From: a bacterium
Lineage (GTDB): Bacteria > UBA8248
Direction of reading: 5' to 3'
Assembly (NCBI GenBank): GCA_965199855.1
Contig: OZ241326.1
Coordinates: forward strand, 2,112,001 to 2,176,000
Length of the DNA: 64,000 bases
Part shown: piece after piece, positions 1 through 64,000 of the stretch
Numbering within the stretch: the stretch's first letter is position 1
Layout: every line of letters begins with the position of its first letter
The notes under the pieces: generated by a model
Databases searched by the model: none
Seen by the model: only the letters and a program-made list of their open reading frames with translations
Told to the model about the DNA's origin: nothing
Program-made: the position numbers and the translations under genes

Positions 1-361
1 CGTCCTCGTGGCGACGGACATCGTATCGCGCGGCATCGACGTTACGGGCATCTCGCACGTCATCAACTACGACGCGCCCGAATACCCCGAGGACTACGTC
101 CACCGCGCCGGCAGAACGGCGCGCGCGGGCAGCATCGGCTACGCCATGACGCTCATGTCCCCCGGGGAGATAGCCCCCGTCAAGAACATCGAGCGCTTCA
201 TCGGCAAGGCGCTGCCCCGGGTCGGCATTCAGGGCTTCTCGGACGACGTGCACCAGCAGAGCCTCGAGGACGAGCCCAAGCCCCTCATCAACCAGCCGCG
301 CGTCGCGCGCTACGAGCGGCTCCGCAGAATGCCGCGCCGCACCGGCCTCTCGCTTCGCTAG
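1..361 (+). CDS. DEAD-box RNA helicase, C-terminal part (5' truncated by window)
   Basis: Motifs [11 protein letters not shown] (motif V), VINYD and [12 protein letters not shown] (motif VI). Confidence 0.9.
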
Positions 362-509
362 CCCGAAAGACGGCCTCCGCCCGTTCGGGGAAGGAGCGGC
401 GGGGCCGCGCCCGGAAGAAAGCCCCGGATCCCGCGCCGGCGGCGGCGCGCCCGGGCGCGCTTTCCGGGCCGCCGAAAGCGGAAAATCGCCCTCCCCCCTT
501 CGTTTCCTG

Positions 510-538
510 TTGACCCCCTCGCGCGGCTGGGCTAGACT
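510..538 (+). promoter_or_regulatory. Putative sigma-70 promoter of the HU gene
   Basis: TTGACC-N17-TAGACT about 95 bp upstream of the HU ATG. Confidence 0.5.
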
Positions 539-633
539 TCGCCCGTCCATGCTGGATAGACGCAATCCATGCGGCGCATACGCGAAGCCGAACGCTTCGG
601 TCCAGCCCACTTACACCGTTGAGAGGATTCCCG

Positions 634-906
634 ATGCAGAAGTCTGATCTCGTAGAGAAAATCGCCGATGAGGCGGGAATCTCCAAGGCCGCCGCGGACA
701 GGGCGCTCAAATCCCTGCTCGATTCCGTCACCCGCGCCCTGAAAAAAGGGGACAGGGTCTCCCTCGTCGGCTTCGGCACCTTTTCCGTCTCGAAGCGCGC
801 CGCGCGCACGGGACGCAACCCGCGCACGGGCGAAACCATCCGCATCAAGGCGAGCAAGGCGCCCAGATTCGCCCCCGGCAAGAGCCTCAAGGACGCCGTG
901 AAGTAG
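634..906 (+). CDS. hup: DNA-binding protein HU
   Basis: [11 protein letters not shown]...[11 protein letters not shown]...[12 protein letters not shown]...[13 protein letters not shown]; 90 aa. Confidence 0.95.
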
Positions 907-958
907 GAAGCGCGGCGGATTTCCGGGCGCGCGGTCCGGCGCCCGGAGAGGGGGAGCT

Positions 959-2095
959 TTACGTCCGCGAGCCGCCCCGGGCGAGAAAGCGGCGCAGCGC
1001 GGAGAGGAGCCGCTCGTTCTCCTCGGGCAATCCGACGGAGACGCGAATCCACTCCGGGCATCCGAAGGCGGAGCCCGCGCGAACGATGACGCCCTCGCGC
1101 GACAGCGCCTCGGCCGCGGCGTCTCCCTCGCCCACCCGCGCGAAAACGAAGTTGGCCTGGCTTTCGAGGCACTCGACGCCCATCTCCGCAAGCGCGCGGC
1201 GCAGAGCCTCCCTGCCCTCCCGAACCAGCGCGATGGCGCGGCGCCTGTAGTCCTCATCCTCCAGGGCGGCGAGCGCCGCCGCCTGCGCGAGCCGGTTCAC
1301 GCTGAAGGGCTCGCGCACGCGGTTCATGTATTCCACCACCCCGCTGCGGCTCACGCCGAACCCCACGCGCAGGCCCGCCAGCCCGTAGATTTTGGAAAAC
1401 GAGCGCAGAACCACGAGCGGGAAGCGCTCCGCCAGCGCCGCGCCGTCGGGAAAGGCGGGGTCGTCCGCGAAATCCCCGTAGGCCTCATCCAGAAGAACCA
1501 GCGCGCCGCCGGGCAGCGACTCGAGGAAGCGAAGGAGCTCCTCCTCCCGCAATATCGCGCCCGTAGGGTTGTTCGGGGAGCAGAGGAAGATGAGCTTCGT
1601 CCGCGCGGAAACCCTGGCGGCGACGTCCCCCAGGTCTATCCGCATATCCCGCAGGGGCGAGAAGACGACGCGCGCCCCCATCACCCGGCTCACGTGCTCG
1701 TAGGGGCTGAAAGTCGGCCGGGGGATGACGACCTCCTCCCCCTCGTTCAGGAACGTTCGGGCGAGAACGGAGAGCACGTCGTCGCCCCCGTTTCCCACGA
1801 AAATCCGCGAGGGCGCGACGTCCAGCTTCCGCGCCAGGCGCCCGACCAGCGCCTTCGCCCCGCCGTCGGGGTAGCGGTGCAGGCCCTCCAGGACGCCCCG
1901 AATCGCCTCCAGCGCGCCGGGGGCGGGGCCGAGCGCGTTCTCGTTGCTGGCGAGCTTGACGACGCCGCTCAGCCCGTATTCGGCGGCCACCTCCTCGATG
2001 GAGCGGCCCGGAACGTAGGCGCGCAGCGAGGAGACGCCCTTTCGCAGCAGGCGCTCCGCGTCGAAGGCCGCGCCCGCTTCCTTCTCTTCCGTCAT
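959..2095 (-). CDS. hisC: Histidinol-phosphate aminotransferase
   Basis: KLASNEN, PNNPTG, DEAY, RSFSKIYGLAGLRVG PLP motifs. Confidence 0.93.
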   Translation of the reverse strand: MTEEKEAGAAFDAERLLRKGVSSLRAYVPGRSIEEVAAEYGLSGVVKLASNENALGPAPGALEAIRGVLEGLHRYPDGGAKALVGRLARKLDVAPSRIFVGNGGDDVLSVLARTFLNEGEEVVIPRPTFSPYEHVSRVMGARVVFSPLRDMRIDLGDVAARVSARTKLIFLCSPNNPTGAILREEELLRFLESLPGGALVLLDEAYGDFADDPAFPDGAALAERFPLVVLRSFSKIYGLAGLRVGFGVSRSGVVEYMNRVREPFSVNRLAQAAALAALEDEDYRRRAIALVREGREALRRALAEMGVECLESQANFVFARVGEGDAAAEALSREGVIVRAGSAFGCPEWIRVSVGLPEENERLLSALRRFLARGGSRT

Positions 2096-2231
2096 CGCCG
2101 TGAACTCCCCGAGCGCCGCCGCGGCCCTCCCCGCGCGGCTGGCCGCTCCTTACCAGAAAAGCCCGAAGTTGTCATGCGCCCCGAAAGGCGCGATATTCAT
2201 GCGTTGCCCCCGGAATGCGGAACGGGCTAGA

Positions 2232-3116
2232 ATGGAGAGGGCTAAAGTTCGCGGGAGATTCGCCTTGGACGATCGGAAGCTGGACGCGAAGCTCGAAAGC
2301 CTCGAGCGAATTCTGGGGGAGATGGGGAGCGTTCTCGTCGCGTTCTCGGCAGGTGCGGACAGCGCCTTTCTCTGCAAGGCGGCGCATCGCGCGCTGGGAG
2401 ATCGGGCGATCGCCGTCACGGGTCGCTCCGTCACCCTCGCCGCCTCCGAACTGGAGGAGTCGCGCGCGCTCGCCAAGCGCATCGGCATCCGCCACCTCAT
2501 CGTGGACACCGACGAGATAGCGGACGAGTCCTTCGGAAACAACCCGCCGAACCGCTGCTATTTCTGCAAGAGCGAACTCTATTCGATACTGCGCCGCGTG
2601 GCGGCCGAGCAGGGTGCGAACTTCGTCGCCGACGGCTCGAACGCCGACGACGCGGGCGACCACCGCCCCGGAATGCGGGCGGCGCGGGAGCTGGGCGTGC
2701 GGAGCCCGCTCATGGAGGCGGGCATGACGAAGGCGGACGTCCGCGCCCTCTCCAGGGCGTTCGACCTCCCCACCTGGGACAAGCCGGCGCAGGCGTGCCT
2801 CTCAAGCCGCTTTCCCTACGGAGACCGCATCACGCCGGAGAAGATCGCCCAGGTGGAGAAAGCCGAAGCCCTCCTGCGCGGGCTCGGCTTCCGGCAGCTG
2901 CGGGTGCGCCATCACGGGACGGTCGCCCGAATCGAGGCGCCGAAAGAGGACGTCCCGCGCTTCGTGGGCGAGGACATCTCCCGCAAGGTCGTCGCCGGCA
3001 TGAAGGAGGCCGGCTTCACCTACGTGACCATCGATCTGGAAGGCTTCCGCTCGGGCAGCATGAACGAAGTCCTCGAATCGCCCGCGCGCGCCTCCGATCT
3101 GCCCCTCCTCTCGTGA
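2232..3116 (+). CDS. larE: LarE ATP-dependent sulfur transferase (nickel-pincer cofactor biosynthesis); start uncertain (ATG 2232 or TTG 2265)
   Basis: PP-loop AFSAGADS, RCYFCK, DGSNADD..D.RPG, ACLSSRFPYG, RVRHHG, GFRSGSMN. Confidence 0.9.
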   Translation: MERAKVRGRFALDDRKLDAKLESLERILGEMGSVLVAFSAGADSAFLCKAAHRALGDRAIAVTGRSVTLAASELEESRALAKRIGIRHLIVDTDEIADESFGNNPPNRCYFCKSELYSILRRVAAEQGANFVADGSNADDAGDHRPGMRAARELGVRSPLMEAGMTKADVRALSRAFDLPTWDKPAQACLSSRFPYGDRITPEKIAQVEKAEALLRGLGFRQLRVRHHGTVARIEAPKEDVPRFVGEDISRKVVAGMKEAGFTYVTIDLEGFRSGSMNEVLESPARASDLPLLS

Positions 3117-3871
3117 ATCCCGACGCCCTCCTCGAACTCCTGGAGCGGGTGAGGGAGGGTCGCCTCGCGCCCGGGGACGCGGCCTCCCGGCTGCGCGATC
3201 TGCCCTTCGAGGATTTGGGCCACGCGCGGGTGGACCACCACCGCGCCCTGCGAAGCGGGCTTCCCGAGGTCGTCTTCGGGGCGGGAAAGACCACGGAGCA
3301 GGTCGTCGAAATCGCCAAGAGCCTCATGGCGCGGGATCAGACGGCGCTCGTCACGCGCGCCGGGGCGGAGCAGGCCGAGGCGCTGCTCGCCCTCTCCCCC
3401 CGCGCGCGCCATCACGAAGCCGCGCGCATCGTCGAAATTCCCCCGGAGAATCCCCCCGAGCCCGTCGGCGAGGTCGCCGTCGTCTGCGCGGGCACCTCGG
3501 ACATCCCCGTGGCCGAGGAGGCGGCGGTTACGGCGCGCGCCCTGGGCTCCCGGGTGACGCGCGTCCACGACGCGGGGGTGGCGGGCCTGCACCGCCTGCT
3601 CGCCGAGGTCGGGACACTGCGCCGCGCCAACGCCGTCGTCGCCGTGGCGGGCATGGAGGGGGCGCTTCCCTCGGTGGTCGCCGGGCTCGTGGCCTGTCCC
3701 GTCATCGCCGCGCCCACCTCGGTGGGCTACGGCGCCAGCCTAGGCGGGCTGACGGCGCTGTTCGCCATGCTGAACTCCTGCGCCGCGGGCCTGAGCGTGG
3801 TGAACATCGACAACGGCTTCGGCGCGGGCTGCCAGGCGCACCTCATCAACAGACAGGCGGCGGGCGCGTGA
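3113..3871 (+). CDS. larB: LarB NAAD carboxylase/hydrolase (PurE-like)
   Basis: DHHRALRSGLPEVVFGAGKT, AGTSDIPVAEEA, AGMEGALPSVV, PTSVGYG, NIDNGFGA; GTG overlaps larE stop. Confidence 0.92.
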   Translation: MNPDALLELLERVREGRLAPGDAASRLRDLPFEDLGHARVDHHRALRSGLPEVVFGAGKTTEQVVEIAKSLMARDQTALVTRAGAEQAEALLALSPRARHHEAARIVEIPPENPPEPVGEVAVVCAGTSDIPVAEEAAVTARALGSRVTRVHDAGVAGLHRLLAEVGTLRRANAVVAVAGMEGALPSVVAGLVACPVIAAPTSVGYGASLGGLTALFAMLNSCAAGLSVVNIDNGFGAGCQAHLINRQAAGA

Positions 3872-5115
3872 GAACGCTCTACTTCGACTGCTTCTCGGGC
3901 GCGGCGGGCGACATGCTCCTGGGCGCGCTGCTCGACGCGGGCCTCGACTTCGCCGCGCTCGAGGCCGAACTGGCGAAACTGGGGCTGGAAGGCTGCTCGC
4001 TCTCCGTGCGCTCCGTCGTGAAGGGAGGCGTCTCGGCGCGGCAGTTCAGCGTGAGCGTCCGCGAGGCGGCGCCCCGGCACCACGGGGGCGAAGGCGGCGA
4101 GAAGCCGCATGGCCGCTCCCTCGCGCGGATTCAGGCGATGCTCGAAGGCGCGCCCATCCCCGAGGTACCCAAGCGGCGCGCCGCCGCCGCGTTCCGCCGG
4201 CTGGGCGTCGTGGAGGCGGGCATTCACGGGACGCAGCTCGAGGCGGTGCACTTCCACGAGGTCGGCGCGGTGGATTCCATCATCGACGTCGCGGGCTACT
4301 TTCTGGGCCTCCATCTGCTGGGGGTCGAGCGGGTGGCGGCCTCGCCGCTTCCCGTCGGGCGCGGATGGGCGGAGTGCGCCCACGGGCGGATGCCCGTCCC
4401 CGCGCCCGCGACCGCCAAGCTGCTCGAAGGCGTCCCCGTCTCGGACAACGGGCTGGAGGGCGAAGTCCTCACGCCCACGGGCGCGCTGCTCCTGGGCGAG
4501 AGCGCGGAGTTTTTCGGCCCCATGCCCGACATGACGATAGAGCGGGTGGGCTACGGGGCGGGCGAGAAGGATTTCGCGGACGCGCCGAACCTCGTCCGCG
4601 CCTTTCTGGGGGAGTCGGAGCCCTCCGGCGACGGCGGCGATGGCGTCGGGGCCGGAAAACCCCCGACGACCGTCGCCGTACTCGAGGCCAACGTGGACGA
4701 CATGAGCCCCGAGCTCATCCCCCACGTCATCGAGGGCGCCATGCGCGCCGGGGCGCTCGACGCCTTCTCCATTCCCGTCACGGGCAAGAAGGGACGGCCC
4801 GCGCAGCTGCTCACCATCCTGGCGCCGCTCCCGAAGCGGGAGGCGCTCACCCGCTTCCTCTTCCGCGAAACCTCCACCCTGGGGGTCCGCCATCGGCGGG
4901 CGCGGCGCTCGGTCGCCGCGCGCGAATGGGTGGAGGTCGAGCTGCCCTGGGGCCGCGCCCGCGTGAAGAAGGCGGCCTACCAGGGCGAACTCGTGAATCT
5001 CGCGCCCGAATACGAGGACTGCAGGCGGCTGGCCGAGGCGGGCGGCGTCCCCCTCAAGCGGGTGATGGAGGCGGCCGCCGCGCGCGCGAGGGAGACGCTG
5101 GAGGGCGGGCCGTGA
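3868..5115 (+). CDS. larC: LarC nickel insertase
   Basis: YFDCFSGAAGDMLLGAL, HFHEVGAVDSIID, AHG.MPVPAPAT, TPTGA, EANVDD, KKGRP, PEYEDC. Confidence 0.93.
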   Translation: MRTLYFDCFSGAAGDMLLGALLDAGLDFAALEAELAKLGLEGCSLSVRSVVKGGVSARQFSVSVREAAPRHHGGEGGEKPHGRSLARIQAMLEGAPIPEVPKRRAAAAFRRLGVVEAGIHGTQLEAVHFHEVGAVDSIIDVAGYFLGLHLLGVERVAASPLPVGRGWAECAHGRMPVPAPATAKLLEGVPVSDNGLEGEVLTPTGALLLGESAEFFGPMPDMTIERVGYGAGEKDFADAPNLVRAFLGESEPSGDGGDGVGAGKPPTTVAVLEANVDDMSPELIPHVIEGAMRAGALDAFSIPVTGKKGRPAQLLTILAPLPKREALTRFLFRETSTLGVRHRRARRSVAAREWVEVELPWGRARVKKAAYQGELVNLAPEYEDCRRLAEAGGVPLKRVMEAAAARARETLEGGP

Positions 5116-5182
5116 AAGCGCCTCCCGCGGGCGACGGGGAGACGCCGGGCGGAGTCCTCCGGGGGGCGCGGGAAAGCCGGCC

Positions 5183-5425
5183 ATGAAGCTGCGCGTCATG
5201 CTGTTCGCCGACTTCGCCGAGAAGATGCCGCCCGCGCAGGACATGAACGGGGCGGCGGAAATCGCCATGCCCGAGGGCGCCACGGTGGGCGACGTGCTGG
5301 ATCGCTTCGGCATTCCCCACGAGACGGCCTACACCGTCCTCCTCGACGGCCGCCACGCCAGGAAATCCGCCCCCATCCCGGAAGGGGCCGAGCTCTGCGT
5401 GTTCCCGCCCATCGTGGGCGGATGA
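5183..5425 (+). CDS. MoaD/ThiS-family ubiquitin-like sulfur carrier protein
   Basis: 80 aa, beta-grasp-like pattern ending FPPIVGG (C-terminal Gly-Gly). Confidence 0.85.
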   Translation: MKLRVMLFADFAEKMPPAQDMNGAAEIAMPEGATVGDVLDRFGIPHETAYTVLLDGRHARKSAPIPEGAELCVFPPIVGG

Positions 5426-5456
5426 AAAGGGAATCGAAGGGCTTGACGCTCTTCGT

Positions 5457-5521
5457 CGTCATTGCGGCGAAAGCCGCAATCCAGCGCCGACGAGAAAACA
5501 CCGGCTTCCGCCGGAATGGCG
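5457..5521. repeat. CGTC-type REP-like inverted doublet between convergent genes
   Basis: CGTCATTGCGGCGAAAGCCGCAATCCAG followed by inverted partner CCGGCTTCCGCCGGAATGGCG; relative at 29047-29072. Confidence 0.6.
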
Positions 5522-5553
5522 CGCGTTGAATATGCGATCGCCTTGCGAAGCCG

Positions 5554-6021
5554 CTAGCCCCCGTCCTTGTCCCGCCTCGCCACCATGATGGTGACGTCGC
5601 CCTCGTGAATCGTCTCGTCCCGCTGGTTCAGCAGGCGCAGGGCGAGCGTCACCAGCCCCTGCCCCTTGCTGGAGACGCGCCTGGACTTCACGGCGACCTC
5701 GCCGTGAATCGTGTCGCCGAAGCGGATCGGCCCCCGGAAGCGCCACTCCAGGCCCAGAAACGCCTCGACCGTCCCCTCGATGACGCCGAGCCGCGTCACC
5801 AGCCCGATGAGAAAGGAAAGCCCCAGAAGTCCGTGCGCCACCCGCTCCCCGAAGGGAGTTTGGGCGGCGCCCCGCGCGTCGGTGTGGAGGTAGGTGTAGT
5901 CCCCCGTGAGGGCGGAGAAGGCGCTGACGTCGGACTCCCCCACCGTGCGCGCGGCGGTGCGCCAGGATCTCCCCTCCTCGAATTCCTCGTAAAACAGGCC
6001 GCTCGCCTCGTATTCCACCAT
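5554..6021 (-). CDS. MaoC-family (hot-dog fold) dehydratase
   Basis: FSALTGDYTYLHTD...PFGERVAHGLL, F.GPIRFGDTI. Confidence 0.88.
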   Translation of the reverse strand: MVEYEASGLFYEEFEEGRSWRTAARTVGESDVSAFSALTGDYTYLHTDARGAAQTPFGERVAHGLLGLSFLIGLVTRLGVIEGTVEAFLGLEWRFRGPIRFGDTIHGEVAVKSRRVSSKGQGLVTLALRLLNQRDETIHEGDVTIMVARRDKDGG

Positions 6022-6028
6022 AAACTCC

Positions 6029-6871
6029 TCAGCGCAGGCGAAAGCGGAAGGTGACCTCGCCCCACTGCTCGACCGCCTCGGCGCCCCGCGGAAGCGGGCT
6101 GAACCGCCAGCGCTTCAGGTGATTCGCGGCCAGTCCCTCCAGACGGGCGCTCGCCTTCCTGATCGGCACGACGCGGCCGACGGTGCCGTCGGGCAGCACC
6201 CAGAATTTCAGCACGATCTCCGCCGCGTCCTCCAGCCCTCTGAGCCTGGGCTTTTTGGGCCGAAACACGATTCGCCGACTCGCCGCCGGGCCCTGGATGG
6301 CGGCGCGCCGCCTCGCGCGGGGGCCGTAGGCCAGCGCGTCCAGCATTCTCCCGTCCGCCCCGTCGCCGGGCAACGGTCTCCCGCGCCCTCCCTTCAGGCC
6401 CTGGGATTCGGCGGGCCGCGGCGGCCGCAAGACGACTTCTCCGAGAGCGCCGCTCTCCGGGGGCGCCTCCACCGGCGGGGCGTCGCCGGGGGCGAGGGCG
6501 GGCGGCGGCATATCCACCGCGGGCGGGGCGGGCAGGGGTCTGACGCCGGGCAGTTCGACCGGCCCGCGCGCCCCGAGCCCCGGCTTCACGGCGAGGCCCA
6601 GCTTCCGCCTGGCCGCCGCCGTCCCCCCCGGCAGACCCCTCAAATCGAGCGGCTCCGGCAGGGGAATCTCGGGCAGGGGCTTCGGCAGCAGGGCGTCGGG
6701 GATGGGGACCTCGCGGCTCACGAGCTCGACCTCCATGGCGTCGGACAGCCCGGCGCGCGCCGGCGCGAGCGGCACGGCGGGGCCGAACAGAATCACGCCC
6801 ACGTGCAGAACGATGGAGACCAGCACCGTCAGGACGAGTGAAAAACTCAGGGGCCTCGCGCCGCTCTCCAC
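6029..6871 (-). CDS. TonB-like energy transducer
   Basis: N-terminal TM with SIVLH (SHLS-like) motif, Pro-rich linker, C-terminal VLPDGTV...WRFSP domain; follows exbB/exbD. Confidence 0.8.
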   Translation of the reverse strand: MESGARPLSFSLVLTVLVSIVLHVGVILFGPAVPLAPARAGLSDAMEVELVSREVPIPDALLPKPLPEIPLPEPLDLRGLPGGTAAARRKLGLAVKPGLGARGPVELPGVRPLPAPPAVDMPPPALAPGDAPPVEAPPESGALGEVVLRPPRPAESQGLKGGRGRPLPGDGADGRMLDALAYGPRARRRAAIQGPAASRRIVFRPKKPRLRGLEDAAEIVLKFWVLPDGTVGRVVPIRKASARLEGLAANHLKRWRFSPLPRGAEAVEQWGEVTFRFRLR

Positions 6872-6875
6872 CGCG

Positions 6876-7301
6876 CTACCTCGCCGGCTTCTCGCGCGCC
6901 CGCCGGGCGGGCGCCGTCGCTATCGACATGCGGAGCGCGCCCGCCTGCTTGGCGACGTCCATCACCCGCACCACCAGGCCATGCGGCACGCCCCTGTCCG
7001 CCCGGATGACGATGACGCCCTGGGGCTGCGCCTTCAGCTCCTCGATCAGGCGGCCCCAGAGCGATTCGAGGGGCACCTGATCGTTGTTCAGAAAAATTCG
7101 CCGATCCCGCGCGATGATGAGAATCAAATCCTTGCGCACGGGATGATCCTGCGTGACCGTCCTCGGCAGCTCCACCTTCATCCCCGGCTGGAGCACGAAC
7201 GAGGAGCTCAGGACGAAGAACAGGAGCAGGAGGAAGATGATGTCGATCATGGCGGTCATGCCGGGCTCGGCCCGCACCCGCCTGAGCTCCCGGAACTTCA
7301 T
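6876..7301 (-). CDS. exbD: ExbD/TolR family protein
   Basis: MTAMIDIIFLLLLFF TM with Asp; VIRADRGVPHG.VV.VMD.AKQAG. Confidence 0.9.
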   Translation of the reverse strand: MKFRELRRVRAEPGMTAMIDIIFLLLLFFVLSSSFVLQPGMKVELPRTVTQDHPVRKDLILIIARDRRIFLNNDQVPLESLWGRLIEELKAQPQGVIVIRADRGVPHGLVVRVMDVAKQAGALRMSIATAPARRAREKPAR

Positions 7302-7308
7302 CGCCCCC

Positions 7309-7908
7309 TCACCGCTTGAGCGTCTCGACGACCCGGTAGGAGTGCTTCTCGACCTCCACGACGAGGCGATCCGCCTTGTTCGTGAAATAGTTGTAGAAGA
7401 TGAGCGTGGGGATGGCGACGACGAGGCCGGCCGCCGTGGTGATGAGCGCCTCGCTGATGCCGCCCGCGAGCTGGCTGGGGTGGGCGATTCCCTTCTCGCT
7501 GATGATGGCGAAGGTGCGAATCATCCCGAAAACCGTGCCCGTGAGGCCCAGCAGCGGCGAGATGGCGGCGATGGTGCCCAGGGCGCTCAGGTTCCTGTCG
7601 AGCGAGGCGGCCTCCTGCCTGCCCGCGTCCTCCACGATGGAGCGGAGCTCCTCGCGCCCCCTGTCGTGATTGGCGATCGTGACGAGCAGGATTCTCCCCA
7701 TCACGGAAGGGTAGCGCCGGCAGAGCGTGATGGCGTCGGCGACCTGGTTCTCCGCGAGCAGGTCCCTCACCTGCCGGAGGATGTCCGTCTGAATGACCTT
7801 GCGGGCGCGCAGATTCAGCGAGCGCTCCAGAATGAGCGCCAAGGACAGGATGGAGCAGACGCCCAGCGGAATCATCAGCACCCCGCCCCTCGCCAGAAAC
7901 TCGACCAT
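7309..7908 (-). CDS. exbB: ExbB/TolQ/MotA family proton channel
   Basis: ISPLLGLTGTVFGMIRTF, GGISEALITTAAGLVVAIP. Confidence 0.9.
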   Translation of the reverse strand: MVEFLARGGVLMIPLGVCSILSLALILERSLNLRARKVIQTDILRQVRDLLAENQVADAITLCRRYPSVMGRILLVTIANHDRGREELRSIVEDAGRQEAASLDRNLSALGTIAAISPLLGLTGTVFGMIRTFAIISEKGIAHPSQLAGGISEALITTAAGLVVAIPTLIFYNYFTNKADRLVVEVEKHSYRVVETLKR

Positions 7909-7945
7909 CAGCCCGCGCCCCCGGATGAAGGGAAATTTTTCATTC

Positions 7946-10900
7946 TCATCGCTCCCTGCCGCCTTTCGCCCGCCGCCTGACGCGCTTCAGGGCGATTCGC
8001 GCCTTTCGCCGAAGCGCGGCGTCGCCCGCCGTCTTCTCCATCTTCTCATAGACGCGAAGGGCCATGGCGCGCTTGCCCGCCTTCTCGTAGAGCGCGCCCG
8101 CGCGCTCGAGCGCGCGCGCCGCCCACATCTTCTGATCGGGATACAGATAGGTCAACTTCAAATACTCGGCCGCCGCCCGCGGGTCTCCGCGCTCCCGGAG
8201 CATCCCCGCGCGCGCGAAGAACGCCTCCGCCGCCAGCCCGGGCGCGCCCAGCTCGATCGCCGCGCTGAGCGCGCGGGCGGCCTCGGCGTATTCTTTTCGC
8301 TTTCGATGGACTCCGCCCGCCAGGAGCGCGGCCTGGGCGCGCAGGTCGGGCCCCGCGCCGGAGCCCTCCGCCATCACCTTCCCCAGGCGGGAGAGCGCCG
8401 CGCCGCCCTCGCCCAGACGGACGAGGCATCGGCCCAGGATCAGCCGCGCCAGCATCTCGTAGTCGTGGCGCGGATGCGCCCTCAGAAACTCCTCGAGCCT
8501 TCGCCTCGCCTCCGCGCAGCGTCCGATGCCGGCCAGGGTCTCGCCGATGCCGAAAAGTCCGTCGGCGCGGAAGGCGCCGCCCGCGTCGCGCGTCAGAAGA
8601 GCCTCATACGAATCAAGCGCCTTGTCGACGTCCTTCCCGCTCCGGTAGATGCCCGCGATTCGCAGGAGGGCGTGGGCGGCCAGATCGTCGCGCGGGTAGC
8701 GGGCGATGACGTCCCGATACGCCTTCAAAGCCTCCTCCCGGCTCCCCCGCGCGAGGAACACCTCGCCGATTTGAAACGCCAGGGAGATGCTCAGGCTGCT
8801 TTCCGGGTAGCGGTCGATATAGCCGCGCGCCCCCGACAGGAAGCTCTCGCGTTCGCCGAGCTGCAGATGGCTGATCAGGCCGCCATAGACGGCTTCGGGG
8901 AACTTCGGGTGGGAGGGATGGCGCCTCATCATCAGCCGGTAGAGGCGGCTGGCCTCCCGGTAGCGGCCCTCGTTGTAGGAGGCGTCCGCCATGCGCAGAT
9001 GGGCGTCGCCCGAGAAGGGGGATTTCCCGTGAGAGCGGAGGAAGGCGCGGAGTTTCGCGCGCGCCTCGGCGTATCGCCCCAGGCGAAGCGGAATCAGCGC
9101 GAGGAGATACCTCGCCTCGGCGGCCTCTCCGCCCTTGGGGTAGCGCCTGAGAAAGGCGCGAAGGCTCTTGCGCGCCGCGCCGAAGCGCCCGCGCCGGAAC
9201 AGCAGCTTGGCCTTCTGGTAGAGCGCCTCCCGGGCGACGCCGCTTCCCCTGTATTTTTTCTCGATCCTCTCGAAGGAGCGCAGGGCGCCCTCGTAGTTGC
9301 CGAGATTGAAGCGGGCCTCTCCCGCGCGGGCGAGGGCCTCCGCCGCCAGGACGCCGCCCGGCTCGCGCCGGAAAACGCGATCGAAGGCGCGCGCCGCCGC
9401 CTTCCAGTTTCTCCGGCGATATTGAATCCAGGCGAGGCCGCCCAGGGCGCGGTAGAACTCGGGCGCGTCCTCGGGAACCGCCCGGAACGCGCGCGCCGCC
9501 TCCGCGAGTTCTCCGAGCTCGAAGGCCGCCTCTCCATACCAAAGCGCGGCGAGGCCGTCCCTGGCGGCCCCTCCCCCCTTGCCGGGGGCGAAAGCCCAGC
9601 GCCTGAGCACGTCCCGCGCGCCGCCGAAGTCCTTGAGCCGAAACGCCGCGAAGGCCGTCGCCATGGCGGCCGAGCGGGCGGCGCCGCGCTCCGCCCGCCG
9701 CTCCGCGCCGGCGGGGGCGCGCTCGGCGCCCAGGCGCAGGACGCCGTAGGCGCGCTTCACCTCGCCCAGATGGTAGCGGGCGAGGCCCTCCACGATTCTG
9801 GCGGCGCGATAGATTCGGCCGAGCGGAAACTCGTCGCTCACCTCTCCCGCCAGATCGGACGCTTCTTCATAAGCCCCCACGCGGAACAGCTTCCAGGCCA
9901 GCTGGAGGCGAAGGGCGCCGGCGGGCGCCTCCCGGCCGCCGGCGGCGAATTCCCGAAGGCGGGACTCCCATTCCCCGGGCTTCCCGCGAGGCTTCCGCAT
10001 GGCCTCGATTTCGGCGGAAAGCAACGCGGCGCGCGCGGAATTTTCGAGCGGATGCTTCGGGTGGCGGCGCGCGAAGCGGGCGAAGGCGCGCCTCGCGTCC
10101 GCGATCCGGCCCGAAAGCAGCCGCGCCCAGCCGAGGCCGTAGAGCGCCTCTCCCGGGAGCCTCGCGCCGGCGCCGTCCCCTTTGGCGGCGAGAGCGTCGG
10201 CCGCCGCATAGCGCATCTCCGCCCGCGCGTATTCCCCCCGCGCGAGGCGGACGTGTCCGAGAGCGACGAGCGCCCGAAGCGCCAGCCGTTCGCGGAGACC
10301 CGAGAGCCCCGCCCAGGCGTCAATCGCCCGCTTGACGGAGCCCGCGCGCGCCTGCGCCCATCCTTTCAGAAAAGCCGCCTCCTCGTAGGCGAATTTCCCC
10401 CGAACCCAAGTCCCCCCCTCCAGCAGGGCGAGACAGCGCGGATAGTCGCGCGCCCCGCAGCGCTCCTCCGCGAGGGCGTATCGCGCCGCCGCCGCGTAGC
10501 GAAAGCTCTCCTCATTCAGGGGCGTTCGCAGCAGACGCTCCCTCGCGGCGCTCGCCTCGCGGCCCTTTCTCAGGCGCGCAAGCGCTTCTCCCGCCCAGAA
10601 AAGAGCCGCCGCGCGCCAGCGGGGACGCTTCGCGCTCCCGGCCAGCTCCTCGAAAAGGGAGAGCGCCTCTATCGGCGCGCCCTTTCGCAGGTTGGCGAGC
10701 GCCGCGCCGAACCGATCGCTCTCATCGGCGAAGAGGAACCGCGCGAGCCCCCCCGGCTTCGGCTTCTCCTCGCGGGGAAGCGGGCGCGGCGGCAGGCGAA
10801 CGGGAGGAATTTCCGGCTCGATGAAAACGGCGGGAAGGCGAACGCCCAGCCGCCCGGGCGGCCGGGGGCGCACGCGGGAGGCGATGAGGCGCTCGATGTC

Positions 10901-11044
10901 GGGAGATTCCACCACGACTTCGGGCAGGGAGACGGACAGCCGCTTCCCCTCGGCCGCGCCCGCGCCGCCGAGGCAGACGCAGAGGAAGACCAGCGCGCCC
11001 GGAAGAAGCCCGCGCCCCGAACCGCCCGCGAAGACTCGCATCAT
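7946..11044 (-). CDS. Large exported TPR-repeat protein (about 1030 aa)
   Basis: Signal-peptide-like N-terminus; many A(L)(Y/F)xxG...Y..A...Y.....YP TPR units; co-oriented with exbB. Confidence 0.8.
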   Translation of the reverse strand: MMRVFAGGSGRGLLPGALVFLCVCLGGAGAAEGKRLSVSLPEVVVESPDIERLIASRVRPRPPGRLGVRLPAVFIEPEIPPVRLPPRPLPREEKPKPGGLARFLFADESDRFGAALANLRKGAPIEALSLFEELAGSAKRPRWRAAALFWAGEALARLRKGREASAARERLLRTPLNEESFRYAAAARYALAEERCGARDYPRCLALLEGGTWVRGKFAYEEAAFLKGWAQARAGSVKRAIDAWAGLSGLRERLALRALVALGHVRLARGEYARAEMRYAAADALAAKGDGAGARLPGEALYGLGWARLLSGRIADARRAFARFARRHPKHPLENSARAALLSAEIEAMRKPRGKPGEWESRLREFAAGGREAPAGALRLQLAWKLFRVGAYEEASDLAGEVSDEFPLGRIYRAARIVEGLARYHLGEVKRAYGVLRLGAERAPAGAERRAERGAARSAAMATAFAAFRLKDFGGARDVLRRWAFAPGKGGGAARDGLAALWYGEAAFELGELAEAARAFRAVPEDAPEFYRALGGLAWIQYRRRNWKAAARAFDRVFRREPGGVLAAEALARAGEARFNLGNYEGALRSFERIEKKYRGSGVAREALYQKAKLLFRRGRFGAARKSLRAFLRRYPKGGEAAEARYLLALIPLRLGRYAEARAKLRAFLRSHGKSPFSGDAHLRMADASYNEGRYREASRLYRLMMRRHPSHPKFPEAVYGGLISHLQLGERESFLSGARGYIDRYPESSLSISLAFQIGEVFLARGSREEALKAYRDVIARYPRDDLAAHALLRIAGIYRSGKDVDKALDSYEALLTRDAGGAFRADGLFGIGETLAGIGRCAEARRRLEEFLRAHPRHDYEMLARLILGRCLVRLGEGGAALSRLGKVMAEGSGAGPDLRAQAALLAGGVHRKRKEYAEAARALSAAIELGAPGLAAEAFFARAGMLRERGDPRAAAEYLKLTYLYPDQKMWAARALERAGALYEKAGKRAMALRVYEKMEKTAGDAALRRKARIALKRVRRRAKGGRER

Positions 11045-11058
11045 CCCGCCTCTTTTTT

Positions 11059-13719
11059 TCACCGGAGCATCGGGACGCGGCTTTTCATCTTCCTCTCGCG
11101 CTCCCGCACCGAGGCCAGATAGGATTCGAGCCGGAGGATTCTCGCTCTCGCCCGCCTCGCCTCCTCCCCCACGCGGGCGGGAGCGTCCCGGCCCGCGAGC
11201 GCCGCGATGCCCCGGTAGTGCTTGATGGCCGCCTTCCATTCCCGCCGCGATTCCCGAATCGAAGCCGCCCGCCAGGCGGCGGAGCGCGCCCATTCCTCCT
11301 CTCCCGCGCCCAGACGCGGAAGCGACTCATAGAGTTCGAGCGCCTCCGCCTTCGCGCCGTCCCTTTCGAGCCAAAGCGCGACCTGAAGCCGCGCGGGGCC
11401 GGAGACGTTCGCGTCCTTCGATTTGGAAGCGGCGCGAAAGGCCCGCAGCGCGGCTTCCGGCTTCCCTCTCCTCAGTTCGAGCGCGCCCAGCCGCAGGGCC
11501 GCCGCGGCCGCCTCGCCGCTTCGGGGAAACCCGGCTACGAAGCGGGCGTAGGCGCCGGCGGCCTCATCCACGCTCCCCATATTCTCGAAAACCTCCGCCA
11601 GCTCCAGGGCCGCCGCGGCGTCCTTCGGCGCAAGCGCCACAACGCGGCGCAGCTCGTCGGCGGCTTCCGCCAGATTCTTCCGCCGGAGAAAGCACGAGGC
11701 CCGAAGGCGGCGCAACGCCAGCCTCCCCTCCTTCGACGCCGCGAGGCGCAGCGCCCGCTCCGATATTTTCAGCGCGCGTCCGCATCCGCCGCCCCGAAGC
11801 GCCGCGAACGCCCAAAGCGCGAGCCCCTCGCCGGGGTCGGGCGGGGCGAGCGCGTCCCAGGAGGAGAACGCCGCGTCCGCGCCCTTCCAGTCGCGCGAGT
11901 CGGCCGCGGTCCGCGCCAGAAAATACCAGATCGCGCGTCTCCTCGGAGCGCTCACCTTCTCGTCGTGGGCGAGCGGCAGGAGCGCCGCCCGCGCCTTTTG
12001 GAAATCGCCCCGCTCGCGGTGGAGCGCGCCCATATTCAGGCGCGCCTCGCGCCTCAACTCCTCGGGGAGAAGGGGCAGCGCGTCCTGAAAGCGCCTCAGC
12101 GCCTCTCGCGCGTCTCCGCGCCTCCGCGCCGCCTCGCCCAGGCGATACCGCGCCCGCGCGGCGAGGGCGGGAGGGCCTTCGCCGAGGAGAACCTGGCGGA
12201 AGCGGCGCGCGGCCTCCTCCAGTTCGCCCGCCTCCCAGGCGCATTCGGCTCTCAGGAAGGCCGTCTCCGCGCGCGAGCGCTCGGGGACGAACTCTTCGGG
12301 AACCATCTTCAGCAGCCCGACGGCGCCCGCGCAGTCCTTCCGCGCCCCGTGAATGGACGCCGCCCGCAAAACGCCCTGATAGACGGCTCGCGCGAGCCCG
12401 GGCTCGATCTTTTTCCCCGATTCCCGAAGCCCGCGGAACGACCGGAACGCCTGCCGATACCGCGCCAGAACCTCCTCCTCCCGCTTCGCGTCCTTCTCGG
12501 CCATGGCGGCCAAGCGAAGCCCCGACCACACCGCCTCGAGCGCGTTCGGCGCGCGCCGGACGACCTCTCGATACTGGCGCGCGGCCTCTTTCTTCATCCC
12601 CGCGCCGCGCAGGCAGTCCGCCAGCCGGAGCCGCCCGGCGAGAGAAAGCGGGGCGCCTCCCTCGAGGGCGCCGAGGGCGGAAGCGAGATATTTCCCGCCT
12701 TTTTTCCGACAGCCCCCCGCCTTTTTCACGCTTTCGAGGAAATGCGGGAGATAGCCGCCCCCATCGGGGCGGCGGCGCAGCAGGCGCCGGTAGGCTTCGG
12801 CGGCTTTGGCGTGCTCGCCCGCGCGCCGCCAGGAAGACGCCAGCCCCCGCTCCGCCGTCGCGCGCTGCGCTTTGGAGAGCTTCATCCGCAAAACGGCGGC
12901 GAACGCCGCGCCCGCGTCCTCGTATTTCCTCCGCCCGAAGAAGCTCGCGGCCTGGGCGAGCCTCGCGCCGGCGCGCTTTTTCTCCCGGGGATATTTGCGG
13001 AACAGGGCGGCGAGGGTATTCCCGGCCGCCTCGAACTTCCCGAGCCGCAGCCGGATTTCCGCGAGTCTCGACATGAAGGCGCGCGCGCGCGGATTTTCGG
13101 GAAAGCGGCGCAGGACGGACGCATAGGCCCTCTCCGCCGCGCGGGGGCGCGGGACGCGATCCAGGGCGACGGCGCGCTCGAAGAGGGCGGCTTCCGCTCT
13201 CGGATCCTTCGGCGCGGAGGCGAGGAAGGCGTCGAGGGCGGCGACCGCGTCCGGCCACCGGCGCGCCGCCAGCCCGAGCGCGGCGATTCTGTAGAGCGCC
13301 TCCGTTCGCCAGCGCCCGGAGCGGACGGAGGCGTAGGCGCGCGCGGCCTCTTTCGCGCTCCCGATTCTCTCGGCGAGCTCCCCGACCCGGAACCGCGCCT
13401 CATCCGCCCTTTCATGCCCGGGATGCCGCCGCAGAAGCGTCCGATAGGCCGCCGCCGCCGCCCGAAGCCGGCCGTCCCGGCGTAGCGCCTCGGCGAGCAG
13501 ATACCGGACGCGGGGGGCGTCGGCGCGCTTCCCCGCCTGGTCGAGATAGGCGCGAAAGGCGTCCGCCGCGGGCTCGAAAAGCCCGTCCCGGTAGAGGTTC
13601 AGGCCGAATTCGAGATGGGCGCGCGGGCTCTCCTTCGTCTGCCCCAAGGCGAGGGAATGCGGGAGGGCGGCCATCGCCAACAGGGCGAGCGCCGCAATGG
13701 CCGGGAGCCTAGCCCGCAC
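11059..13719 (-). CDS. Large exported TPR-repeat protein (886 aa)
   Basis: Signal peptide ending ALG-Q; GLNLYRDGLFEPAADAF and repeated TPR helices; overlaps panC stop. Confidence 0.8.
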   Translation of the reverse strand: MRARLPAIAALALLAMAALPHSLALGQTKESPRAHLEFGLNLYRDGLFEPAADAFRAYLDQAGKRADAPRVRYLLAEALRRDGRLRAAAAAYRTLLRRHPGHERADEARFRVGELAERIGSAKEAARAYASVRSGRWRTEALYRIAALGLAARRWPDAVAALDAFLASAPKDPRAEAALFERAVALDRVPRPRAAERAYASVLRRFPENPRARAFMSRLAEIRLRLGKFEAAGNTLAALFRKYPREKKRAGARLAQAASFFGRRKYEDAGAAFAAVLRMKLSKAQRATAERGLASSWRRAGEHAKAAEAYRRLLRRRPDGGGYLPHFLESVKKAGGCRKKGGKYLASALGALEGGAPLSLAGRLRLADCLRGAGMKKEAARQYREVVRRAPNALEAVWSGLRLAAMAEKDAKREEEVLARYRQAFRSFRGLRESGKKIEPGLARAVYQGVLRAASIHGARKDCAGAVGLLKMVPEEFVPERSRAETAFLRAECAWEAGELEEAARRFRQVLLGEGPPALAARARYRLGEAARRRGDAREALRRFQDALPLLPEELRREARLNMGALHRERGDFQKARAALLPLAHDEKVSAPRRRAIWYFLARTAADSRDWKGADAAFSSWDALAPPDPGEGLALWAFAALRGGGCGRALKISERALRLAASKEGRLALRRLRASCFLRRKNLAEAADELRRVVALAPKDAAAALELAEVFENMGSVDEAAGAYARFVAGFPRSGEAAAAALRLGALELRRGKPEAALRAFRAASKSKDANVSGPARLQVALWLERDGAKAEALELYESLPRLGAGEEEWARSAAWRAASIRESRREWKAAIKHYRGIAALAGRDAPARVGEEARRARARILRLESYLASVRERERKMKSRVPMLR

Positions 13720-14563
13720 CGCCGGGCTCCAGGGCGACGTTGTCGATCAGCCGGGTCGCGCCGATGCGGGCGGCGACGGCCATCCGCGCGGCGGCGGCGA
13801 CTTCCTCCACCGCCTCGAGCGTCGCCGGATGCACGATTTCGACGTAATCCACTTTCGCCCCGGCCTTTTCCAGCTCGGCGGCGCAGGCCTCTATCAGGCG
13901 GGCGCAGCGCCTCTCCCCGGCCGCCGCCCTCTTGCGCGCGCGGAACAGGGCGGCGCTGAGGGCGCGCGCGCGCAGGCGCTCCTCCGCGGACAAATAGGCG
14001 TTCCGGCTGCTCAGCGCCACGCCGTCCTCCTCCCGGACGATCGGGCAGGCCACGATTTCCACCCCGAGGTTCAGGTCGCGCGACATCCGCTCGATCAGGA
14101 CGAGCTGCTGATAGTCCTTCTCGCCGAAATACGCCCGGTGCGGAAGGCAGGCGGCGAACAGCTTGAGCACGACGGTGGCCACGCCCCGGAAGTGTCCCGG
14201 CCGATGCGCCCCGCAAAGACGCCCTCCCAGCCCGGGGGCGTCCACCCAGGTGTCGTATCCCTCGGGATACATGGCCTCCGCCCCGGGCGCGTAGAGGAGG
14301 CGCGCGCCCGCCTCCCGGCAAGCCCGCGCGTCCGCCTCGAAGTCGCGGGGGTAGGCCCCGTAGTCCTCGCCGGCGGAGAACTGCGCCGGGTTCACGAAAA
14401 CGCTCACGACGACGGCGCCGCACTCCGCCCTCGCGCGGGCGATCAGGCTCCCGTGTCCCTCGTGCAGCGCCCCCATCGTCGGCACCAGGCCTAGGGGCGC
14501 CTCCGCCCGCCTGAGCGCCTCCGCCGCTTCGCGCATCTCCCGTGGGGCGTTGACGACTCGCAT
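13709..14563 (-). CDS. panC: Pantoate-beta-alanine ligase
   Basis: VPTMGALHEGH, FVNPAQF, RPGHFRGVATVV, FGEKDYQQ, ALSSRN, RLIDN. Confidence 0.96.
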   Translation of the reverse strand: MRVVNAPREMREAAEALRRAEAPLGLVPTMGALHEGHGSLIARARAECGAVVVSVFVNPAQFSAGEDYGAYPRDFEADARACREAGARLLYAPGAEAMYPEGYDTWVDAPGLGGRLCGAHRPGHFRGVATVVLKLFAACLPHRAYFGEKDYQQLVLIERMSRDLNLGVEIVACPIVREEDGVALSSRNAYLSAEERLRARALSAALFRARKRAAAGERRCARLIEACAAELEKAGAKVDYVEIVHPATLEAVEEVAAAARMAVAARIGATRLIDNVALEPGGAG

Positions 14564-14675
14564 GGGGAATCTCGGATGAAAACGGGCGGCGGGGCATCAT
14601 CTCAAACCTTCGGGGGAGATGACAAGGAGGGACGAGCCGGGGCGTCGGGTCGGATCGCGTCTCACCGCCGCGCCG

Positions 14676-14837
14676 GGGGCCGCCCCGCAATTCGTGAACC
14701 GCCCGTTGCGATGATCGCCCACAGATCGGGCTCCGCCCCCGACGTGCAGGGACAGGTCGCGACCTGTCCCTACGGAATGTTCGCGCGTCGGCGGGATGAG
14801 AACCCGGCGCGGACAACAACGGGGGATTGTCCCTGCG
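14676..14837. repeat. Cluster of GTAG/CTAC-type REP-like hairpins
   Basis: Perfect palindrome GGGACAGGTCGCGACCTGTCCC-TAC within 14746-14773; 14676-14710 is the reverse complement of about 35118-35152; 14788-14837 resembles the reverse complement of 27354-27400. Confidence 0.7.
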
Positions 14838-14911
14838 AACCCAATCCGTTCGCCCGCAATCAACCGCCGAAACATCGACTGCCCGGAAGGGACATTCCCG
14901 CCCCCGCGCCC

Positions 14912-15418
14912 TCACCTCTCCTCCGGCAGCCTCTCCACCCAGGGGCCGTCCGGAGGGAGGGCGGCGAGAAGTTCGGAGACGGAGCGTCCGAGGACGGGAT
15001 GCGCGAGGTCGGGAGCGAGCTCGGCCAGGGGGGCGAGGGCGAAGCGCCTCTCGCCCAGCCTCGGGTGCGGAACCCTGAGGCCCGGCGCGCTGACGACGGC
15101 CGCGCCGTGGAGGAGGAGGTCGAGGTCGATGACGCGGGGGCCCCACCGCTCCTTCCGCTCGCGCCCCAGCCCGCGCTCGACCTCCAGAAGCAGGGCGAGC
15201 AGTTCCGCGGAAGGCATGGCGCATTCCAGCTCGAAGACGGCGTTGACGAAGGGAGGCTGGGGGATGGGCCCCACGGGCTGGGCGCGATAGAAGGAGGACG
15301 CGCCCAGGAGCCGGACCCCGGGGCTTTTCGCCAGCGCCTCGCGCGCCCGGCGAATCTGGCGGATCGGCTCGCCCAGGTTCGCGCCCGCGCCGATGAAGGC
15401 GCGGGCCTTCGGGGTCAA
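14912..15418 (-). CDS. folK: 2-amino-4-hydroxy-6-hydroxymethyldihydropteridine pyrophosphokinase
   Basis: AFIGAGANLG, QPPFVNAV, RWGPRVIDLDLL, VPHP; TTG start overlaps dapL stop. Confidence 0.92.
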   Translation of the reverse strand: MTPKARAFIGAGANLGEPIRQIRRAREALAKSPGVRLLGASSFYRAQPVGPIPQPPFVNAVFELECAMPSAELLALLLEVERGLGRERKERWGPRVIDLDLLLHGAAVVSAPGLRVPHPRLGERRFALAPLAELAPDLAHPVLGRSVSELLAALPPDGPWVERLPEER

Positions 15419-16590
15419 AAGCCCGCCTTCTCGATTCTGGCGAGCGCCTCCCGGAGCCTCTCCTCGGGAACCGTGAGCGCCATGCGGACGTATCCCTCTC
15501 CGGAGGGGCCGAAGCCGTTGCCCGGCGTCGTGACCACCCCGCAGTTCCGGAGAATATGCGCCGTGAACTCGCTCGACGTGAAGCGCTCGGGGCACCTCAC
15601 CCAGACGTAGAAGGTGGCCCGGGGCGTCGCCGCCTCCAGCCCGATCCGCCTGAGTCCCTCGACGACCACGTCTCGCCTGCCCTGGTAGATCCTCCGCATC
15701 TCGGCCACGCAGCCCTGATCCGCGCTCATCGCCCTGACGCCCGCCTCCTGCACCGCGCCGAAAACGCCCGAGTCCACATTCGTCTTGACGGCGCCCAGGC
15801 CGGCGATGACCTCCGCGTTTCCGACCGCGCAGGCGACGCGCCAGCCCGTCATGTTGTAGGTCTTCGAGCAGGAGTGGAACTCGACGCCCACCTCCTTGGC
15901 GCCCTCCGCGTTCAGGAAGCTGACGGGCTCGTAGCCGTCGAAGGCCATCTCGGAATAGGCGTTGTCGCTGCACACGATGACGTCGTAGGAGCGGGCGAAC
16001 TCCACGAGCGCGTCGTAGAAGTCCGTCTCCGCGCAGGCGGCGGTGGGGTTGTTCGGGTAGTTGACGAACAGGAGCTTGGCGGCCTTCGCCACCTCGGAGG
16101 GAATCGCGCCCAGATCCGGCAGAAAATCATTCTCCGTCGTGAGGGGCATGAAGTGAACCTTCCCGTCGGCGAAATACGTCCCGATCTCATAGACGGGATA
16201 GGCCGGGTCGGGCACGAGCGCGTAGTCGCCCGGGTCCACGAACGCCAGGGGCACGTGGGCGATGCCCTCCTTCGAGCCGATGAGGGAGAGCACCTCGGAG
16301 GCGGGGTCGAGCGAGACCCCGAAGCGCGAGCGATACCAGTCGGCGCACGCCTTGCGATAGGCCGGCATCCCCTCGTAGGAGGGATACTGGTGATTCGAGA
16401 CTTTCCGCGCGGCGGCTTCGAGTTCCTCGATGACGTGGTCGGGGGTCGGCAGGTCGGGATCGCCGATGCCCAGGCTGATGATGTCCATGCCCGAATCGGC
16501 GACCTCCTGCTTCATCCTGTCGATTTCGGCGAAGAGGTAGGGAGGCAGGCGCTTCAAGCGCCGCGCGCGTTCGATCCTGATTGACGCCAT
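15415..16590 (-). CDS. dapL: LL-diaminopimelate aminotransferase
   Basis: LPPYLFAEID, SLGIGDPDLPT, LIGSKEGIAH, NYPNNPT, SCSKTYNMTGWR; near other dap genes. Confidence 0.88.
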   Translation of the reverse strand: MASIRIERARRLKRLPPYLFAEIDRMKQEVADSGMDIISLGIGDPDLPTPDHVIEELEAAARKVSNHQYPSYEGMPAYRKACADWYRSRFGVSLDPASEVLSLIGSKEGIAHVPLAFVDPGDYALVPDPAYPVYEIGTYFADGKVHFMPLTTENDFLPDLGAIPSEVAKAAKLLFVNYPNNPTAACAETDFYDALVEFARSYDVIVCSDNAYSEMAFDGYEPVSFLNAEGAKEVGVEFHSCSKTYNMTGWRVACAVGNAEVIAGLGAVKTNVDSGVFGAVQEAGVRAMSADQGCVAEMRRIYQGRRDVVVEGLRRIGLEAATPRATFYVWVRCPERFTSSEFTAHILRNCGVVTTPGNGFGPSGEGYVRMALTVPEERLREALARIEKAGF

Positions 16591-16877
16591 GGAGTCCCTC
16601 ACGGAAGGATGATGGGTGAACGCCGCGGCGGCGGTCGGCCGCACGGGCCTTCAAGCGGCTCCACGGGCTCGGGAGCCGGGTTCGACGCGGGCGAGCCTAG
16701 CACGCCTCCCCCGGGCGCGGCAAGGCGCGCCGCCCCCCCCCCGCTCGCCTGATTGCGAACGCCCCCGCTCCTGGCGTATCCTGTTGCCTCCCGGCGGGGA
16801 AAGGTGCTAGCATCCCCGCCGGAGAAAGCGAGCGGAACGCGCGAGGCGCCCGAATCCCGACGAAGGAGCGCGATTCG

Positions 16878-17870
16878 ATGACCCACGTCATCGCCGAACC
16901 CTGCATCGACACGAAGGACACCGCGTGCGTGGACGTGTGCCCGGTGGACTGCATCCACCAGGCGGAGGACGGATCGAGCCCGATGCTCTACATCGACCCC
17001 GTCGAGTGCATCGACTGCGCGGCGTGCGTCCCGGCCTGCCCGGTGGACGCCATTTTCGCGGAAGGCGACCTGCCCGCCAAATGGAGCAAATACACGCAGA
17101 TGAACGCGGATTTCTTCGCGGGCGAGGCCGCCCCCGCGGCGGCCGGGGCGGGAGCGACCGCCTCCGCCGCGCCGGCGAAGAAAAAAGCGGAGCCGGAGCC
17201 CGAGCCTTTGCCCGAGCCTCTGGAGCTCGCCCCCGAGGAGATGTACAAGCAGCTCTCCGAAATCCGGGAGGACGTGGCCGCCAACCGGGGCAGGGAGGAA
17301 GGGGACAAGGGCGCGGCGAGGAGGTCTCCCTCCCTCGTCCTGCTGGCGGCGGCGGCGATATTGCTCATGATCTACGGCATCTCGAACAATTTTTCCAAAA
17401 CCGTCAACGCCAGCGTCTATGGGAAGCTGAGCGCCTTCGCCCTGGGGAGCAGGAAGCCCACCCTCTCGGGCGGCGTCTATTCCGTGAACCGGGTGATCGG
17501 GGGCGAAAAATACACGCTGCTGGTGTCCGATTCGATATTCGGCGGAAGGACGCTCAGGCTCCAGGCGCCCACCGGCCCGATTCAGAAGATCTACCACGAG
17601 GACGAGAAGTTCTTCTCGAACGTCTCGAACCAGTACAGCCGCTACTACTACACGTTCGTGGACGAGAAGAGCGACGGAACCGTCGATTCCATTCTTCAGG
17701 TGCGCGAAATCTGGAGCCGGGAGAACCGCTTCCTGGGCCGGTATCACAACCCGATCGCGCCGAGCCCCGAACTGCAGGAATCCTACCGGAACGCGGCGAG
17801 AACGCTGGCGAAGGGAATCGGCCTCATCAAGCCGGACGCCCGGGGCGAGGCGCGCCCCGCCGCTTCGTAG
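16878..17870 (+). CDS. 7Fe (FdxA-type) ferredoxin fused to an Ala/Pro linker, a TM helix and an unknown C-terminal domain
   Basis: PCIDTKDTACVDVCPVDCI...CIDCAACVPACPVDAIF, then about 250 further in-frame codons including hydrophobic SLVLLAAAAILLMIYGI. Confidence 0.8.
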   Translation: MTHVIAEPCIDTKDTACVDVCPVDCIHQAEDGSSPMLYIDPVECIDCAACVPACPVDAIFAEGDLPAKWSKYTQMNADFFAGEAAPAAAGAGATASAAPAKKKAEPEPEPLPEPLELAPEEMYKQLSEIREDVAANRGREEGDKGAARRSPSLVLLAAAAILLMIYGISNNFSKTVNASVYGKLSAFALGSRKPTLSGGVYSVNRVIGGEKYTLLVSDSIFGGRTLRLQAPTGPIQKIYHEDEKFFSNVSNQYSRYYYTFVDEKSDGTVDSILQVREIWSRENRFLGRYHNPIAPSPELQESYRNAARTLAKGIGLIKPDARGEARPAAS

Positions 17871-17892
17871 GGGCGGTTCGCACGAACCGCCC
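17867..17892 (+). repeat. GTAG-type REP-like hairpin overlapping the stop codon
   Basis: GTAGGGGCGGTTCGCACGAACCGCCC; near-identical to 30056-30079. Confidence 0.7.
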
Positions 17893-17985
17893 GTCGGGAA
17901 CGGTCGCCCATGGACGACGGGGGCGCGGGCCCGCTTTGACGGCGCGGAGCGGCAAGGCGGGGTGGACGAGCGCCGCGGCGGGCGG

Positions 17986-18507
17986 CTAGAAATCCACCTT
18001 GTCCGCCTCGTCGGTCTCCGGGAAGGGGCCCTCCTTGATCTCGATGGCGCGGGTTCCCTCCTCCAGAAACTCGATGCGGTGTCCCTCATACATGAGAATC
18101 AGGTCGCCGGGGGCGAGCTCCACGTCGGCGGCGCGCTCGCCCTCTTTGGAATACACCCCGACGCGCATCCTGCCCGAGCGGCAGATCATGATCTGGTGGC
18201 GCGTCTCGTTCGAGGGCCGCTCGGTCACCCTGTGGTAGTGGGGATTCACCACCGCGCCCGGGTTCCTGTTCAGCATGACGATCTGGAGCGGGTTCTCGTC
18301 CGGCGTCATGTGCGCCTTCGTTCTCCGCTCGGTTTCCGGGTCGGCGCCGGAGTAGGCTTCCGCCAGATGGGCGCGCTCCGCCTCGGAATCCAGGTAGGGG
18401 GGAAAGGCCGCGTAGTCGTCAAAGCGGCTTCGGATGACCATCGCCAGCGTCCTGCCGTCCGCGGCGCGGGCGTATTCGACGCCGGCCGCCTCGATCTCTC
18501 GCGCCAT
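17986..18507 (-). CDS. Cupin-like hypothetical protein
   Basis: PHYH...HQIM...G.MRV, L.PGDLILM.EGH.IEF...EIKEGP. Confidence 0.65.
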   Translation of the reverse strand: MAREIEAAGVEYARAADGRTLAMVIRSRFDDYAAFPPYLDSEAERAHLAEAYSGADPETERRTKAHMTPDENPLQIVMLNRNPGAVVNPHYHRVTERPSNETRHQIMICRSGRMRVGVYSKEGERAADVELAPGDLILMYEGHRIEFLEEGTRAIEIKEGPFPETDEADKVDF

Positions 18508-18564
18508 CAGCGCATCTCCCCAAAAAATACGTTCGATGGATGAGGCGGAAGCGAGGGATTCTCC

Positions 18565-19362
18565 CTACAGCCCCAGCACCTCCGCCATGCCGTATATGCC
18601 GGGGGGGCGGCCCGCCGCCCAGCGCGCCGCGCGAACCGCCCCGGCCGCGAAATTGTCCCGGCTTCCCGCCCGGTGGGTGATCTCCACCCGCTCGCCCATG
18701 CCGAAGAAATAGGCCGTGTGCTCGCCCGGAACGTCGCCGCCGCGCAGCGTCTGCATCCCGATGACGCCGGGGGGGCGCTTTCCGGTCTGCCCCTCGCGGT
18801 GAAACACCGCGTCGCGCGGGTATTCGCGCCCCGTCGCCTCCGCGAGAATCTCCCCCATGCGCACCGCCGTTCCCGAGGGGGCGTCCACCTTCTGGCCGTG
18901 GTGGATCTCCATCACCTCGATGTCGTAGCCCGCGCCGAGCAGCCGCGCCGCTTCCTCCATCAGGCGAAAGACGACGTTCACCCCCACGCTCATGTTGGGG
19001 GCGAGGACGCAGGCGATTGCGCCGCCGAAGCCGGCGATTTCCTCCCGCTGCGCGCCGCTGAAGCCGGTGGTGCCCACGACGGCGGACATCCCCTTCTCCG
19101 TCGCCAGCCGGACGTGGGCGACGCTCGCCTCGGGAACCGCGAAGGAGACCAGCACGTCGCCCTCCAGCGCGGAGGGATCGGCGGTGAGGCCCACCCCCAG
19201 CTCCCCGACGCCGGCGCGCAGGCCCGCGTCCTCTCCCAGCGCCTCGAAATCCTCGCGCTCGAGCGCGCCCGAGAGGGCGATATCCTCCGAGGCGGCGATC
19301 TGGTGGATGACGCGCCCCCCCATCCGTCCGCCGGCGCCGGCCACGACGATGCGTATCGACAC
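18565..19362 (-). CDS. dapB: 4-hydroxy-tetrahydrodipicolinate reductase
   Basis: GAGGRMG, VGTTG, APNMSVG, EIHHGQKVDAPSGTA, LRGGDVPGEH. Confidence 0.95.
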   Translation of the reverse strand: MSIRIVVAGAGGRMGGRVIHQIAASEDIALSGALEREDFEALGEDAGLRAGVGELGVGLTADPSALEGDVLVSFAVPEASVAHVRLATEKGMSAVVGTTGFSGAQREEIAGFGGAIACVLAPNMSVGVNVVFRLMEEAARLLGAGYDIEVMEIHHGQKVDAPSGTAVRMGEILAEATGREYPRDAVFHREGQTGKRPPGVIGMQTLRGGDVPGEHTAYFFGMGERVEITHRAGSRDNFAAGAVRAARWAAGRPPGIYGMAEVLGL

Positions 19363-19525
19363 GAAATTTCTCCCTTCTCTCGCAAGGAAAAAGGCGAACC
19401 AGCTCTTCGTCGGAAAGCGCATTATACGCGCTTCGCCCCGGGGAAGGAACCCGCAGGCGTCACAAGGGGGAAAGAGGAAAGCGCCTGTTTCCGCGCCGTT
19501 TGTTTGATAGTATAAGGCGACCGCA

Positions 19526-20152
19526 ATGCTCTCGCTCGCCATACGGACATTGGGATGCGGCCTGTTGGAAGCCCCGCCTGACGAACGCGAAGAGTCCGCC
19601 TGGATCAAGCGCTGCCAGAACGGGGACAGGGACGCCTTCGAGCCTCTCGTCCGCCAAAACGCCGGAAAAATTCACCGCCTCGTATGGGGAATGCTCGGCG
19701 AGCGCAGAGAGGACGCCGACGACGTCGTTCAGGAGATATTCCTCAAAGCCTACCTCGCCCTGCCGAAATTCCGGGGAAACGCCCGGTTCTCCACCTGGCT
19801 CTACCGCATCGCCGTGAACCATTGCCGCGACCACCTGAAGCGCGGCGCGCCGTGGTCGGCCGGGCTCTCCGAGGAGCGGCTCGCCGGGGAGGCGGCGCCG
19901 GAGGACGAGGAGGGGCGGGAGGAGGCGCGGCGGGCGCGGGAGAGGCGCGCGAGCGAGGAGCTGCACCGGCTTCTGGCGCGCCTGCCGGAGAAGCATCGCC
20001 GCATTCTCGTGATGCGCGAGCTCGAGGGCATGAGCTACGAGGAGATTGGCGAGACGCTGCGCATCCGGCCCGGCACGGTGCGATCGAGGCTCAATCGCGC
20101 GCGGGCGGGCGTCCTGCGGGCGGCGGAGAGGGCGCGGGAGGAGGAGCGATGA
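19526..20152 (+). CDS. ECF (RpoE-like) sigma factor
   Basis: DADDVVQEIFLKAY, FSTWLYRIAVN, SYEEIGETL.IRPGTVRSRLNRAR. Confidence 0.92.
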   Translation: MLSLAIRTLGCGLLEAPPDEREESAWIKRCQNGDRDAFEPLVRQNAGKIHRLVWGMLGERREDADDVVQEIFLKAYLALPKFRGNARFSTWLYRIAVNHCRDHLKRGAPWSAGLSEERLAGEAAPEDEEGREEARRARERRASEELHRLLARLPEKHRRILVMRELEGMSYEEIGETLRIRPGTVRSRLNRARAGVLRAAERAREEER

Positions 20153-20622
20153 GCGCGTGGAAAAGGGCGGGCGAGAGGCGCCGGAGCGCCCGGAACTGGG
20201 ACGCGCCCGGGCGGGCGGACGCGGAGGTCTCCGGGGTCAGGGCGCTGTTCGAGGCGGCGCGCGAGGAGGCGCCCGCGCCCGACGCGGCGCTCTGGGAGAA
20301 GCTGCGCCCCCGCCTCGCCGCTCACGCGGCGCGGAGCCGGCGCCCCCTGCCCTTCATCTCCGCGCTGGCCGAGACGGGGCCCGGGCTCGCCGCGGCCGCC
20401 CTGGGAGTCCTGCTTCTCGCCGCGGGCCTTTACTGGAGCCAGAGCGTCGGGAAGGAGGCGCCCTCGCCGGCGCCTGCGGCGCGCCCGGCGGTTCGCCCGG
20501 GCAGCACCCTGGACCCTTTTCAGATGATCGGCGGCGGGCTTGAGGCGCGAACGGGCCAGGGGCTGCTCCGCCACATCGCCTACGACGCGCCGGAGGCGCC
20601 GGGTTTGAGGGCGAGACGATGA
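20149..20622 (+). CDS. Putative single-TM anti-sigma factor
   Basis: ATGA overlap with the ECF stop; one TM (LAAAALGVLLLAAGLYW). Confidence 0.6.
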   Translation: MSAWKRAGERRRSARNWDAPGRADAEVSGVRALFEAAREEAPAPDAALWEKLRPRLAAHAARSRRPLPFISALAETGPGLAAAALGVLLLAAGLYWSQSVGKEAPSPAPAARPAVRPGSTLDPFQMIGGGLEARTGQGLLRHIAYDAPEAPGLRARR

Positions 20623-21083
20623 AGATCTGGTTCACCAAAGAGTTCATGAAGGCGGCGGCCGCGCTCCTGGTCGTCTTCCTCGCCGGCGCGGGCGTCGGCT
20701 ACATGGGCGGGCGCAAGCACGCGGAATACGGGCTTCTGAAGCGCGGGGAGCCGCGCGCGCCGCGCGAGGCCCGCTCCCGCCCCGCCGGGCGCGAGAGGCG
20801 CTTCATGCGGATGCTCGCGCGGGATCTGAACCTGAACCCCGCGCAGGAGGCGAGCGTGAACCGCGCTCTCGATCACCACTACGAGCGCATCCGCGACATA
20901 CGGAACCGGATGCGGCCGCAGATCGTCTCCATCATGCGCGAGGTGCGCCGGGACGTGCGCTCCTTCCTGGACGGCGAGCAGAAGCTCTCCTTCGACCGCA
21001 TCGTCGAAGAATTCGAGAAGAGGCGCGAAAGAAGATGGAGAAAATTCAGAAGGCGCCATCCGGGCGCCCCGCCCGGTCCGTAG
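20619..21083 (+). CDS. Membrane-anchored periplasmic helical protein (Spy/CpxP or heavy-metal-sensor-like)
   Basis: N-terminal TM; LNLNPAQ and LDGEQ (LTxxQ-like) motifs. Confidence 0.65.
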   Translation: MKIWFTKEFMKAAAALLVVFLAGAGVGYMGGRKHAEYGLLKRGEPRAPREARSRPAGRERRFMRMLARDLNLNPAQEASVNRALDHHYERIRDIRNRMRPQIVSIMREVRRDVRSFLDGEQKLSFDRIVEEFEKRRERRWRKFRRRHPGAPPGP

Positions 21084-21165
21084 AAGAAGCGGGCGAATCC
21101 CGCAGCGACGGACGCGAAGCCGCCCGAAGCGAAGCCCAGCCGCCGCCAATCGGAGGAACCAGAAC

Positions 21166-21768
21166 ATGAAGATTCACGGAAAGCGCCACACGCTCCGCGC
21201 GGCCGCCGCGGCCGCCGTCCTCGGCCTCGGCCTCGCCGGCGCGCCCCCGGCCGCCGGGGAATCCCCGAGGGACGCCGCGCCCGGCTTCCCGCAAATCATC
21301 GAGAGCATGATGCGGGACGCCCACTTCGGGATGCGCCACGGCAAGGGGAGGCTCCACGGACGCCCCCCTCTGGCGGCGCGCCCGCTGGTCTCCATCGCGC
21401 TCAGAAACCATGAGGAGCTCCAGCTCACCGACGCCCAGGTGAAGCACCTCAAGGACATCCGGGACGCCTTCTCGAAAGAGGCGGTGAAGGCGGGCGCCGA
21501 AATGAAGGCCGGCCGAATCGACCTCCGCCGCGCCCTCGACGGCGAGAAGGTCGATTTCGCCGACGTGGAGAAGCGGATGCGCAAGCTCTCGGAGATGCGG
21601 GTGAATCTCCGGCTCGCGCGCCTCAAGGCGATTCAGGAGGGCAGGTCCGTCCTGAGCGAGGAGCAGCGGAAGCAGCTGGTGAAAATCGCCCGCAAGGGGC
21701 GCGGCCGCGCGATGAGGCGGATGATGCGCCACGAGGACGCGCCTTCGGGCCGCCCCCGGACCTACTAG
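21166..21768 (+). CDS. Spy/CpxP-family periplasmic protein
   Basis: Signal peptide; LQLTDAQ and VLSEEQ (LTxxQ) motifs; GGAGG RBS. Confidence 0.8.
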   Translation: MKIHGKRHTLRAAAAAAVLGLGLAGAPPAAGESPRDAAPGFPQIIESMMRDAHFGMRHGKGRLHGRPPLAARPLVSIALRNHEELQLTDAQVKHLKDIRDAFSKEAVKAGAEMKAGRIDLRRALDGEKVDFADVEKRMRKLSEMRVNLRLARLKAIQEGRSVLSEEQRKQLVKIARKGRGRAMRRMMRHEDAPSGRPRTY

Positions 21769-21850
21769 ACCTCCTGAACTTCTCCGGTCGCCCCGCGGCA
21801 AGGCTTTCGCGCCGCGGGCGCGGCCGGGGGCATCCTGATCGGAGCGGGCC

Positions 21851-22006
21851 ATGTGGATTCCGATGCGGGAGATATGCGCCGGCTACGACTTGCTCGACCT
21901 CGCCCTGACGGTCGGCATCCTGGCGGGCATGGGCGCGCTCTGCATTCTCCTCAGAAGACTCGGACGGGAAGATTCGCCGGACGCCGCCGAATCCGGAAGA
22001 CGCTGA
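21851..22006 (+). CDS. Small single-TM protein (51 aa; not in the ORF track)
   Basis: GGAG RBS; MWIPMREICAGYDLLDLALTVGILAGMGALCILLRRLGREDSPDAAESGRR; followed by a terminator. Confidence 0.45.
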   Translation: MWIPMREICAGYDLLDLALTVGILAGMGALCILLRRLGREDSPDAAESGRR

Positions 22007-22026
22007 GGGGCGCGGCGTTTGGACAT

Positions 22027-22067
22027 GAAAAGCCGGCGGGGGACGGACGCCTACCCGCCGGCTTTTC
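22027..22067. terminator. Intrinsic terminator (bidirectional-type)
   Basis: GAAAAGCCGGCGGG...CCCGCCGGCTTTTC. Confidence 0.75.
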
Positions 22068-22209
22068 GTCGCCGCGGCTCGATTCGCTTGATTTTTCCCT
22101 AATATATCATTGCCTTTCTTTTTGTTCCGGGAGTATATTTACGCGAGAAAGTGGTATTTTCAGGAAAAAGAACGCCAAATAAACCAGGAAGATTTTGAGC
22201 GTGGGCGCC

Positions 22210-22548
22210 ATGAACAACAAGGATAAACGCTACAAGATAACAACCACGGCGGCATCGGTGATAATAGCCGCGGCGGCCTTGCTCACTCTGTATTATACCG
22301 CCAAGAGCAATTTTTTGTCCGAGGTATCCGCCCAAATCGCTACCGTAAACGTCAAAATTTCCGAATCAGTCAAAAGGCTTGATTCGGCGGATCAAAGCGC
22401 GAAGGAGAAAACAAGGGATTTTGCGAAACATATCGACAGGCGCTTTGACGACATGCAAACAAGCATAAGAGAGTTGAGGGAAGATATAAGGAGCAACGGG
22501 GAAAAAATGGACGCTATCCTATTGAAGCTTTCAACCCTGCAAAAGTAA
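22210..22548 (+). CDS. Low-GC orphan: N-terminal TM plus coiled-coil
   Basis: About 46% GC in two lines counted; ASVIIAAAALLTLYY then heptad-like helix (IDRRFDDMQTSIRELREDIR). Confidence 0.6.
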   Translation: MNNKDKRYKITTTAASVIIAAAALLTLYYTAKSNFLSEVSAQIATVNVKISESVKRLDSADQSAKEKTRDFAKHIDRRFDDMQTSIRELREDIRSNGEKMDAILLKLSTLQK

Positions 22549-22654
22549 GAGTTCGCCGGAAGCCGCTCTCTCAATCATCCCTCTCCCCCTCATTCCAAGT
22601 GGAAAGTCGCCCGGCGGGGGCGGCTTCCGTTCCGTCAAGCCTCCGGCCCGAGGC

Positions 22655-23476
22655 TCAGAGCAGGGCCTCCTCCGTCAGCTCGCCCCGATAGACGAGCCTG
22701 GCCTCGCCTTCCATATAGACGTCGCGGACGTCCGCCCCCTCGCCCTCGAAATGGATTCGCAGCGTCTCCCCGCTTCGGACCCGCACGTCCACGGGGGCTT
22801 CGAGGAGGCCGCGCGCGCAGGCGAGCACGGCCGAGGCCACGGCGCCCGTGCCGCAGGCGAGGGTTTCGTTCTCCACCCCGCGCTCGTAGGTTCTCAGAAC
22901 GACGTCGCCGCCCTCGACCTGGGCGAAATTCGCGTTCGCCCCCGCGGGAGCGAAGGCGTCGTGCCCGCGAATCGCCCGGCCGTCGGCGGCGACGTCCACC
23001 GCCTCCGCGTCCTCCACGAACTCCACCGCGTGGGGGACGCCGGTGTTCAGATGGTCGACGATCGCCCGCCTTCCGTTGATCTCGAGCGCGACCTCCGGGC
23101 GGTAGTCGAAGGGCCGCGTCATCCGCAGCTTCACCCTCGATCCGCTCATCGTCGCGTCGATGACGCCCGCGACGGTCTCGAAGGACACCGCGTCCTCGGC
23201 GATGCCCAGCTCCCGCGCGAAGCGCGCGGCGCAGCGCCCGCCGTTTCCGCACATCTCGCCCTCGGAGCCGTCGGCGTTGAAGAAGCGCCACTTGAAGTCG
23301 GCGCGCTCGCTGGGCTCGATGAACATCAGCCCGTCCGCGCCCACGGACTGCCCCCGGCGGCAGACCTTGCGGACGAAGCCCGTCATCTCGTCGGCGCGGT
23401 GCCGCAGGTCCCTGTTGTCGATGAAGATGAAGTCGTTGCCGCTTCCGCTCAGCTTGGTGAATGGGATTTTGTTCAC
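22655..23476 (-). CDS. dapF: Diaminopimelate epimerase
   Basis: KLSGSGNDF, NADGSEGEMCGNGGRC, GVPH, ERGVE.ETLACGTG. Confidence 0.96.
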   Translation of the reverse strand: MNKIPFTKLSGSGNDFIFIDNRDLRHRADEMTGFVRKVCRRGQSVGADGLMFIEPSERADFKWRFFNADGSEGEMCGNGGRCAARFARELGIAEDAVSFETVAGVIDATMSGSRVKLRMTRPFDYRPEVALEINGRRAIVDHLNTGVPHAVEFVEDAEAVDVAADGRAIRGHDAFAPAGANANFAQVEGGDVVLRTYERGVENETLACGTGAVASAVLACARGLLEAPVDVRVRSGETLRIHFEGEGADVRDVYMEGEARLVYRGELTEEALL

Positions 23477-24750
23477 GGAATCCGCCTTTCCTCGAGAAAC
23501 GCCGGAATGCGCTCGCCGCGCACGAGGTCGTCATACGTCTCGCGCTCCCGGATGACGTGGTATTCGCTCCCGCGCACGAGAATCTCCGGCGGCCTGGGCC
23601 GGGAGTTGTAGTTCGACGCCATGGTGAACCCGTAGGCGCCCGCGCTCATCACGGCCACCAGATCGTCCCGGCGGAGCTCGGGCAGGCTCCTGTCCTTCGC
23701 CAGATAGTCCCCGCTCTCGCAGATGGGGCCGACCAGGTCCGTAACGCGCCTCGCCCGCTCCCGCGCCGCCTCCTCCACCGGCCACACGTCCTGGAACGCC
23801 TGATAGAGGCTGGGGCGGATGAGGTCGTTCATGCCCGCGTCGATGATCACGAAGCGCTTCTCGGGGTTCGCCTTCCCGTAGAGCACCCGGCTGACGAGAA
23901 TCCCCGCGTTTCCCGTAATGACGCGCCCCGGCTCGAAGATGAGCGTGCACCCCAGCCCCTCCAGCCGCGGCAGGATGGCCGCCGCGTAGTCCTTCGGCAG
24001 GGGCGGCGCCTCGTCGCTGTAGGTGATGCCCAGGCCGCCGCCCAGGTTCAGGTAGCGGATGTCGCGCCCGTCCTCCCGGAGCGCCTCCACCAGGCGCGCC
24101 ACGATATCCACCGCGTCGGCGAAGGGCGCGCTCGTGGTTATCTGGCTTCCGATGTGGCAGTGCACGCCCGTGGGCTCGACGCCCTCGAGCGCGGCGGCGG
24201 CGCGATACTGCTCGCGCGCGCGGCTGATGTCGATGCCGAACTTGCTCTTTTTGAGGCCGGTGGCGATGTAGGGATGCGTCTGCGGGTCCACGTCGGGGTT
24301 CACCCGGATGGCGACCTGCGCGCGCGCCCCCAGCCGGCGCGCCGCCGCGCCGATGTTCGCCAGCTCCTCCTCGCTCTCCACGTTGAAGAGCAGCACGCCC
24401 CGCTCGAGGGCGAAGGCGATCTCCTCGTCCGACTTGCCGACGCCGGCGAACACGACGCGCCCGGGCGGAACCCCCGCCTTGAGCGCGCGAAAGAGCTCGC
24501 CCCCCGACACGATGTCCAGCCCGCCGCCCATCGCGCCGAACAGCCGCAGTATCGCCAGGTTCGAGTTGCTCTTCATGGCGAAGCAGACGAGATGGGGAAC
24601 GGAGGAGAACGCCTCGTCGAACACCCGGAAGTGCCGCGAGAGCGTCTCGTGGCTGTAGGCGTAGAAAGGCGTGCCCACCTCCTCCGCCAGCCGCGCGAGG
24701 GGGACGTCCTCCGCGTACAACTCCCCGTTCCTGTATTCAAAGTGGCGCAT
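23473..24750 (-). CDS. lysA: Diaminopimelate decarboxylase
   Basis: FAMKSNSN, VSGGEL, HCHIGSQ, EPGR, GPICESGD, GAYG..MASNYN. Confidence 0.96.
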   Translation of the reverse strand: MRHFEYRNGELYAEDVPLARLAEEVGTPFYAYSHETLSRHFRVFDEAFSSVPHLVCFAMKSNSNLAILRLFGAMGGGLDIVSGGELFRALKAGVPPGRVVFAGVGKSDEEIAFALERGVLLFNVESEEELANIGAAARRLGARAQVAIRVNPDVDPQTHPYIATGLKKSKFGIDISRAREQYRAAAALEGVEPTGVHCHIGSQITTSAPFADAVDIVARLVEALREDGRDIRYLNLGGGLGITYSDEAPPLPKDYAAAILPRLEGLGCTLIFEPGRVITGNAGILVSRVLYGKANPEKRFVIIDAGMNDLIRPSLYQAFQDVWPVEEAARERARRVTDLVGPICESGDYLAKDRSLPELRRDDLVAVMSAGAYGFTMASNYNSRPRPPEILVRGSEYHVIRERETYDDLVRGERIPAFLEERRIP

Positions 24751-24794
24751 CCCTCACCTTCCTTTCCGAAACGCCCCCGCGAGGGGGGACGTCC

Positions 24795-24914
24795 TCACAA
24801 GCCCTTGATGATCGGCGTCTTCGGAGGCTTCGGCGGCCCCTTGACCCCGCAGCCGGCGATCGTCCACGCCGCGGCGATCAGCAGGACGCCCGCCAGCAGG
24901 ATTCTCCCCGTCAT
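24795..24914 (-). CDS. Small lipoprotein, LptM/YifL-like (39 aa)
   Basis: MTGRILLAGVLLIAAAWTIAG-CGVKGPPKPP: lipobox plus CGxKGP directly upstream of lysA. Confidence 0.7.
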   Translation of the reverse strand: MTGRILLAGVLLIAAAWTIAGCGVKGPPKPPKTPIIKGL

Positions 24915-25120
24915 CCCGCGGATCCTGCGGCCACCATGAAAATCCCCAGCGCCATCGCGCACATCCAGAAAAGAATCGCGCATACCCACAAAAAGACGAA
25001 AAACGGCCACAGCGCCACGTGGACGTAGAGCCACGGATCCGCCCAGGAGAACGCGACCGAGCCTCCCAGGTGATACAGGAGGCCGATCGCCAGGTAGATC
25101 AGGCTCCCCATCACGCCCAT
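24911..25120 (-). CDS. Small hydrophobic membrane protein
   Basis: GGAGG RBS; two hydrophobic segments; stop overlaps the next ATG (ATGA). Confidence 0.5.
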   Translation of the reverse strand: MGVMGSLIYLAIGLLYHLGGSVAFSWADPWLYVHVALWPFFVFLWVCAILFWMCAMALGIFMVAAGSAG

Positions 25121-25143
25121 TCGCAACCTCCGGCGGCGCCCGC

Positions 25144-26556
25144 CTAGGCACCCAGGCGCTTCCTCTCCGCCCGCAACTGCGCCAGAACGCTTCTGCGGGA
25201 GGCGCCGCCCGCACTGCTCCTCGCCCGCAGCGACTCATCGAGATGCGTCGCCGCCAGGTCTTCCGTCCGCAGGCGGGCGTCGGCGCGCCCCAGATCGGCG
25301 GCGTCCAGATCCTTCAGCGCGACCCCCTTCTCGATGGCGGCGCGCACCGCGCGCCCCGCCGCCTCGTGCGCCTGGCGGAAGGGGACGCCCCGCCGCACCA
25401 TGGCGTCGGCCAGGTCCGTCGCCGTCATGTAGCCGCCCTCGGCGGCGCGCGCCATCCTCTCCGGCTGAAAGCGCATGGCCCCGACCATGGGCGCCATGAC
25501 CTCCAGGGAGGCCAGCAGCGCGTCGGCGGCGTCGAAGAGGGGCTCCTTGTCCTCCTGAAGATCCCGGTTATACGAAAGCGGCAACCCCTTCATCAAGGCG
25601 AGCAGGGCGAGGAGGTCGCCGAAGACGCGCCCGCTCTTGCCGCGGACGATCTCGGCCGCGTCGGGGTTCTTCTTCTGCGGCATCAGGGAGCTGCCCGTGG
25701 CGAAGGCGTCCGGCAGCTCGACGAAGCCGAACTCCCCGCTCGCCCAGAGGACGATCTCCTCCCCCAGCCTGCTGAGGTGCATCATGGATATGGCGGCGGC
25801 CGAGGCGAAGTCCAGGGCGAAGTCGCGGTCGCTCACCGCGTCCATGCTGTTCTCGGCCACGGCGGCGAAGCCGAGCTTCCGCGCCGCGCCCCTCCTGTCT
25901 ATCGGGTGGCTCGTTCCCGCGAGCGCGCCCGCGCCCAGGGGCGAGACGTTGACGCGCGCGCGCGCCTGGGCGAAGCGCTCCGCGTCGCGCCGGAGCATCT
26001 GCGAATAGGCGAGCAGATGGTGCGCCAGGGACACCGGCTGGGCGCGCTGGAGGTGGGTGTAGCCGGGCATCACCGCGTCCACGTGCGCCTCCGCCTGCGC
26101 GAGCAGGGCGCGCCTGAGCGCGAGGAGGGCGGCCTGGGTCTCGTCTATCCGATCCCGGAGCCAGAGCCTGAGCGAGGTGGCCACCTGATCGTTGCGGCTG
26201 CGCGCCGTGTGCAGCCGCCCGCCGGCCTCGCCGACGCGCTCGACGAGCGCCGCCTCTACGTTCATGTGCACGTCCTCGAGCTCCGCCCGGAAGCGGAAGC
26301 GGCCCGCCTTCACCTCCCGCAGAATGGCCTTGAGGCCGGAGACGATTTTCCGGGCGTCCCCCTTCGGGATGACGCCCCGCGCCCCCAGCATCTCCGCGTG
26401 GGCGATGGAGCCGAGAACGTCGTGCGCCGCCAGCCTGCGGTCGAAGGAGACGCTCTGGGTGAACGCCTCGGCGCGCGCGTCGGTCTCTCCCTGAAACCTC
26501 CCGCCCCAGGGCTTTCGGGCCTTCGCCCGCCCTCGCCTCGCCTCGCGCTCCGGCAT
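25144..26556 (-). CDS. argH: Argininosuccinate lyase
   Basis: WGGRF, EDVH, HTARSRNDQV, MPGYTHLQ.AQP, TGSSLMPQKKNPD, YNRDLQEDK. Confidence 0.96.
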   Translation of the reverse strand: MPEREARRGRAKARKPWGGRFQGETDARAEAFTQSVSFDRRLAAHDVLGSIAHAEMLGARGVIPKGDARKIVSGLKAILREVKAGRFRFRAELEDVHMNVEAALVERVGEAGGRLHTARSRNDQVATSLRLWLRDRIDETQAALLALRRALLAQAEAHVDAVMPGYTHLQRAQPVSLAHHLLAYSQMLRRDAERFAQARARVNVSPLGAGALAGTSHPIDRRGAARKLGFAAVAENSMDAVSDRDFALDFASAAAISMMHLSRLGEEIVLWASGEFGFVELPDAFATGSSLMPQKKNPDAAEIVRGKSGRVFGDLLALLALMKGLPLSYNRDLQEDKEPLFDAADALLASLEVMAPMVGAMRFQPERMARAAEGGYMTATDLADAMVRRGVPFRQAHEAAGRAVRAAIEKGVALKDLDAADLGRADARLRTEDLAATHLDESLRARSSAGGASRRSVLAQLRAERKRLGA

Positions 26557-26713
26557 CTCGAACGCTCCTCCCCAGCCTTCCCCGCTCCCGTCCGGGGGAG
26601 CCGAAGGAAACTGCTTACACGATAGCGGGCGCGAAGGGCAACCGGGGAGACGAGGCCCGGCGGGAGGCGAGAGGGCGAAGCCGCCCCCACGCGCCCGCTT
26701 TCGCTCGCGGCCA

Positions 26714-26750
26714 AACGGCGCGGGACGCATATATGCGTGTCCCCTACGAA
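26714..26750. repeat. REP-like palindrome GACGCATATATGCGT(G)TC-CCCTAC
   Basis: Related copies at about 27456-27483, 33901-33933, 34346-34365 and 35201-35227. Confidence 0.7.
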
Positions 26751-27353
26751 GCCATGAAACCCGCATCCCCCCGTCGTGAACGAATCGCCTTCGCATTCGG
26801 AGGTCTTCGTAGTACCGCCCCCTCCCCGGGGGCGTCCCGCAGGCCGCGGCCTGTCCCTAACATAAACATAAAATCCTTGATTCCCGCCGCGATGGGAAAA
26901 TCCTCGAATCGATCGCGCATTTGCCCGCATTTGCGCTGCGGCGTCCCGGGCGGCCGCGCCCTATATTCCCCAGGTCGGAGGCGGCGGGAAGCGTTCCGCC
27001 CTCCGGCGCGGCGGTCTCGCGCGAAGCGAAAGAGGCGGATGATGGCGAAGCGGGGGGATTGCGGAATCCGGGGGGTTGTCGTCCGGCAACGGGCGGCGCG
27101 CGCGCCGTCGCCATCATAATGAAAACGCTCCCATTTTCGACAAAAAAAGACAAATTCACGGCCTTTTCAGACACATTCGCAGCTTTTTTCGACCTGTTCC
27201 AGACCCTTTTGAACGCGGAAAAAGAAATGTCAACTTATTGAAAATAAAGGTATTGTATCAAAAAAGGGCGTCCGGAGAGGGTGTTTCACGCAACCGCGGC
27301 ATTTGTCCGCATCCGCGCGCATCCGCGCTTCTCGCCCACCCCGCCGGGAGCGT

Positions 27354-27483
27354 GGGGACAACCCCCGTGGTTGTCCTTCGTCGGGTTCTCATCCCGCCGA
27401 GACGCAACCATCCCGCAGGGGCGGTTCGGGAACCGCCCGCCCCATATCAACGGGAACGGCGCGGGACGCATATATGCGTCCCC
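27354..27483. repeat. Cluster of REP-like hairpins
   Basis: GGACAACC-CCCGT-GGTTGTCC; GCAGGGGCGGTTCGGGAACCGCCC; GGGACGCATATATGCGTCCC. Confidence 0.7.
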
Positions 27484-27558
27484 ACCCTGTGAAATCGAAC
27501 GCCGCCCGCAGGCGAAACGCCCGCGGCGCGCTTGCGGGCGGGCGGCGTCTGCCCTAGG

Positions 27559-28899
27559 ATGCGTCGCGTCAACCCGTTATCTTCCCTTCCACCCGCCTCA
27601 CCCGGAAAGAAGCCCTTGGAGCGCGGCTACCGGCTCTTCTCGCCCAGGCAATGGCTCTTCATCGCCGCCGCCTTCGCGCTCATGGGGCTTTTCTCGGGCC
27701 TCAACTTCCTTTTCGGCATTTTTCTCAATCCCCTGATCGACGAATTCGGCTGGAGCCGCTCGACCGCCTCGGCGGCCTATTCCATCAACATGTGCATGAT
27801 AGCGTTCTGCTCGATGATCGCGGGCGGCCTCTCCGACAGGTTCGGGACGCGGCCCGTGCTGCTCGCGGGCGTCCTCATCGCCGGCGGCTCGCTGCTGCTC
27901 TCCTTCTTCATCTCGAATCTGTGGCAATACTTTCTGCTGGCGGGGGCGATGTCGGGGCTGGGGCGCGCCGCCATCGCCACGCCCGTCCAGGCCTTCATCC
28001 AGCGCGGCCTGACCAGGAACCGGGGGCTCGCCACCGGGCTGGCCGGCTCGGGGGCGGGCCTCGGCATCCTCGCCCTGGCGCCCCTCACGGGCTTTCTCGT
28101 GAGCGCCCACGGGTGGCGGGCCTCCTACCTCTTTCTGGGCGTCCTCTTCCTCGCCGTCGCCGTCCCGGCGGCGCTCGTCCTCAGACCCGCGAAGCGGCGC
28201 GAGGCGGAGGGCGAAGCGCGGCGCCGCCCGGCCGCCCCGGAGGAGCCCGCCCCGATCCTCCCGGAAGCCTCCATGGGGATGCGGGAGATTCTCCGGCGCA
28301 GGCCCTTCTGGATGATTCTCGCAAGCCACGCCACGGACTGCATGTGCCACTCGGTGCTCATCGTGCATCTGGCGCCCATCGCCATCGAGGCGGGCGTATC
28401 CCCCGCGCGGGCGTCGGGCCTCGTCGGCCTTCTGGGGCTGGGAACGCTCATCGGGCGCATCGGCGCGGGCGTCCTGGCGGACCGCATCGGCGCGAAGCGC
28501 GCCCTGCTCGCCGCGCTGCTGACGCAGACCCTGCCGGTGCCCCTGCTCTTCTGGATAGGATCTCCCGCCGCCTTCTACGCCGTCGCCCTCATGGTCGGCT
28601 TCGGCCTCGGGGGACACGGGACGATGTATCCCGTCGTCACGCGCGAATACTACGGCCCCCGGAGGGTGGGCGCCCTGTTCGGCGCCTTCATCACCGGCGC
28701 GAGTTCGGGCATGGCCACGGGGGGATTCATGGGCGGCCTCCTGCACGACCTGACGGGCGACTACAGGCTCTCCATCCTGTTCAGCTTCGCCGCCGGCGTC
28801 GCCTCGCTCCTCTTCGTCCTCTCCTACCCCTCCCGCGAGAGCGCCGCGAAAAAAGACGCCGCGCGCGCCCTCGCCCAGCCCGCGGGGGGAGGCGCCTGA
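27559..28899 (+). CDS. MFS transporter (OFA/monocarboxylate-like)
   Basis: About 12 hydrophobic segments; motif A GGLSDRFGTR and GVLADRIGAK; RNRGLATG. Confidence 0.9.
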   Translation: MRRVNPLSSLPPASPGKKPLERGYRLFSPRQWLFIAAAFALMGLFSGLNFLFGIFLNPLIDEFGWSRSTASAAYSINMCMIAFCSMIAGGLSDRFGTRPVLLAGVLIAGGSLLLSFFISNLWQYFLLAGAMSGLGRAAIATPVQAFIQRGLTRNRGLATGLAGSGAGLGILALAPLTGFLVSAHGWRASYLFLGVLFLAVAVPAALVLRPAKRREAEGEARRRPAAPEEPAPILPEASMGMREILRRRPFWMILASHATDCMCHSVLIVHLAPIAIEAGVSPARASGLVGLLGLGTLIGRIGAGVLADRIGAKRALLAALLTQTLPVPLLFWIGSPAAFYAVALMVGFGLGGHGTMYPVVTREYYGPRRVGALFGAFITGASSGMATGGFMGGLLHDLTGDYRLSILFSFAAGVASLLFVLSYPSRESAAKKDAARALAQPAGGGA

Positions 28900-28995
28900 A
28901 GGGCCGGCGGGACGCCCGCGCCGCCGCAGGGCGCCGTGGTTCGCCGCAGGGGGCGACTTCTCCTCGGCGGCGCGACGGCGCCGGACGTCCCGAAA

Positions 28996-29175
28996 CGGGC
29001 GCTTCGCGAACCGCCCCTGCGGAATCAAAAAAAAACCATCCCCCGCCGTCATTCCGGCGAAGGCCGGAATCCGGGGTTTTCGGCCCAGGGGAGAGGGACG
29101 GCGGAATCCGCGGCGCGCGCCCCTGTGGTTGTCCTTCACCGCATCCTCGTCCCCGCCGACGCGCGAACGTTCCCG
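28996..29175. repeat. Mixed REP-like cluster (GTAG-type and CGTC-type hairpins)
   Basis: GGGCGCTTCGCGAACCGCCCCTGC; CGTCATTCCGGCGAAGGCCGGAATCC (29047-29072); CCTGTGGTTGTCCTTC...CCCGCCGACGCGCGAAC. Confidence 0.6.
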
Positions 29176-29202
29176 GCGCGCCGGGGGCGGAACCCGCGCG
29201 CG

Positions 29203-29231
29203 TTGCCATCGCCCTCCCGATTTCGTATGAT
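29203..29231 (+). promoter_or_regulatory. Sigma-70 promoter of small gene copy 1
   Basis: TTGCCA-N17-TATGAT; CCCGATTTCGTATGAT identical upstream of the paralog (34394-34422). Confidence 0.65.
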
Positions 29232-29282
29232 GCGCGGAATCACCCGGCGTGAATGCGCGAACCGGGAGCGGGGAGAGGCGCG

Positions 29283-29740
29283 ATGACGGAGTTTGAACTG
29301 GCGACGGCGGCTTTCCAGAACGCGACGATTGAATTTCAGAACGCGACCCTCGAGTTTCAGAACGCGGCCCTTGAATTTCAGAAATGGGGGGTCGAGTTTC
29401 AGAAGTGGGGGGTGGCGGCGCAGTGGGTCGTCGGTCTTCTTCAGGTCGCCCTGATCGCCTACGGCCTTCGCCTCATGGAGCGCGGCGGCGCGCGGCGCTC
29501 TCCGAGCGTCAGCACGACGAGACGATGGCCGCCCTCGCCGCGGAGCAGGCGGCCTCGGAAAAGCGACACGAAGAGACGATGGCCGCTCTCGCCGAGGAGC
29601 GGGCGGCTTCCCAGAAGCGGCACGAGGAGGCCATGGACGAATCGGAGAAACGGCACGAGGAAGCCATGCGGAAGCACGACGAGTCGATGACCGCCCTCAC
29701 GGAGCTCATCAGGCGGACGGGGAGCGGGGAGAGTCCCTGA
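29283..29740 (+). pseudogene. Frameshifted paralog of 34492-34896 (heptad repeats, TM, His-containing coiled-coil)
   Basis: MTEFELATAAFQNATIEFQ... in one frame; the homologous C-terminus ...[19 protein letters not shown] is in another frame, switching at about 29490-29500. Confidence 0.7.
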
Positions 29741-29817
29741 GCGGGACGCGCCCGCGATTCTCCCGAACCGGCCCCTTTCGACCGGGCGCGAAAACGGAAA
29801 ATATGATATGATGCCGG

Positions 29818-30055
29818 CGCAGACCGCAGACCGCAGACCGCAGACCGCAGACCGCAGACCGCAGACCGCAGACCGCAGACCGCAGACCGCAGACCGCAGA
29901 CCGCAGACCGCAGACCGCAGACCGCAGACCGCAGACCGCAGACCGCAGACCGCAGACCGCAGACCGCAGACCGCAGACCGCAGACCGCAGACCGCAGACC
30001 GCAGACCGCAGACCGCAGACCGCAGACCGCAGACCGCAGACCGCAGACCGCAGAC
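29818..30055. repeat. Perfect heptanucleotide microsatellite (CGCAGAC)34
   Basis: 238 bp of uninterrupted CGCAGAC units. Confidence 0.97.
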
Positions 30056-30079
30056 GTAGGGGCGGTTCGGGAACCGCCC
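30056..30079 (+). repeat. GTAG-type REP-like hairpin abutting the microsatellite
   Basis: GTAGGGGCGGTTCGGGAACCGCCC. Confidence 0.7.
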
Positions 30080-30189
30080 GCGCTCTCTTCGGCGGCGTGG
30101 GCGGCTCGTGAGCCTCCCCCGCGAAACCGCAAGGCCCGCCCCCGCGGCCCGTCATCCATCGGGAACGGCCCGCGAGCGCGTCCGCGTCC

Positions 30190-30219
30190 TTGACGGGCGC
30201 ATTCCGCTATCTATATGCT
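30190..30219 (+). promoter_or_regulatory. Putative sigma-70 promoter of the autotransporter
   Basis: TTGACG-N18-TATGCT (or N16-TATATG), about 135 bp before ATG 30355. Confidence 0.45.
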
Positions 30220-30354
30220 TTTCCGTCCGTTGTCCGCCCTCAGGCGGGCGGCGCGAGCAGCGGCGCCGCCCGGATGGAGAGTCATTCGCGCCCCGCGGAG
30301 CGGAGGCGCCCCGGACAAACCCTTCAGCCCGAACTCACGGGAGAACATGACATT

Positions 30355-33300
30355 ATGCTCACGAATCGCCATCACCGTTTTCCGGCTTCCGCCGCCGCGC
30401 GCGCCCTGGGACTGGCGCTGGCCGCCGCGCTCCTCCTCGGCGCGGGAGAAGCGGCGGCGCAGACCCCGCTGTGTCCCACGGCCGGCCATGAGACGACCGC
30501 CGTCTTTCCCCCCGGAACCAACCTTCAGAACCTGACCCGGGATCAACTGAAGACGATTTATCGCTCCTTCCCGAACCTGGTGATTCCCTCCGCGAGAATC
30601 GAGTGCAGGTACGGGGTGGCGGACAACAAACACCACTCTTTCCTCGTCCGCAGCCCCAAAATCACCGTCGCGGACGACTGGGTGACCGGAATCTACGCCC
30701 TGCACGAGAGCAGGGGGACTCTGGAGGTCTATATTCACGCCGTGGGCCCGACCGGCGAGGCGCAGCACTTCCACCCGATCGACTACGGCAACATGGCCGT
30801 CAGAACGGGGGGCGTGGCGGCCGACTACACGACGGGCGAAGAATCCCACGCCATCCACGTCGAGCACACGGGCGAAGGCGGGGTCGGCCTCGATTTCCGG
30901 AATCTCTCGCTGTTCACGCAGGGCGACTACGCCTATGGCGTTTACGTCAAGCAGCAGGGCTCCTACGTCTTCAGGCACGGGGCGAGCCGGCGCGCCAGGG
31001 GCGAGATCGTGGTCAGGATCATCGAGACCGACCGCGATCGCGAGGGGCGGGCGCGCCCGCTGATAGCGACGCGGGGCGACTGGGCCGACGCCGTCCGCGC
31101 CGAATTCTCCCGCGGCGCGGCGCAGGGCGACGTCACCGTCGCCATCAAGGGCTACACCATCGCGACGGGCGGCATCGTCCCCCAGCAGGAGCATCCCGAG
31201 ACCTACCCCCCCCCCACGGGACAGGCGGCCCGCGCCGTATTCGCCCTGCACCAGGGCTACGGCGACATCCGCGTCTCCGCGACAGACGCCCAAATCCTCA
31301 CGTGGGGCAATCAGGCCTCGGCCATTTTCGGCCATCATGAGGGCAGGACGAGAACGATCATGAACGTGGGGGGCGGCTCCGAGGTCATCCCGGGCGGAGG
31401 CGTCATCTCCCTCACCGTGAGCGGCGGCGAGATCAGGACGATGGGCTTCATCAGCTCCGAGGAAGGAGCCGAGGAGACGCTGCAAGGGATCGGCGTGAAT
31501 TTCCGGGCGACAGGCGGCTCCAACTCCCATGGCGTCTATGGCTGGCACCAGGGAGACGGGCCCATCGACATCAACCTGACGAACGCCTCCGTCTCCACGA
31601 CGGGCGCGGGCGTCTTTGGCCACCACAAGGGCGGCGACGGCGCAATCGACATCAACCTGGCGAACGCCTCCGTCTCCACGACGGAGGAGAACGCCTACGC
31701 CTACGGCGTCCTGGCCTGGCGGGAGCACGGCGGCGAGGGCGATGTCTCCGTCTCCGTCGCGGGCGGCTCGATTTCCACCGCCACGGAGAGCTCCCACGCC
31801 GTCTGGGGCCGGCAGGAAGGCGCGAAGGGCGGCGTCTCCATCACCGCGGCGAACGCCGCCCTCTCCACGGCGGGCAAGGCGGCCCACGGCGTAATCGGCG
31901 TCATCCAGGGCAAAGCCGCCGTGGATGACGGGGAAGGCGGGACGACGCTCGCGCGGAGCGGCGAGGGGGTATTCGCGGGCGAGGGCGACATCGCCGTCTC
32001 CGTCGCGGGCGGCTCGATTTCCACCGCGGGCGAGCTGGCCCACGGCGTCCATGCCGACCATCACGGCGACGAGGGGGAGATCGCCGTCACGATAGCGGAC
32101 GGCGCCTCCATCGCCACCGCGGGCGAGAACGCCTACGGCGTCTATGCCCGGCACATCCACAAGGGCGCGGTCGCCGTCGCCTTGACGGGGAGCGTCGGGA
32201 CGGCCGGCGACTACGCCTACGGCGCTCGCCTCTATCACTCGGGCGTCTCGGGCGATATGTCCTTCCGCATGACGGGCGGCGAAATCAGGACGACGGGCGC
32301 GGGCGCCCACGGCGTCAGCGTCGAGCATCACGGCGACGCGGGCGCGGTCGCCGTCACGATAGCGGGAGGCGAGGTCTCCGCCGCGGGCGAGAACGCCTAC
32401 GGCGTCTGGATGAAAACGGCGGGAGGCGCGACGCTCACGATCGGGCGGGGGGCGCGCGTGAGCGCGACCCAGTCGGGCCTGGCCGCTTTCGCCGACGGCC
32501 GGGGCGACTTCGCCGCGATGATTCACGGAACGATGGAAGGCGGCGTCGTCAGCTACGCGAGCGGGGAGAATACGGTCACGGTGGGCCCCTCGGGCGCCAT
32601 CAAGGGGATTATTGACGGGGTGGCGATTCACGCGGAAGGCGGCGGGCTCCACGTTGATTTGAGCCTGACCGATTCGAGCCTGAACGCCCGCGGGGTGGCC
32701 GACGTTCTGGGCGGCGACATCGTGACCGCGGCGCCGGAGGAAACCACCGTCATCGTCAACGGCGTGACGGTGTTCGACGGGGTGAACGGCGTCGTCGACG
32801 TCGACGTGCCGAACGGGCCGTTCGACGTCCGCATGTCCGCCGCCCAGAGCGGGCGCCTCACCCTGACCGAGCGCTACGCCCCGCGCGCGAGCGTCTATGA
32901 GGCGCTTCCGGGCCTCCTGCTCCGGCTGAGCGGCGCGAGAGCGCGGGGCGAGAGGAAGACCTCGCCCGGCTCCCCGGTCTGGGCGAGCGTCTGGCGCGGG
33001 GAGGGCTCCCGCGGCGACGGGGGTTCGACCGTCGGCGCCTCCCATGACTTCGAGCATTCCGGAGCGGAGGCCGGCCTCTACCTGGCCTTTCCCCGGTCCG
33101 GCGGCCTGAGCGGCTCCGTCTCGGTTCGCCAGTCGAAGGCGCGGGCGGACGTCTCCATGCCCTCGGGCAAGGGCGATATCGAGCTGGAAGGCGCGGGCGC
33201 GGGCCTCGGCCTCTCCTGGAGGAACCGGAGCGGCTGGTATCTGAGCGGAAATTATTCCTTCATGGAATACGACGCCGACCTCGCCTCGGAGCCCCGGGGC

Positions 33301-33771
33301 AAGCTCAAGAGCGGCGCGGACGCGACGGTCCGCGCCGTGGGACTCGAGGCGGGCAGGCACCTCGCCCTGAGCGAGCGATTCGCCCTCATCCCCCGCGTCT
33401 GGGCGGCGCGGGCGAGCGCCTCCATCAAGGGCTTCACGGATTCCGTCGGGGCGCGCTTCAGCCTCATCGAGGGCGACAGGCTCACGGGCGGCGCGGGCGT
33501 CGCCGCCGAGACGGAAGTCGCCCGCCGCGGCTGGACGCTCTCCCTCCGCGGGGCGCTGGACGTCGAAAGCGCACTGAGCGGCGAGAAGACGACCGTAGAC
33601 GTCTCCGGCCACCGGCTCCACGCGGAAAGCGAGGACACCCGGATTCTGATGGGACTGGACGCCCTCTATCGGGAGGGGCCCCTCTCGCTCGGGCTGGCGC
33701 TGCGCGCGGACGGCCTGGGCACGGACGACGAGGCCTACGGCGGCCGCCTGAGCCTGGGGCTTCGGTTCTAG
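30355..33771 (+). CDS. Type Va autotransporter (beta-helical repeat passenger, C-terminal beta-barrel)
   Basis: Signal peptide ending AAA-Q; repeated ISTAGE.AHGV/AYGV units; YAPRA.VYEALP linker; amphipathic barrel ending LSLGLRF. Confidence 0.88.
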   Translation: MLTNRHHRFPASAAARALGLALAAALLLGAGEAAAQTPLCPTAGHETTAVFPPGTNLQNLTRDQLKTIYRSFPNLVIPSARIECRYGVADNKHHSFLVRSPKITVADDWVTGIYALHESRGTLEVYIHAVGPTGEAQHFHPIDYGNMAVRTGGVAADYTTGEESHAIHVEHTGEGGVGLDFRNLSLFTQGDYAYGVYVKQQGSYVFRHGASRRARGEIVVRIIETDRDREGRARPLIATRGDWADAVRAEFSRGAAQGDVTVAIKGYTIATGGIVPQQEHPETYPPPTGQAARAVFALHQGYGDIRVSATDAQILTWGNQASAIFGHHEGRTRTIMNVGGGSEVIPGGGVISLTVSGGEIRTMGFISSEEGAEETLQGIGVNFRATGGSNSHGVYGWHQGDGPIDINLTNASVSTTGAGVFGHHKGGDGAIDINLANASVSTTEENAYAYGVLAWREHGGEGDVSVSVAGGSISTATESSHAVWGRQEGAKGGVSITAANAALSTAGKAAHGVIGVIQGKAAVDDGEGGTTLARSGEGVFAGEGDIAVSVAGGSISTAGELAHGVHADHHGDEGEIAVTIADGASIATAGENAYGVYARHIHKGAVAVALTGSVGTAGDYAYGARLYHSGVSGDMSFRMTGGEIRTTGAGAHGVSVEHHGDAGAVAVTIAGGEVSAAGENAYGVWMKTAGGATLTIGRGARVSATQSGLAAFADGRGDFAAMIHGTMEGGVVSYASGENTVTVGPSGAIKGIIDGVAIHAEGGGLHVDLSLTDSSLNARGVADVLGGDIVTAAPEETTVIVNGVTVFDGVNGVVDVDVPNGPFDVRMSAAQSGRLTLTERYAPRASVYEALPGLLLRLSGARARGERKTSPGSPVWASVWRGEGSRGDGGSTVGASHDFEHSGAEAGLYLAFPRSGGLSGSVSVRQSKARADVSMPSGKGDIELEGAGAGLGLSWRNRSGWYLSGNYSFMEYDADLASEPRGKLKSGADATVRAVGLEAGRHLALSERFALIPRVWAARASASIKGFTDSVGARFSLIEGDRLTGGAGVAAETEVARRGWTLSLRGALDVESALSGEKTTVDVSGHRLHAESEDTRILMGLDALYREGPLSLGLALRADGLGTDDEAYGGRLSLGLRF

Positions 33772-33802
33772 GCGCGCGCGGCGAAGCCTCGACCGCGCTC
33801 AC

Positions 33803-33843
33803 CGGGCGCGGGGGCCGGTTCGATGGCCCCCGCGCCCGTTTTT
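33803..33843 (+). terminator. Intrinsic terminator of the autotransporter
   Basis: 14-bp stem CGGGCGCGGGGGCC/GGCCCCCGCGCCCG followed by a T run. Confidence 0.8.
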
Positions 33844-33874
33844 CGTTTCTCGCCGAACGGATCGGTTGGTTTCG

Positions 33875-34045
33875 TGAACCGGCCCGCCCGCGTCAACGGG
33901 AACGGCGCGGGACGCATATATGCTGTCCCCTACAAAGGAAAAATCGCCGCCCTCGCCCGTAGGGGGCGCATTCATGCGCCCCGTTTGCGGGTCGGCGATG
34001 ACGCGGATCAAATCGTAGGAACAACCCCTGTGGTTGCCCGCGCTG
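33875..34045. repeat. Cluster of GTAG/CTAC REP-like hairpins
   Basis: GACGCATATATGC..CCCCTAC; GTAGGGGGCGCATTCATGCGCCCC; GTAGGAACAACCCCTGTGGTTG. Confidence 0.65.
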
Positions 34046-34061
34046 GGTTCCTTCCTCCTCG

Positions 34062-34311
34062 CCGAGGCGCGAAAATCCCGTAGGGGGCGTTCGGGAACGC
34101 CCCGCCGCCTCCGATGCGAATCCCTCCCCGCAACGGGCGGTTCACGAACCGCCCCTACGAAACCGTCGCCGCCCGCCGAAGATGCGGCCATCCCTCCAGG
34201 TGGGGACAACCACAGGGGGTTGTCCCTACGGCCTCCCTTGAGGGTCGCCGTCCCGCAACGGACGCTTCACGAATTGCGGGGAGACCCCGGGGAGGGGCCG
34301 CCCCTACGAAA
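34062..34311 (+). repeat. 250-bp direct repeat, copy A (composite of REP-like hairpins)
   Basis: Matches 34926-35175 with 6 substitutions by manual alignment. Confidence 0.93.
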
Positions 34312-34393
34312 TCGTAAAACCCGCATTCCCCGCCGATCGTCGGCGAGCGCATATATGCGCGTCCCGCTTGGCGTCTTTCATCCGCCCGAGGCA

Positions 34394-34422
34394 TTGCCGC
34401 GACGCCCCCGATTTCGTATGAT
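34394..34422 (+). promoter_or_regulatory. Sigma-70 promoter of small gene copy 2
   Basis: TTGCCG-N17-TATGAT, conserved with 29203-29231. Confidence 0.65.
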
Positions 34423-34437
34423 GAAATGGAATGGACG

Positions 34438-34469
34438 GCGTGAATGCGTGAATGCGTGAATGCGTGAAT
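34438..34469. repeat. Tandem octamer (GCGTGAAT)4 in the 5' UTR
   Basis: Four exact copies; the paralog has one exact and one degenerate copy. Confidence 0.85.
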
Positions 34470-34491
34470 CGGGAGCGAGGCGAGGAGACGG

Positions 34492-34896
34492 ATGATGACG
34501 GAGTTCGAGCTGGCGACGGCGGCTTTTCAGAACGCGACGATCGGGTTTCAGAACGCAACGCTCGAATTGCAGAACGCGACGATCCAATTTCAGAAGTGGG
34601 ATCTGATAGCGCAGTGGGTCATCGGGCTGGGGCAAATCGCCCTGATCGGCGGCGGTCTCGTGATGATGCAATTTGCCGGCCGGCGTCGGGACCGCGCGCT
34701 CGACCAGATGATGGACGAATCGCAGAGGCGGCACGATGAGGCCATGGAAGCCCTGAAGCGCCGGCACGACGAGGCGATGGCCGAATCGGAGAAGCGGCAC
34801 GTGGAGACGATGGAAGCCTTGAAGCGCCAGCACGAGGAGACGATGACCGCGCTCATGGAGCTCATCAAGCGGACGGGGAGCGGAGAGAAAACCTGA
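34492..34896 (+). CDS. Small membrane protein of unknown family: heptad FQNAT repeats, TM, 11-residue RH(D/E)E(A/T)M repeats
   Basis: GAGGAG RBS, own promoter, paralog at 29283. Confidence 0.8.
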   Translation: MMTEFELATAAFQNATIGFQNATLELQNATIQFQKWDLIAQWVIGLGQIALIGGGLVMMQFAGRRRDRALDQMMDESQRRHDEAMEALKRRHDEAMAESEKRHVETMEALKRQHEETMTALMELIKRTGSGEKT

Positions 34897-34925
34897 GCGG
34901 CCGCGCCTCCCTTGTTCACCTCTCA

Positions 34926-35175
34926 CCGAGGCGCGAAAATCCCGTAGGGGGCGTTCGGGAACGCCCCGCCGCCTCCGATGCGAATCCCTCCCCGCAACGT
35001 GCGGTTCACGAACCGCCCCTACGAAACCGTCGCCGCCCGCCGAAGATGCGGCCATCCCTCCAGGTGGGGACAACCACAGGGGGTTGTCCCTACGGCCTCC
35101 CTTGGGGGTCGCCGTCCCGCAACGGGCGGTTCACGAATTGCGGGGCGGCCCCGGGGAGGGGCCGCCCCTACGAAA
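34926..35175 (+). repeat. 250-bp direct repeat, copy B
   Basis: Matches 34062-34311. Confidence 0.93.
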
Positions 35176-35336
35176 ACCTCCACCCCTCCCCAATCGACGG
35201 GCGGGACGCATATATGCGTCCCCTACAAAATCAAAATCGCGCGGCATCTGCCCCTACATTGACGCCCCGCGCGGGACGCGCCCGTCCCCGGGAAATCGCG
35301 CCCCGATATTTTTTCGTCCGAATCCCCCGCCCCCGC

Positions 35337-35365
35337 TTGACACCCCCGCCCCGCGTTGGTAGGTT
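35337..35365 (+). promoter_or_regulatory. Putative sigma-70 promoter of the atp F0 operon
   Basis: TTGACA-N17-TAGGTT with extended TG. Confidence 0.55.
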
Positions 35366-35415
35366 CCGCGCGTTCATTCCGTTGTCGCGGCTTTCACGCG
35401 GGGGAGCGAAAGGGC

Positions 35416-35685
35416 ATGGCCTCCGGCTCTCCTCCCGAAGCGAATCGCGGGCGCGGGACATCGGCGGGCAGGTCGCGCGCGCCGCGCGATGAGAAAATCC
35501 GCAAAGGCGTGCGAAGCGTTCACCTGGCCGCGCTGGGCTGGAACTTCGTGACCGCCCCGCTCGTCGGCGGCGGGCTGGGCTACGGGCTGGACGCGCTCTC
35601 GGGCTGGTATCCGTGGGGGATGATCGCCGGGTTGCTGCTGGGCTTCGTTTCCGCTTTTCTCGATCTCGTCAGGGGCGTTCGCTAG
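35416..35685 (+). CDS. atpZ: AtpZ/AtpI-family ATP synthase accessory protein
   Basis: GGGLGYGLD....YPWGMIAGLLLGFVSAF; first gene of the atp cluster. Confidence 0.8.
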   Translation: MASGSPPEANRGRGTSAGRSRAPRDEKIRKGVRSVHLAALGWNFVTAPLVGGGLGYGLDALSGWYPWGMIAGLLLGFVSAFLDLVRGVR

Positions 35686-36081
35686 GTGGAAAACCGGAAC
35701 TCGCCGCCGCTCGATCTGCGAAGCATCGAACGGGTCGGCTGGCTGATTCTCGCGCTCGCGGCGCCGGCGTGCCTGCTCGCCGGATACGCCGGGGCGGCCG
35801 CCGGGCTCGCGATCGGCGGCGCGTGCGCCCTCGGGAGCTTCCGGCTGATGGACGTCTATTTCGCCCGCGTGTTCCGCAAGGGCCCGGGGCGCGCCGGATG
35901 GGGGCATCACGCGCTCTACGTCCTGCGGTTCGCCGCCCTTCTCGGAGCGGCGGCGGCGGCGATAGGCTGGGCGCGGCTTCCCGCCGCGGCCGTGGCGGCG
36001 GGGCTGTCCGTTCCGCCCCTGGCCATATTCATTCACGGGGCGAGACGCGCCCTCGGAAGCCAGGGAGCGACAAGGGCGTAA
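35686..36081 (+). CDS. atpI: ATP synthase protein I
   Basis: Four hydrophobic segments; immediately upstream of atpB. Confidence 0.75.
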   Translation: MENRNSPPLDLRSIERVGWLILALAAPACLLAGYAGAAAGLAIGGACALGSFRLMDVYFARVFRKGPGRAGWGHHALYVLRFAALLGAAAAAIGWARLPAAAVAAGLSVPPLAIFIHGARRALGSQGATRA

Positions 36082-36084
36082 GGC

Positions 36085-36804
36085 ATGGAAAAATTCCACC
36101 CGTTTCTGTATTTCGACCTCATCCCCGGGCTGTCGGCGTATCCCAACATCGTCTATAGCTGGGCGGTGATGACGTTTCTCATCGCGAGCTCCCTGCTCGT
36201 CACCCGCGCGCTTCAGAAGATACCCGTGGGCGGGCAGAACGTGTTCGAGGCGATTTTCGACGCCTTCTCCGCCTTCATGGAAGGCCCCCTCGGCAAGGAG
36301 GGCCGGCCCTTCTTCCCCCTCGTGTTCACGCTGGGAACCTACATTTTCCTCTGCAACGTCATCGGAATCCTGCCCGGCTTCATGGCGCCGACGAGCAACC
36401 TGAACACGAACGTGGGCTGCGCCCTCACCGTCTTCCTCGCCACGCACTACGTCGGAATCAAGAGAAGCGGGATGGCGTATTTCAAGCACTTCACGGGCCC
36501 CATCATCTGGCTGGCGCCGCTGATGATTCCCATCGAGATCATCTCCCACCTGAGCCGCCCCCTCTCGCTCACCCTGCGCCTCTTCGGCAACATCACGGGA
36601 GAGGAGCTCGTCCTGGGCGTTCTGATGCTGCTGTGCCTCCAGATTTTCCTGCCCGTTCCCTGGGCGATGCAGCTGTTCGTGATTTTCGGAAGCTTCATCC
36701 AGGCCTTTGTCTTCACCCTTCTGACCATGATATACATCGCCGGGGCTCTTGAAGATCACGATCACGGCGAGGAGAGCGGCCACGAGGTCGCCCACGCCCA
36801 TTAA
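36085..36804 (+). CDS. atpB: F0 subunit a
   Basis: PTSNLN, PIEIISHLSRPLSLTLRLFGNI, IQAFVFTLLT.IY. Confidence 0.96.
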   Translation: MEKFHPFLYFDLIPGLSAYPNIVYSWAVMTFLIASSLLVTRALQKIPVGGQNVFEAIFDAFSAFMEGPLGKEGRPFFPLVFTLGTYIFLCNVIGILPGFMAPTSNLNTNVGCALTVFLATHYVGIKRSGMAYFKHFTGPIIWLAPLMIPIEIISHLSRPLSLTLRLFGNITGEELVLGVLMLLCLQIFLPVPWAMQLFVIFGSFIQAFVFTLLTMIYIAGALEDHDHGEESGHEVAHAH

Positions 36805-36850
36805 CGGCAAAAGCCCGCGAAGAAACCACTTCAACAAGGAGACGTAAGGA

Positions 36851-37171
36851 ATGAAACGTCTGGGAATGATCGGATTCGCCCTCGCCAGCATCGCAGCCGC
36901 GGCCTCCGGCGCGTTCGCCGCCGAAGCCGGCGCGGCCGGAGGCGGCGACGTGATGAAATGGAGAATGATCTCCTCCTCGTTCGCCCTGGCCATCGCCGCG
37001 GCGGCCGGCGCCTTCGCCCAGAGCCGCAGCATCGCCAGCGCGCTGGACGGCACGGCGCGCAACCCGGGAGCGGGCGGAGACCTGCGCGTGTCGATGATCA
37101 TCGGCCTCGCCCTGATCGAGTCCCTCGTCATTTACACGTTCGTCATCTGCCTGATCATCATCCTCGGCTAG
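36851..37171 (+). CDS. atpE: F0 subunit c with N-terminal signal-like extension
   Basis: ARNPGA loop, GLALIESLVIY. Confidence 0.93.
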   Translation: MKRLGMIGFALASIAAAASGAFAAEAGAAGGGDVMKWRMISSSFALAIAAAAGAFAQSRSIASALDGTARNPGAGGDLRVSMIIGLALIESLVIYTFVICLIIILG

Positions 37172-37188
37172 AGAAAAGCGCATCCGCG

Positions 37189-37226
37189 GCGAAAAGGGGG
37201 GAGCCCGCGGGCTCCCCCCTTTTCGC
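37189..37226. terminator. Intrinsic terminator after atpE
   Basis: GCGAAAAGGGGGGAGCCC-GC-GGGCTCCCCCCTTTTCGC. Confidence 0.85.
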
Positions 37227-37387
37227 GAGCCGGGCGCGAGCGGCATCCGGAATCACCGCCTCCATCCGCCGCGCGCCCGCCCCTTGCCCTTCGCGCCAAA
37301 ACCCATAGAATCAGACCTCGCCCGAAGCCGACGCGGGCTTTTCGGGGATTTGCGTTCATCCCGAAACTTCAGGTGAGCCGAAAACCC

Positions 37388-38029
37388 ATGTGGGAAAGCG
37401 CGAAAGCGAAAATTCCCGAGGCGACCGTCAGCCGGCTCTCCACCTACGCCCGCGTCCTGGAGCAGGCGGGCGGCGAGGAGGCGCGGCTCATCGCCTCGGC
37501 CGATCTCGCCCGGCGGTGCGGGCTCAAGCCCGCGCAAATCAGAAGGGACCTCGCCTATTTCGGGGAATTCGGGGTTCGGGGCAAGGGCTACTACATTGAT
37601 GAGCTGCGCGGCAACCTGAAGAAAATCCTGGGCGTGACCCAAACGTGGCCGGTCGCGCTCGTCGGAGCGGGGAACCTCGGCTCGGCGCTGCTGGCCTACA
37701 AGGGCTTTCTCGCGCACGGCTTCGAGATCGCCGCCGTCTTCGACAAGTTTCCCGAAAGAACGCCCGCCTACGGAACCGGCGCCCTGCCGGTGCTGCCGAT
37801 GGCGAAGCTGCGCGAAGCCGTCAGGGAGAAAGACATCAAAATCGGCATCATCGCCGTGCCGGGGGCGGGCGCGCAAAACGTGGGGACGGCGCTCGTCAGC
37901 GCCGGCATCACGGGCATCCTGAATTTCGCGCCCACCCAGGTCCGGACGCCGCGCCGCGTCAGGGTGAAGAACGTGGACCTCGGCAGCGAGCTGGAGCATC
38001 TCTCCTTCCACCTCTCCCAGAACGGCTGA
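37388..38029 (+). CDS. rex: Redox-sensing repressor Rex
   Basis: IPEATVSRLSTY, QIRRDLAYFGEFGVRGKGY, VGAGNLGSAL, GILNFAP. Confidence 0.95.
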   Translation: MWESAKAKIPEATVSRLSTYARVLEQAGGEEARLIASADLARRCGLKPAQIRRDLAYFGEFGVRGKGYYIDELRGNLKKILGVTQTWPVALVGAGNLGSALLAYKGFLAHGFEIAAVFDKFPERTPAYGTGALPVLPMAKLREAVREKDIKIGIIAVPGAGAQNVGTALVSAGITGILNFAPTQVRTPRRVRVKNVDLGSELEHLSFHLSQNG

Positions 38030-38060
38030 GACGCGCGCGGCCCGGCGATCTCCGAAGAAC

Positions 38061-38807
38061 ATGAGCCCGCAAGCCTCATACATCCTGGCCTTCGACACCT
38101 CGACGCCGCGGGGAAGATGCGCGGCGCTCCGCCGCGCGGCGGGAGGCGCGGAGGAGGCGCTTCTGCCGGAGGAAATCCGCATCTCCAGAACGCTTCTGCC
38201 GCAGGTGGAGGAGCTTTTGAGGTCGAAAAGCATCGACAAGCGCATGATTCAGGCCATCGGGGTGAGCGTCGGCCCCGGGACGTTCACCGGACTTCGGGTG
38301 GGACTCTCCTGCGCGAAGGGCCTCGCCCTGGGTCTGGGGCGTCCGCTGTATGGCTTCTCCTCCCTGGAGGCCATGGCGACGGGCGCCCTGCTCGGCGAGC
38401 TCGAAACGGGCCGGAAGCTGCCGGACTACATCCTCCCCTGCCGGGACGCCAGGCGAGGCGAGCTGTTCACCGCCCTGTTCCGGGTATCGAAAAACCCGGA
38501 ATCGCCCGACGAGAGCGTCCTTCTGCGCGTCCGGGCGGATGAGGTCATCGAGCGGGAGGCGCTTCCCCTCCCGGAGGACGGCGACGCGCTCGTGGCGGGC
38601 AGGCGAGAAGACCTCCCCGAACTTTTCGGCTCCGGGGCTTCGGGGGCGGCGGCCGCGCGCCATGAAATCGACTCCTCGGCCGCCGCGGTCGCGCGGCTCA
38701 CCCGCAGGGCCCTCGAGAGCCGAACGCCCCCGCCCGGGGCGAACCTGACGCTGAACTACTGCCGAAAACCGCAGGCGCAAACGAAATGGGCGGATCCGGG
38801 GGGTTGA
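38061..38807 (+). CDS. tsaB: tRNA t6A biosynthesis protein TsaB
   Basis: ILAFDTST, GPGTFTGLRVG, DARRGELF. Confidence 0.9.
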   Translation: MSPQASYILAFDTSTPRGRCAALRRAAGGAEEALLPEEIRISRTLLPQVEELLRSKSIDKRMIQAIGVSVGPGTFTGLRVGLSCAKGLALGLGRPLYGFSSLEAMATGALLGELETGRKLPDYILPCRDARRGELFTALFRVSKNPESPDESVLLRVRADEVIEREALPLPEDGDALVAGRREDLPELFGSGASGAAAARHEIDSSAAAVARLTRRALESRTPPPGANLTLNYCRKPQAQTKWADPGG

Positions 38808-38888
38808 TTCCCTCCTCGATATTCCGTAAATTTCAGGAGCGTTCATCGCATATACCACACGGGCGGACAGAGGCCAGAAGACGTCTCC

Positions 38889-39122
38889 GTGAAGCCCGCC
38901 GAGGAGGATTCGCCATTGGAAACGACCGAGAAGGCGGAAGAAGCGTCGAGTGCGGCCCAAGACGCCGAGCGTCTGAAAAAAGAGCACGCCGTTCTGGATG
39001 AAAAAATTCTCGCTCTTGAAAACGTTCGATACCCATCCCCCGAAGAGCAGCGGCGGATCAAACTGCTGAAAAAAGAAAAACTCGCCATCAAGACGCAGAT
39101 AGAGACGCTCGAGGGCGACTGA
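38889..39122 (+). CDS. YdcH/DUF465-like small helical protein
   Basis: L.KEH..LDEKI..LE....LKKEKLAIK.QI pattern. Confidence 0.7.
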   Translation: MKPAEEDSPLETTEKAEEASSAAQDAERLKKEHAVLDEKILALENVRYPSPEEQRRIKLLKKEKLAIKTQIETLEGD

Positions 39123-39480
39123 AAATCACGAATTCGCCCTGCGAGGCGCGCCGAAGCGAAATTTTGCGCTTTCATCCCTTGACCGAAAGCGGAAAACGTG
39201 CGGTAATATCGCCCGTTGCGCCCCCGAGACGCCGGGATGGACGCTTCGTCCGTTCCCGACCGATGCGTTTTCAGGGGGGGCTGACGTTCACGCAATGCGG
39301 AAGCCGGCCATGATGGATCCGAAAAAGACGCTGTGGAACAAGGAGTCTGGCGTAAGAGGGGGGCGGTGCGCCCCCGCGCGCCGTCCCCTGATTTCCCGCT
39401 GACGACGCGCCGGCATCACCGGCGCTTTTCGGATCGACTTCACCGCCAGGACGGGAGCAGTCTCGACTGGTCGGGAGGGA

Positions 39481-41253
39481 ATGGCCGTGGCGACCAAAAC
39501 GAAGAGCCCACCCGCGAAGCTGAAGCCCAGGAAAATCTCCGGCGCTGAGATCATCTACCGAAGCCTCGAGCGCGAAGGGGTGAAATACGTCTTCGGGCAC
39601 CCGGGCGCCGTGCTTCTCACGGTTCTGGACCTGTTCCTCAAGAGAAGCGAAATCAAGCATCTGCTCATCCGGCACGAGCAGTGCGCCGCGCACATGGCGG
39701 AGGGCTACGCCCGCGCCAGCGGCGAGGTCGGCGTATGCCTCACCACCTCCGGGCCGGGCGCCACGAACCTCATCACGGGCATCACGGACGCCTACATGGA
39801 CTCCATCCCCATCGTGTGCCTCACGGGGCAGGTCGCCACCTCGATGGTGGGCAACGACGCCTTTCAGGAGGCCGACATCGTCGGCATGACCCGAACCGTC
39901 ACCAAGCACAGCTACCTCGTGAAGAGCACGGACGATCTCGCCGAGACGATTCAGGAGGCCTTCTACATCGCGCGCACGGGAAGGCCGGGGCCCGTCCTCG
40001 TCGATTTGCCCAAGGACGTGCTACTCGGCGACGGAAACTACCAGATTCCGGACAAGGTGGAGCTGCGCGGCTACAAGCCCACGACCAGGGGCCACCCCCG
40101 ACAGATTCAGCGCGTGGCCCAAGCCGTCAAGGAATCCAAGCAGCCCCTGCTCTACGTGGGCGGCGGGGCGATCCACGCGGAGGCGCACGCCGAAATCCTC
40201 AAGCTCGCGGAGACGGCGGAGATTCCCGTGACCTACACCCTGCTGGGCGCGGGCGCCTTTCCGAGCGCGCACGAGCTTTCGCTGGGGATGCTCGGAATGC
40301 ACGGAACGGCCTACGCCAACTACGCGACCATGGAGTGCGACCTGCTCATCGCCGTCGGCGCGAGGTTCGACGACCGCGTCACCGGAAAGGTGTCGGAATT
40401 CGCGACCCGCGCGAAAGTCATCCACATCGACATCGACCCCACGGCCATCGGCAAGAACAAGAAGACGGACATTCCGGTCGTGGGCGACGCGCGCCAGGTG
40501 CTCGCCGAGGTCAACAAGATCGTCAAGCCCCAGAAGCGCGCCCTGTGGAAAAAGCGCATCCAGAAGCTGAAGGCGGAATATCCGCTGACGTTCGATTCGC
40601 CCGAAGGCGCGCCGATCAAGCCGCAGGAGGCGATTCTCGCCCTGAGCGAGGAGGTGGGCGACAAGGCCATCCTCACCACCGAGGTGGGGCAGCACCAGAT
40701 GTGGGCCGCGCAATTCTACAACTTCACCTTCCCGCGCCAGTTCATCTCCTCCGGCGGCCTGGGGACGATGGGCTTCGGCTTTCCCGCGGCCATCGGCGCG
40801 GCGCTGGCGCGGCCGGACAAGCTCGCCATCGACATCGCGGGCGACGGCAGCTTTCAGATGGTGATGCAGGAAGTCGCCACGGCCGTTCAATACGGCATCC
40901 CCGTAAAGGTGTTCCTTCTGAACAACGCCACGCTGGGCATGGTTCGCCAGTGGCAGGACCTGTTCATGGACAGGCGCTTCAGCGAGGTGGACTTCGACTT
41001 CTCGCCCGACTACGTCAAGCTCGCCGAGGCGCTCGGCGCCGGCGGACGGCAGGTCGTGGACAAGGAGGAGCTCCGGCCCGCCATTCAGGAGATGATCGCC
41101 GCGCCGGGGCCCTACGTTCTCGATGTGATCGTCGATCCGGACGAACTGGTGTTCCCGATGGTTCCGGCGGGCGGCGCGACGAAGGACATGATCGTCCGCG
41201 ACAGCCGGAAAAAAATCCTTCGAGGCAAGCTCAGCGCCTTGCCGGACAACTAG
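39481..41253 (+). CDS. ilvB: Acetolactate synthase large subunit, copy 1
   Basis: FGHPG, RHEQ, TSGPGATN, GMLGMHG, RFDDRVTG, SGGLGTMG, GDGSF...LNN..LGMVRQWQ. Confidence 0.95.
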   Translation: MAVATKTKSPPAKLKPRKISGAEIIYRSLEREGVKYVFGHPGAVLLTVLDLFLKRSEIKHLLIRHEQCAAHMAEGYARASGEVGVCLTTSGPGATNLITGITDAYMDSIPIVCLTGQVATSMVGNDAFQEADIVGMTRTVTKHSYLVKSTDDLAETIQEAFYIARTGRPGPVLVDLPKDVLLGDGNYQIPDKVELRGYKPTTRGHPRQIQRVAQAVKESKQPLLYVGGGAIHAEAHAEILKLAETAEIPVTYTLLGAGAFPSAHELSLGMLGMHGTAYANYATMECDLLIAVGARFDDRVTGKVSEFATRAKVIHIDIDPTAIGKNKKTDIPVVGDARQVLAEVNKIVKPQKRALWKKRIQKLKAEYPLTFDSPEGAPIKPQEAILALSEEVGDKAILTTEVGQHQMWAAQFYNFTFPRQFISSGGLGTMGFGFPAAIGAALARPDKLAIDIAGDGSFQMVMQEVATAVQYGIPVKVFLLNNATLGMVRQWQDLFMDRRFSEVDFDFSPDYVKLAEALGAGGRQVVDKEELRPAIQEMIAAPGPYVLDVIVDPDELVFPMVPAGGATKDMIVRDSRKKILRGKLSALPDN

Positions 41254-41265
41254 GAGACTTCGCCC

Positions 41266-42969
41266 GTGGAGCTGAACGGCTCGCAAATCCTCATCGAAGA
41301 ATTGAAGGCGGCAGGCGTCGAGATGGCCTTCGGCATTCCGGGCGGCGCCATCATGCCGTTCTACGACGAGCTCATGAAGTCGGAGTTTCCCCACATCCTC
41401 ACCCGGCACGAGCAGGGCGCCGCGCACATGGCGGACGGCTACGCGCGCGTGAGCGGCAAGGTGGCCATCGTGGTCACTACGTCCGGCCCCGGGGCCACGA
41501 ACCTCATCACCGGACTCGCCAACGCCCAGATGGATTCCGTGCCGCTCATCGCCGTCACGGGCCAGGTGGCGACCGGCATGATCGGCACCGACGCCTTTCA
41601 GGAAGCCGACATGTACGGCTGCTCCATCCCGGTCACGAAGTTCAACTGGCTCATCAAGGACGCTCGGGAAATCCAGCGCGTCGCGAGGGAGGCGATTCGC
41701 GTGGCGACGTCGGGCCGCCCGGGCCCCGTCCTGCTCGACTTCCCGAAGGACATCCAGATCGCCACGGCGGAATACGACCCCCGGATGCCCCATGAGTCTC
41801 CCTTCGCGCCCCCCGAGCGGCGGCCGGACCTCGACGAGGAGGGAATCGACAGACTCCTCGAGGCCATGACGCGCGCCAGGCGGCCCGTCATCATCGGCGG
41901 CGCCGGCATCATCAAGTCGGGAGCCGCGGCGGAGCTCGCGGGGTTCGCCAGGGCCGCCGGCGTTCCGGTCATCAACACCCTGCTGGGGCTGGGCGGATTC
42001 CCGGGAACGGACGACCTCTTCCTCGGGATGCCGGGAATGCACGGAACGGCCTACGCGAACTTCGCGCTCTGCGAATGCGACCTGCTCATCAACCTGGGCG
42101 CGCGCTTCGACGATCGCGTAACGGGCAAGGTGTCGAGCTTCTGCCCCAAGGCGATCATCGCCCACGTCGACATCGACGCCGCCGAAATCGACAAGCGGGT
42201 GAGCGCCCACATCCCGATCGTCGGGGACGTGCGCGAGGTGCTCGCCGCCCTGAACCGACGCCTGACGCCGGGCGACTGCGGCTATGAGGAGTGGCGGGAG
42301 ACGTGCGCGGGCTGGAAGCGGGACTATCCCCTGCAATACGACCTGGACGGCGGCGACATCAAGCCCCAGTACGTGATCGACCAGATTCAGGAGATCACCG
42401 AAGGCGACGGCATCTACGCGACGGGCGTGGGCCAGCATCAGATGTGGGCGGCCCAGTTCATCCGCTTCAACCAGCCGAAGAGCTGGGTCACCTCCGGCGG
42501 CCTCGGCACGATGGGCTTCGGCCTTCCCGCCGCCATCGGCGCGAAGTTCGCCCGGCCGGAGAAGGACGTCTGGCTCATCGACGGCGACGGCAGCTTCGCG
42601 ATGACGCTCGTCGAGCTCGCCACGGCCGCGACCTACAACGTCCCCGTGAAGGTCGCCATCCTGAACAACGCCTATCTGGGCATGGTGCGCCAGTGGCAGG
42701 AGCTGTTCTTCGAGAAGCGCTACTCCCATTCCCATTACCCGGTGAATCCGGACTTCGCCGCCATCGCGGAAGGCTACGGCGTGAAGGGCGTGAACGTCGA
42801 GGACGCGGGCGAGGTGCGCGGCGCGCTCGAGGCCGCGGCCGCGCACGACGGCCCCGCGGTGCTCAACTTCATGGTCAGCAAGGAGGAGAACGTCTGGCCC
42901 ATGGTTCCCGCCGGCGCCGGAAACGACGAGATGCAGCTCGTTCCCCCTTCGAGGGAGGCGAAGCCGTGA
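41266..42969 (+). CDS. ilvB: Acetolactate synthase large subunit, copy 2
   Basis: FGIPGGAIMP, RHEQGA, TSGPGATN, GMHG, RFDDRVTG, GDGSF...LNN.YLGMVRQWQ. Confidence 0.95.
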   Translation: MELNGSQILIEELKAAGVEMAFGIPGGAIMPFYDELMKSEFPHILTRHEQGAAHMADGYARVSGKVAIVVTTSGPGATNLITGLANAQMDSVPLIAVTGQVATGMIGTDAFQEADMYGCSIPVTKFNWLIKDAREIQRVAREAIRVATSGRPGPVLLDFPKDIQIATAEYDPRMPHESPFAPPERRPDLDEEGIDRLLEAMTRARRPVIIGGAGIIKSGAAAELAGFARAAGVPVINTLLGLGGFPGTDDLFLGMPGMHGTAYANFALCECDLLINLGARFDDRVTGKVSSFCPKAIIAHVDIDAAEIDKRVSAHIPIVGDVREVLAALNRRLTPGDCGYEEWRETCAGWKRDYPLQYDLDGGDIKPQYVIDQIQEITEGDGIYATGVGQHQMWAAQFIRFNQPKSWVTSGGLGTMGFGLPAAIGAKFARPEKDVWLIDGDGSFAMTLVELATAATYNVPVKVAILNNAYLGMVRQWQELFFEKRYSHSHYPVNPDFAAIAEGYGVKGVNVEDAGEVRGALEAAAAHDGPAVLNFMVSKEENVWPMVPAGAGNDEMQLVPPSREAKP

Positions 42970-43469
42970 GGCAGGTCTATTCCATTCTCGTCAACAACCA
43001 CGCGGGCGTCCTCTCCCACGTCGCCGGCCTCTTCACGCGCCGCGGATACAACATCGAGAGCATCGCCGCCGGGCCCACGGAGAACACCCGGATCACGCGC
43101 ATCGTCATCGTCGCCTTCGGCGAAAAGAACGAGCTCGACCAGATCGCCAAGCAGCTCCGCAAGCTCTACGACGTGCGCGACGTCGAGCAGATCGCCTACA
43201 ACCAGGCCGTCACGCGCGAACTCGTGCTCGCGACCATCAACGCGCCGATGGACAGGAGAGGCGAGGTCATCCAGCTCGCCAACGCATTCGGCGCGCAGGT
43301 GATCAACGTGACCGACGATACGGTCACGCTCGAGGCGAGCGGCAACGACCACAAGGTCAGAACCCTCATCAAGGCCTTCGAGAGCTACGGAATCGCGCAG
43401 ATGGCGCGCACGGGGATGATTTCCCTCCCCTACGACGGAATGCCCGAGGACTGGGAGCCCATCTCGTAA
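42966..43469 (+). CDS. ilvN: Acetolactate synthase small (regulatory) subunit, copy 1
   Basis: SILVNNHAGVLSHVAGLFTRRGYNIESI...RELVL...ARTG; GTGA overlap with ilvB copy 2. Confidence 0.9.
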   Translation: MRQVYSILVNNHAGVLSHVAGLFTRRGYNIESIAAGPTENTRITRIVIVAFGEKNELDQIAKQLRKLYDVRDVEQIAYNQAVTRELVLATINAPMDRRGEVIQLANAFGAQVINVTDDTVTLEASGNDHKVRTLIKAFESYGIAQMARTGMISLPYDGMPEDWEPIS

Positions 43470-44002
43470 TGCCCGCGAACCCGAACGAAAGCGCCGCGGA
43501 CGAGCCGCACACCATAGCGGTTCTGGTGGAAAACAAATTCGGCGTCCTCGCCAAGGTGGCGAGCCTGTTCAGCGCGCGCGGCTACAACATCGACAGCCTT
43601 TGCGTGGGCGTGACGCAGGATCCGAGCGTCTCCCGCATCACCCTCGTCACGCGCGGCGACGGGAAAATTCTCGAGCAGATACGAAAGCACCTCAGCAAGC
43701 TCATCGACACCGTCAAGGTGATGGACATGGGGGAGACGGAAAGCGTCGAGCGCGAGATGATCCTCATCAAGGTCTCGGCGCCGAAGGCCGCGCGGCCGGA
43801 CATTTTCCAGATCATCGACGTGTTCCGCGGCCGCGTCGTGGACGTGTCCTCGAACACCGTGACGGTCGAGGTCACCGGCGACGAGGGGAAAATCACGGCC
43901 ATTCTGAACCTGCTCAACTCCTTCGGCATCAAGGAGATCGCCCGCACGGGCAAGGTCGCCCTCACCCGCGGAGCCAAGACGCTCAAAGGCTCCAAAAGCT
44001 GA
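43469..44002 (+). CDS. ilvN: Acetolactate synthase small (regulatory) subunit, copy 2
   Basis: HTIAVLVENKFGVLAKVASLFSARGYNIDSL...EREMILIKV...EIARTG. Confidence 0.92.
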   Translation: MPANPNESAADEPHTIAVLVENKFGVLAKVASLFSARGYNIDSLCVGVTQDPSVSRITLVTRGDGKILEQIRKHLSKLIDTVKVMDMGETESVEREMILIKVSAPKAARPDIFQIIDVFRGRVVDVSSNTVTVEVTGDEGKITAILNLLNSFGIKEIARTGKVALTRGAKTLKGSKS

Positions 44003-44006
44003 GCGC

Positions 44007-44663
44007 ATGAGAAGCGAGCGCTCCTCCCGCAGGCCCATCGTCGCGAAAGAGGGCTGGGGCTACGTTTCGGGCCTCCTGGCCGCCGGCCTCCTCTCCCTCT
44101 TTTTCGGGGGGTGGGCGTGGGCGATTCTCTTTTTCGCCCTGGCCGCGGCCGTGGCCGGCTTCTTCAGGGACCCCTATCGATCCCCGCCCGGGGAGCCGGG
44201 CGCCGTCCTCGCCCCGGCGGACGGCCGGGTCGTGGAGGCCGCCTCCACGGAGGATGCGGGAGGGGTGGTCCGCATTTTCCTCTCTCCCCTCGACGTTCAC
44301 ATCAACCGCTCGCCCGTGGACGGCCGAATCGCCGGCGTCCGGCATCGAAAAGGCCGGTTTCTGGCCGCCTACAAGGCGGACGCCTCCGAGGTCAACGAGC
44401 AGAACGCCCTGGAGATCGAAACGGAGGCGGGCGAGCGCTTCCGGGTCGTGCAAATCGCCGGCGTCCTCGCCCGGCGGATCGTCTGCTGGTCGAAGGAGGG
44501 CGACTCCCTGCGCGCGGGCGAGCGCTTCGGGCTGATCCAGTTCGGCTCGCGCACCGATCTATATTTCCCCCGGGGATATGATATAACCGCAGAGCCTGGG
44601 CAGCGGGTTCGCGGAGGAGAAACCATCGTTGGACGAGCGAGAAGCCGGAAAGCCGCGCAATAA
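44007..44663 (+). CDS. psd: Phosphatidylserine decarboxylase
   Basis: FFRDP.R, APADG, IFLSPLDVHINRSP, QIAG.LARRI, FGSR cleavage motif. Confidence 0.93.
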   Translation: MRSERSSRRPIVAKEGWGYVSGLLAAGLLSLFFGGWAWAILFFALAAAVAGFFRDPYRSPPGEPGAVLAPADGRVVEAASTEDAGGVVRIFLSPLDVHINRSPVDGRIAGVRHRKGRFLAAYKADASEVNEQNALEIETEAGERFRVVQIAGVLARRIVCWSKEGDSLRAGERFGLIQFGSRTDLYFPRGYDITAEPGQRVRGGETIVGRARSRKAAQ

Positions 44664-45465
44664 ATTCGGCCGCCGCCCGCGCCGGAGGAGCCGCCGCTCC
44701 CGAAGGCGCTCCCTCCAGCGGGGAATCTACCTGGTTCCCAACCTGCTGACGACGGGGAGCCTCTTCGCCGGCTTCTACGCGATTGTCGCCTCGATCCAGG
44801 GAGACTTCACCTGGGCCTCCCTCGCCATCCTGCTCGCCATCGTTCTGGACGGCCTTGACGGCACCGTCGCCCGACTGACGAAGAGCACGAGCTCCTTCGG
44901 CCTTCAATACGACTCGCTGTGCGACCTGACGGCCTTCGGCATCGCGCCCGCCGTGCTGATATACGCCTGGGCGCTCGCCCCTTACGGAAGAATCGGCTGG
45001 CTCGCCGCGTTCATATTCGCCGCCTGCGGCGCCCTGCGGCTCGCGCGCTTCAACGTTCTGGCCCAGGCGGGCGGCGGCTCTCTCGATTTCAGAGGGCTGC
45101 CGATACCGGCGGCGGCCGGCGTTCTGGCCTCCATCGTCTATCTGGCCGAGGATTTCTCCGCCAAGCCCTACGTCCCGCTCATCCTGATTGCGGCGCTCGG
45201 CTATCTCCTCGCCTTCCTGATGGTGAGCACCATTCGCTACAAGAGCTTCAAGGATTTGAGCGGCCCCCTCAAAAGACCGTTCCGCGTTCTCGTGGGCGCC
45301 GTGCTCGCCCTGTTCGTCGCGGCGGCGATTCCCCAGGTGGTCGCCTGCCTCGCGTTCGCCGGCTACGCCGCGTCCGGCCCCTTCTGGATGCTGTCGAGAT
45401 GGCGAAAGGCGAAGCGCGAACCCGCGCCCGGAAACCTCGAAGAACGCCAGCCGGAATCCCCGTAG
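44629..45465 (+). CDS. pssA: CDP-diacylglycerol-serine O-phosphatidyltransferase
   Basis: PNLLT, DGLDG.VAR..S.FG.QYDSLCD, RLARFN, GLP.PAAA. Confidence 0.93.
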   Translation: MDEREAGKPRNKFGRRPRRRSRRSRRRSLQRGIYLVPNLLTTGSLFAGFYAIVASIQGDFTWASLAILLAIVLDGLDGTVARLTKSTSSFGLQYDSLCDLTAFGIAPAVLIYAWALAPYGRIGWLAAFIFAACGALRLARFNVLAQAGGGSLDFRGLPIPAAAGVLASIVYLAEDFSAKPYVPLILIAALGYLLAFLMVSTIRYKSFKDLSGPLKRPFRVLVGAVLALFVAAAIPQVVACLAFAGYAASGPFWMLSRWRKAKREPAPGNLEERQPESP

Positions 45466-45576
45466 CCTCTCTCCCTGATTGCGCTCGCGCGCGATACCCT
45501 CCATAATCCGCCTGATCGAAAGCCATCGCCCGAAGCCCGGCTCATCTCAAACCCGAGAGACCTTCCGCGCGCCGAG

Positions 45577-47910
45577 ATGAAGAGAGTTTTCGTGCCGAAC
45601 ACCCCGAAATCCGCCTTTCCGAAGCCCCGGGCGGGCTGCGCGCGGCTCCTCGCTTTCCTTCTCGCCCTTTTGTGGCAGCCGCCCGGCCCCGAGGCGCAAT
45701 TCGCCCCCCGGCCGCAAATCCGCCCCCCTTCCGCCTCCCCTCAAGAAAGCCGGGAGGGCCTCGAATTCCTGAGAAATCCCGACGCCGCCATCGCCATCAC
45801 GGCCGATGAACTGCGCGAAGATCGGGGGCGGCAGCGGATTGTCGGCCGCGGATTCGCGGAAATCCGCTACCTAGGCAGCGGCATTCAGGCGGACCACATC
45901 GAAGTGCAGACCGCGACGCGAGACGGCGTCGCCCACGGAAACATCGTCTTTCAAACCGGAAGCGATCGCATCGTCGCCGACCGCGCCGAGTTCAACCTCG
46001 ACACCGAGCGGATGGTCGTCTTCAACGCGCGCGGCTTCATCGGGGCGACCTACTACGTGACGGGCCGGGTGATTCGGCGCCTCTCGGAGGATCGATACGA
46101 AATCCAGGGGGGCGCCTTCACCACGTGCGAGGGCGACCTTCCCGACTGGGCCTTCGGCTTCGAGCGGGCGACCTTCCAGGTGGAGGGCTACGCCCGGCTC
46201 CAGGCTCCCGCCGTGAAGATCAAGGGCGCGACCGCGGCGCTTCTCCCCTGGGCCATGCTTCCCGTAAAGACGAAGCGAGCCACCGGCTTTCTCCTGCCGG
46301 GGATCGGCTCGGGCGGCGAGAGCGGCGTTCAGTTCTCCCCCTCGTTTTTCTGGGCCATCAACGAGTGGTCGGACGCCACCGCCGGGTTCGACTACTACAG
46401 CAGGCGCGGCACTCGCTACAAGGGAGAATACCGCTACGAGCTGAGCCGGGACTCGTCGGGCGAGATAGCGGGCCGCTACCTGAAGGACAGGCGCGAGCGG
46501 GGGGCTTTCTGGGACGTCCGGGGCTCTCACCGGACGCGCTTCAGGGAGGCCGACGCCGATTTCCACGCCGCGCTCGACCTGGAGAAGCGCGCGACCAGCG
46601 ACCGAACCCTCGAAAGCGACCTCCTCGCCCGCACGCGCCAGGACACGGACACCCGCGTCACCTTCACGCGGAATTTTCCCCGCGTCGCCGGGCGGCTTCA
46701 GGCGGGAATGCGGCGGCGGGAGGGATTGAACGAAAACGAGGGGCAGCTGTTTCAGAAGGCGCCGGAAATCACCCTCGACATCCAGAACAAGCGCCTGGGG
46801 ACGAGCGACTTCTACTTCAGCATGGATTCCTCCGCCGTCAACTTCACGAAAACCGAGGACGAGAACACGCTTCGCCTGAGCCGGCTTCACGTCGAGCCGT
46901 CTCTCTCGCTTCGCCTGGAGACGGTTCCCTGGCTGGGCGTAACGCCCGAGATCGGCTTCAGGGAAACCTATTGGACGCATCAGAAGAAAGACGCGGGCGT
47001 CGGCGCGAACCCGAACTCCGCGCAACGGGTGGAATCCGGGCTCTCGCGTGAAATGTGGTTCGCCAGAATTCACGCGGTCGGCCCTCGGTTCAGCAGAATC
47101 TACGGCGCCGAGGTCGGCCCCTTCCGGGACTTCAAGCACGTCGCGTCGCTCGAGACGACCTACAGATACAGCCCGGCCCACGACGCGCGCGACAGGCGCC
47201 TCATCATTCCCCTGGACGCGGTGGACGCCCTTCAGGATGAAAACGTGATCGAATACGCCCTCGTGAACCGCGTGCTGACGAAGCTGGTCAAAGAGGAGGG
47301 CGAGGAGACGCGGCAGCTGCTCCGCTACCGCATCAGCCAGACGTTCGACCTCGCCGAGGAGCGAAGAAGGCAGGAACTGGACGCGCGGCCCCGGCGCCCC
47401 TTCAGCGACATCGCCTTCAGCCTGGAGGCGCGGCCCCTGCCCGGGGTGCGCCTGCTGCAGCAAACAAAATACGGCCCATACGACTCGAAAATCAACGAGC
47501 ACTCCACGGGCTTTCTTCTCGACGGCGGCAAAAACTGGTATCTCAACATCGACCGGACCTGGACGCGCCGGAGAAGTCGTTTTCCCGAAAGCGCGGGAAG
47601 CAGCTTCTTCAATTTCGCAGGCGGGTTCTCCATCAGCCAGAGGCTTTTCATCGAATACATCACGCGCCTGAACAAGACCGAGGACGCCACGCTCGAGCAG
47701 AGCGTCATCGCCCGCTACCGCGCCTGCTGCTGGGGGCTGGAGCTCACCGTCACGGACACGCGGGACAAGAGCGAGATTTTCCTCGGCTTCAGCCTCATCG
47801 GCCTGCTCGAGGGAGAAAGGGCCCCGAGGTTCAGCAGCAGGCGAAACCCGTCGCGGGAAGGCAGATTTTTCGGCAGCGGCTCCCTCGCGCCCCTGCCTTT
47901 TGAAAATTGA
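45577..47910 (+). CDS. lptD: LPS-assembly outer-membrane protein LptD
   Basis: N-terminal jellyroll-like region, FTTC...PDW, R.TGFLLP, beta-barrel with CCWG near the C-terminus. Confidence 0.85.
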   Translation: MKRVFVPNTPKSAFPKPRAGCARLLAFLLALLWQPPGPEAQFAPRPQIRPPSASPQESREGLEFLRNPDAAIAITADELREDRGRQRIVGRGFAEIRYLGSGIQADHIEVQTATRDGVAHGNIVFQTGSDRIVADRAEFNLDTERMVVFNARGFIGATYYVTGRVIRRLSEDRYEIQGGAFTTCEGDLPDWAFGFERATFQVEGYARLQAPAVKIKGATAALLPWAMLPVKTKRATGFLLPGIGSGGESGVQFSPSFFWAINEWSDATAGFDYYSRRGTRYKGEYRYELSRDSSGEIAGRYLKDRRERGAFWDVRGSHRTRFREADADFHAALDLEKRATSDRTLESDLLARTRQDTDTRVTFTRNFPRVAGRLQAGMRRREGLNENEGQLFQKAPEITLDIQNKRLGTSDFYFSMDSSAVNFTKTEDENTLRLSRLHVEPSLSLRLETVPWLGVTPEIGFRETYWTHQKKDAGVGANPNSAQRVESGLSREMWFARIHAVGPRFSRIYGAEVGPFRDFKHVASLETTYRYSPAHDARDRRLIIPLDAVDALQDENVIEYALVNRVLTKLVKEEGEETRQLLRYRISQTFDLAEERRRQELDARPRRPFSDIAFSLEARPLPGVRLLQQTKYGPYDSKINEHSTGFLLDGGKNWYLNIDRTWTRRRSRFPESAGSSFFNFAGGFSISQRLFIEYITRLNKTEDATLEQSVIARYRACCWGLELTVTDTRDKSEIFLGFSLIGLLEGERAPRFSSRRNPSREGRFFGSGSLAPLPFEN

Positions 47911-47944
47911 GATGCGCCCCGCTTCAGAGGGACGAGGCGACAAA

Positions 47945-49276
47945 GTGAACGTTTGCGTGATTGGCTGCGGATACGTCGGGCTGGTGACGGGGGCCGTGTT
48001 CGCGGATCTGGGCAACGAGGTCGTCGGCGCGGATATGGATCAAGGCCGCGTGGACGCCCTGAACGCGGGCGTCTGCCCCATTCATGAGCCCGAACTGCCC
48101 GAGCTGCTGGCGCGCAACCTCAAGGAGGGCAGGCTGAGGTTCACCGCCTCCACGGCCCAGGCCGTCTCAGAGAGCGAGGTCGTTTTCATCTGCGTGGGCA
48201 CGCCGCCCGCCGAAGACGGCGGAACCGACCTCTCCCAGGTGGAGGCGGCGGCGAGGGAGATCGCCCGCGCGGTGAACGGCTACAAGGTCATCGTCAACAA
48301 AAGCACCGCGCCCGTCGGCACGGGAGACTTCATCCGAAGCGCGCTCGAAGAAAGCGGCGTCGCGCCGGAGAATTTCGACGTGGTTTGCAATCCCGAATTC
48401 CTGCGCGAGGGCCAGGCGGTGCGGGACGCGCTCGAGCCGGACCGCGTCGTCATCGGCGCATCCGCGGAGAAGGCGGCGAAAACCGTGGAGCGCCTCTATC
48501 GGGCGCTGAACGCCCCGGTTCTGATCACGGACGTCCAAAGCGCGGAATTGATCAAATACGCCTCGAACGCCTTTCTGGCGACGAAAATCACGCTCATCAA
48601 CGCGGTGGCGAACCTGTGCGAAAAGACGCGAGCCGACATCCGGGAGGTCGCCAGGGGGGTGGGCGCGGACTCGCGGATCGGCCCCGCCTTCCTGCGAGCA
48701 GGGCTGGGCTACGGCGGCTCCTGCTTTCCAAAAGACGTGGACGCCCTGCTGCACGCCTCCAGGCGGATCGGCGCCGAGATGAAGATTCTCGAATCCGTGA
48801 GGGCGGAAAACGACAGCCGGGCGCCCCGGTTCGCGCGAAGAATCATCGAGAGGCTCGGCGGAAAAAGCGAGCCGCCGCTTGCGGGGAAGACCATCGGGGT
48901 TCTGGGACTCTCGTTCAAGCCGGATACCGACGACATGCGGGAGGCCAGGAGCGTCGAGATTTGCCGCGTCCTTCGGGAGGCGGGCGCGAGCCTGCGGGCG
49001 CACGATCCCGTCGCCACGGAAAACGCCCGGCGAATCATCGGCAGCGAGGGCGTCGAATACTGCCAAAACCCCTATGACGCCGCGAAAGGCGCGAGCGGAG
49101 TCGTCATCGTCACCGAGTGGCGCGAATTCATCCAGTTGAACCTGCATCGCCTGAAAGAACGAATGGCCGAGCCGATCATCTTCGACGGGCGAAACATTTA
49201 TTCCCCGGAACAGGCGACGAGCGCCGGCATCGAGTATCACGGCGTCGGAAAAGCGCCGGCGAAGCCCTCGAAATGA
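47945..49276 (+). CDS. ugd: UDP-glucose 6-dehydrogenase
   Basis: [49 protein letters not shown]. Confidence 0.93.
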
Positions 49277-50223
49277 AAAATTCCCGCGTCGTGGTTACGG
49301 GCGGAGCGGGCTTCCTGGGCTCCCACCTGTGCGACCGCCTCCTCTCCCTGGGCGCCGCCGTCGTCTGCGTGGACAATTTTCTCACGGGACGCCGGCCGAA
49401 CGTCGGGCGCCTCCTCGAAAATCCCCGCTTCACGCTCATCGAACGCAACGTGAGCGAGCATATTCAGATCGAGGGGGGCGTGGACGCCGTGTTCCACCTG
49501 GCGAGTCCGGCCAGCCCGAACGACTATCTGAAGTTCCCCATCCAGACGCTGAAGGTCGGCTCCCTCGGTACGCACAACGCCCTGGGGCTGGCGAAGGAGA
49601 AAAAAGCGCGCTTTCTTCTCGCCTCCACCTCGGAGGTCTATGGCGATCCGCAAGTCCACCCGCAGCGCGAGGAATACTGGGGCCACGTCAACCCCGTCGG
49701 CCCGCGCGGGGCGTATGACGAGGCCAAGAGATTCTCGGAGGCGATGACCATGGCCTACCACCGGGCGCACCGCCTCGACACGCGCATCGCCCGCATTTTC
49801 AACACCTACGGCCCGAGAATGCGAATCGCGGACGGACGCGCGATACCCGCCTTCATCTCGCAGGCGCTCAGGAACGAACCCATCACCGTCTTCGGCGGCG
49901 GGCGGCAGACGAGAAGCTTCTGCTTCATCGCCGACCTCATCGACGGCTTCATCAGGCTGATGGAGAGCGGCGTTCACGAACCCGTCAACCTGGGGAATCC
50001 CGCCGAGATGACGATTCTCGACCTGGCGAGGAAGATCGCCGCGCTCTCGGGCGCGGATTCAGAAATTCGCCACGAGCCGCTACCCACGGACGACCCGAAA
50101 GTCCGGCGGCCCGACATTCAGCGAGCGAAAAAGCATCTGGGCTGGGAGCCGAAGGTTTCGCTGGAGGCGGGGCTTGCGGTCACGATAGAAGACTTCAGGG
50201 AGCGTCTGGGCGAGGCGCCCTGA
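49273..50223 (+). CDS. UDP-glucuronate decarboxylase (UDP-xylose synthase, SDR family)
   Basis: [44 protein letters not shown]. Confidence 0.92.
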
Positions 50224-50384
50224 CTCCCCTCCCACGCGGGCCTCGACCCGGCGGGAGGGCGCGTCGCTTCTCCGCTTGGGCGAGGCGCCTTGAAATCCCG
50301 CGCATGGATCGGCTAGATTGAGACGCGCTGAGCAATTTCACCCTCGTCCGCCCTCCGCCCCGCCCGCTCGCGCAGAGGCATCCT

Positions 50385-50969
50385 TTGAAGCCCTCGGCGA
50401 AGGAATTTCTGGAAGGGCGCGCCGCGCGCTATGAATCGGTCGCCGCGAGCGCGTATCCCCGCCAGGTGGACGACATCTGCGGCGTCATCCTCGAACGCCT
50501 GGAATCGAAGAAGAAAATCATCGCTTTCGGCAACGGGGGAAGCGCCGCGCTCGCCATGCACTTCACGGGCGAACTCGTGGGCCGCTTTCTGGCCGAGCGC
50601 GCCCCCCTGCCCGCCCTCTGCCTCGTCGGCGACGCGAGCGCCCTCACCGCCATCGGGAACGACTACGCGCATGAGGAGATATTCGCACGGCAAATCCAGG
50701 CGCACGGCCGGGAGGGAGACATCGCCCTGGGCCTGAGCGCGAGCGGGGCTTCCGTCAACGTCGTCTCCGCTCTCGAACGGGCGGGCGCGCTGGGGCTGAC
50801 GGGCGTCGCCATGACGGGAAGCGGCGGCGGCGCGGCCTCCCGCGCCGCGCGGCTCGCGGCGCGCGTCCCCTCGGACGAGACCGATTTCATCCAGGAAGCC
50901 CACGAAGCCGCCCTTCACTACATCTGCCGCCGCATCGACGGCGCCTTCACCGGGAGCGCAAGGGGATGA
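50385..50969 (+). CDS. gmhA: SIS-domain phosphoheptose isomerase GmhA/DiaA-like
   Basis: FGNGGSAA, ELVGRF, TAIGNDY, IQEAH. Confidence 0.75.
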   Translation: MKPSAKEFLEGRAARYESVAASAYPRQVDDICGVILERLESKKKIIAFGNGGSAALAMHFTGELVGRFLAERAPLPALCLVGDASALTAIGNDYAHEEIFARQIQAHGREGDIALGLSASGASVNVVSALERAGALGLTGVAMTGSGGGAASRAARLAARVPSDETDFIQEAHEAALHYICRRIDGAFTGSARG

Positions 50970-51045
50970 GCGCGCTCCTCCCGAATCCGGGCGGCGGAAA
51001 CCGCCCCGAGCGGATGAGCCGGAAGCCGGCGGCGGAGCGCTAGAC

Positions 51046-51840
51046 GTGGAAATCGGAATTCTGGGCAGCGGAAGCCGGGGGAACGCCGCGCTGGTGCGCT
51101 CGAAGGACGCCGCGTTCCTCGTGGACGCGGGGCTGAGCGCGCGCCAGATCACGAAGCGCCTCGAGGCCTACGGCCTCCGCCCGCAGGATTTGATGGCCAT
51201 CGTGCTCACGCACGAGCACATCGATCACGTCCGAAGCGCGGGCACCCTGGCGAGAAGATGGAACCTGCCCCTGTGGACGAACAAGGGCACCTACCGGGCG
51301 AGCCTGGAGACGATAGGCGACACGCCCGCGTGGACGGAAATCGAGGTGGGCCTCCCCTTTCACATCGGCGGCGTGCGGGTCGAGCCCTTCAGCACGCCCC
51401 ACGACGCGGCCGATCCGTTCGGGATCATACTGAACGGCGAGGACGGGCGCCGCGTCGGGTTCGCCACCGACATGGGATTCGTCACGAACCTGGCGCGCCA
51501 GCGGCTCCTGGGGCTTCAGGGATTCGTCCTGGAGTTCAACCACGACGTGGAAATGCTCATCAACGGCCCCTACCCCTGGCCGATCAAGCAGAGAATCCGG
51601 GGCAAGCTCGGACACCTGAGCAACGAGGACGCGGCGGGGCTGCTGCGGCACGTCGCCACGGCCGACTTCGAGTGGCTCGTCTGCGCGCACATCTCGCAGG
51701 AGAACAACGAAAGCGGGCTTCTTCTGGAGACGGCCCGAAAAGCGCTGAACGGCCACGGCGGAGGAAGCCTCCTGAGCGCGGGCCAGGACGAACCCACCCC
51801 CCTCGTCGGCGCCGGAGGCGCCATGGAGGACGCTCCTTGA
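51046..51840 (+). CDS. MBL-fold metallo-hydrolase (YycJ/WalJ-like)
   Basis: LGSGSRGN, THEHIDH, PHDAADP, EFNHD, GHLSN, AHISQENN. Confidence 0.88.
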   Translation: MEIGILGSGSRGNAALVRSKDAAFLVDAGLSARQITKRLEAYGLRPQDLMAIVLTHEHIDHVRSAGTLARRWNLPLWTNKGTYRASLETIGDTPAWTEIEVGLPFHIGGVRVEPFSTPHDAADPFGIILNGEDGRRVGFATDMGFVTNLARQRLLGLQGFVLEFNHDVEMLINGPYPWPIKQRIRGKLGHLSNEDAAGLLRHVATADFEWLVCAHISQENNESGLLLETARKALNGHGGGSLLSAGQDEPTPLVGAGGAMEDAP

Positions 51841-53144
51841 TTCCGCGATACGCGCGCCCCGGGATGGCGAAAATCTGGGAAGAGCGGGAAAAACTCGGGC
51901 GAATGCTCGACGTGGAGCTCGCCGTCTGCGAGGAGATGGCGGCGCGGGGCGAGATTCCGCAGGAGGCGCTCGCGGAGATCAGGGCGAAGGCGGCGTTCGA
52001 CCCCGAGCGCATCAGGGAGATCGAGCGCGTCACCAGGCACGACGTCATCGCGTTCCTCACCAGCGTGGCCGAGAGCGTCGGGCCGGCCTCGCGCTACATT
52101 CACCTCGGCATGACGAGCAGCGACGTGCTCGACACCGGCCTCGCGCTTCAGCTCGTCTCGGCGGCCGACGTCATTCTCGAGGACATCGAGAAGCTCGGGC
52201 GAACCCTCAAGAGGCGCGCCATCGAGCACAAGCGCACCCTCATGGCGGGCAGAACCCACGGGATGCACGCCGAGCCCACCACCCTGGGCCTCAAGATAGC
52301 CGCGTGGTACACGGAGTTCGAACGCGCGGGCGAGCGGATGCGAAGGGCGCGGGAGGCCGTTCGCGTCGGCCAGATATCAGGGGCCGTGGGCGCGTGTCCC
52401 CACATCCCGCCCGACGCCGAGGAGGCCGTCTGCAGGCGTCTGGGGCTCGAGGCGGACCGCGCGAGCAGCCAGATCATCCAGCGCGACCGCCACGCGGAGT
52501 ATCACCTCGCCCTCGCGCTCACGGCGGCGAGCGTCTCGCGCGTGGCGACCGAAGTCCGCCACCTGCAAAGAAACGAGGTGGGCGAGGCCGAGGAGTTCTT
52601 CCACAAGGGGCAGAAGGGCAGCTCCGCCATGCCCCACAAGAGAAACCCCGTCGTCTCCGAGCAGCTCTGCGGCCTCGCCCGCGTGGTGCAGGGAAACGCC
52701 GCGGCCGCCCTCCAGAACGTCCCCCTCTGGCACGAGCGCGACATTTCGCACTCCTCCGTGGAGCGCGTCATCCTGCCGGACAGCACGATTCTGGTCGATT
52801 ACATGCTCGCCAAACTCGACGATCTGATAAGCAACTGGATGATCTACCCCGAGAGGATGCGCGAGAACCTCGCGCGCTCGAAGGGTCTCCTGCTCAGCGA
52901 GCACGTGATGCTCGCCCTCATCCGCAAGGCGGGCGTCACGCGCGAGGAAGCCTACGCCCGCGTTCAGGCCCCCGCCATGGCGACATGGGCCGAAGGCGGC
53001 GACTTTCAGACCAGACTGGCGGCGGACCCCGATGTGGGCGGCGTCCTGGGCGAAGCGGAACTCGCGCGATGCTTCGACGTGGAGGCGCATCTGAAGAATC
53101 TGGACGCGATTTTCGAGCGCGTCTTCGGCCCCGGCGGGGAGTGA
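51837..53144 (+). CDS. purB: Adenylosuccinate lyase
   Basis: IPRY, TRHDV, GMTSSDVLDT, GRTHG.HAEP, GSSAMPHKRNP, WHERDISHSS. Confidence 0.96.
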   Translation: MIPRYARPGMAKIWEEREKLGRMLDVELAVCEEMAARGEIPQEALAEIRAKAAFDPERIREIERVTRHDVIAFLTSVAESVGPASRYIHLGMTSSDVLDTGLALQLVSAADVILEDIEKLGRTLKRRAIEHKRTLMAGRTHGMHAEPTTLGLKIAAWYTEFERAGERMRRAREAVRVGQISGAVGACPHIPPDAEEAVCRRLGLEADRASSQIIQRDRHAEYHLALALTAASVSRVATEVRHLQRNEVGEAEEFFHKGQKGSSAMPHKRNPVVSEQLCGLARVVQGNAAAALQNVPLWHERDISHSSVERVILPDSTILVDYMLAKLDDLISNWMIYPERMRENLARSKGLLLSEHVMLALIRKAGVTREEAYARVQAPAMATWAEGGDFQTRLAADPDVGGVLGEAELARCFDVEAHLKNLDAIFERVFGPGGE

Positions 53145-53290
53145 AGCGCGCGGGCGAGGTGACAAAGGCGGGCGCGTGTATGCTAGGATAAGCGGCACTC
53201 GGGAACGGCCATTTTCTTAACGCTCAAATGCTGGAGTCACCCCTCGGGGGAAAGCCCTGAATCCGGCGATCCTCGAATGGAGAATTGTTC

Positions 53291-54004
53291 ATGGAGCGCG
53301 GCAGACAGGTTTATGAGGGCAAGGCCAAGATCATCTACGAGACGAGCGACCCGGACCGCTGCATTCAGTTCTTCAAGGACGACGCCTCGGCCTTCAACGC
53401 GAAGAAGCTGGGCACCATCGAATCCAAGGGCGTCTTCAACAACTCCATCTCCTCCCGCCTGCTCCAGGAGGTGGAGCGGCGGGGGGTGCCCACGCACTTC
53501 GTCAAAAAACTCTCCGAGCGCGAGATGCTGGTGAAGAGGCTCGACGTCATTCCCGTCGAGGTGGTGCTGAGAAACGTCATCGCGGGAAGTTTGGCGAAGA
53601 GAATGGGCGTCGAGGAAGGCGCGCGCCTGCCCGGCGCGATTGTCGATCTGCATCTGAAAAACGACGCGCTGGACGACCCGCTCATCAACGAGGACACCGC
53701 CGCGGCCTTCAATCTCGCAACCCGCGAAGAGCTCGCCCGGATGCGCGAATACGCCCTTCGGGTGAACGACATCCTCACCGCGTTCTTCTCCGAGCGCAAC
53801 ATCGACCTCGTGGACTTCAAGCTCGAGTTCGGACGCTGCGCGGCCGAGGGCGGCAGGCTGCTGCTCGGCGACGAAATCACGCCGGACGGCTGCCGCCTCT
53901 GGGAGAAGGGAACCGGCAGAAAGCTGGACAAGGATCGCTTTCGCCGGGACATGGGCGACGTGGAAGACGCATACGCCGAAGTCGAAAAACTCGTCAAAAG
54001 CTGA
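53291..54004 (+). CDS. purC: SAICAR synthetase
   Basis: [41 protein letters not shown]. Confidence 0.96.
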
Positions 54005-54025
54005 CCCCTCCGCCCAGAGGCCGCG

Positions 54026-54289
54026 ATGGCGAAAGCCAGGGTCTATGTGACATTCAAGGCCGGCGTGCTCGACCCCCAGGGGGAAGCCGTTCGGGGCGCG
54101 CTCTCCTCTCTCGGCTTCGAGGGCGTGAGCGGCGTGCGCGTGGGGAAATTCATCGAAATCGAGCTGGAAGACTCCGGCGACGTCCGCGCCGACCTCGACC
54201 GAATGTGCCGGGAGCTCCTCGCCAACCCCGTCATCGAGGACTACCGCATCGAACTCGCGGAGGAGTCCGCGAACGGCGAGGGCGGGTGA
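54026..54289 (+). CDS. purS: FGAM synthase subunit PurS
   Basis: [21 protein letters not shown]. Confidence 0.95.
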
Positions 54290-54980
54290 TGCGCTTCGCC
54301 GTCGTGGTCTTTCCGGGCTCCAACTGCGATCACGACTGCTACCGCGCCGTCAAGGACATCCTTGAGGAGCCGGTTCGCTTCGTCTGGCACAAGGAATCCT
54401 CCCTGGGGGACGCGGAGGCGGTGATACTCCCCGGCGGGTTCAGCTACGGGGATTATCTGAGGGCCGGCGCCATCTCGCGCTTCTCTCCCATTATGAAGGC
54501 CGTCTCCGCCCACGCCCGGCGGGGGCGGCCCCTCATCGGCATCTGCAACGGCTTCCAGTGCCTGACCGAGGCGGACCTCCTGCCCGGGGCGCTGCGGCGC
54601 AACGCGTCGCTCCGCTTCATCTGCGAGGCCGTCCGGCTGAGGTGCGAAACCGCCAGAACCCTCTTCACCCGCGGCATCGAGCCGGGAGAAATCCTCGAAA
54701 TGCCCATCGCGCACGGGGAGGGAAACTACTTCTGCGACCCCGAAACGCTCGCCGGGCTCGAGGACAACGAGCAAATCGTCTTTCGCTACGCGGACGCGGA
54801 GGGCCGCGCCCGCGCGGAGGCGAACCCCAACGGATCGGTCGCAAACATCGCCGGCGTCTGCAATCGGGAGGGAAACGTGGTGGGCCTCATGCCGCACCCC
54901 GAGCGCTGCTGCGACCCCCTGCTGGGCGGAGAGGACGGGCTGCGGGTGTTCGCCTCCGCCGCGCGAACGGCGGCCGCGTC

Positions 54981-54984
<4 letters not shown>
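54289..54984 (+). CDS. purQ: FGAM synthase glutaminase subunit PurQ
   Basis: [37 protein letters not shown]. Confidence 0.96.
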
Positions 54985-57218
<2,234 letters not shown>

Positions 57219-57221
57219 AAC

Positions 57222-58670
57222 ATGTCTGGATGGACGGATGACCATCCGAAGGAAGAATGCGGCGTCTTCGGGATTTACGGCCACCCCGAGGCGGCCAACA
57301 TGGCCTATCTCGGCCTCTACGCCCTCCAGCACAGGGGACAGGAGAGCGCGGGCATCGTGGCCTCCGACGGAGATCGGGTGCACAGCGAGGTCGGCATGGG
57401 CCTCGTGGCCGACGTGTTCACGCAGGAGCGCATCGGCAGGCTCCGGGGGCGCATCGCCATCGGGCACAACCGCTACTCCACCGCCGGGCAGTCCGACATC
57501 AAGAACGCCCAGCCGTTTCTGGTGAACTGCGCCAAGGGAACGCTCGCTCTGGGCCACAACGGAAATCTCGTCAACAGCGCCGCCCTGCGCGCGGAGCTCG
57601 AAGCCACGGGATCCATCTTCCGCAGCACGACGGACAGCGAGGTCATCCTGCACCTCATCGCCCGCTCGGAGGAGAAAACCGCCGAGGGCGCCATCCTGGA
57701 GGCCGTCCAGCGGCTGGAGGGCGCCTACACGCTCGCCATGATGAAGGAAGACGCGCTGATAGGGGTTCGGGACCCTCTCGGCTTCCGTCCCCTCGTTCTG
57801 GGCAGGCTCCCCTCCGACCTGCCCGGGGTCGATTCCTGGGTTCTCGCGAGCGAGACGTGCGCGCTCGATCTCATCGACGCCGAATACGTCCGCGAAGTGG
57901 CGCCGGGCGAGATGGTCGTCATCGACGCGGACGGGCCGCGGAGCGTCTCCTGCGCGGCGCCCGGGCGACGCCGGCAGTGCATCTTCGAATTCATCTACTT
58001 CGCCCGGCCGGACAGCCTGATTTTCGGCAAGAACGCCTACTCCGTCCGGCGAAAGCTGGGCGCGCGGCTCGCGGAGGAGGACAGCCTGGATGCGGACGTC
58101 GTCATCCCCGTTCCCGACTCGGGCCTCGCCGCCGCGCTCGGATACGCGCGCGCCTCGCGCCTGCCTCTGGAATGGGGCCTGATTCGCAACCACTACGTGG
58201 GCCGCACCTTCATCGAGCCGGAGCAGTCCATCCGTCATTTCGGCGTCAAACTGAAGTTGAACCCGATCAAGGAGTTTCTGGCGGGCCGGCGCGTCGTGGT
58301 GGTTGACGACTCCCTCGTCCGGGGGACGACGAGCAGGAAAATCGTCGAGCTCATCCGGGGGGCGGGCGCGAAGGAGGTGCACATGCGGGTCAGCTCTCCG
58401 CCCATCACGCATCCGTGCTTCTTCGGCATCGACATGCCCACCCTCGCGGAGCTCAAGGCGTCCTCGCAAAGCGTCGAGGAAATCCGGCGCTTCCTGGACG
58501 CGGACAGCCTCTATTATCTCTCCCTGGAGGGGTTGCTCGGCTGCGTTCACCCGGATGAAGGGGAATTCTGCACGGCGTGCTTTTCGGGCGATTACCCGAT
58601 TCCCGTCGATCAGAGCGACGATCAGCTCTCCCTCTTCCGGGATTCCCGCACCTCCGAGCACCGCGCATAA
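57222..58670 (+). CDS. purF: Amidophosphoribosyltransferase
   Basis: EECGVFG, LQHRGQESAG, HNRYST, VVDDSLVRGTTS, C.ACFSG.YP. Confidence 0.96.
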   Translation: MSGWTDDHPKEECGVFGIYGHPEAANMAYLGLYALQHRGQESAGIVASDGDRVHSEVGMGLVADVFTQERIGRLRGRIAIGHNRYSTAGQSDIKNAQPFLVNCAKGTLALGHNGNLVNSAALRAELEATGSIFRSTTDSEVILHLIARSEEKTAEGAILEAVQRLEGAYTLAMMKEDALIGVRDPLGFRPLVLGRLPSDLPGVDSWVLASETCALDLIDAEYVREVAPGEMVVIDADGPRSVSCAAPGRRRQCIFEFIYFARPDSLIFGKNAYSVRRKLGARLAEEDSLDADVVIPVPDSGLAAALGYARASRLPLEWGLIRNHYVGRTFIEPEQSIRHFGVKLKLNPIKEFLAGRRVVVVDDSLVRGTTSRKIVELIRGAGAKEVHMRVSSPPITHPCFFGIDMPTLAELKASSQSVEEIRRFLDADSLYYLSLEGLLGCVHPDEGEFCTACFSGDYPIPVDQSDDQLSLFRDSRTSEHRA

Positions 58671-58675
58671 AGGGT

Positions 58676-58704
58676 TTGACCTCGCCGCCGTTGGCTGTTA
58701 TCCT
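58676..58704 (+). promoter_or_regulatory. Putative sigma-70 promoter of the mltD-like gene
   Basis: TTGACC-N17-TATCCT with extended TG. Confidence 0.5.
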
Positions 58705-58754
58705 TCCCGTCATACTGCAAGCGAAGCTGTTTCCGCCCCTTTGAAGATCAAACA

Positions 58755-60563
58755 ATGACAAAAGAACCGAAGAAGAGCACCGTCCCCGGCGCGAAGCGAA
58801 TCAGTTTGCTCATTCTCTGCGTCTTCGCGGCGGGGTGCGGCGGGGCGACTCTCGCCAAGAAGGAAATTCAGCCGAAGAACCCGGCGGACGGCGGCGCGGT
58901 CGAAGCGCGCGTCCGCGCTCCTTCGGACGGGGCCGTCCCCTCCCCGGAGCGCGCGCCGTTCGAAGCGCGGGCAAAGCCGCCGCGCGCCACGCTTCCCGCC
59001 GGCTTGCAAGACGCCCGGGAGGATCAGCCGCTCCGGGACGCTCTTGGCGCGGCCGCGAAACCGCCGGATGAGGAAGCGGTCGAGGTGGACAAGGACATCG
59101 AGCCCTCCCCGCACGACCTCAGCCTGCCGATGCCCGAAGTCGAGGAAGAGGCCGACGTTCCGCCCTCGCCGCCCGCCGCGGCGGCGCCCAAGGCCGCTTC
59201 CTACGACGTGCCCGTCGTCCGCAACGCCCTCGTGGACAGGTGGATCAATTACTTCACGGGCCAGGGACGCGCGAACTTCTCCATCTGGCTGAGCAGGAGC
59301 GGGCGCTACCTCCCGCTGTTCCGCGAAATTCTGAAGGAGCGCGGCCTGCCGCAGGATCTGGCGTATCTTCCCCTGATCGAGAGCGGCTTCAGCTCCAGGG
59401 CGCGCTCCAGGGCCGGCGCCGTCGGCCAGTGGCAGTTCATGCCGGGCACCGCGAGGATCATGGGGCTGAAAATCAACTTCTACGTGGACGAGCGCCGCCA
59501 CCCGATCAAATCCACCCGCGCGGCCGCGACGTATCTCTCGAAACTCTACGAGGAGTTCGGCGACTGGCATCTGGCGCTCGCCAGTTACAACGCGGGCGAG
59601 CGCCGCGTCATGCGGGCCATGCGCAGATCGGGAAAAAAGAACTACTGGTCGCTCGTCAAAACGAGACACCTGCCCAACGAGACGCGCCAATACATCGCCA
59701 AATACCTGGCGGGGATGATCATCGCCAAGAACCCGGAAGCCTTCGGCTTCAAGGACGTCCCCTACCAGGAGTCCTGGAACTACAAAGCCGTCCCGCTCCC
59801 GCACGGCGTCAGCCTGAAGGCGGTTTCCCGCGCCGCGGGCGTTCCGCTGCCCGCGCTGAGGAAAATCAACGCGGAGTTCAGGACTTCCGTCACGCCCCCG
59901 CGGAAGGGGTACAGGGTTTTCCTGCCGCGCGAGAAGGCGGAGGGACTCGGCGCGAAGCTGGCGAAACTGCCCAAGGCGCGCCTGCGGGCTTCGCGCTACT
60001 ACCGGATTCGGCCGGGCGACACCCTCGGCGACATAGCGAGAAGATTCCGGATTCCCCTGCGCCGCCTGATGGCGCTGAACGCCCGCCTCCATCCCAAAAG
60101 ACTCCGGCCGGGCCGCAAAGTTCTTCTCTCCCGGCATGGGGAGAGCCCCGGAACGGCCCGCCGCAGGCTCGCGCGGGCGAACGGGAGCCCCGCCGCGCCC
60201 GGGACGCACGTCGTGCGGCGCGGCGAGAGCCTGTGGGTGATCGCCCGAAAGCGCGGCGTCTCCATCCGGCAGCTGACCCGGCTCAACCCCGGCCTTCGTC
60301 CCAAGCGCATACGCATCGGCGCGAAGATTCGCCTCCCCGCCCCGAAGCCGAAGCGCCCAGCGAAGGCGGAAAAAATCGGGAAAGAGCGGAAGAACAGGGA
60401 GAAGAACGGAGGCGGGCCATCCCACCACCTCGTCGGCCCGGGAGAGAACGTCTGGCTCATCGCCAGGAGATACGGCGTCTCGACGAAATCCCTGCTCGCC
60501 TGGAATCGCCTGAGCGACTCGGCCATGATTTTTCCGGGAAACAGGCTCATCATTCGCCGCTAG
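58755..60563 (+). CDS. mltD: MltD-like lytic transglycosylase lipoprotein with LysM domains
   Basis: Lipobox AAG-C; IESGF, A.GQWQFMPGTA, LASYNAGE; three LysM repeats. Confidence 0.9.
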   Translation: MTKEPKKSTVPGAKRISLLILCVFAAGCGGATLAKKEIQPKNPADGGAVEARVRAPSDGAVPSPERAPFEARAKPPRATLPAGLQDAREDQPLRDALGAAAKPPDEEAVEVDKDIEPSPHDLSLPMPEVEEEADVPPSPPAAAAPKAASYDVPVVRNALVDRWINYFTGQGRANFSIWLSRSGRYLPLFREILKERGLPQDLAYLPLIESGFSSRARSRAGAVGQWQFMPGTARIMGLKINFYVDERRHPIKSTRAAATYLSKLYEEFGDWHLALASYNAGERRVMRAMRRSGKKNYWSLVKTRHLPNETRQYIAKYLAGMIIAKNPEAFGFKDVPYQESWNYKAVPLPHGVSLKAVSRAAGVPLPALRKINAEFRTSVTPPRKGYRVFLPREKAEGLGAKLAKLPKARLRASRYYRIRPGDTLGDIARRFRIPLRRLMALNARLHPKRLRPGRKVLLSRHGESPGTARRRLARANGSPAAPGTHVVRRGESLWVIARKRGVSIRQLTRLNPGLRPKRIRIGAKIRLPAPKPKRPAKAEKIGKERKNREKNGGGPSHHLVGPGENVWLIARRYGVSTKSLLAWNRLSDSAMIFPGNRLIIRR

Positions 60564-60576
60564 CCTCAAGGGATTC

Positions 60577-60606
60577 TTGACACCGGCTCTCACGCTCTCC
60601 TAAGAT
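60577..60606 (+). promoter_or_regulatory. Putative sigma-70 promoter of the bamD operon
   Basis: TTGACA-N18-TAAGAT. Confidence 0.5.
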
Positions 60607-60646
60607 TGGGGCGGAGGCGCGCTTCACTTTTTGGAATCGAGAAAAT

Positions 60647-61420
60647 ATGCCCCATCGACCCGCGCATCGCGTCCTGTTCGCTCTTTTGTCCCTGGCCTGC
60701 CTGCTCCCTCTGCTGAGCGGCTGCGTTTCGCGTCCGAAGGAGCAGGCTTCTCCGGGAGAACTGCTGGTCATCGGCGAGGAGGATTTGCGCGCCGAGCGCT
60801 TCGAGGCCGCGCGCGCCGCGTTCAAGCGCCTGCTCCAGGAATACCCGGACAGCGGACACCGCAGAAGCGCGCTGCTGCGTCTGGCGGATTCCTACTACCA
60901 GGCGGAGGAATACATCGAGTCGAAGCTGCAATACGCCGAATACGCGCGGCTCTACCCCGTGAGCGCGGGAACGCCGAAGGCGTATTACTTCCTCGCCATG
61001 AGCGACTACCGGCAGAACGCGGAGACCGACCAGGATTCCTCCGCCGCCGAAGGAGCCCTCAAGAACTTTCAAACCCTCATCGAGCGCTTTCCCGGCTCGA
61101 ACTACGCGGCCGACGCGAAGCGGAAAATACGGGAATTGAGGGAGCATCTCGGCAGACACGCCCTGTTCGTCGCGAACTTCTATTTCAGGACGAAGCTGCG
61201 CGTCTCCGCGATTCCGCGCTACAGGGAAATCATCCAGGACTTCAAGGACGCGCCCGGGGTTCGCGCCGAAGCCATGTACATGCTCGGCGAGAGCTACAGG
61301 CTGGAGGAGAGCTTCAAGAAGGCGGGAGACGTCTATCTTTCGCTTCTGAAGGCGTATCCCGCCGACCCGCGCGCCTCATCGGCCCACGAGAGGCTCCTCG
61401 CGCTCACGGGCGAAAAATGA
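60647..61420 (+). CDS. bamD: Outer membrane assembly lipoprotein BamD
   Basis: Lipobox LSG-C; TPR helices; DQD...A...F..LIERFP.S.YA.DA; VANFY. Confidence 0.88.
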   Translation: MPHRPAHRVLFALLSLACLLPLLSGCVSRPKEQASPGELLVIGEEDLRAERFEAARAAFKRLLQEYPDSGHRRSALLRLADSYYQAEEYIESKLQYAEYARLYPVSAGTPKAYYFLAMSDYRQNAETDQDSSAAEGALKNFQTLIERFPGSNYAADAKRKIRELREHLGRHALFVANFYFRTKLRVSAIPRYREIIQDFKDAPGVRAEAMYMLGESYRLEESFKKAGDVYLSLLKAYPADPRASSAHERLLALTGEK

Positions 61421-61473
61421 CTCCCGCCAGGCCCGTCCCTCCCGACGACCCGACCGCATGGGGGTAGCCTTCG

Positions 61474-62454
61474 ATGCCTCGCTCGAACGCCGGCGGGACC
61501 GGGGAGCGGTGCGCGCGTGACGAGGCTCGCCCGAAGAAAGAGGCGACTTCCTTCCCGACGGGCGAAGCGGATGACGCGGCCGGGGCCTTCGATTCCCCGG
61601 ACGACGCGCGCGAAGAGGCGTCCGTTTCTCCCGACGCGGACATCCTGTCCATCTACCTGAAGGACATCGGCGCCCACCCCGTTCTCGCGCGCGAGGAGGA
61701 GCGGGAGCTCGCCCTCAAGGCGAGGGACGGGGACGAGGAGGCGTTCAACGGGCTCGTTCGCTCGAATCTGCGATACGTCGTCAGCGTGGCGAAGCGCTAC
61801 AAGGGCTTCGGACTCTCGCTCGAGGATCTGATCAACGAGGGGAACATCGGTCTGATCAACGCGATCAGGCGCTTCGAGCCCGAACGCGGCGTAAAGCTCA
61901 TCACCTACGCCGTCTGGTGGATTCGCCAGAGCATCATGCACGCGCTGGCGGATCAGAAGGGCACCGTCAAGCTGCCCGTCAAGCAGGCCGGCCTGCTCCA
62001 CAGAATCTCCATCGCGCGCGAAAGGCTGCGGCAGGAACTCGGCCGGGAGCCGGCGACGTTCGAGCTCTCCGAGCGGCTGGACATGAAGGCGGCGGACATC
62101 GAGAAGCTGGTCCGCGCCAACCGCACCTCCCTTTCCCTCGACGAGGCCGTCTCCCCCGACGACAGCACCAGCTACCTCGACCTGCTCGAGGAGGAAAGCG
62201 CCGAAACCCTGGAGGAAAGCGCCGTTCGGCACTCTCTCGAAGAGGAGGTCGAAGACCTCCTGGGCGAACTCGACCCCAGGGAGCGCGACATCATCCGGAT
62301 GCGCTACGGCTTCGACGGAGAGGCGATGACGCTCGAGGAAATCGGCCGCGAGCTCGGGCTGTCGCGCGAGAGAATCCGGCAGATAGAGAAGAAGGTGATC
62401 AGCCGCTTTCGCGCGCGGGACGGCAGCCGGACGCTGCATGACTTCCTGAGCTGA
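61474..62454 (+). CDS. Sigma-70 family factor (RpoD/RpoS-like, lacking region 1.1)
   Basis: YLKDIG, NLRYVVSVAKRY, DLINEGNIGL, TYAVWWIRQ, TLEEIG..LGLSRERIRQIE. Confidence 0.9.
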   Translation: MPRSNAGGTGERCARDEARPKKEATSFPTGEADDAAGAFDSPDDAREEASVSPDADILSIYLKDIGAHPVLAREEERELALKARDGDEEAFNGLVRSNLRYVVSVAKRYKGFGLSLEDLINEGNIGLINAIRRFEPERGVKLITYAVWWIRQSIMHALADQKGTVKLPVKQAGLLHRISIARERLRQELGREPATFELSERLDMKAADIEKLVRANRTSLSLDEAVSPDDSTSYLDLLEEESAETLEESAVRHSLEEEVEDLLGELDPRERDIIRMRYGFDGEAMTLEEIGRELGLSRERIRQIEKKVISRFRARDGSRTLHDFLS

Positions 62455-62456
62455 CC

Positions 62457-63065
62457 ATGTCCAGGGCGAAAGAAGAAGACCCGGGCGCGCCGCCCGCGGG
62501 ATGGCGGGAGGCCGCCTCGCGCCTCATCGCGAGCGGAACCGGCAAAAGGTTCACGCTCTCCAACAGCCTCACCCTCGCCCGCATCCTGATGGTTCCGCTG
62601 CTCGTCCTCTTCCTGCTGGAGGGCTCGCCCCCCGCGCAATACTTCGCGGCCGGGCTGTTCGTGATGGCCGCCTTCACCGACTGGCTGGACGGCCACCTCG
62701 CCAGAACGCGCGACCAGGTGACGCCCCTGGGCGAAATTCTCGACCCCGTGGCCGACAAGCTGCTCATCCTCGCCGCCCTGATCCCCCTGGTGTCGCTCGG
62801 AAGGGCGGACGCCTGGGTCGTGGGCATCCTGCTGGGGCGGGAGCTGCTGGTGACCGCCTTTCGCGCCGTGGCCGCGCGCCAGGGGCTGGTGGTGCCGGCG
62901 GGCGGCCTCGGCAAAATCAAGATGGGACTGGAGGTCTCGGCGATCTTCTTCCTCATCCTGAACGTTCTCGCGCCTTTGGGCACGATTCTCATCTGGGCCG
63001 CCATGATGGCGGCCGTGATCTCCGCGGTTGACTACTTCCGGCAAATCATCCGGGAGGTCTCTTGA
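62457..63065 (+). CDS. pgsA: CDP-diacylglycerol-glycerol-3-phosphate phosphatidyltransferase
   Basis: N.LT.ARI, TDWLDG.LAR...VT.LG..LDPVADK, RELLVT, GKIK. Confidence 0.92.
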   Translation: MSRAKEEDPGAPPAGWREAASRLIASGTGKRFTLSNSLTLARILMVPLLVLFLLEGSPPAQYFAAGLFVMAAFTDWLDGHLARTRDQVTPLGEILDPVADKLLILAALIPLVSLGRADAWVVGILLGRELLVTAFRAVAARQGLVVPAGGLGKIKMGLEVSAIFFLILNVLAPLGTILIWAAMMAAVISAVDYFRQIIREVS

Positions 63066-63670
63066 TCCCCGCCCTGCTTCTCGCCGTCCCGCTCGCCGGG
63101 CTGCTGGGCGCGATTCCCTTCGGCGTGCTGATCACCCGGCTGCTCGGCGCCGAGGATCCGCGCAGGTCGGGAAGCGGGAACATCGGCGCGACGAACGTCC
63201 TCAGAACGAGCGGCTGGAAGAGCGGCGTCCCCACCCTGCTGCTCGACGTCCTCAAGGGCGCGGCGGCCGTTCTGCTCGCCCGCCGCCTCGCCTCGCCCGC
63301 CGACGCTCCCGCCCTGGAATCCGCCGCCGCCCTGGCGGCCGCGCTCGGCCACATGTATTCGCCCTTCACGGGGTTTCGCGGGGGCAAGGGCGTGGCCACG
63401 GGGCTGGGCGCGTACGCCGTCCTCCTCCCGGGGCCGACGGCGCTGGCCGCCCTCGTCTTCTTCCTCGCCGCCGCCCTGACGCGCTACGTATCGCTCGCCT
63501 CCATTCTCGCCGCGGCGGCGCTTCCGCTCGCGGGCGCCTGGATGGGCCGCCCCGCGGTGGTATACACTCTCTGCGGCGCGGCCTCCCTGCTCGTCATCTG
63601 GAAGCATCGGGACAACATCGGTCGGCTGGCGCGCGGAGAGGAGAACCGCATCGGCCTGAAAAAGCCATAG
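63062..63670 (+). CDS. plsY: Glycerol-3-phosphate acyltransferase PlsY
   Basis: GSGNIGATNVLR, DVLKG, GH....F.GGKGVAT, HRDNI.RL..GEE. Confidence 0.94.
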   Translation: MIPALLLAVPLAGLLGAIPFGVLITRLLGAEDPRRSGSGNIGATNVLRTSGWKSGVPTLLLDVLKGAAAVLLARRLASPADAPALESAAALAAALGHMYSPFTGFRGGKGVATGLGAYAVLLPGPTALAALVFFLAAALTRYVSLASILAAAALPLAGAWMGRPAVVYTLCGAASLLVIWKHRDNIGRLARGEENRIGLKKP

Positions 63671-63717
63671 GGCTTCCCTCAGGAGGCTTCGCCTCTCGAT
63701 CGTCGCGCTTTCAAGGC

Positions 63718-64000
63718 ATGGGAGAGAACATGCTCACGGGCTGCTCACCCGTTTTTCTTCTCGTCGTCCTGGGCGTCGGAGTCGGGAGCTGGACGTTCGG
63801 AGACCACACCGCCGCCCGAATCACCGGGCTGGCGGCGACAATCCTTTTTCTCACCTACTTCGCCCTTCTGAACTGGACGGCGCAGAACCGCCAGAAGCGG
63901 GAAGCGGACGCCGCGGACGAGAAAAATCCGTATCAGGAAATCACCGGCCCGCACGACGACGGCGCGCGGCGGGAGCGATTCACCGAGGACGACCGGGCGG
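63718..64000 (+). CDS. Hypothetical membrane protein, 3' truncated by the window
   Basis: Open frame from ATG 63718/63730 to the window end with two hydrophobic segments (VFLLVVLGVGV; LAATILFLTYFALL). Confidence 0.45.
   Translation, partial: MGENMLTGCSPVFLLVVLGVGVGSWTFGDHTAARITGLAATILFLTYFALLNWTAQNRQKREADAADEKNPYQEITGPHDDGARRERFTEDDRA

Follow-up and report, generated by a model that had tools for sequence, protein, structure and literature searches.

Two small genes lie on either side of an autotransporter gene in the window, which is the whole 64,000-nucleotide stretch of DNA analyzed here. Both belong to an unnamed family that occurs in many copies and is restricted to one lineage; its members are probably small proteins that pass the inner membrane once, each being essentially one long α-helix. 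This judgment, held with some reserve, is a joint one: it also covers the self-assembly of the helices side by side, the change of protein length by whole repeat units, and a short tract that shifts the reading frame. The two genes, referred to as copy 1 and copy 2, and the features around them are as follows.

29203–29231, forward strand: promoter-like site of copy 1, TTGCCA-17-TATGAT, with 10 of 12 consensus matches; the −35/−10 block is conserved among six aligned paralogs
29283–29740, forward strand: copy 1 as a whole, lying in two frames and not in a single open frame
29283–29500, forward strand: N-terminal part of copy 1 in the frame of 29283, running from the MTEFE start through five heptad units (21 nt each) and the membrane helix to ERGGARR
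29313–29417, forward strand: heptad-coding repeat of copy 1, five units of 21 nt
29474–29740, forward strand: C-terminal part of copy 1 in the shifted frame (read from 29474), with the His/Met repeats, the conserved end, and the stop codon
29485–29498, forward strand: (GCGGCGC)x2 tract of copy 1, one unit fewer than in three intact paralogs
29778–29807, forward strand: second promoter-like site, TCGACC-18-TATGAT, immediately preceding the tract of 7-nt repeats
29818–30055, forward strand: (CGCAGAC)x34 perfect tandem repeat in the autotransporter leader (context, outside the family genes)
30190–33771, forward strand: autotransporter gene (context; PF03797, E = 8.4e-20), whose likely start is the signal-peptide-like MLTNRHH inside the frame
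33803–33838, forward strand: terminator-like hairpin with a T-run, 3′ of the autotransporter gene (15 pairs, 14 of them G-C)
34394–34422, forward strand: promoter-like site of copy 2, TTGCCG-17-TATGAT
34438–34469, forward strand: four tandem units of GCGTGAAT upstream of copy 2, in its 5′ leader (about 1.5 units in other paralogs)
34495–34896, forward strand: copy 2 (P0001), intact, 133 amino acids plus stop codon
34525–34595, forward strand: heptad-coding 21-nt repeats of copy 2 (Tandem Repeats Finder: period 21, 3.4 copies, 82% matches)
34701–34849, forward strand: 33/66-nt repeats of copy 2 (11-residue His/Met units); period 33 with 3.5 copies and period 66 with 2.3 copies

The anatomy described in the initial annotation was largely recovered. 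Both copies begin with MTEFELATAAFQNAT and finish with TAL.ELI.RTGSGE. The heptad units number five in copy 1 (FQNAT twice, FQNAA, and FQKWG twice) and four in copy 2, and the 21-nt period of the DNA was confirmed with Tandem Repeats Finder (for copy 1, period 21, 3.2 copies, and 85% matches at 29316–29383). The His residues are spaced 11, 11, 11 in copy 2 and 18, 18, 11, 7 in copy 1, and the DNA periods are 33/66 nt and 54 nt (29513–29636), respectively. The promoter-like sites TTGCC(A/G)-17-TATGAT were found at both genes as had been claimed; a promoter scan of 29000–35200 gave four sites, compared with 0.3 ± 0.5 in shuffled sequences. In the family as a whole, the conserved parts are the MTEFE start, a membrane seam of G-x2-Q-x6-G-x3-M, a basic patch past the membrane helix, and a C-terminal AL-x2-LI-x-RT, while the numbers of repeats between these parts are variable and the proteins are 65–195 amino acids in length.

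Is this pair peculiar to the autotransporter locus? It is not, as the source genome has eight family copies of which the window holds two. Six of the eight are intact, one is frameshifted, and one, a truncated copy at genome position 2991244–2991417, has its membrane part deleted. An nhmmer search of the source genome with the DNA unit of the family found no fragments beyond the known copies. The family is present in 21 of the 22 other genomes of the genus, with up to about 30 matches per genome, and was found in none of 21 other genomes of the order (0/19 in eight other genera of the family-level clade and 0/2 in other families). A profile search, of the kind that the initial annotation had suggested, yielded 771 representative clusters in public data at E ≤ 1e-3, 354 of them at E ≤ 1e-10; the best 150 of the 771 clusters are 79–268 amino acids in length, and none of the 10 clusters that were looked up carried a name. 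A narrower alignment of the family led to eight related loci. Related records are labelled discordantly as Alphaproteobacteria, Binatia, Gammaproteobacteria, and Defluviicoccus. Near-identical DNA of the source lineage appears in sequencing runs labelled as sponge and marine metagenomes; no RNA data set was among the 18 runs listed.

The initial annotation could not assign a known family, and this stands for every database searched. There was no match reaching the curated cut-offs in Pfam or NCBIfam. The best Pfam match of copy 2 was Metal_resist (PF13801) with E = 0.014 and 15.9 bits, and membership in that family was ruled out since the gathering cut-off is 29.2 bits; PF13801 did not hit either part of copy 1. 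In PHROGs, nothing was significant (best hit, a tape-measure coiled coil, E = 4.1e-4), and PADLOC assigned no family at its default threshold (best hit E = 0.0023). Searching PDB sequences with the family profile gave nothing at E ≤ 1, the best ESM atlas score was 0.81, below the guide value of 0.9, and Rfam had no match over 28900–35300. When 8,000 candidates 343–2000 amino acids long were scored, no fused or longer form of the family appeared at E ≤ 1e-5, which is weak evidence that such forms are lacking.

The length of the repeat regions on both sides of the single membrane helix was claimed to vary, and the paralogs bear this out: between the near-identical P0004 and P0007, the difference is exactly one 11-residue unit. 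Except for the 7-nt loss in copy 1, repeat indels among paralogs are whole units of 21, 33, or 63 nt. Ahead of the conserved membrane Gly, the residue count is 1 mod 7 in 46 of the 58 aligned members; in 11 it is 4 mod 7, and one member has another value. In 55 of the 58 members, the 15 residues past the membrane helix contain more Lys/Arg than the entire N-terminal tail. The heptads might be taken for something other than coiled-coil repeats, namely, tandem N-glycosylation sequons (N-x-S/T) on a periplasmic tail for a PglB-type oligosaccharyltransferase. FQNAT resembles DQNAT, the acceptor of Campylobacter PglB; N-A-T occurs three times in copy 2 and twice in copy 1, and T-to-S changes in some homologues keep the sequon (FRNAS, FQNAS). 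However, there is no acidic residue at position −2. In addition, the genome, rated 100% complete, gave no match to STT3/PglB (PF02516), N-x-S/T is missing from the N-terminal tail in 44 of the 58 members, and the heptads of other species are LEISRAG, ASLALQQ, or ATLDVQQ. On these last three grounds the sequon idea was rejected, and it is hardly credible.

The initial annotation had proposed heptad/hendecad coiled-coil oligomers, and the single-chain AlphaFold2 model and the four-copy model agree with this proposal. With an alignment of 58 sequences, AlphaFold2 predicted a single helix from residue 3 to residue 131 (mean pLDDT 86.4, pTM 0.44). Four chains were used for the oligomer modelling. 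The four-copy model of copy 2 scored 0.73, while none of three controls scored above 0.00. Of the proteins solved as one-chain pairs, 20 of 30 came up to the pass mark, as did one of 23 solved as single chains, a calibration that is only approximate here because I used my own alignment and folded four copies where the calibration had two. In the model, the chains are parallel and in register, each residue i from 4 to 128 contacting residue i of its neighbor or one within a helical turn, with a contact agreement of at least 94% among the four-copy runs and a partner pLDDT of at least 87. The predicted interface includes G44, Q47, I51, G54, and M58, followed by H80/91/102/113, M84/95/106/117, and L87/S98/L109/L120. 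These residues recur every 3–4 residues, the Met-Leu-His layers being spaced 3-4-4 in the 11-residue units. As modelled, a periodic hydrophobic seam thus runs along a continuous helix, as in a heptad/hendecad coiled coil. The single helix, its topology, and its self-assembly are all model-based predictions, and structure models tend to pack amphipathic helices alongside one another.

Influenza B BM2 and phospholamban are small single-pass proteins which form parallel coiled-coil bundles continuous with the membrane helix. The family would resemble them in having about 100 residues, one membrane helix, and, in the model, a parallel, in-register homo-oligomer that continues into a soluble coiled coil, and in the conserved small and polar residues that line the membrane seam. 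It differs in being bacterial, in its many copies, and in coiled-coil extensions on both sides whose length varies with the repeats; furthermore, no solved chain resembles it in sequence or profile, and it is not known to have channel activity.

Another explanation would be that the family represents small pore-forming or membrane-perturbing proteins of the viroporin, holin, or type I toxin kind, carried in dispersed promoter-plus-gene units. A modelled parallel bundle whose membrane seam keeps its Gly and Gln residues would suit this idea, as would the arrangement of dispersed and tandem units of about 550–600 nt, each with its own promoter. The database leads are a BhlA-holin cluster (rank 6 in the atlas search, score 0.79) and, in PHROGs, an Rz-like spanin (E = 0.03) and a holin (E = 0.07), but all of them are below significance, and no conserved partner gene is present beside the copies. 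The E. coli long direct repeats, which encode the Ldr peptides, are dispersed type I toxin units, and the family units are similar in that each spans several hundred bases, in which a promoter and a leader precede the gene of a small membrane protein, and in that they occur both scattered and in tandem arrays. The family products are, however, 2–5 times longer than the Ldr peptides and mostly soluble coiled coil. Type I toxins usually have fewer than 60 residues. A type I pair would combine a small hydrophobic toxin with an antisense RNA gene, whereas the shortest member of the family has 65 residues and the opposite strand has no promoter-like site in 29000–35200. I consider the pore-forming or toxin explanation improbable, and return to the membrane-crossing coiled coil as the preferred reading.

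With respect to the periodic His and Met residues, the initial annotation suggested a response to metal or pH. SilE and PcoE have the motifs HxxM and MxxH and are periplasmic. The family is similar to SilE/PcoE and to PF13801 (CpxP/Spy/ZraP-like) in its periodic His/Met on one helix face and in the acidic helical context. In contrast to SilE/PcoE, the family motif is H-x3-M, is predicted to be cytoplasmic, and is missing in six of the 58 members, in which units of the AL-x2-LI-K-RT type are repeated instead. Since the motif is missing in these six members, metal or pH binding cannot be a family-wide function, and the idea that the stack of His/Met layers serves for metal-ion binding or pH sensing is a guess which is unlikely to be right. 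Still less likely is an extended version, in which the family would form a novel type of coiled-coil ladder through the membrane. Each ladder would be a parallel bundle of four helices, with stacked His4/Met4 layers every 11 residues and a Gln ring in the membrane, and its task would be to bind a metal ion, protons, or a cofactor, or to carry them along or through the inner membrane. Gain and loss of repeats would adjust how many layers there are and how far the periplasmic stalk extends, and the copies would be switched by the 7-nt repeat and wired into cassettes with repeat-controlled autotransporters in small-genome, sponge-associated lineages.

The initial annotation presented copy 1 as one continuous protein. 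It was revealed that the gene is split between two frames (29283 and 29474) by the loss of a 7-nt unit. When aligned to three intact paralogs (c0960, c2693, and c0479), copy 1 has exactly 7 nt fewer, corresponding to one unit of (GCGGCGC)3; each of the intact paralogs has three units and copy 1 has two. Thus, the copy 1 protein of the initial annotation exists only with frameshift read-through, and through this frameshift copy 1 is off in the source genome. The repeat lies inside the gene, its unit length is indivisible by three, and the number of units sets the frame, which is the pattern of a repeat-switched gene. In a comparison of samples that covered 29100–29815, copy-1-type contigs (with A at 29333) have two units in run X3 and three in run X12; these are short unitigs with near-identical paralogs, and neither of the X3 records has 31 nt flanking the tract on both sides. 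The tail of P0012 best fits the frame of a fourth unit, matching at 20–24 of 35 residues as opposed to 8–11 of 15–35 otherwise, although a 1-nt insertion gives the identical frame.

The Haemophilus influenzae autotransporter Lav is reported to be a contingency gene switched by a GCAA(n) tract (PMC9022572). The family resembles it in that an in-gene repeat sets the frame, with two units in copy 1 (off) and three in the three intact paralogs (on), and in that contigs of the copy 1 type have two or three units in different samples, a comparison confounded by the paralogs. The family tract differs in being very short. As it has only 2–3 units, slippage of the GCGGCGC tract should be rare.

Are these functional genes at all? 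Broken alleles are frequent (copy 1, the truncated copy at 2991244–2991417, and the proteins P0008, P0012, and P0018), and the frequency of frameshifted and truncated alleles could reflect weak constraint on individual copies. That two of the eight copies of the source genome are broken and several relatives are frameshifted might even suggest decaying repeats or chance open frames in GC-rich DNA. GC3 is approximately 0.84–0.85 in the family genes and 0.88–0.98 in neighboring genes. However, dN/dS was 0.14–0.51 in all 10 pairwise comparisons of paralogs (0.14–0.33 for the N-terminal part of copy 1), indicating that the family genes are under purifying selection; a neutral ratio, which the initial annotation had named, together with absent transcription or translation, as evidence against its reading, was not seen. 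Moreover, the membrane seam and both termini are kept in members only 31–62% identical to copy 2, the tail lengths step by seven residues, and copies recur between similar flanking genes at several loci of other species. Non-functional sequence is thus a very improbable explanation.

The copies were also supposed to move as promoter-plus-gene units, and this claim holds only weakly. In its favor, homology between paralogs extends from about 85–115 nt upstream of the ATG to about 10–20 nt past the stop codon. On the other hand, neither transposase genes nor terminal repeats, as expected for a mobile element, were found at the family copies, and the neighbors are recurrent housekeeping genes. 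In other species, family copies recur between an Iso_dh and a TPP enzyme gene (four loci), between YncE and FGE-sulfatase genes (four loci), and between aminotransferase and MaoC genes (three loci), and thus the pattern fits ordinary inheritance.

The most prominent neighbor in the window is the autotransporter gene. Long 7- or 8-nt repeat tracts lie in the leaders of 12 of the 17 autotransporters. The family might assist the adjoining autotransporter or its expression, with the small gene supplying a promoter or acting as a membrane partner and the two forming a contingency cassette. In the source genome, which has 17 autotransporter frames, four of the eight copies have such a frame no more than 1 kb away, and in every case the strand is shared; this count was reached in one of 20,000 random placements. 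Another autotransporter is preceded by a fifth copy at a distance of 2.8 kb. With frame extents approximated from match tables for G044–G046, four of six family loci in genome G045 are within 1.5 kb of an autotransporter, each of them preceding it in the same orientation (none of 20,000 random placements), two of 11 loci in G044 are arranged in the order autotransporter-family-autotransporter-family (1,202 of 20,000), and none of eight loci in G046 is near one of its 23 autotransporters. Copies thus adjoin autotransporter genes in three genomes and in none of four others checked; in three of these four (G016, G021, and G022), no family match among those listed lies within 4 kb of an autotransporter match, as judged by eye from the coordinates. 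Nor is the autotransporter domain present at any of 28 loci from the rest of the genus, each taken with some 1.5 kb of flanking sequence per side; their neighbors are housekeeping enzymes. As a family-wide rule, the link was discarded on the basis of G046 and these 28 loci. In addition, every family copy has its own promoter-like site, and in the window the promoter-like site at 29778–29807 and the hairpin at 33803–33838 point to separate transcription units. An accessory role for the adjoining autotransporter is therefore unlikely.

Within the preferred reading of a repeat-built, membrane-crossing coiled coil, the following architecture is proposed. From the N-terminus, the M-T-E-F-E start and the variable heptads would lie on the outer (periplasmic) side, followed by the membrane helix with the G-x2-Q-x6-G-x3-M seam and by the basic patch on the cytoplasmic side. 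Variable units of 7, 11, or 18 residues, mostly with H-x-E-x-M, would then lead to the C-terminal AL-x2-LI-x-RT end. According to the models, the helices most likely assemble in parallel and in register as a membrane-crossing bundle, and the core of the cytoplasmic stalk would be made of Met, Leu, and His layers. The gain or loss of whole repeat units would alter the length on each side of the membrane, while the short in-gene (GCGGCGC)n tract could shift the frame.

The family is large, with 771 representative clusters, yet it has no name in any database searched. Its anatomy is unusually regular, in that one helix is predicted to cross the membrane and the length on each side changes by whole repeats while the register is kept. 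It would thus lend itself to studying what the length of a coiled coil and the His/Met layers in its core do to a membrane protein. Variable surface-related loci are best known from pathogens; the autotransporter link and the 7- and 8-nt leader tracts suggest such loci in a symbiont, and the family may mark genome plasticity in this uncultured lineage.

The two related small genes flanking the window autotransporter (30190..33771, +) were found to be members of a larger family, more than a pair. The family has eight copies in this genome, which is a single contig of 3.04 Mb with 67.3% G+C:

Copies of the family in the genome of the window
Window 34495-34896, +: copy 2, intact gene of 133 aa, one of the four intact long copies
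Genome positions 2693757, 479135 and 960541: the other three intact long copies
Window 29283-29740: copy 1, frameshifted
Genome positions 1688525 and 1688923: two short tandem copies
Genome position 2991244-2991417, -: deleted copy (1486-1659 of locus L008)

In the deleted copy, promoter and start codon remain, and an in-frame deletion has removed codon 2 onwards as far as a His repeat. Since this takes the N-terminal tail and the membrane helix, the predicted remnant is a soluble His/Met-repeat product of 57 aa lacking a membrane helix. A close relative has an intact 141-aa version (protein P0004), on a contig of 3,033,334 nt.

Elsewhere in the genus, a profile of the family matches 21 of 22 genomes; it matches none of 19 genomes across eight other genera of the taxonomic family, and neither of two in the order's other families. 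There are 1 to 33 matches per genome, which are not copy numbers, often in tandem arrays. A search of 1.84 billion representative proteins gave 771 matches to the profile at E <= 1e-3, with 354 of these at E <= 1e-10; the best 150 of the 771 are 79-268 aa long. None of ten representative clusters looked up bears a name, and Pfam, NCBIfam, PHROGs, PADLOC, the PDB sequences and the ESM atlas gave no significant family match. The family belongs to no named family, and the initial annotation likewise could not assign one: the own-genome and public searches gave many relatives and no significant match to a characterised family. Longer fused forms were not found among 8,000 scored candidates of 343-2000 aa (E <= 1e-5), which is weak evidence. 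The records holding members at loci L044-L051 are titled Alphaproteobacteria, Candidatus Binatia, Gammaproteobacteria or Defluviicoccus, the public labels for this lineage being inconsistent.

What had been observed in the two window copies was confirmed, except that copy 1 is not a single reading frame. The frame of 29283 holds its N-terminal half (the MTEFE start, five heptads and the membrane helix, up to ERGGARR), and the frame of 29474 holds the His-repeat half. In the DNA alignment, copy 1 has (GCGGCGC)x2 at 29485-29498 versus (GCGGCGC)x3 in three paralogs; thus, the frame is broken by a 7-nt loss of one unit. The promoter-like sites TTGCCA/G-17-TATGAT are present (four in 6.2 kb versus 0.3 expected from shuffles), as are the 21-nt, 33/66-nt and 54-nt DNA periods and the His spacings of 11,11,11 in copy 2 and 18,18,11,7 in copy 1. 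A perfect (GCGTGAAT)x4 repeat also occupies window 34438-34469, in the copy 2 leader downstream of the -10 box and ahead of the ribosome-binding site; there, the other paralogs carry about 1.5 units. Short GC-rich, GTAG-headed hairpin repeats resembling REPs flank the family units (e.g., window 34935-34968 and 30056-30085), with 90-98% identity between loci over 30-60 nt.

Does the number of GCGGCGC units differ between samples? Near-identical DNA was found in 16 public runs from six studies; the labels of some name sponge or marine metagenome, and none is on record as RNA. The comparison covered window 29100-29815. In run X3, two copy-1-type contigs (records 20 and 21) span the tract ungapped and have the 2-unit form; their shorter flanks measure 14 and 15 nt, respectively. 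In run X12, a 214-nt contig (29310-29516) has an extra GCGGCGC and one other differing letter, and carries A at 29333, a letter by which copy 1 differs from two paralogs. Thus, both forms seem to exist at the copy 1 locus, tentatively, as paralogs and short contigs confound the comparison. P0012, a member from another sample, has the frame as from a fourth unit, with 20-24 of 35 residues matching; at other unit numbers, only 8-11 of 15-35 match.

Neutral dN/dS, in combination with a lack of transcription or translation, had been named beforehand as evidence against the family. The pairwise values between paralogs are instead 0.14-0.51 in all ten comparisons. Apart from the 7-nt loss, repeat indels between paralogs are whole units, and P0004 and P0007 differ solely by one 11-residue unit. 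By these sequence comparisons, the copies appear to be real genes under constraint. It had also been proposed that they move as promoter-plus-gene units. Homology between paralogs begins about 85-115 nt before the ATG and ends about 10-20 nt beyond the stop codon, so the duplicated unit comprises promoter, leader and gene. Mobility is not borne out: neither mobility genes nor terminal repeats were found at the duplicated units, and copies in other species lie between housekeeping genes of recurring kinds, namely Iso_dh and a TPP enzyme (four loci), an aminotransferase and MaoC (three loci), or YncE and an FGE-sulfatase (four loci). Inheritance of those copies thus looks ordinary rather than mobile.

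Some genomes show a real link with autotransporters, and others show none. The own genome has 17 autotransporter beta-domains, and four of the eight family copies lie within 1 kb of a same-strand autotransporter frame, a count reached in just one of 20,000 random placements; one more copy precedes another autotransporter by 2.8 kb. Among other genomes, with frame extents approximated from match tables, four of six loci are linked in G045, all upstream (0/20,000 random placements), two of 11 in G044 (1,202/20,000) and none of eight in G046. None of 28 loci from other genomes of the genus has an autotransporter domain within about 1.5 kb, and in G016, G021 and G022, comparing the coordinates by eye over an incomplete list of family matches put no listed match within 4 kb of one to an autotransporter. 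In G044, autotransporter, family, autotransporter and family genes alternate on one strand (L044, about 2074600-2086200), the same arrangement as the family-autotransporter-family order of the window.

The own genome contains 14 exact tandem repeats with units of 4-12 nt and at least five copies. Thirteen, with 7- or 8-nt units repeated 12-58 times, are placed at the 5′ ends of 12 of the 17 autotransporter frames or a short way upstream. Examples are:

Window 29818-30055: 7-nt tract
Genome positions 310217-310432, 1185893-1186164, 1186579-1186984, 2194250-2194537 and 2441703-2441990: further 7/8-nt tracts

Three of the five 8-nt tracts followed by a signal-peptide-like start end 5-18 nt ahead of it. 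The window tract ends about 300 nt ahead of the autotransporter start, inside a short frame (29808-30059) that is itself downstream of a promoter-like site. These tracts look like repeat-controlled leaders of surface-protein genes.

In an alignment of 58 members, M1, T2, G54, M58, R65, L120, L123, I124, R126 and T127 are nearly invariant, and G44 and Q47 occur in most. Repeat numbers vary between the conserved anchors, with 11-85 residues ahead of the membrane Gly, 35-153 behind it, and 65-195 aa overall. The N-tail length is 1 mod 7 in 46 members and 4 mod 7 in 11, with one member fitting neither; the rows are related, yet the lengths spread from 15 to 85, which suggests that the start motif is kept in heptad register with the membrane seam. 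In 55 of the 58 members, the basic residues come after the membrane helix; by the positive-inside rule, the N-terminus would be outside and the C-terminus cytoplasmic. The FQNAT heptad is a local variant, replaced by LEISRAG, ASLALQQ or ATLDVQQ in other species. H-x3-M occurs 1-10 times in 52 members, and the six members without it repeat a C-terminal AL-x2-LI-K-RT unit instead. The suggested metal or pH role is a guess and cannot apply to the entire family.

AlphaFold2 with the 58-sequence alignment predicted a single helix (residues 3-131, pLDDT 86.4, pTM 0.44). The four-copy complex model scored 0.73 (runs 0.74, 0.73 and 0.73), and the best of three controls 0.00. Proteins solved as pairs of one chain cleared the pass mark in 20 of 30 cases and those solved as single chains in one of 23, counts that are only rough here because an own alignment was used and four copies, not two, were folded. 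The runs share at least 94% of contacts, with partner pLDDT of at least 87. The chains of the model run parallel and touch in register between residues 4 and 128. Their interface includes F11/F18/L25 and A/T of the heptads, the membrane residues G44, Q47, I51, G54 and M58, and, in the 11-residue units, layers of Met, Leu and His with 3-4-4 spacing. The coiled-coil oligomer of the initial annotation thus gains support from the four-copy model, short of proof, and its actual number of chains may differ from four. The view that the family consists of repeat-built coiled-coil membrane proteins is supported. Its closest known kinds are contingency genes switched by repeats and small proteins that cross the membrane once and form parallel coiled coils.
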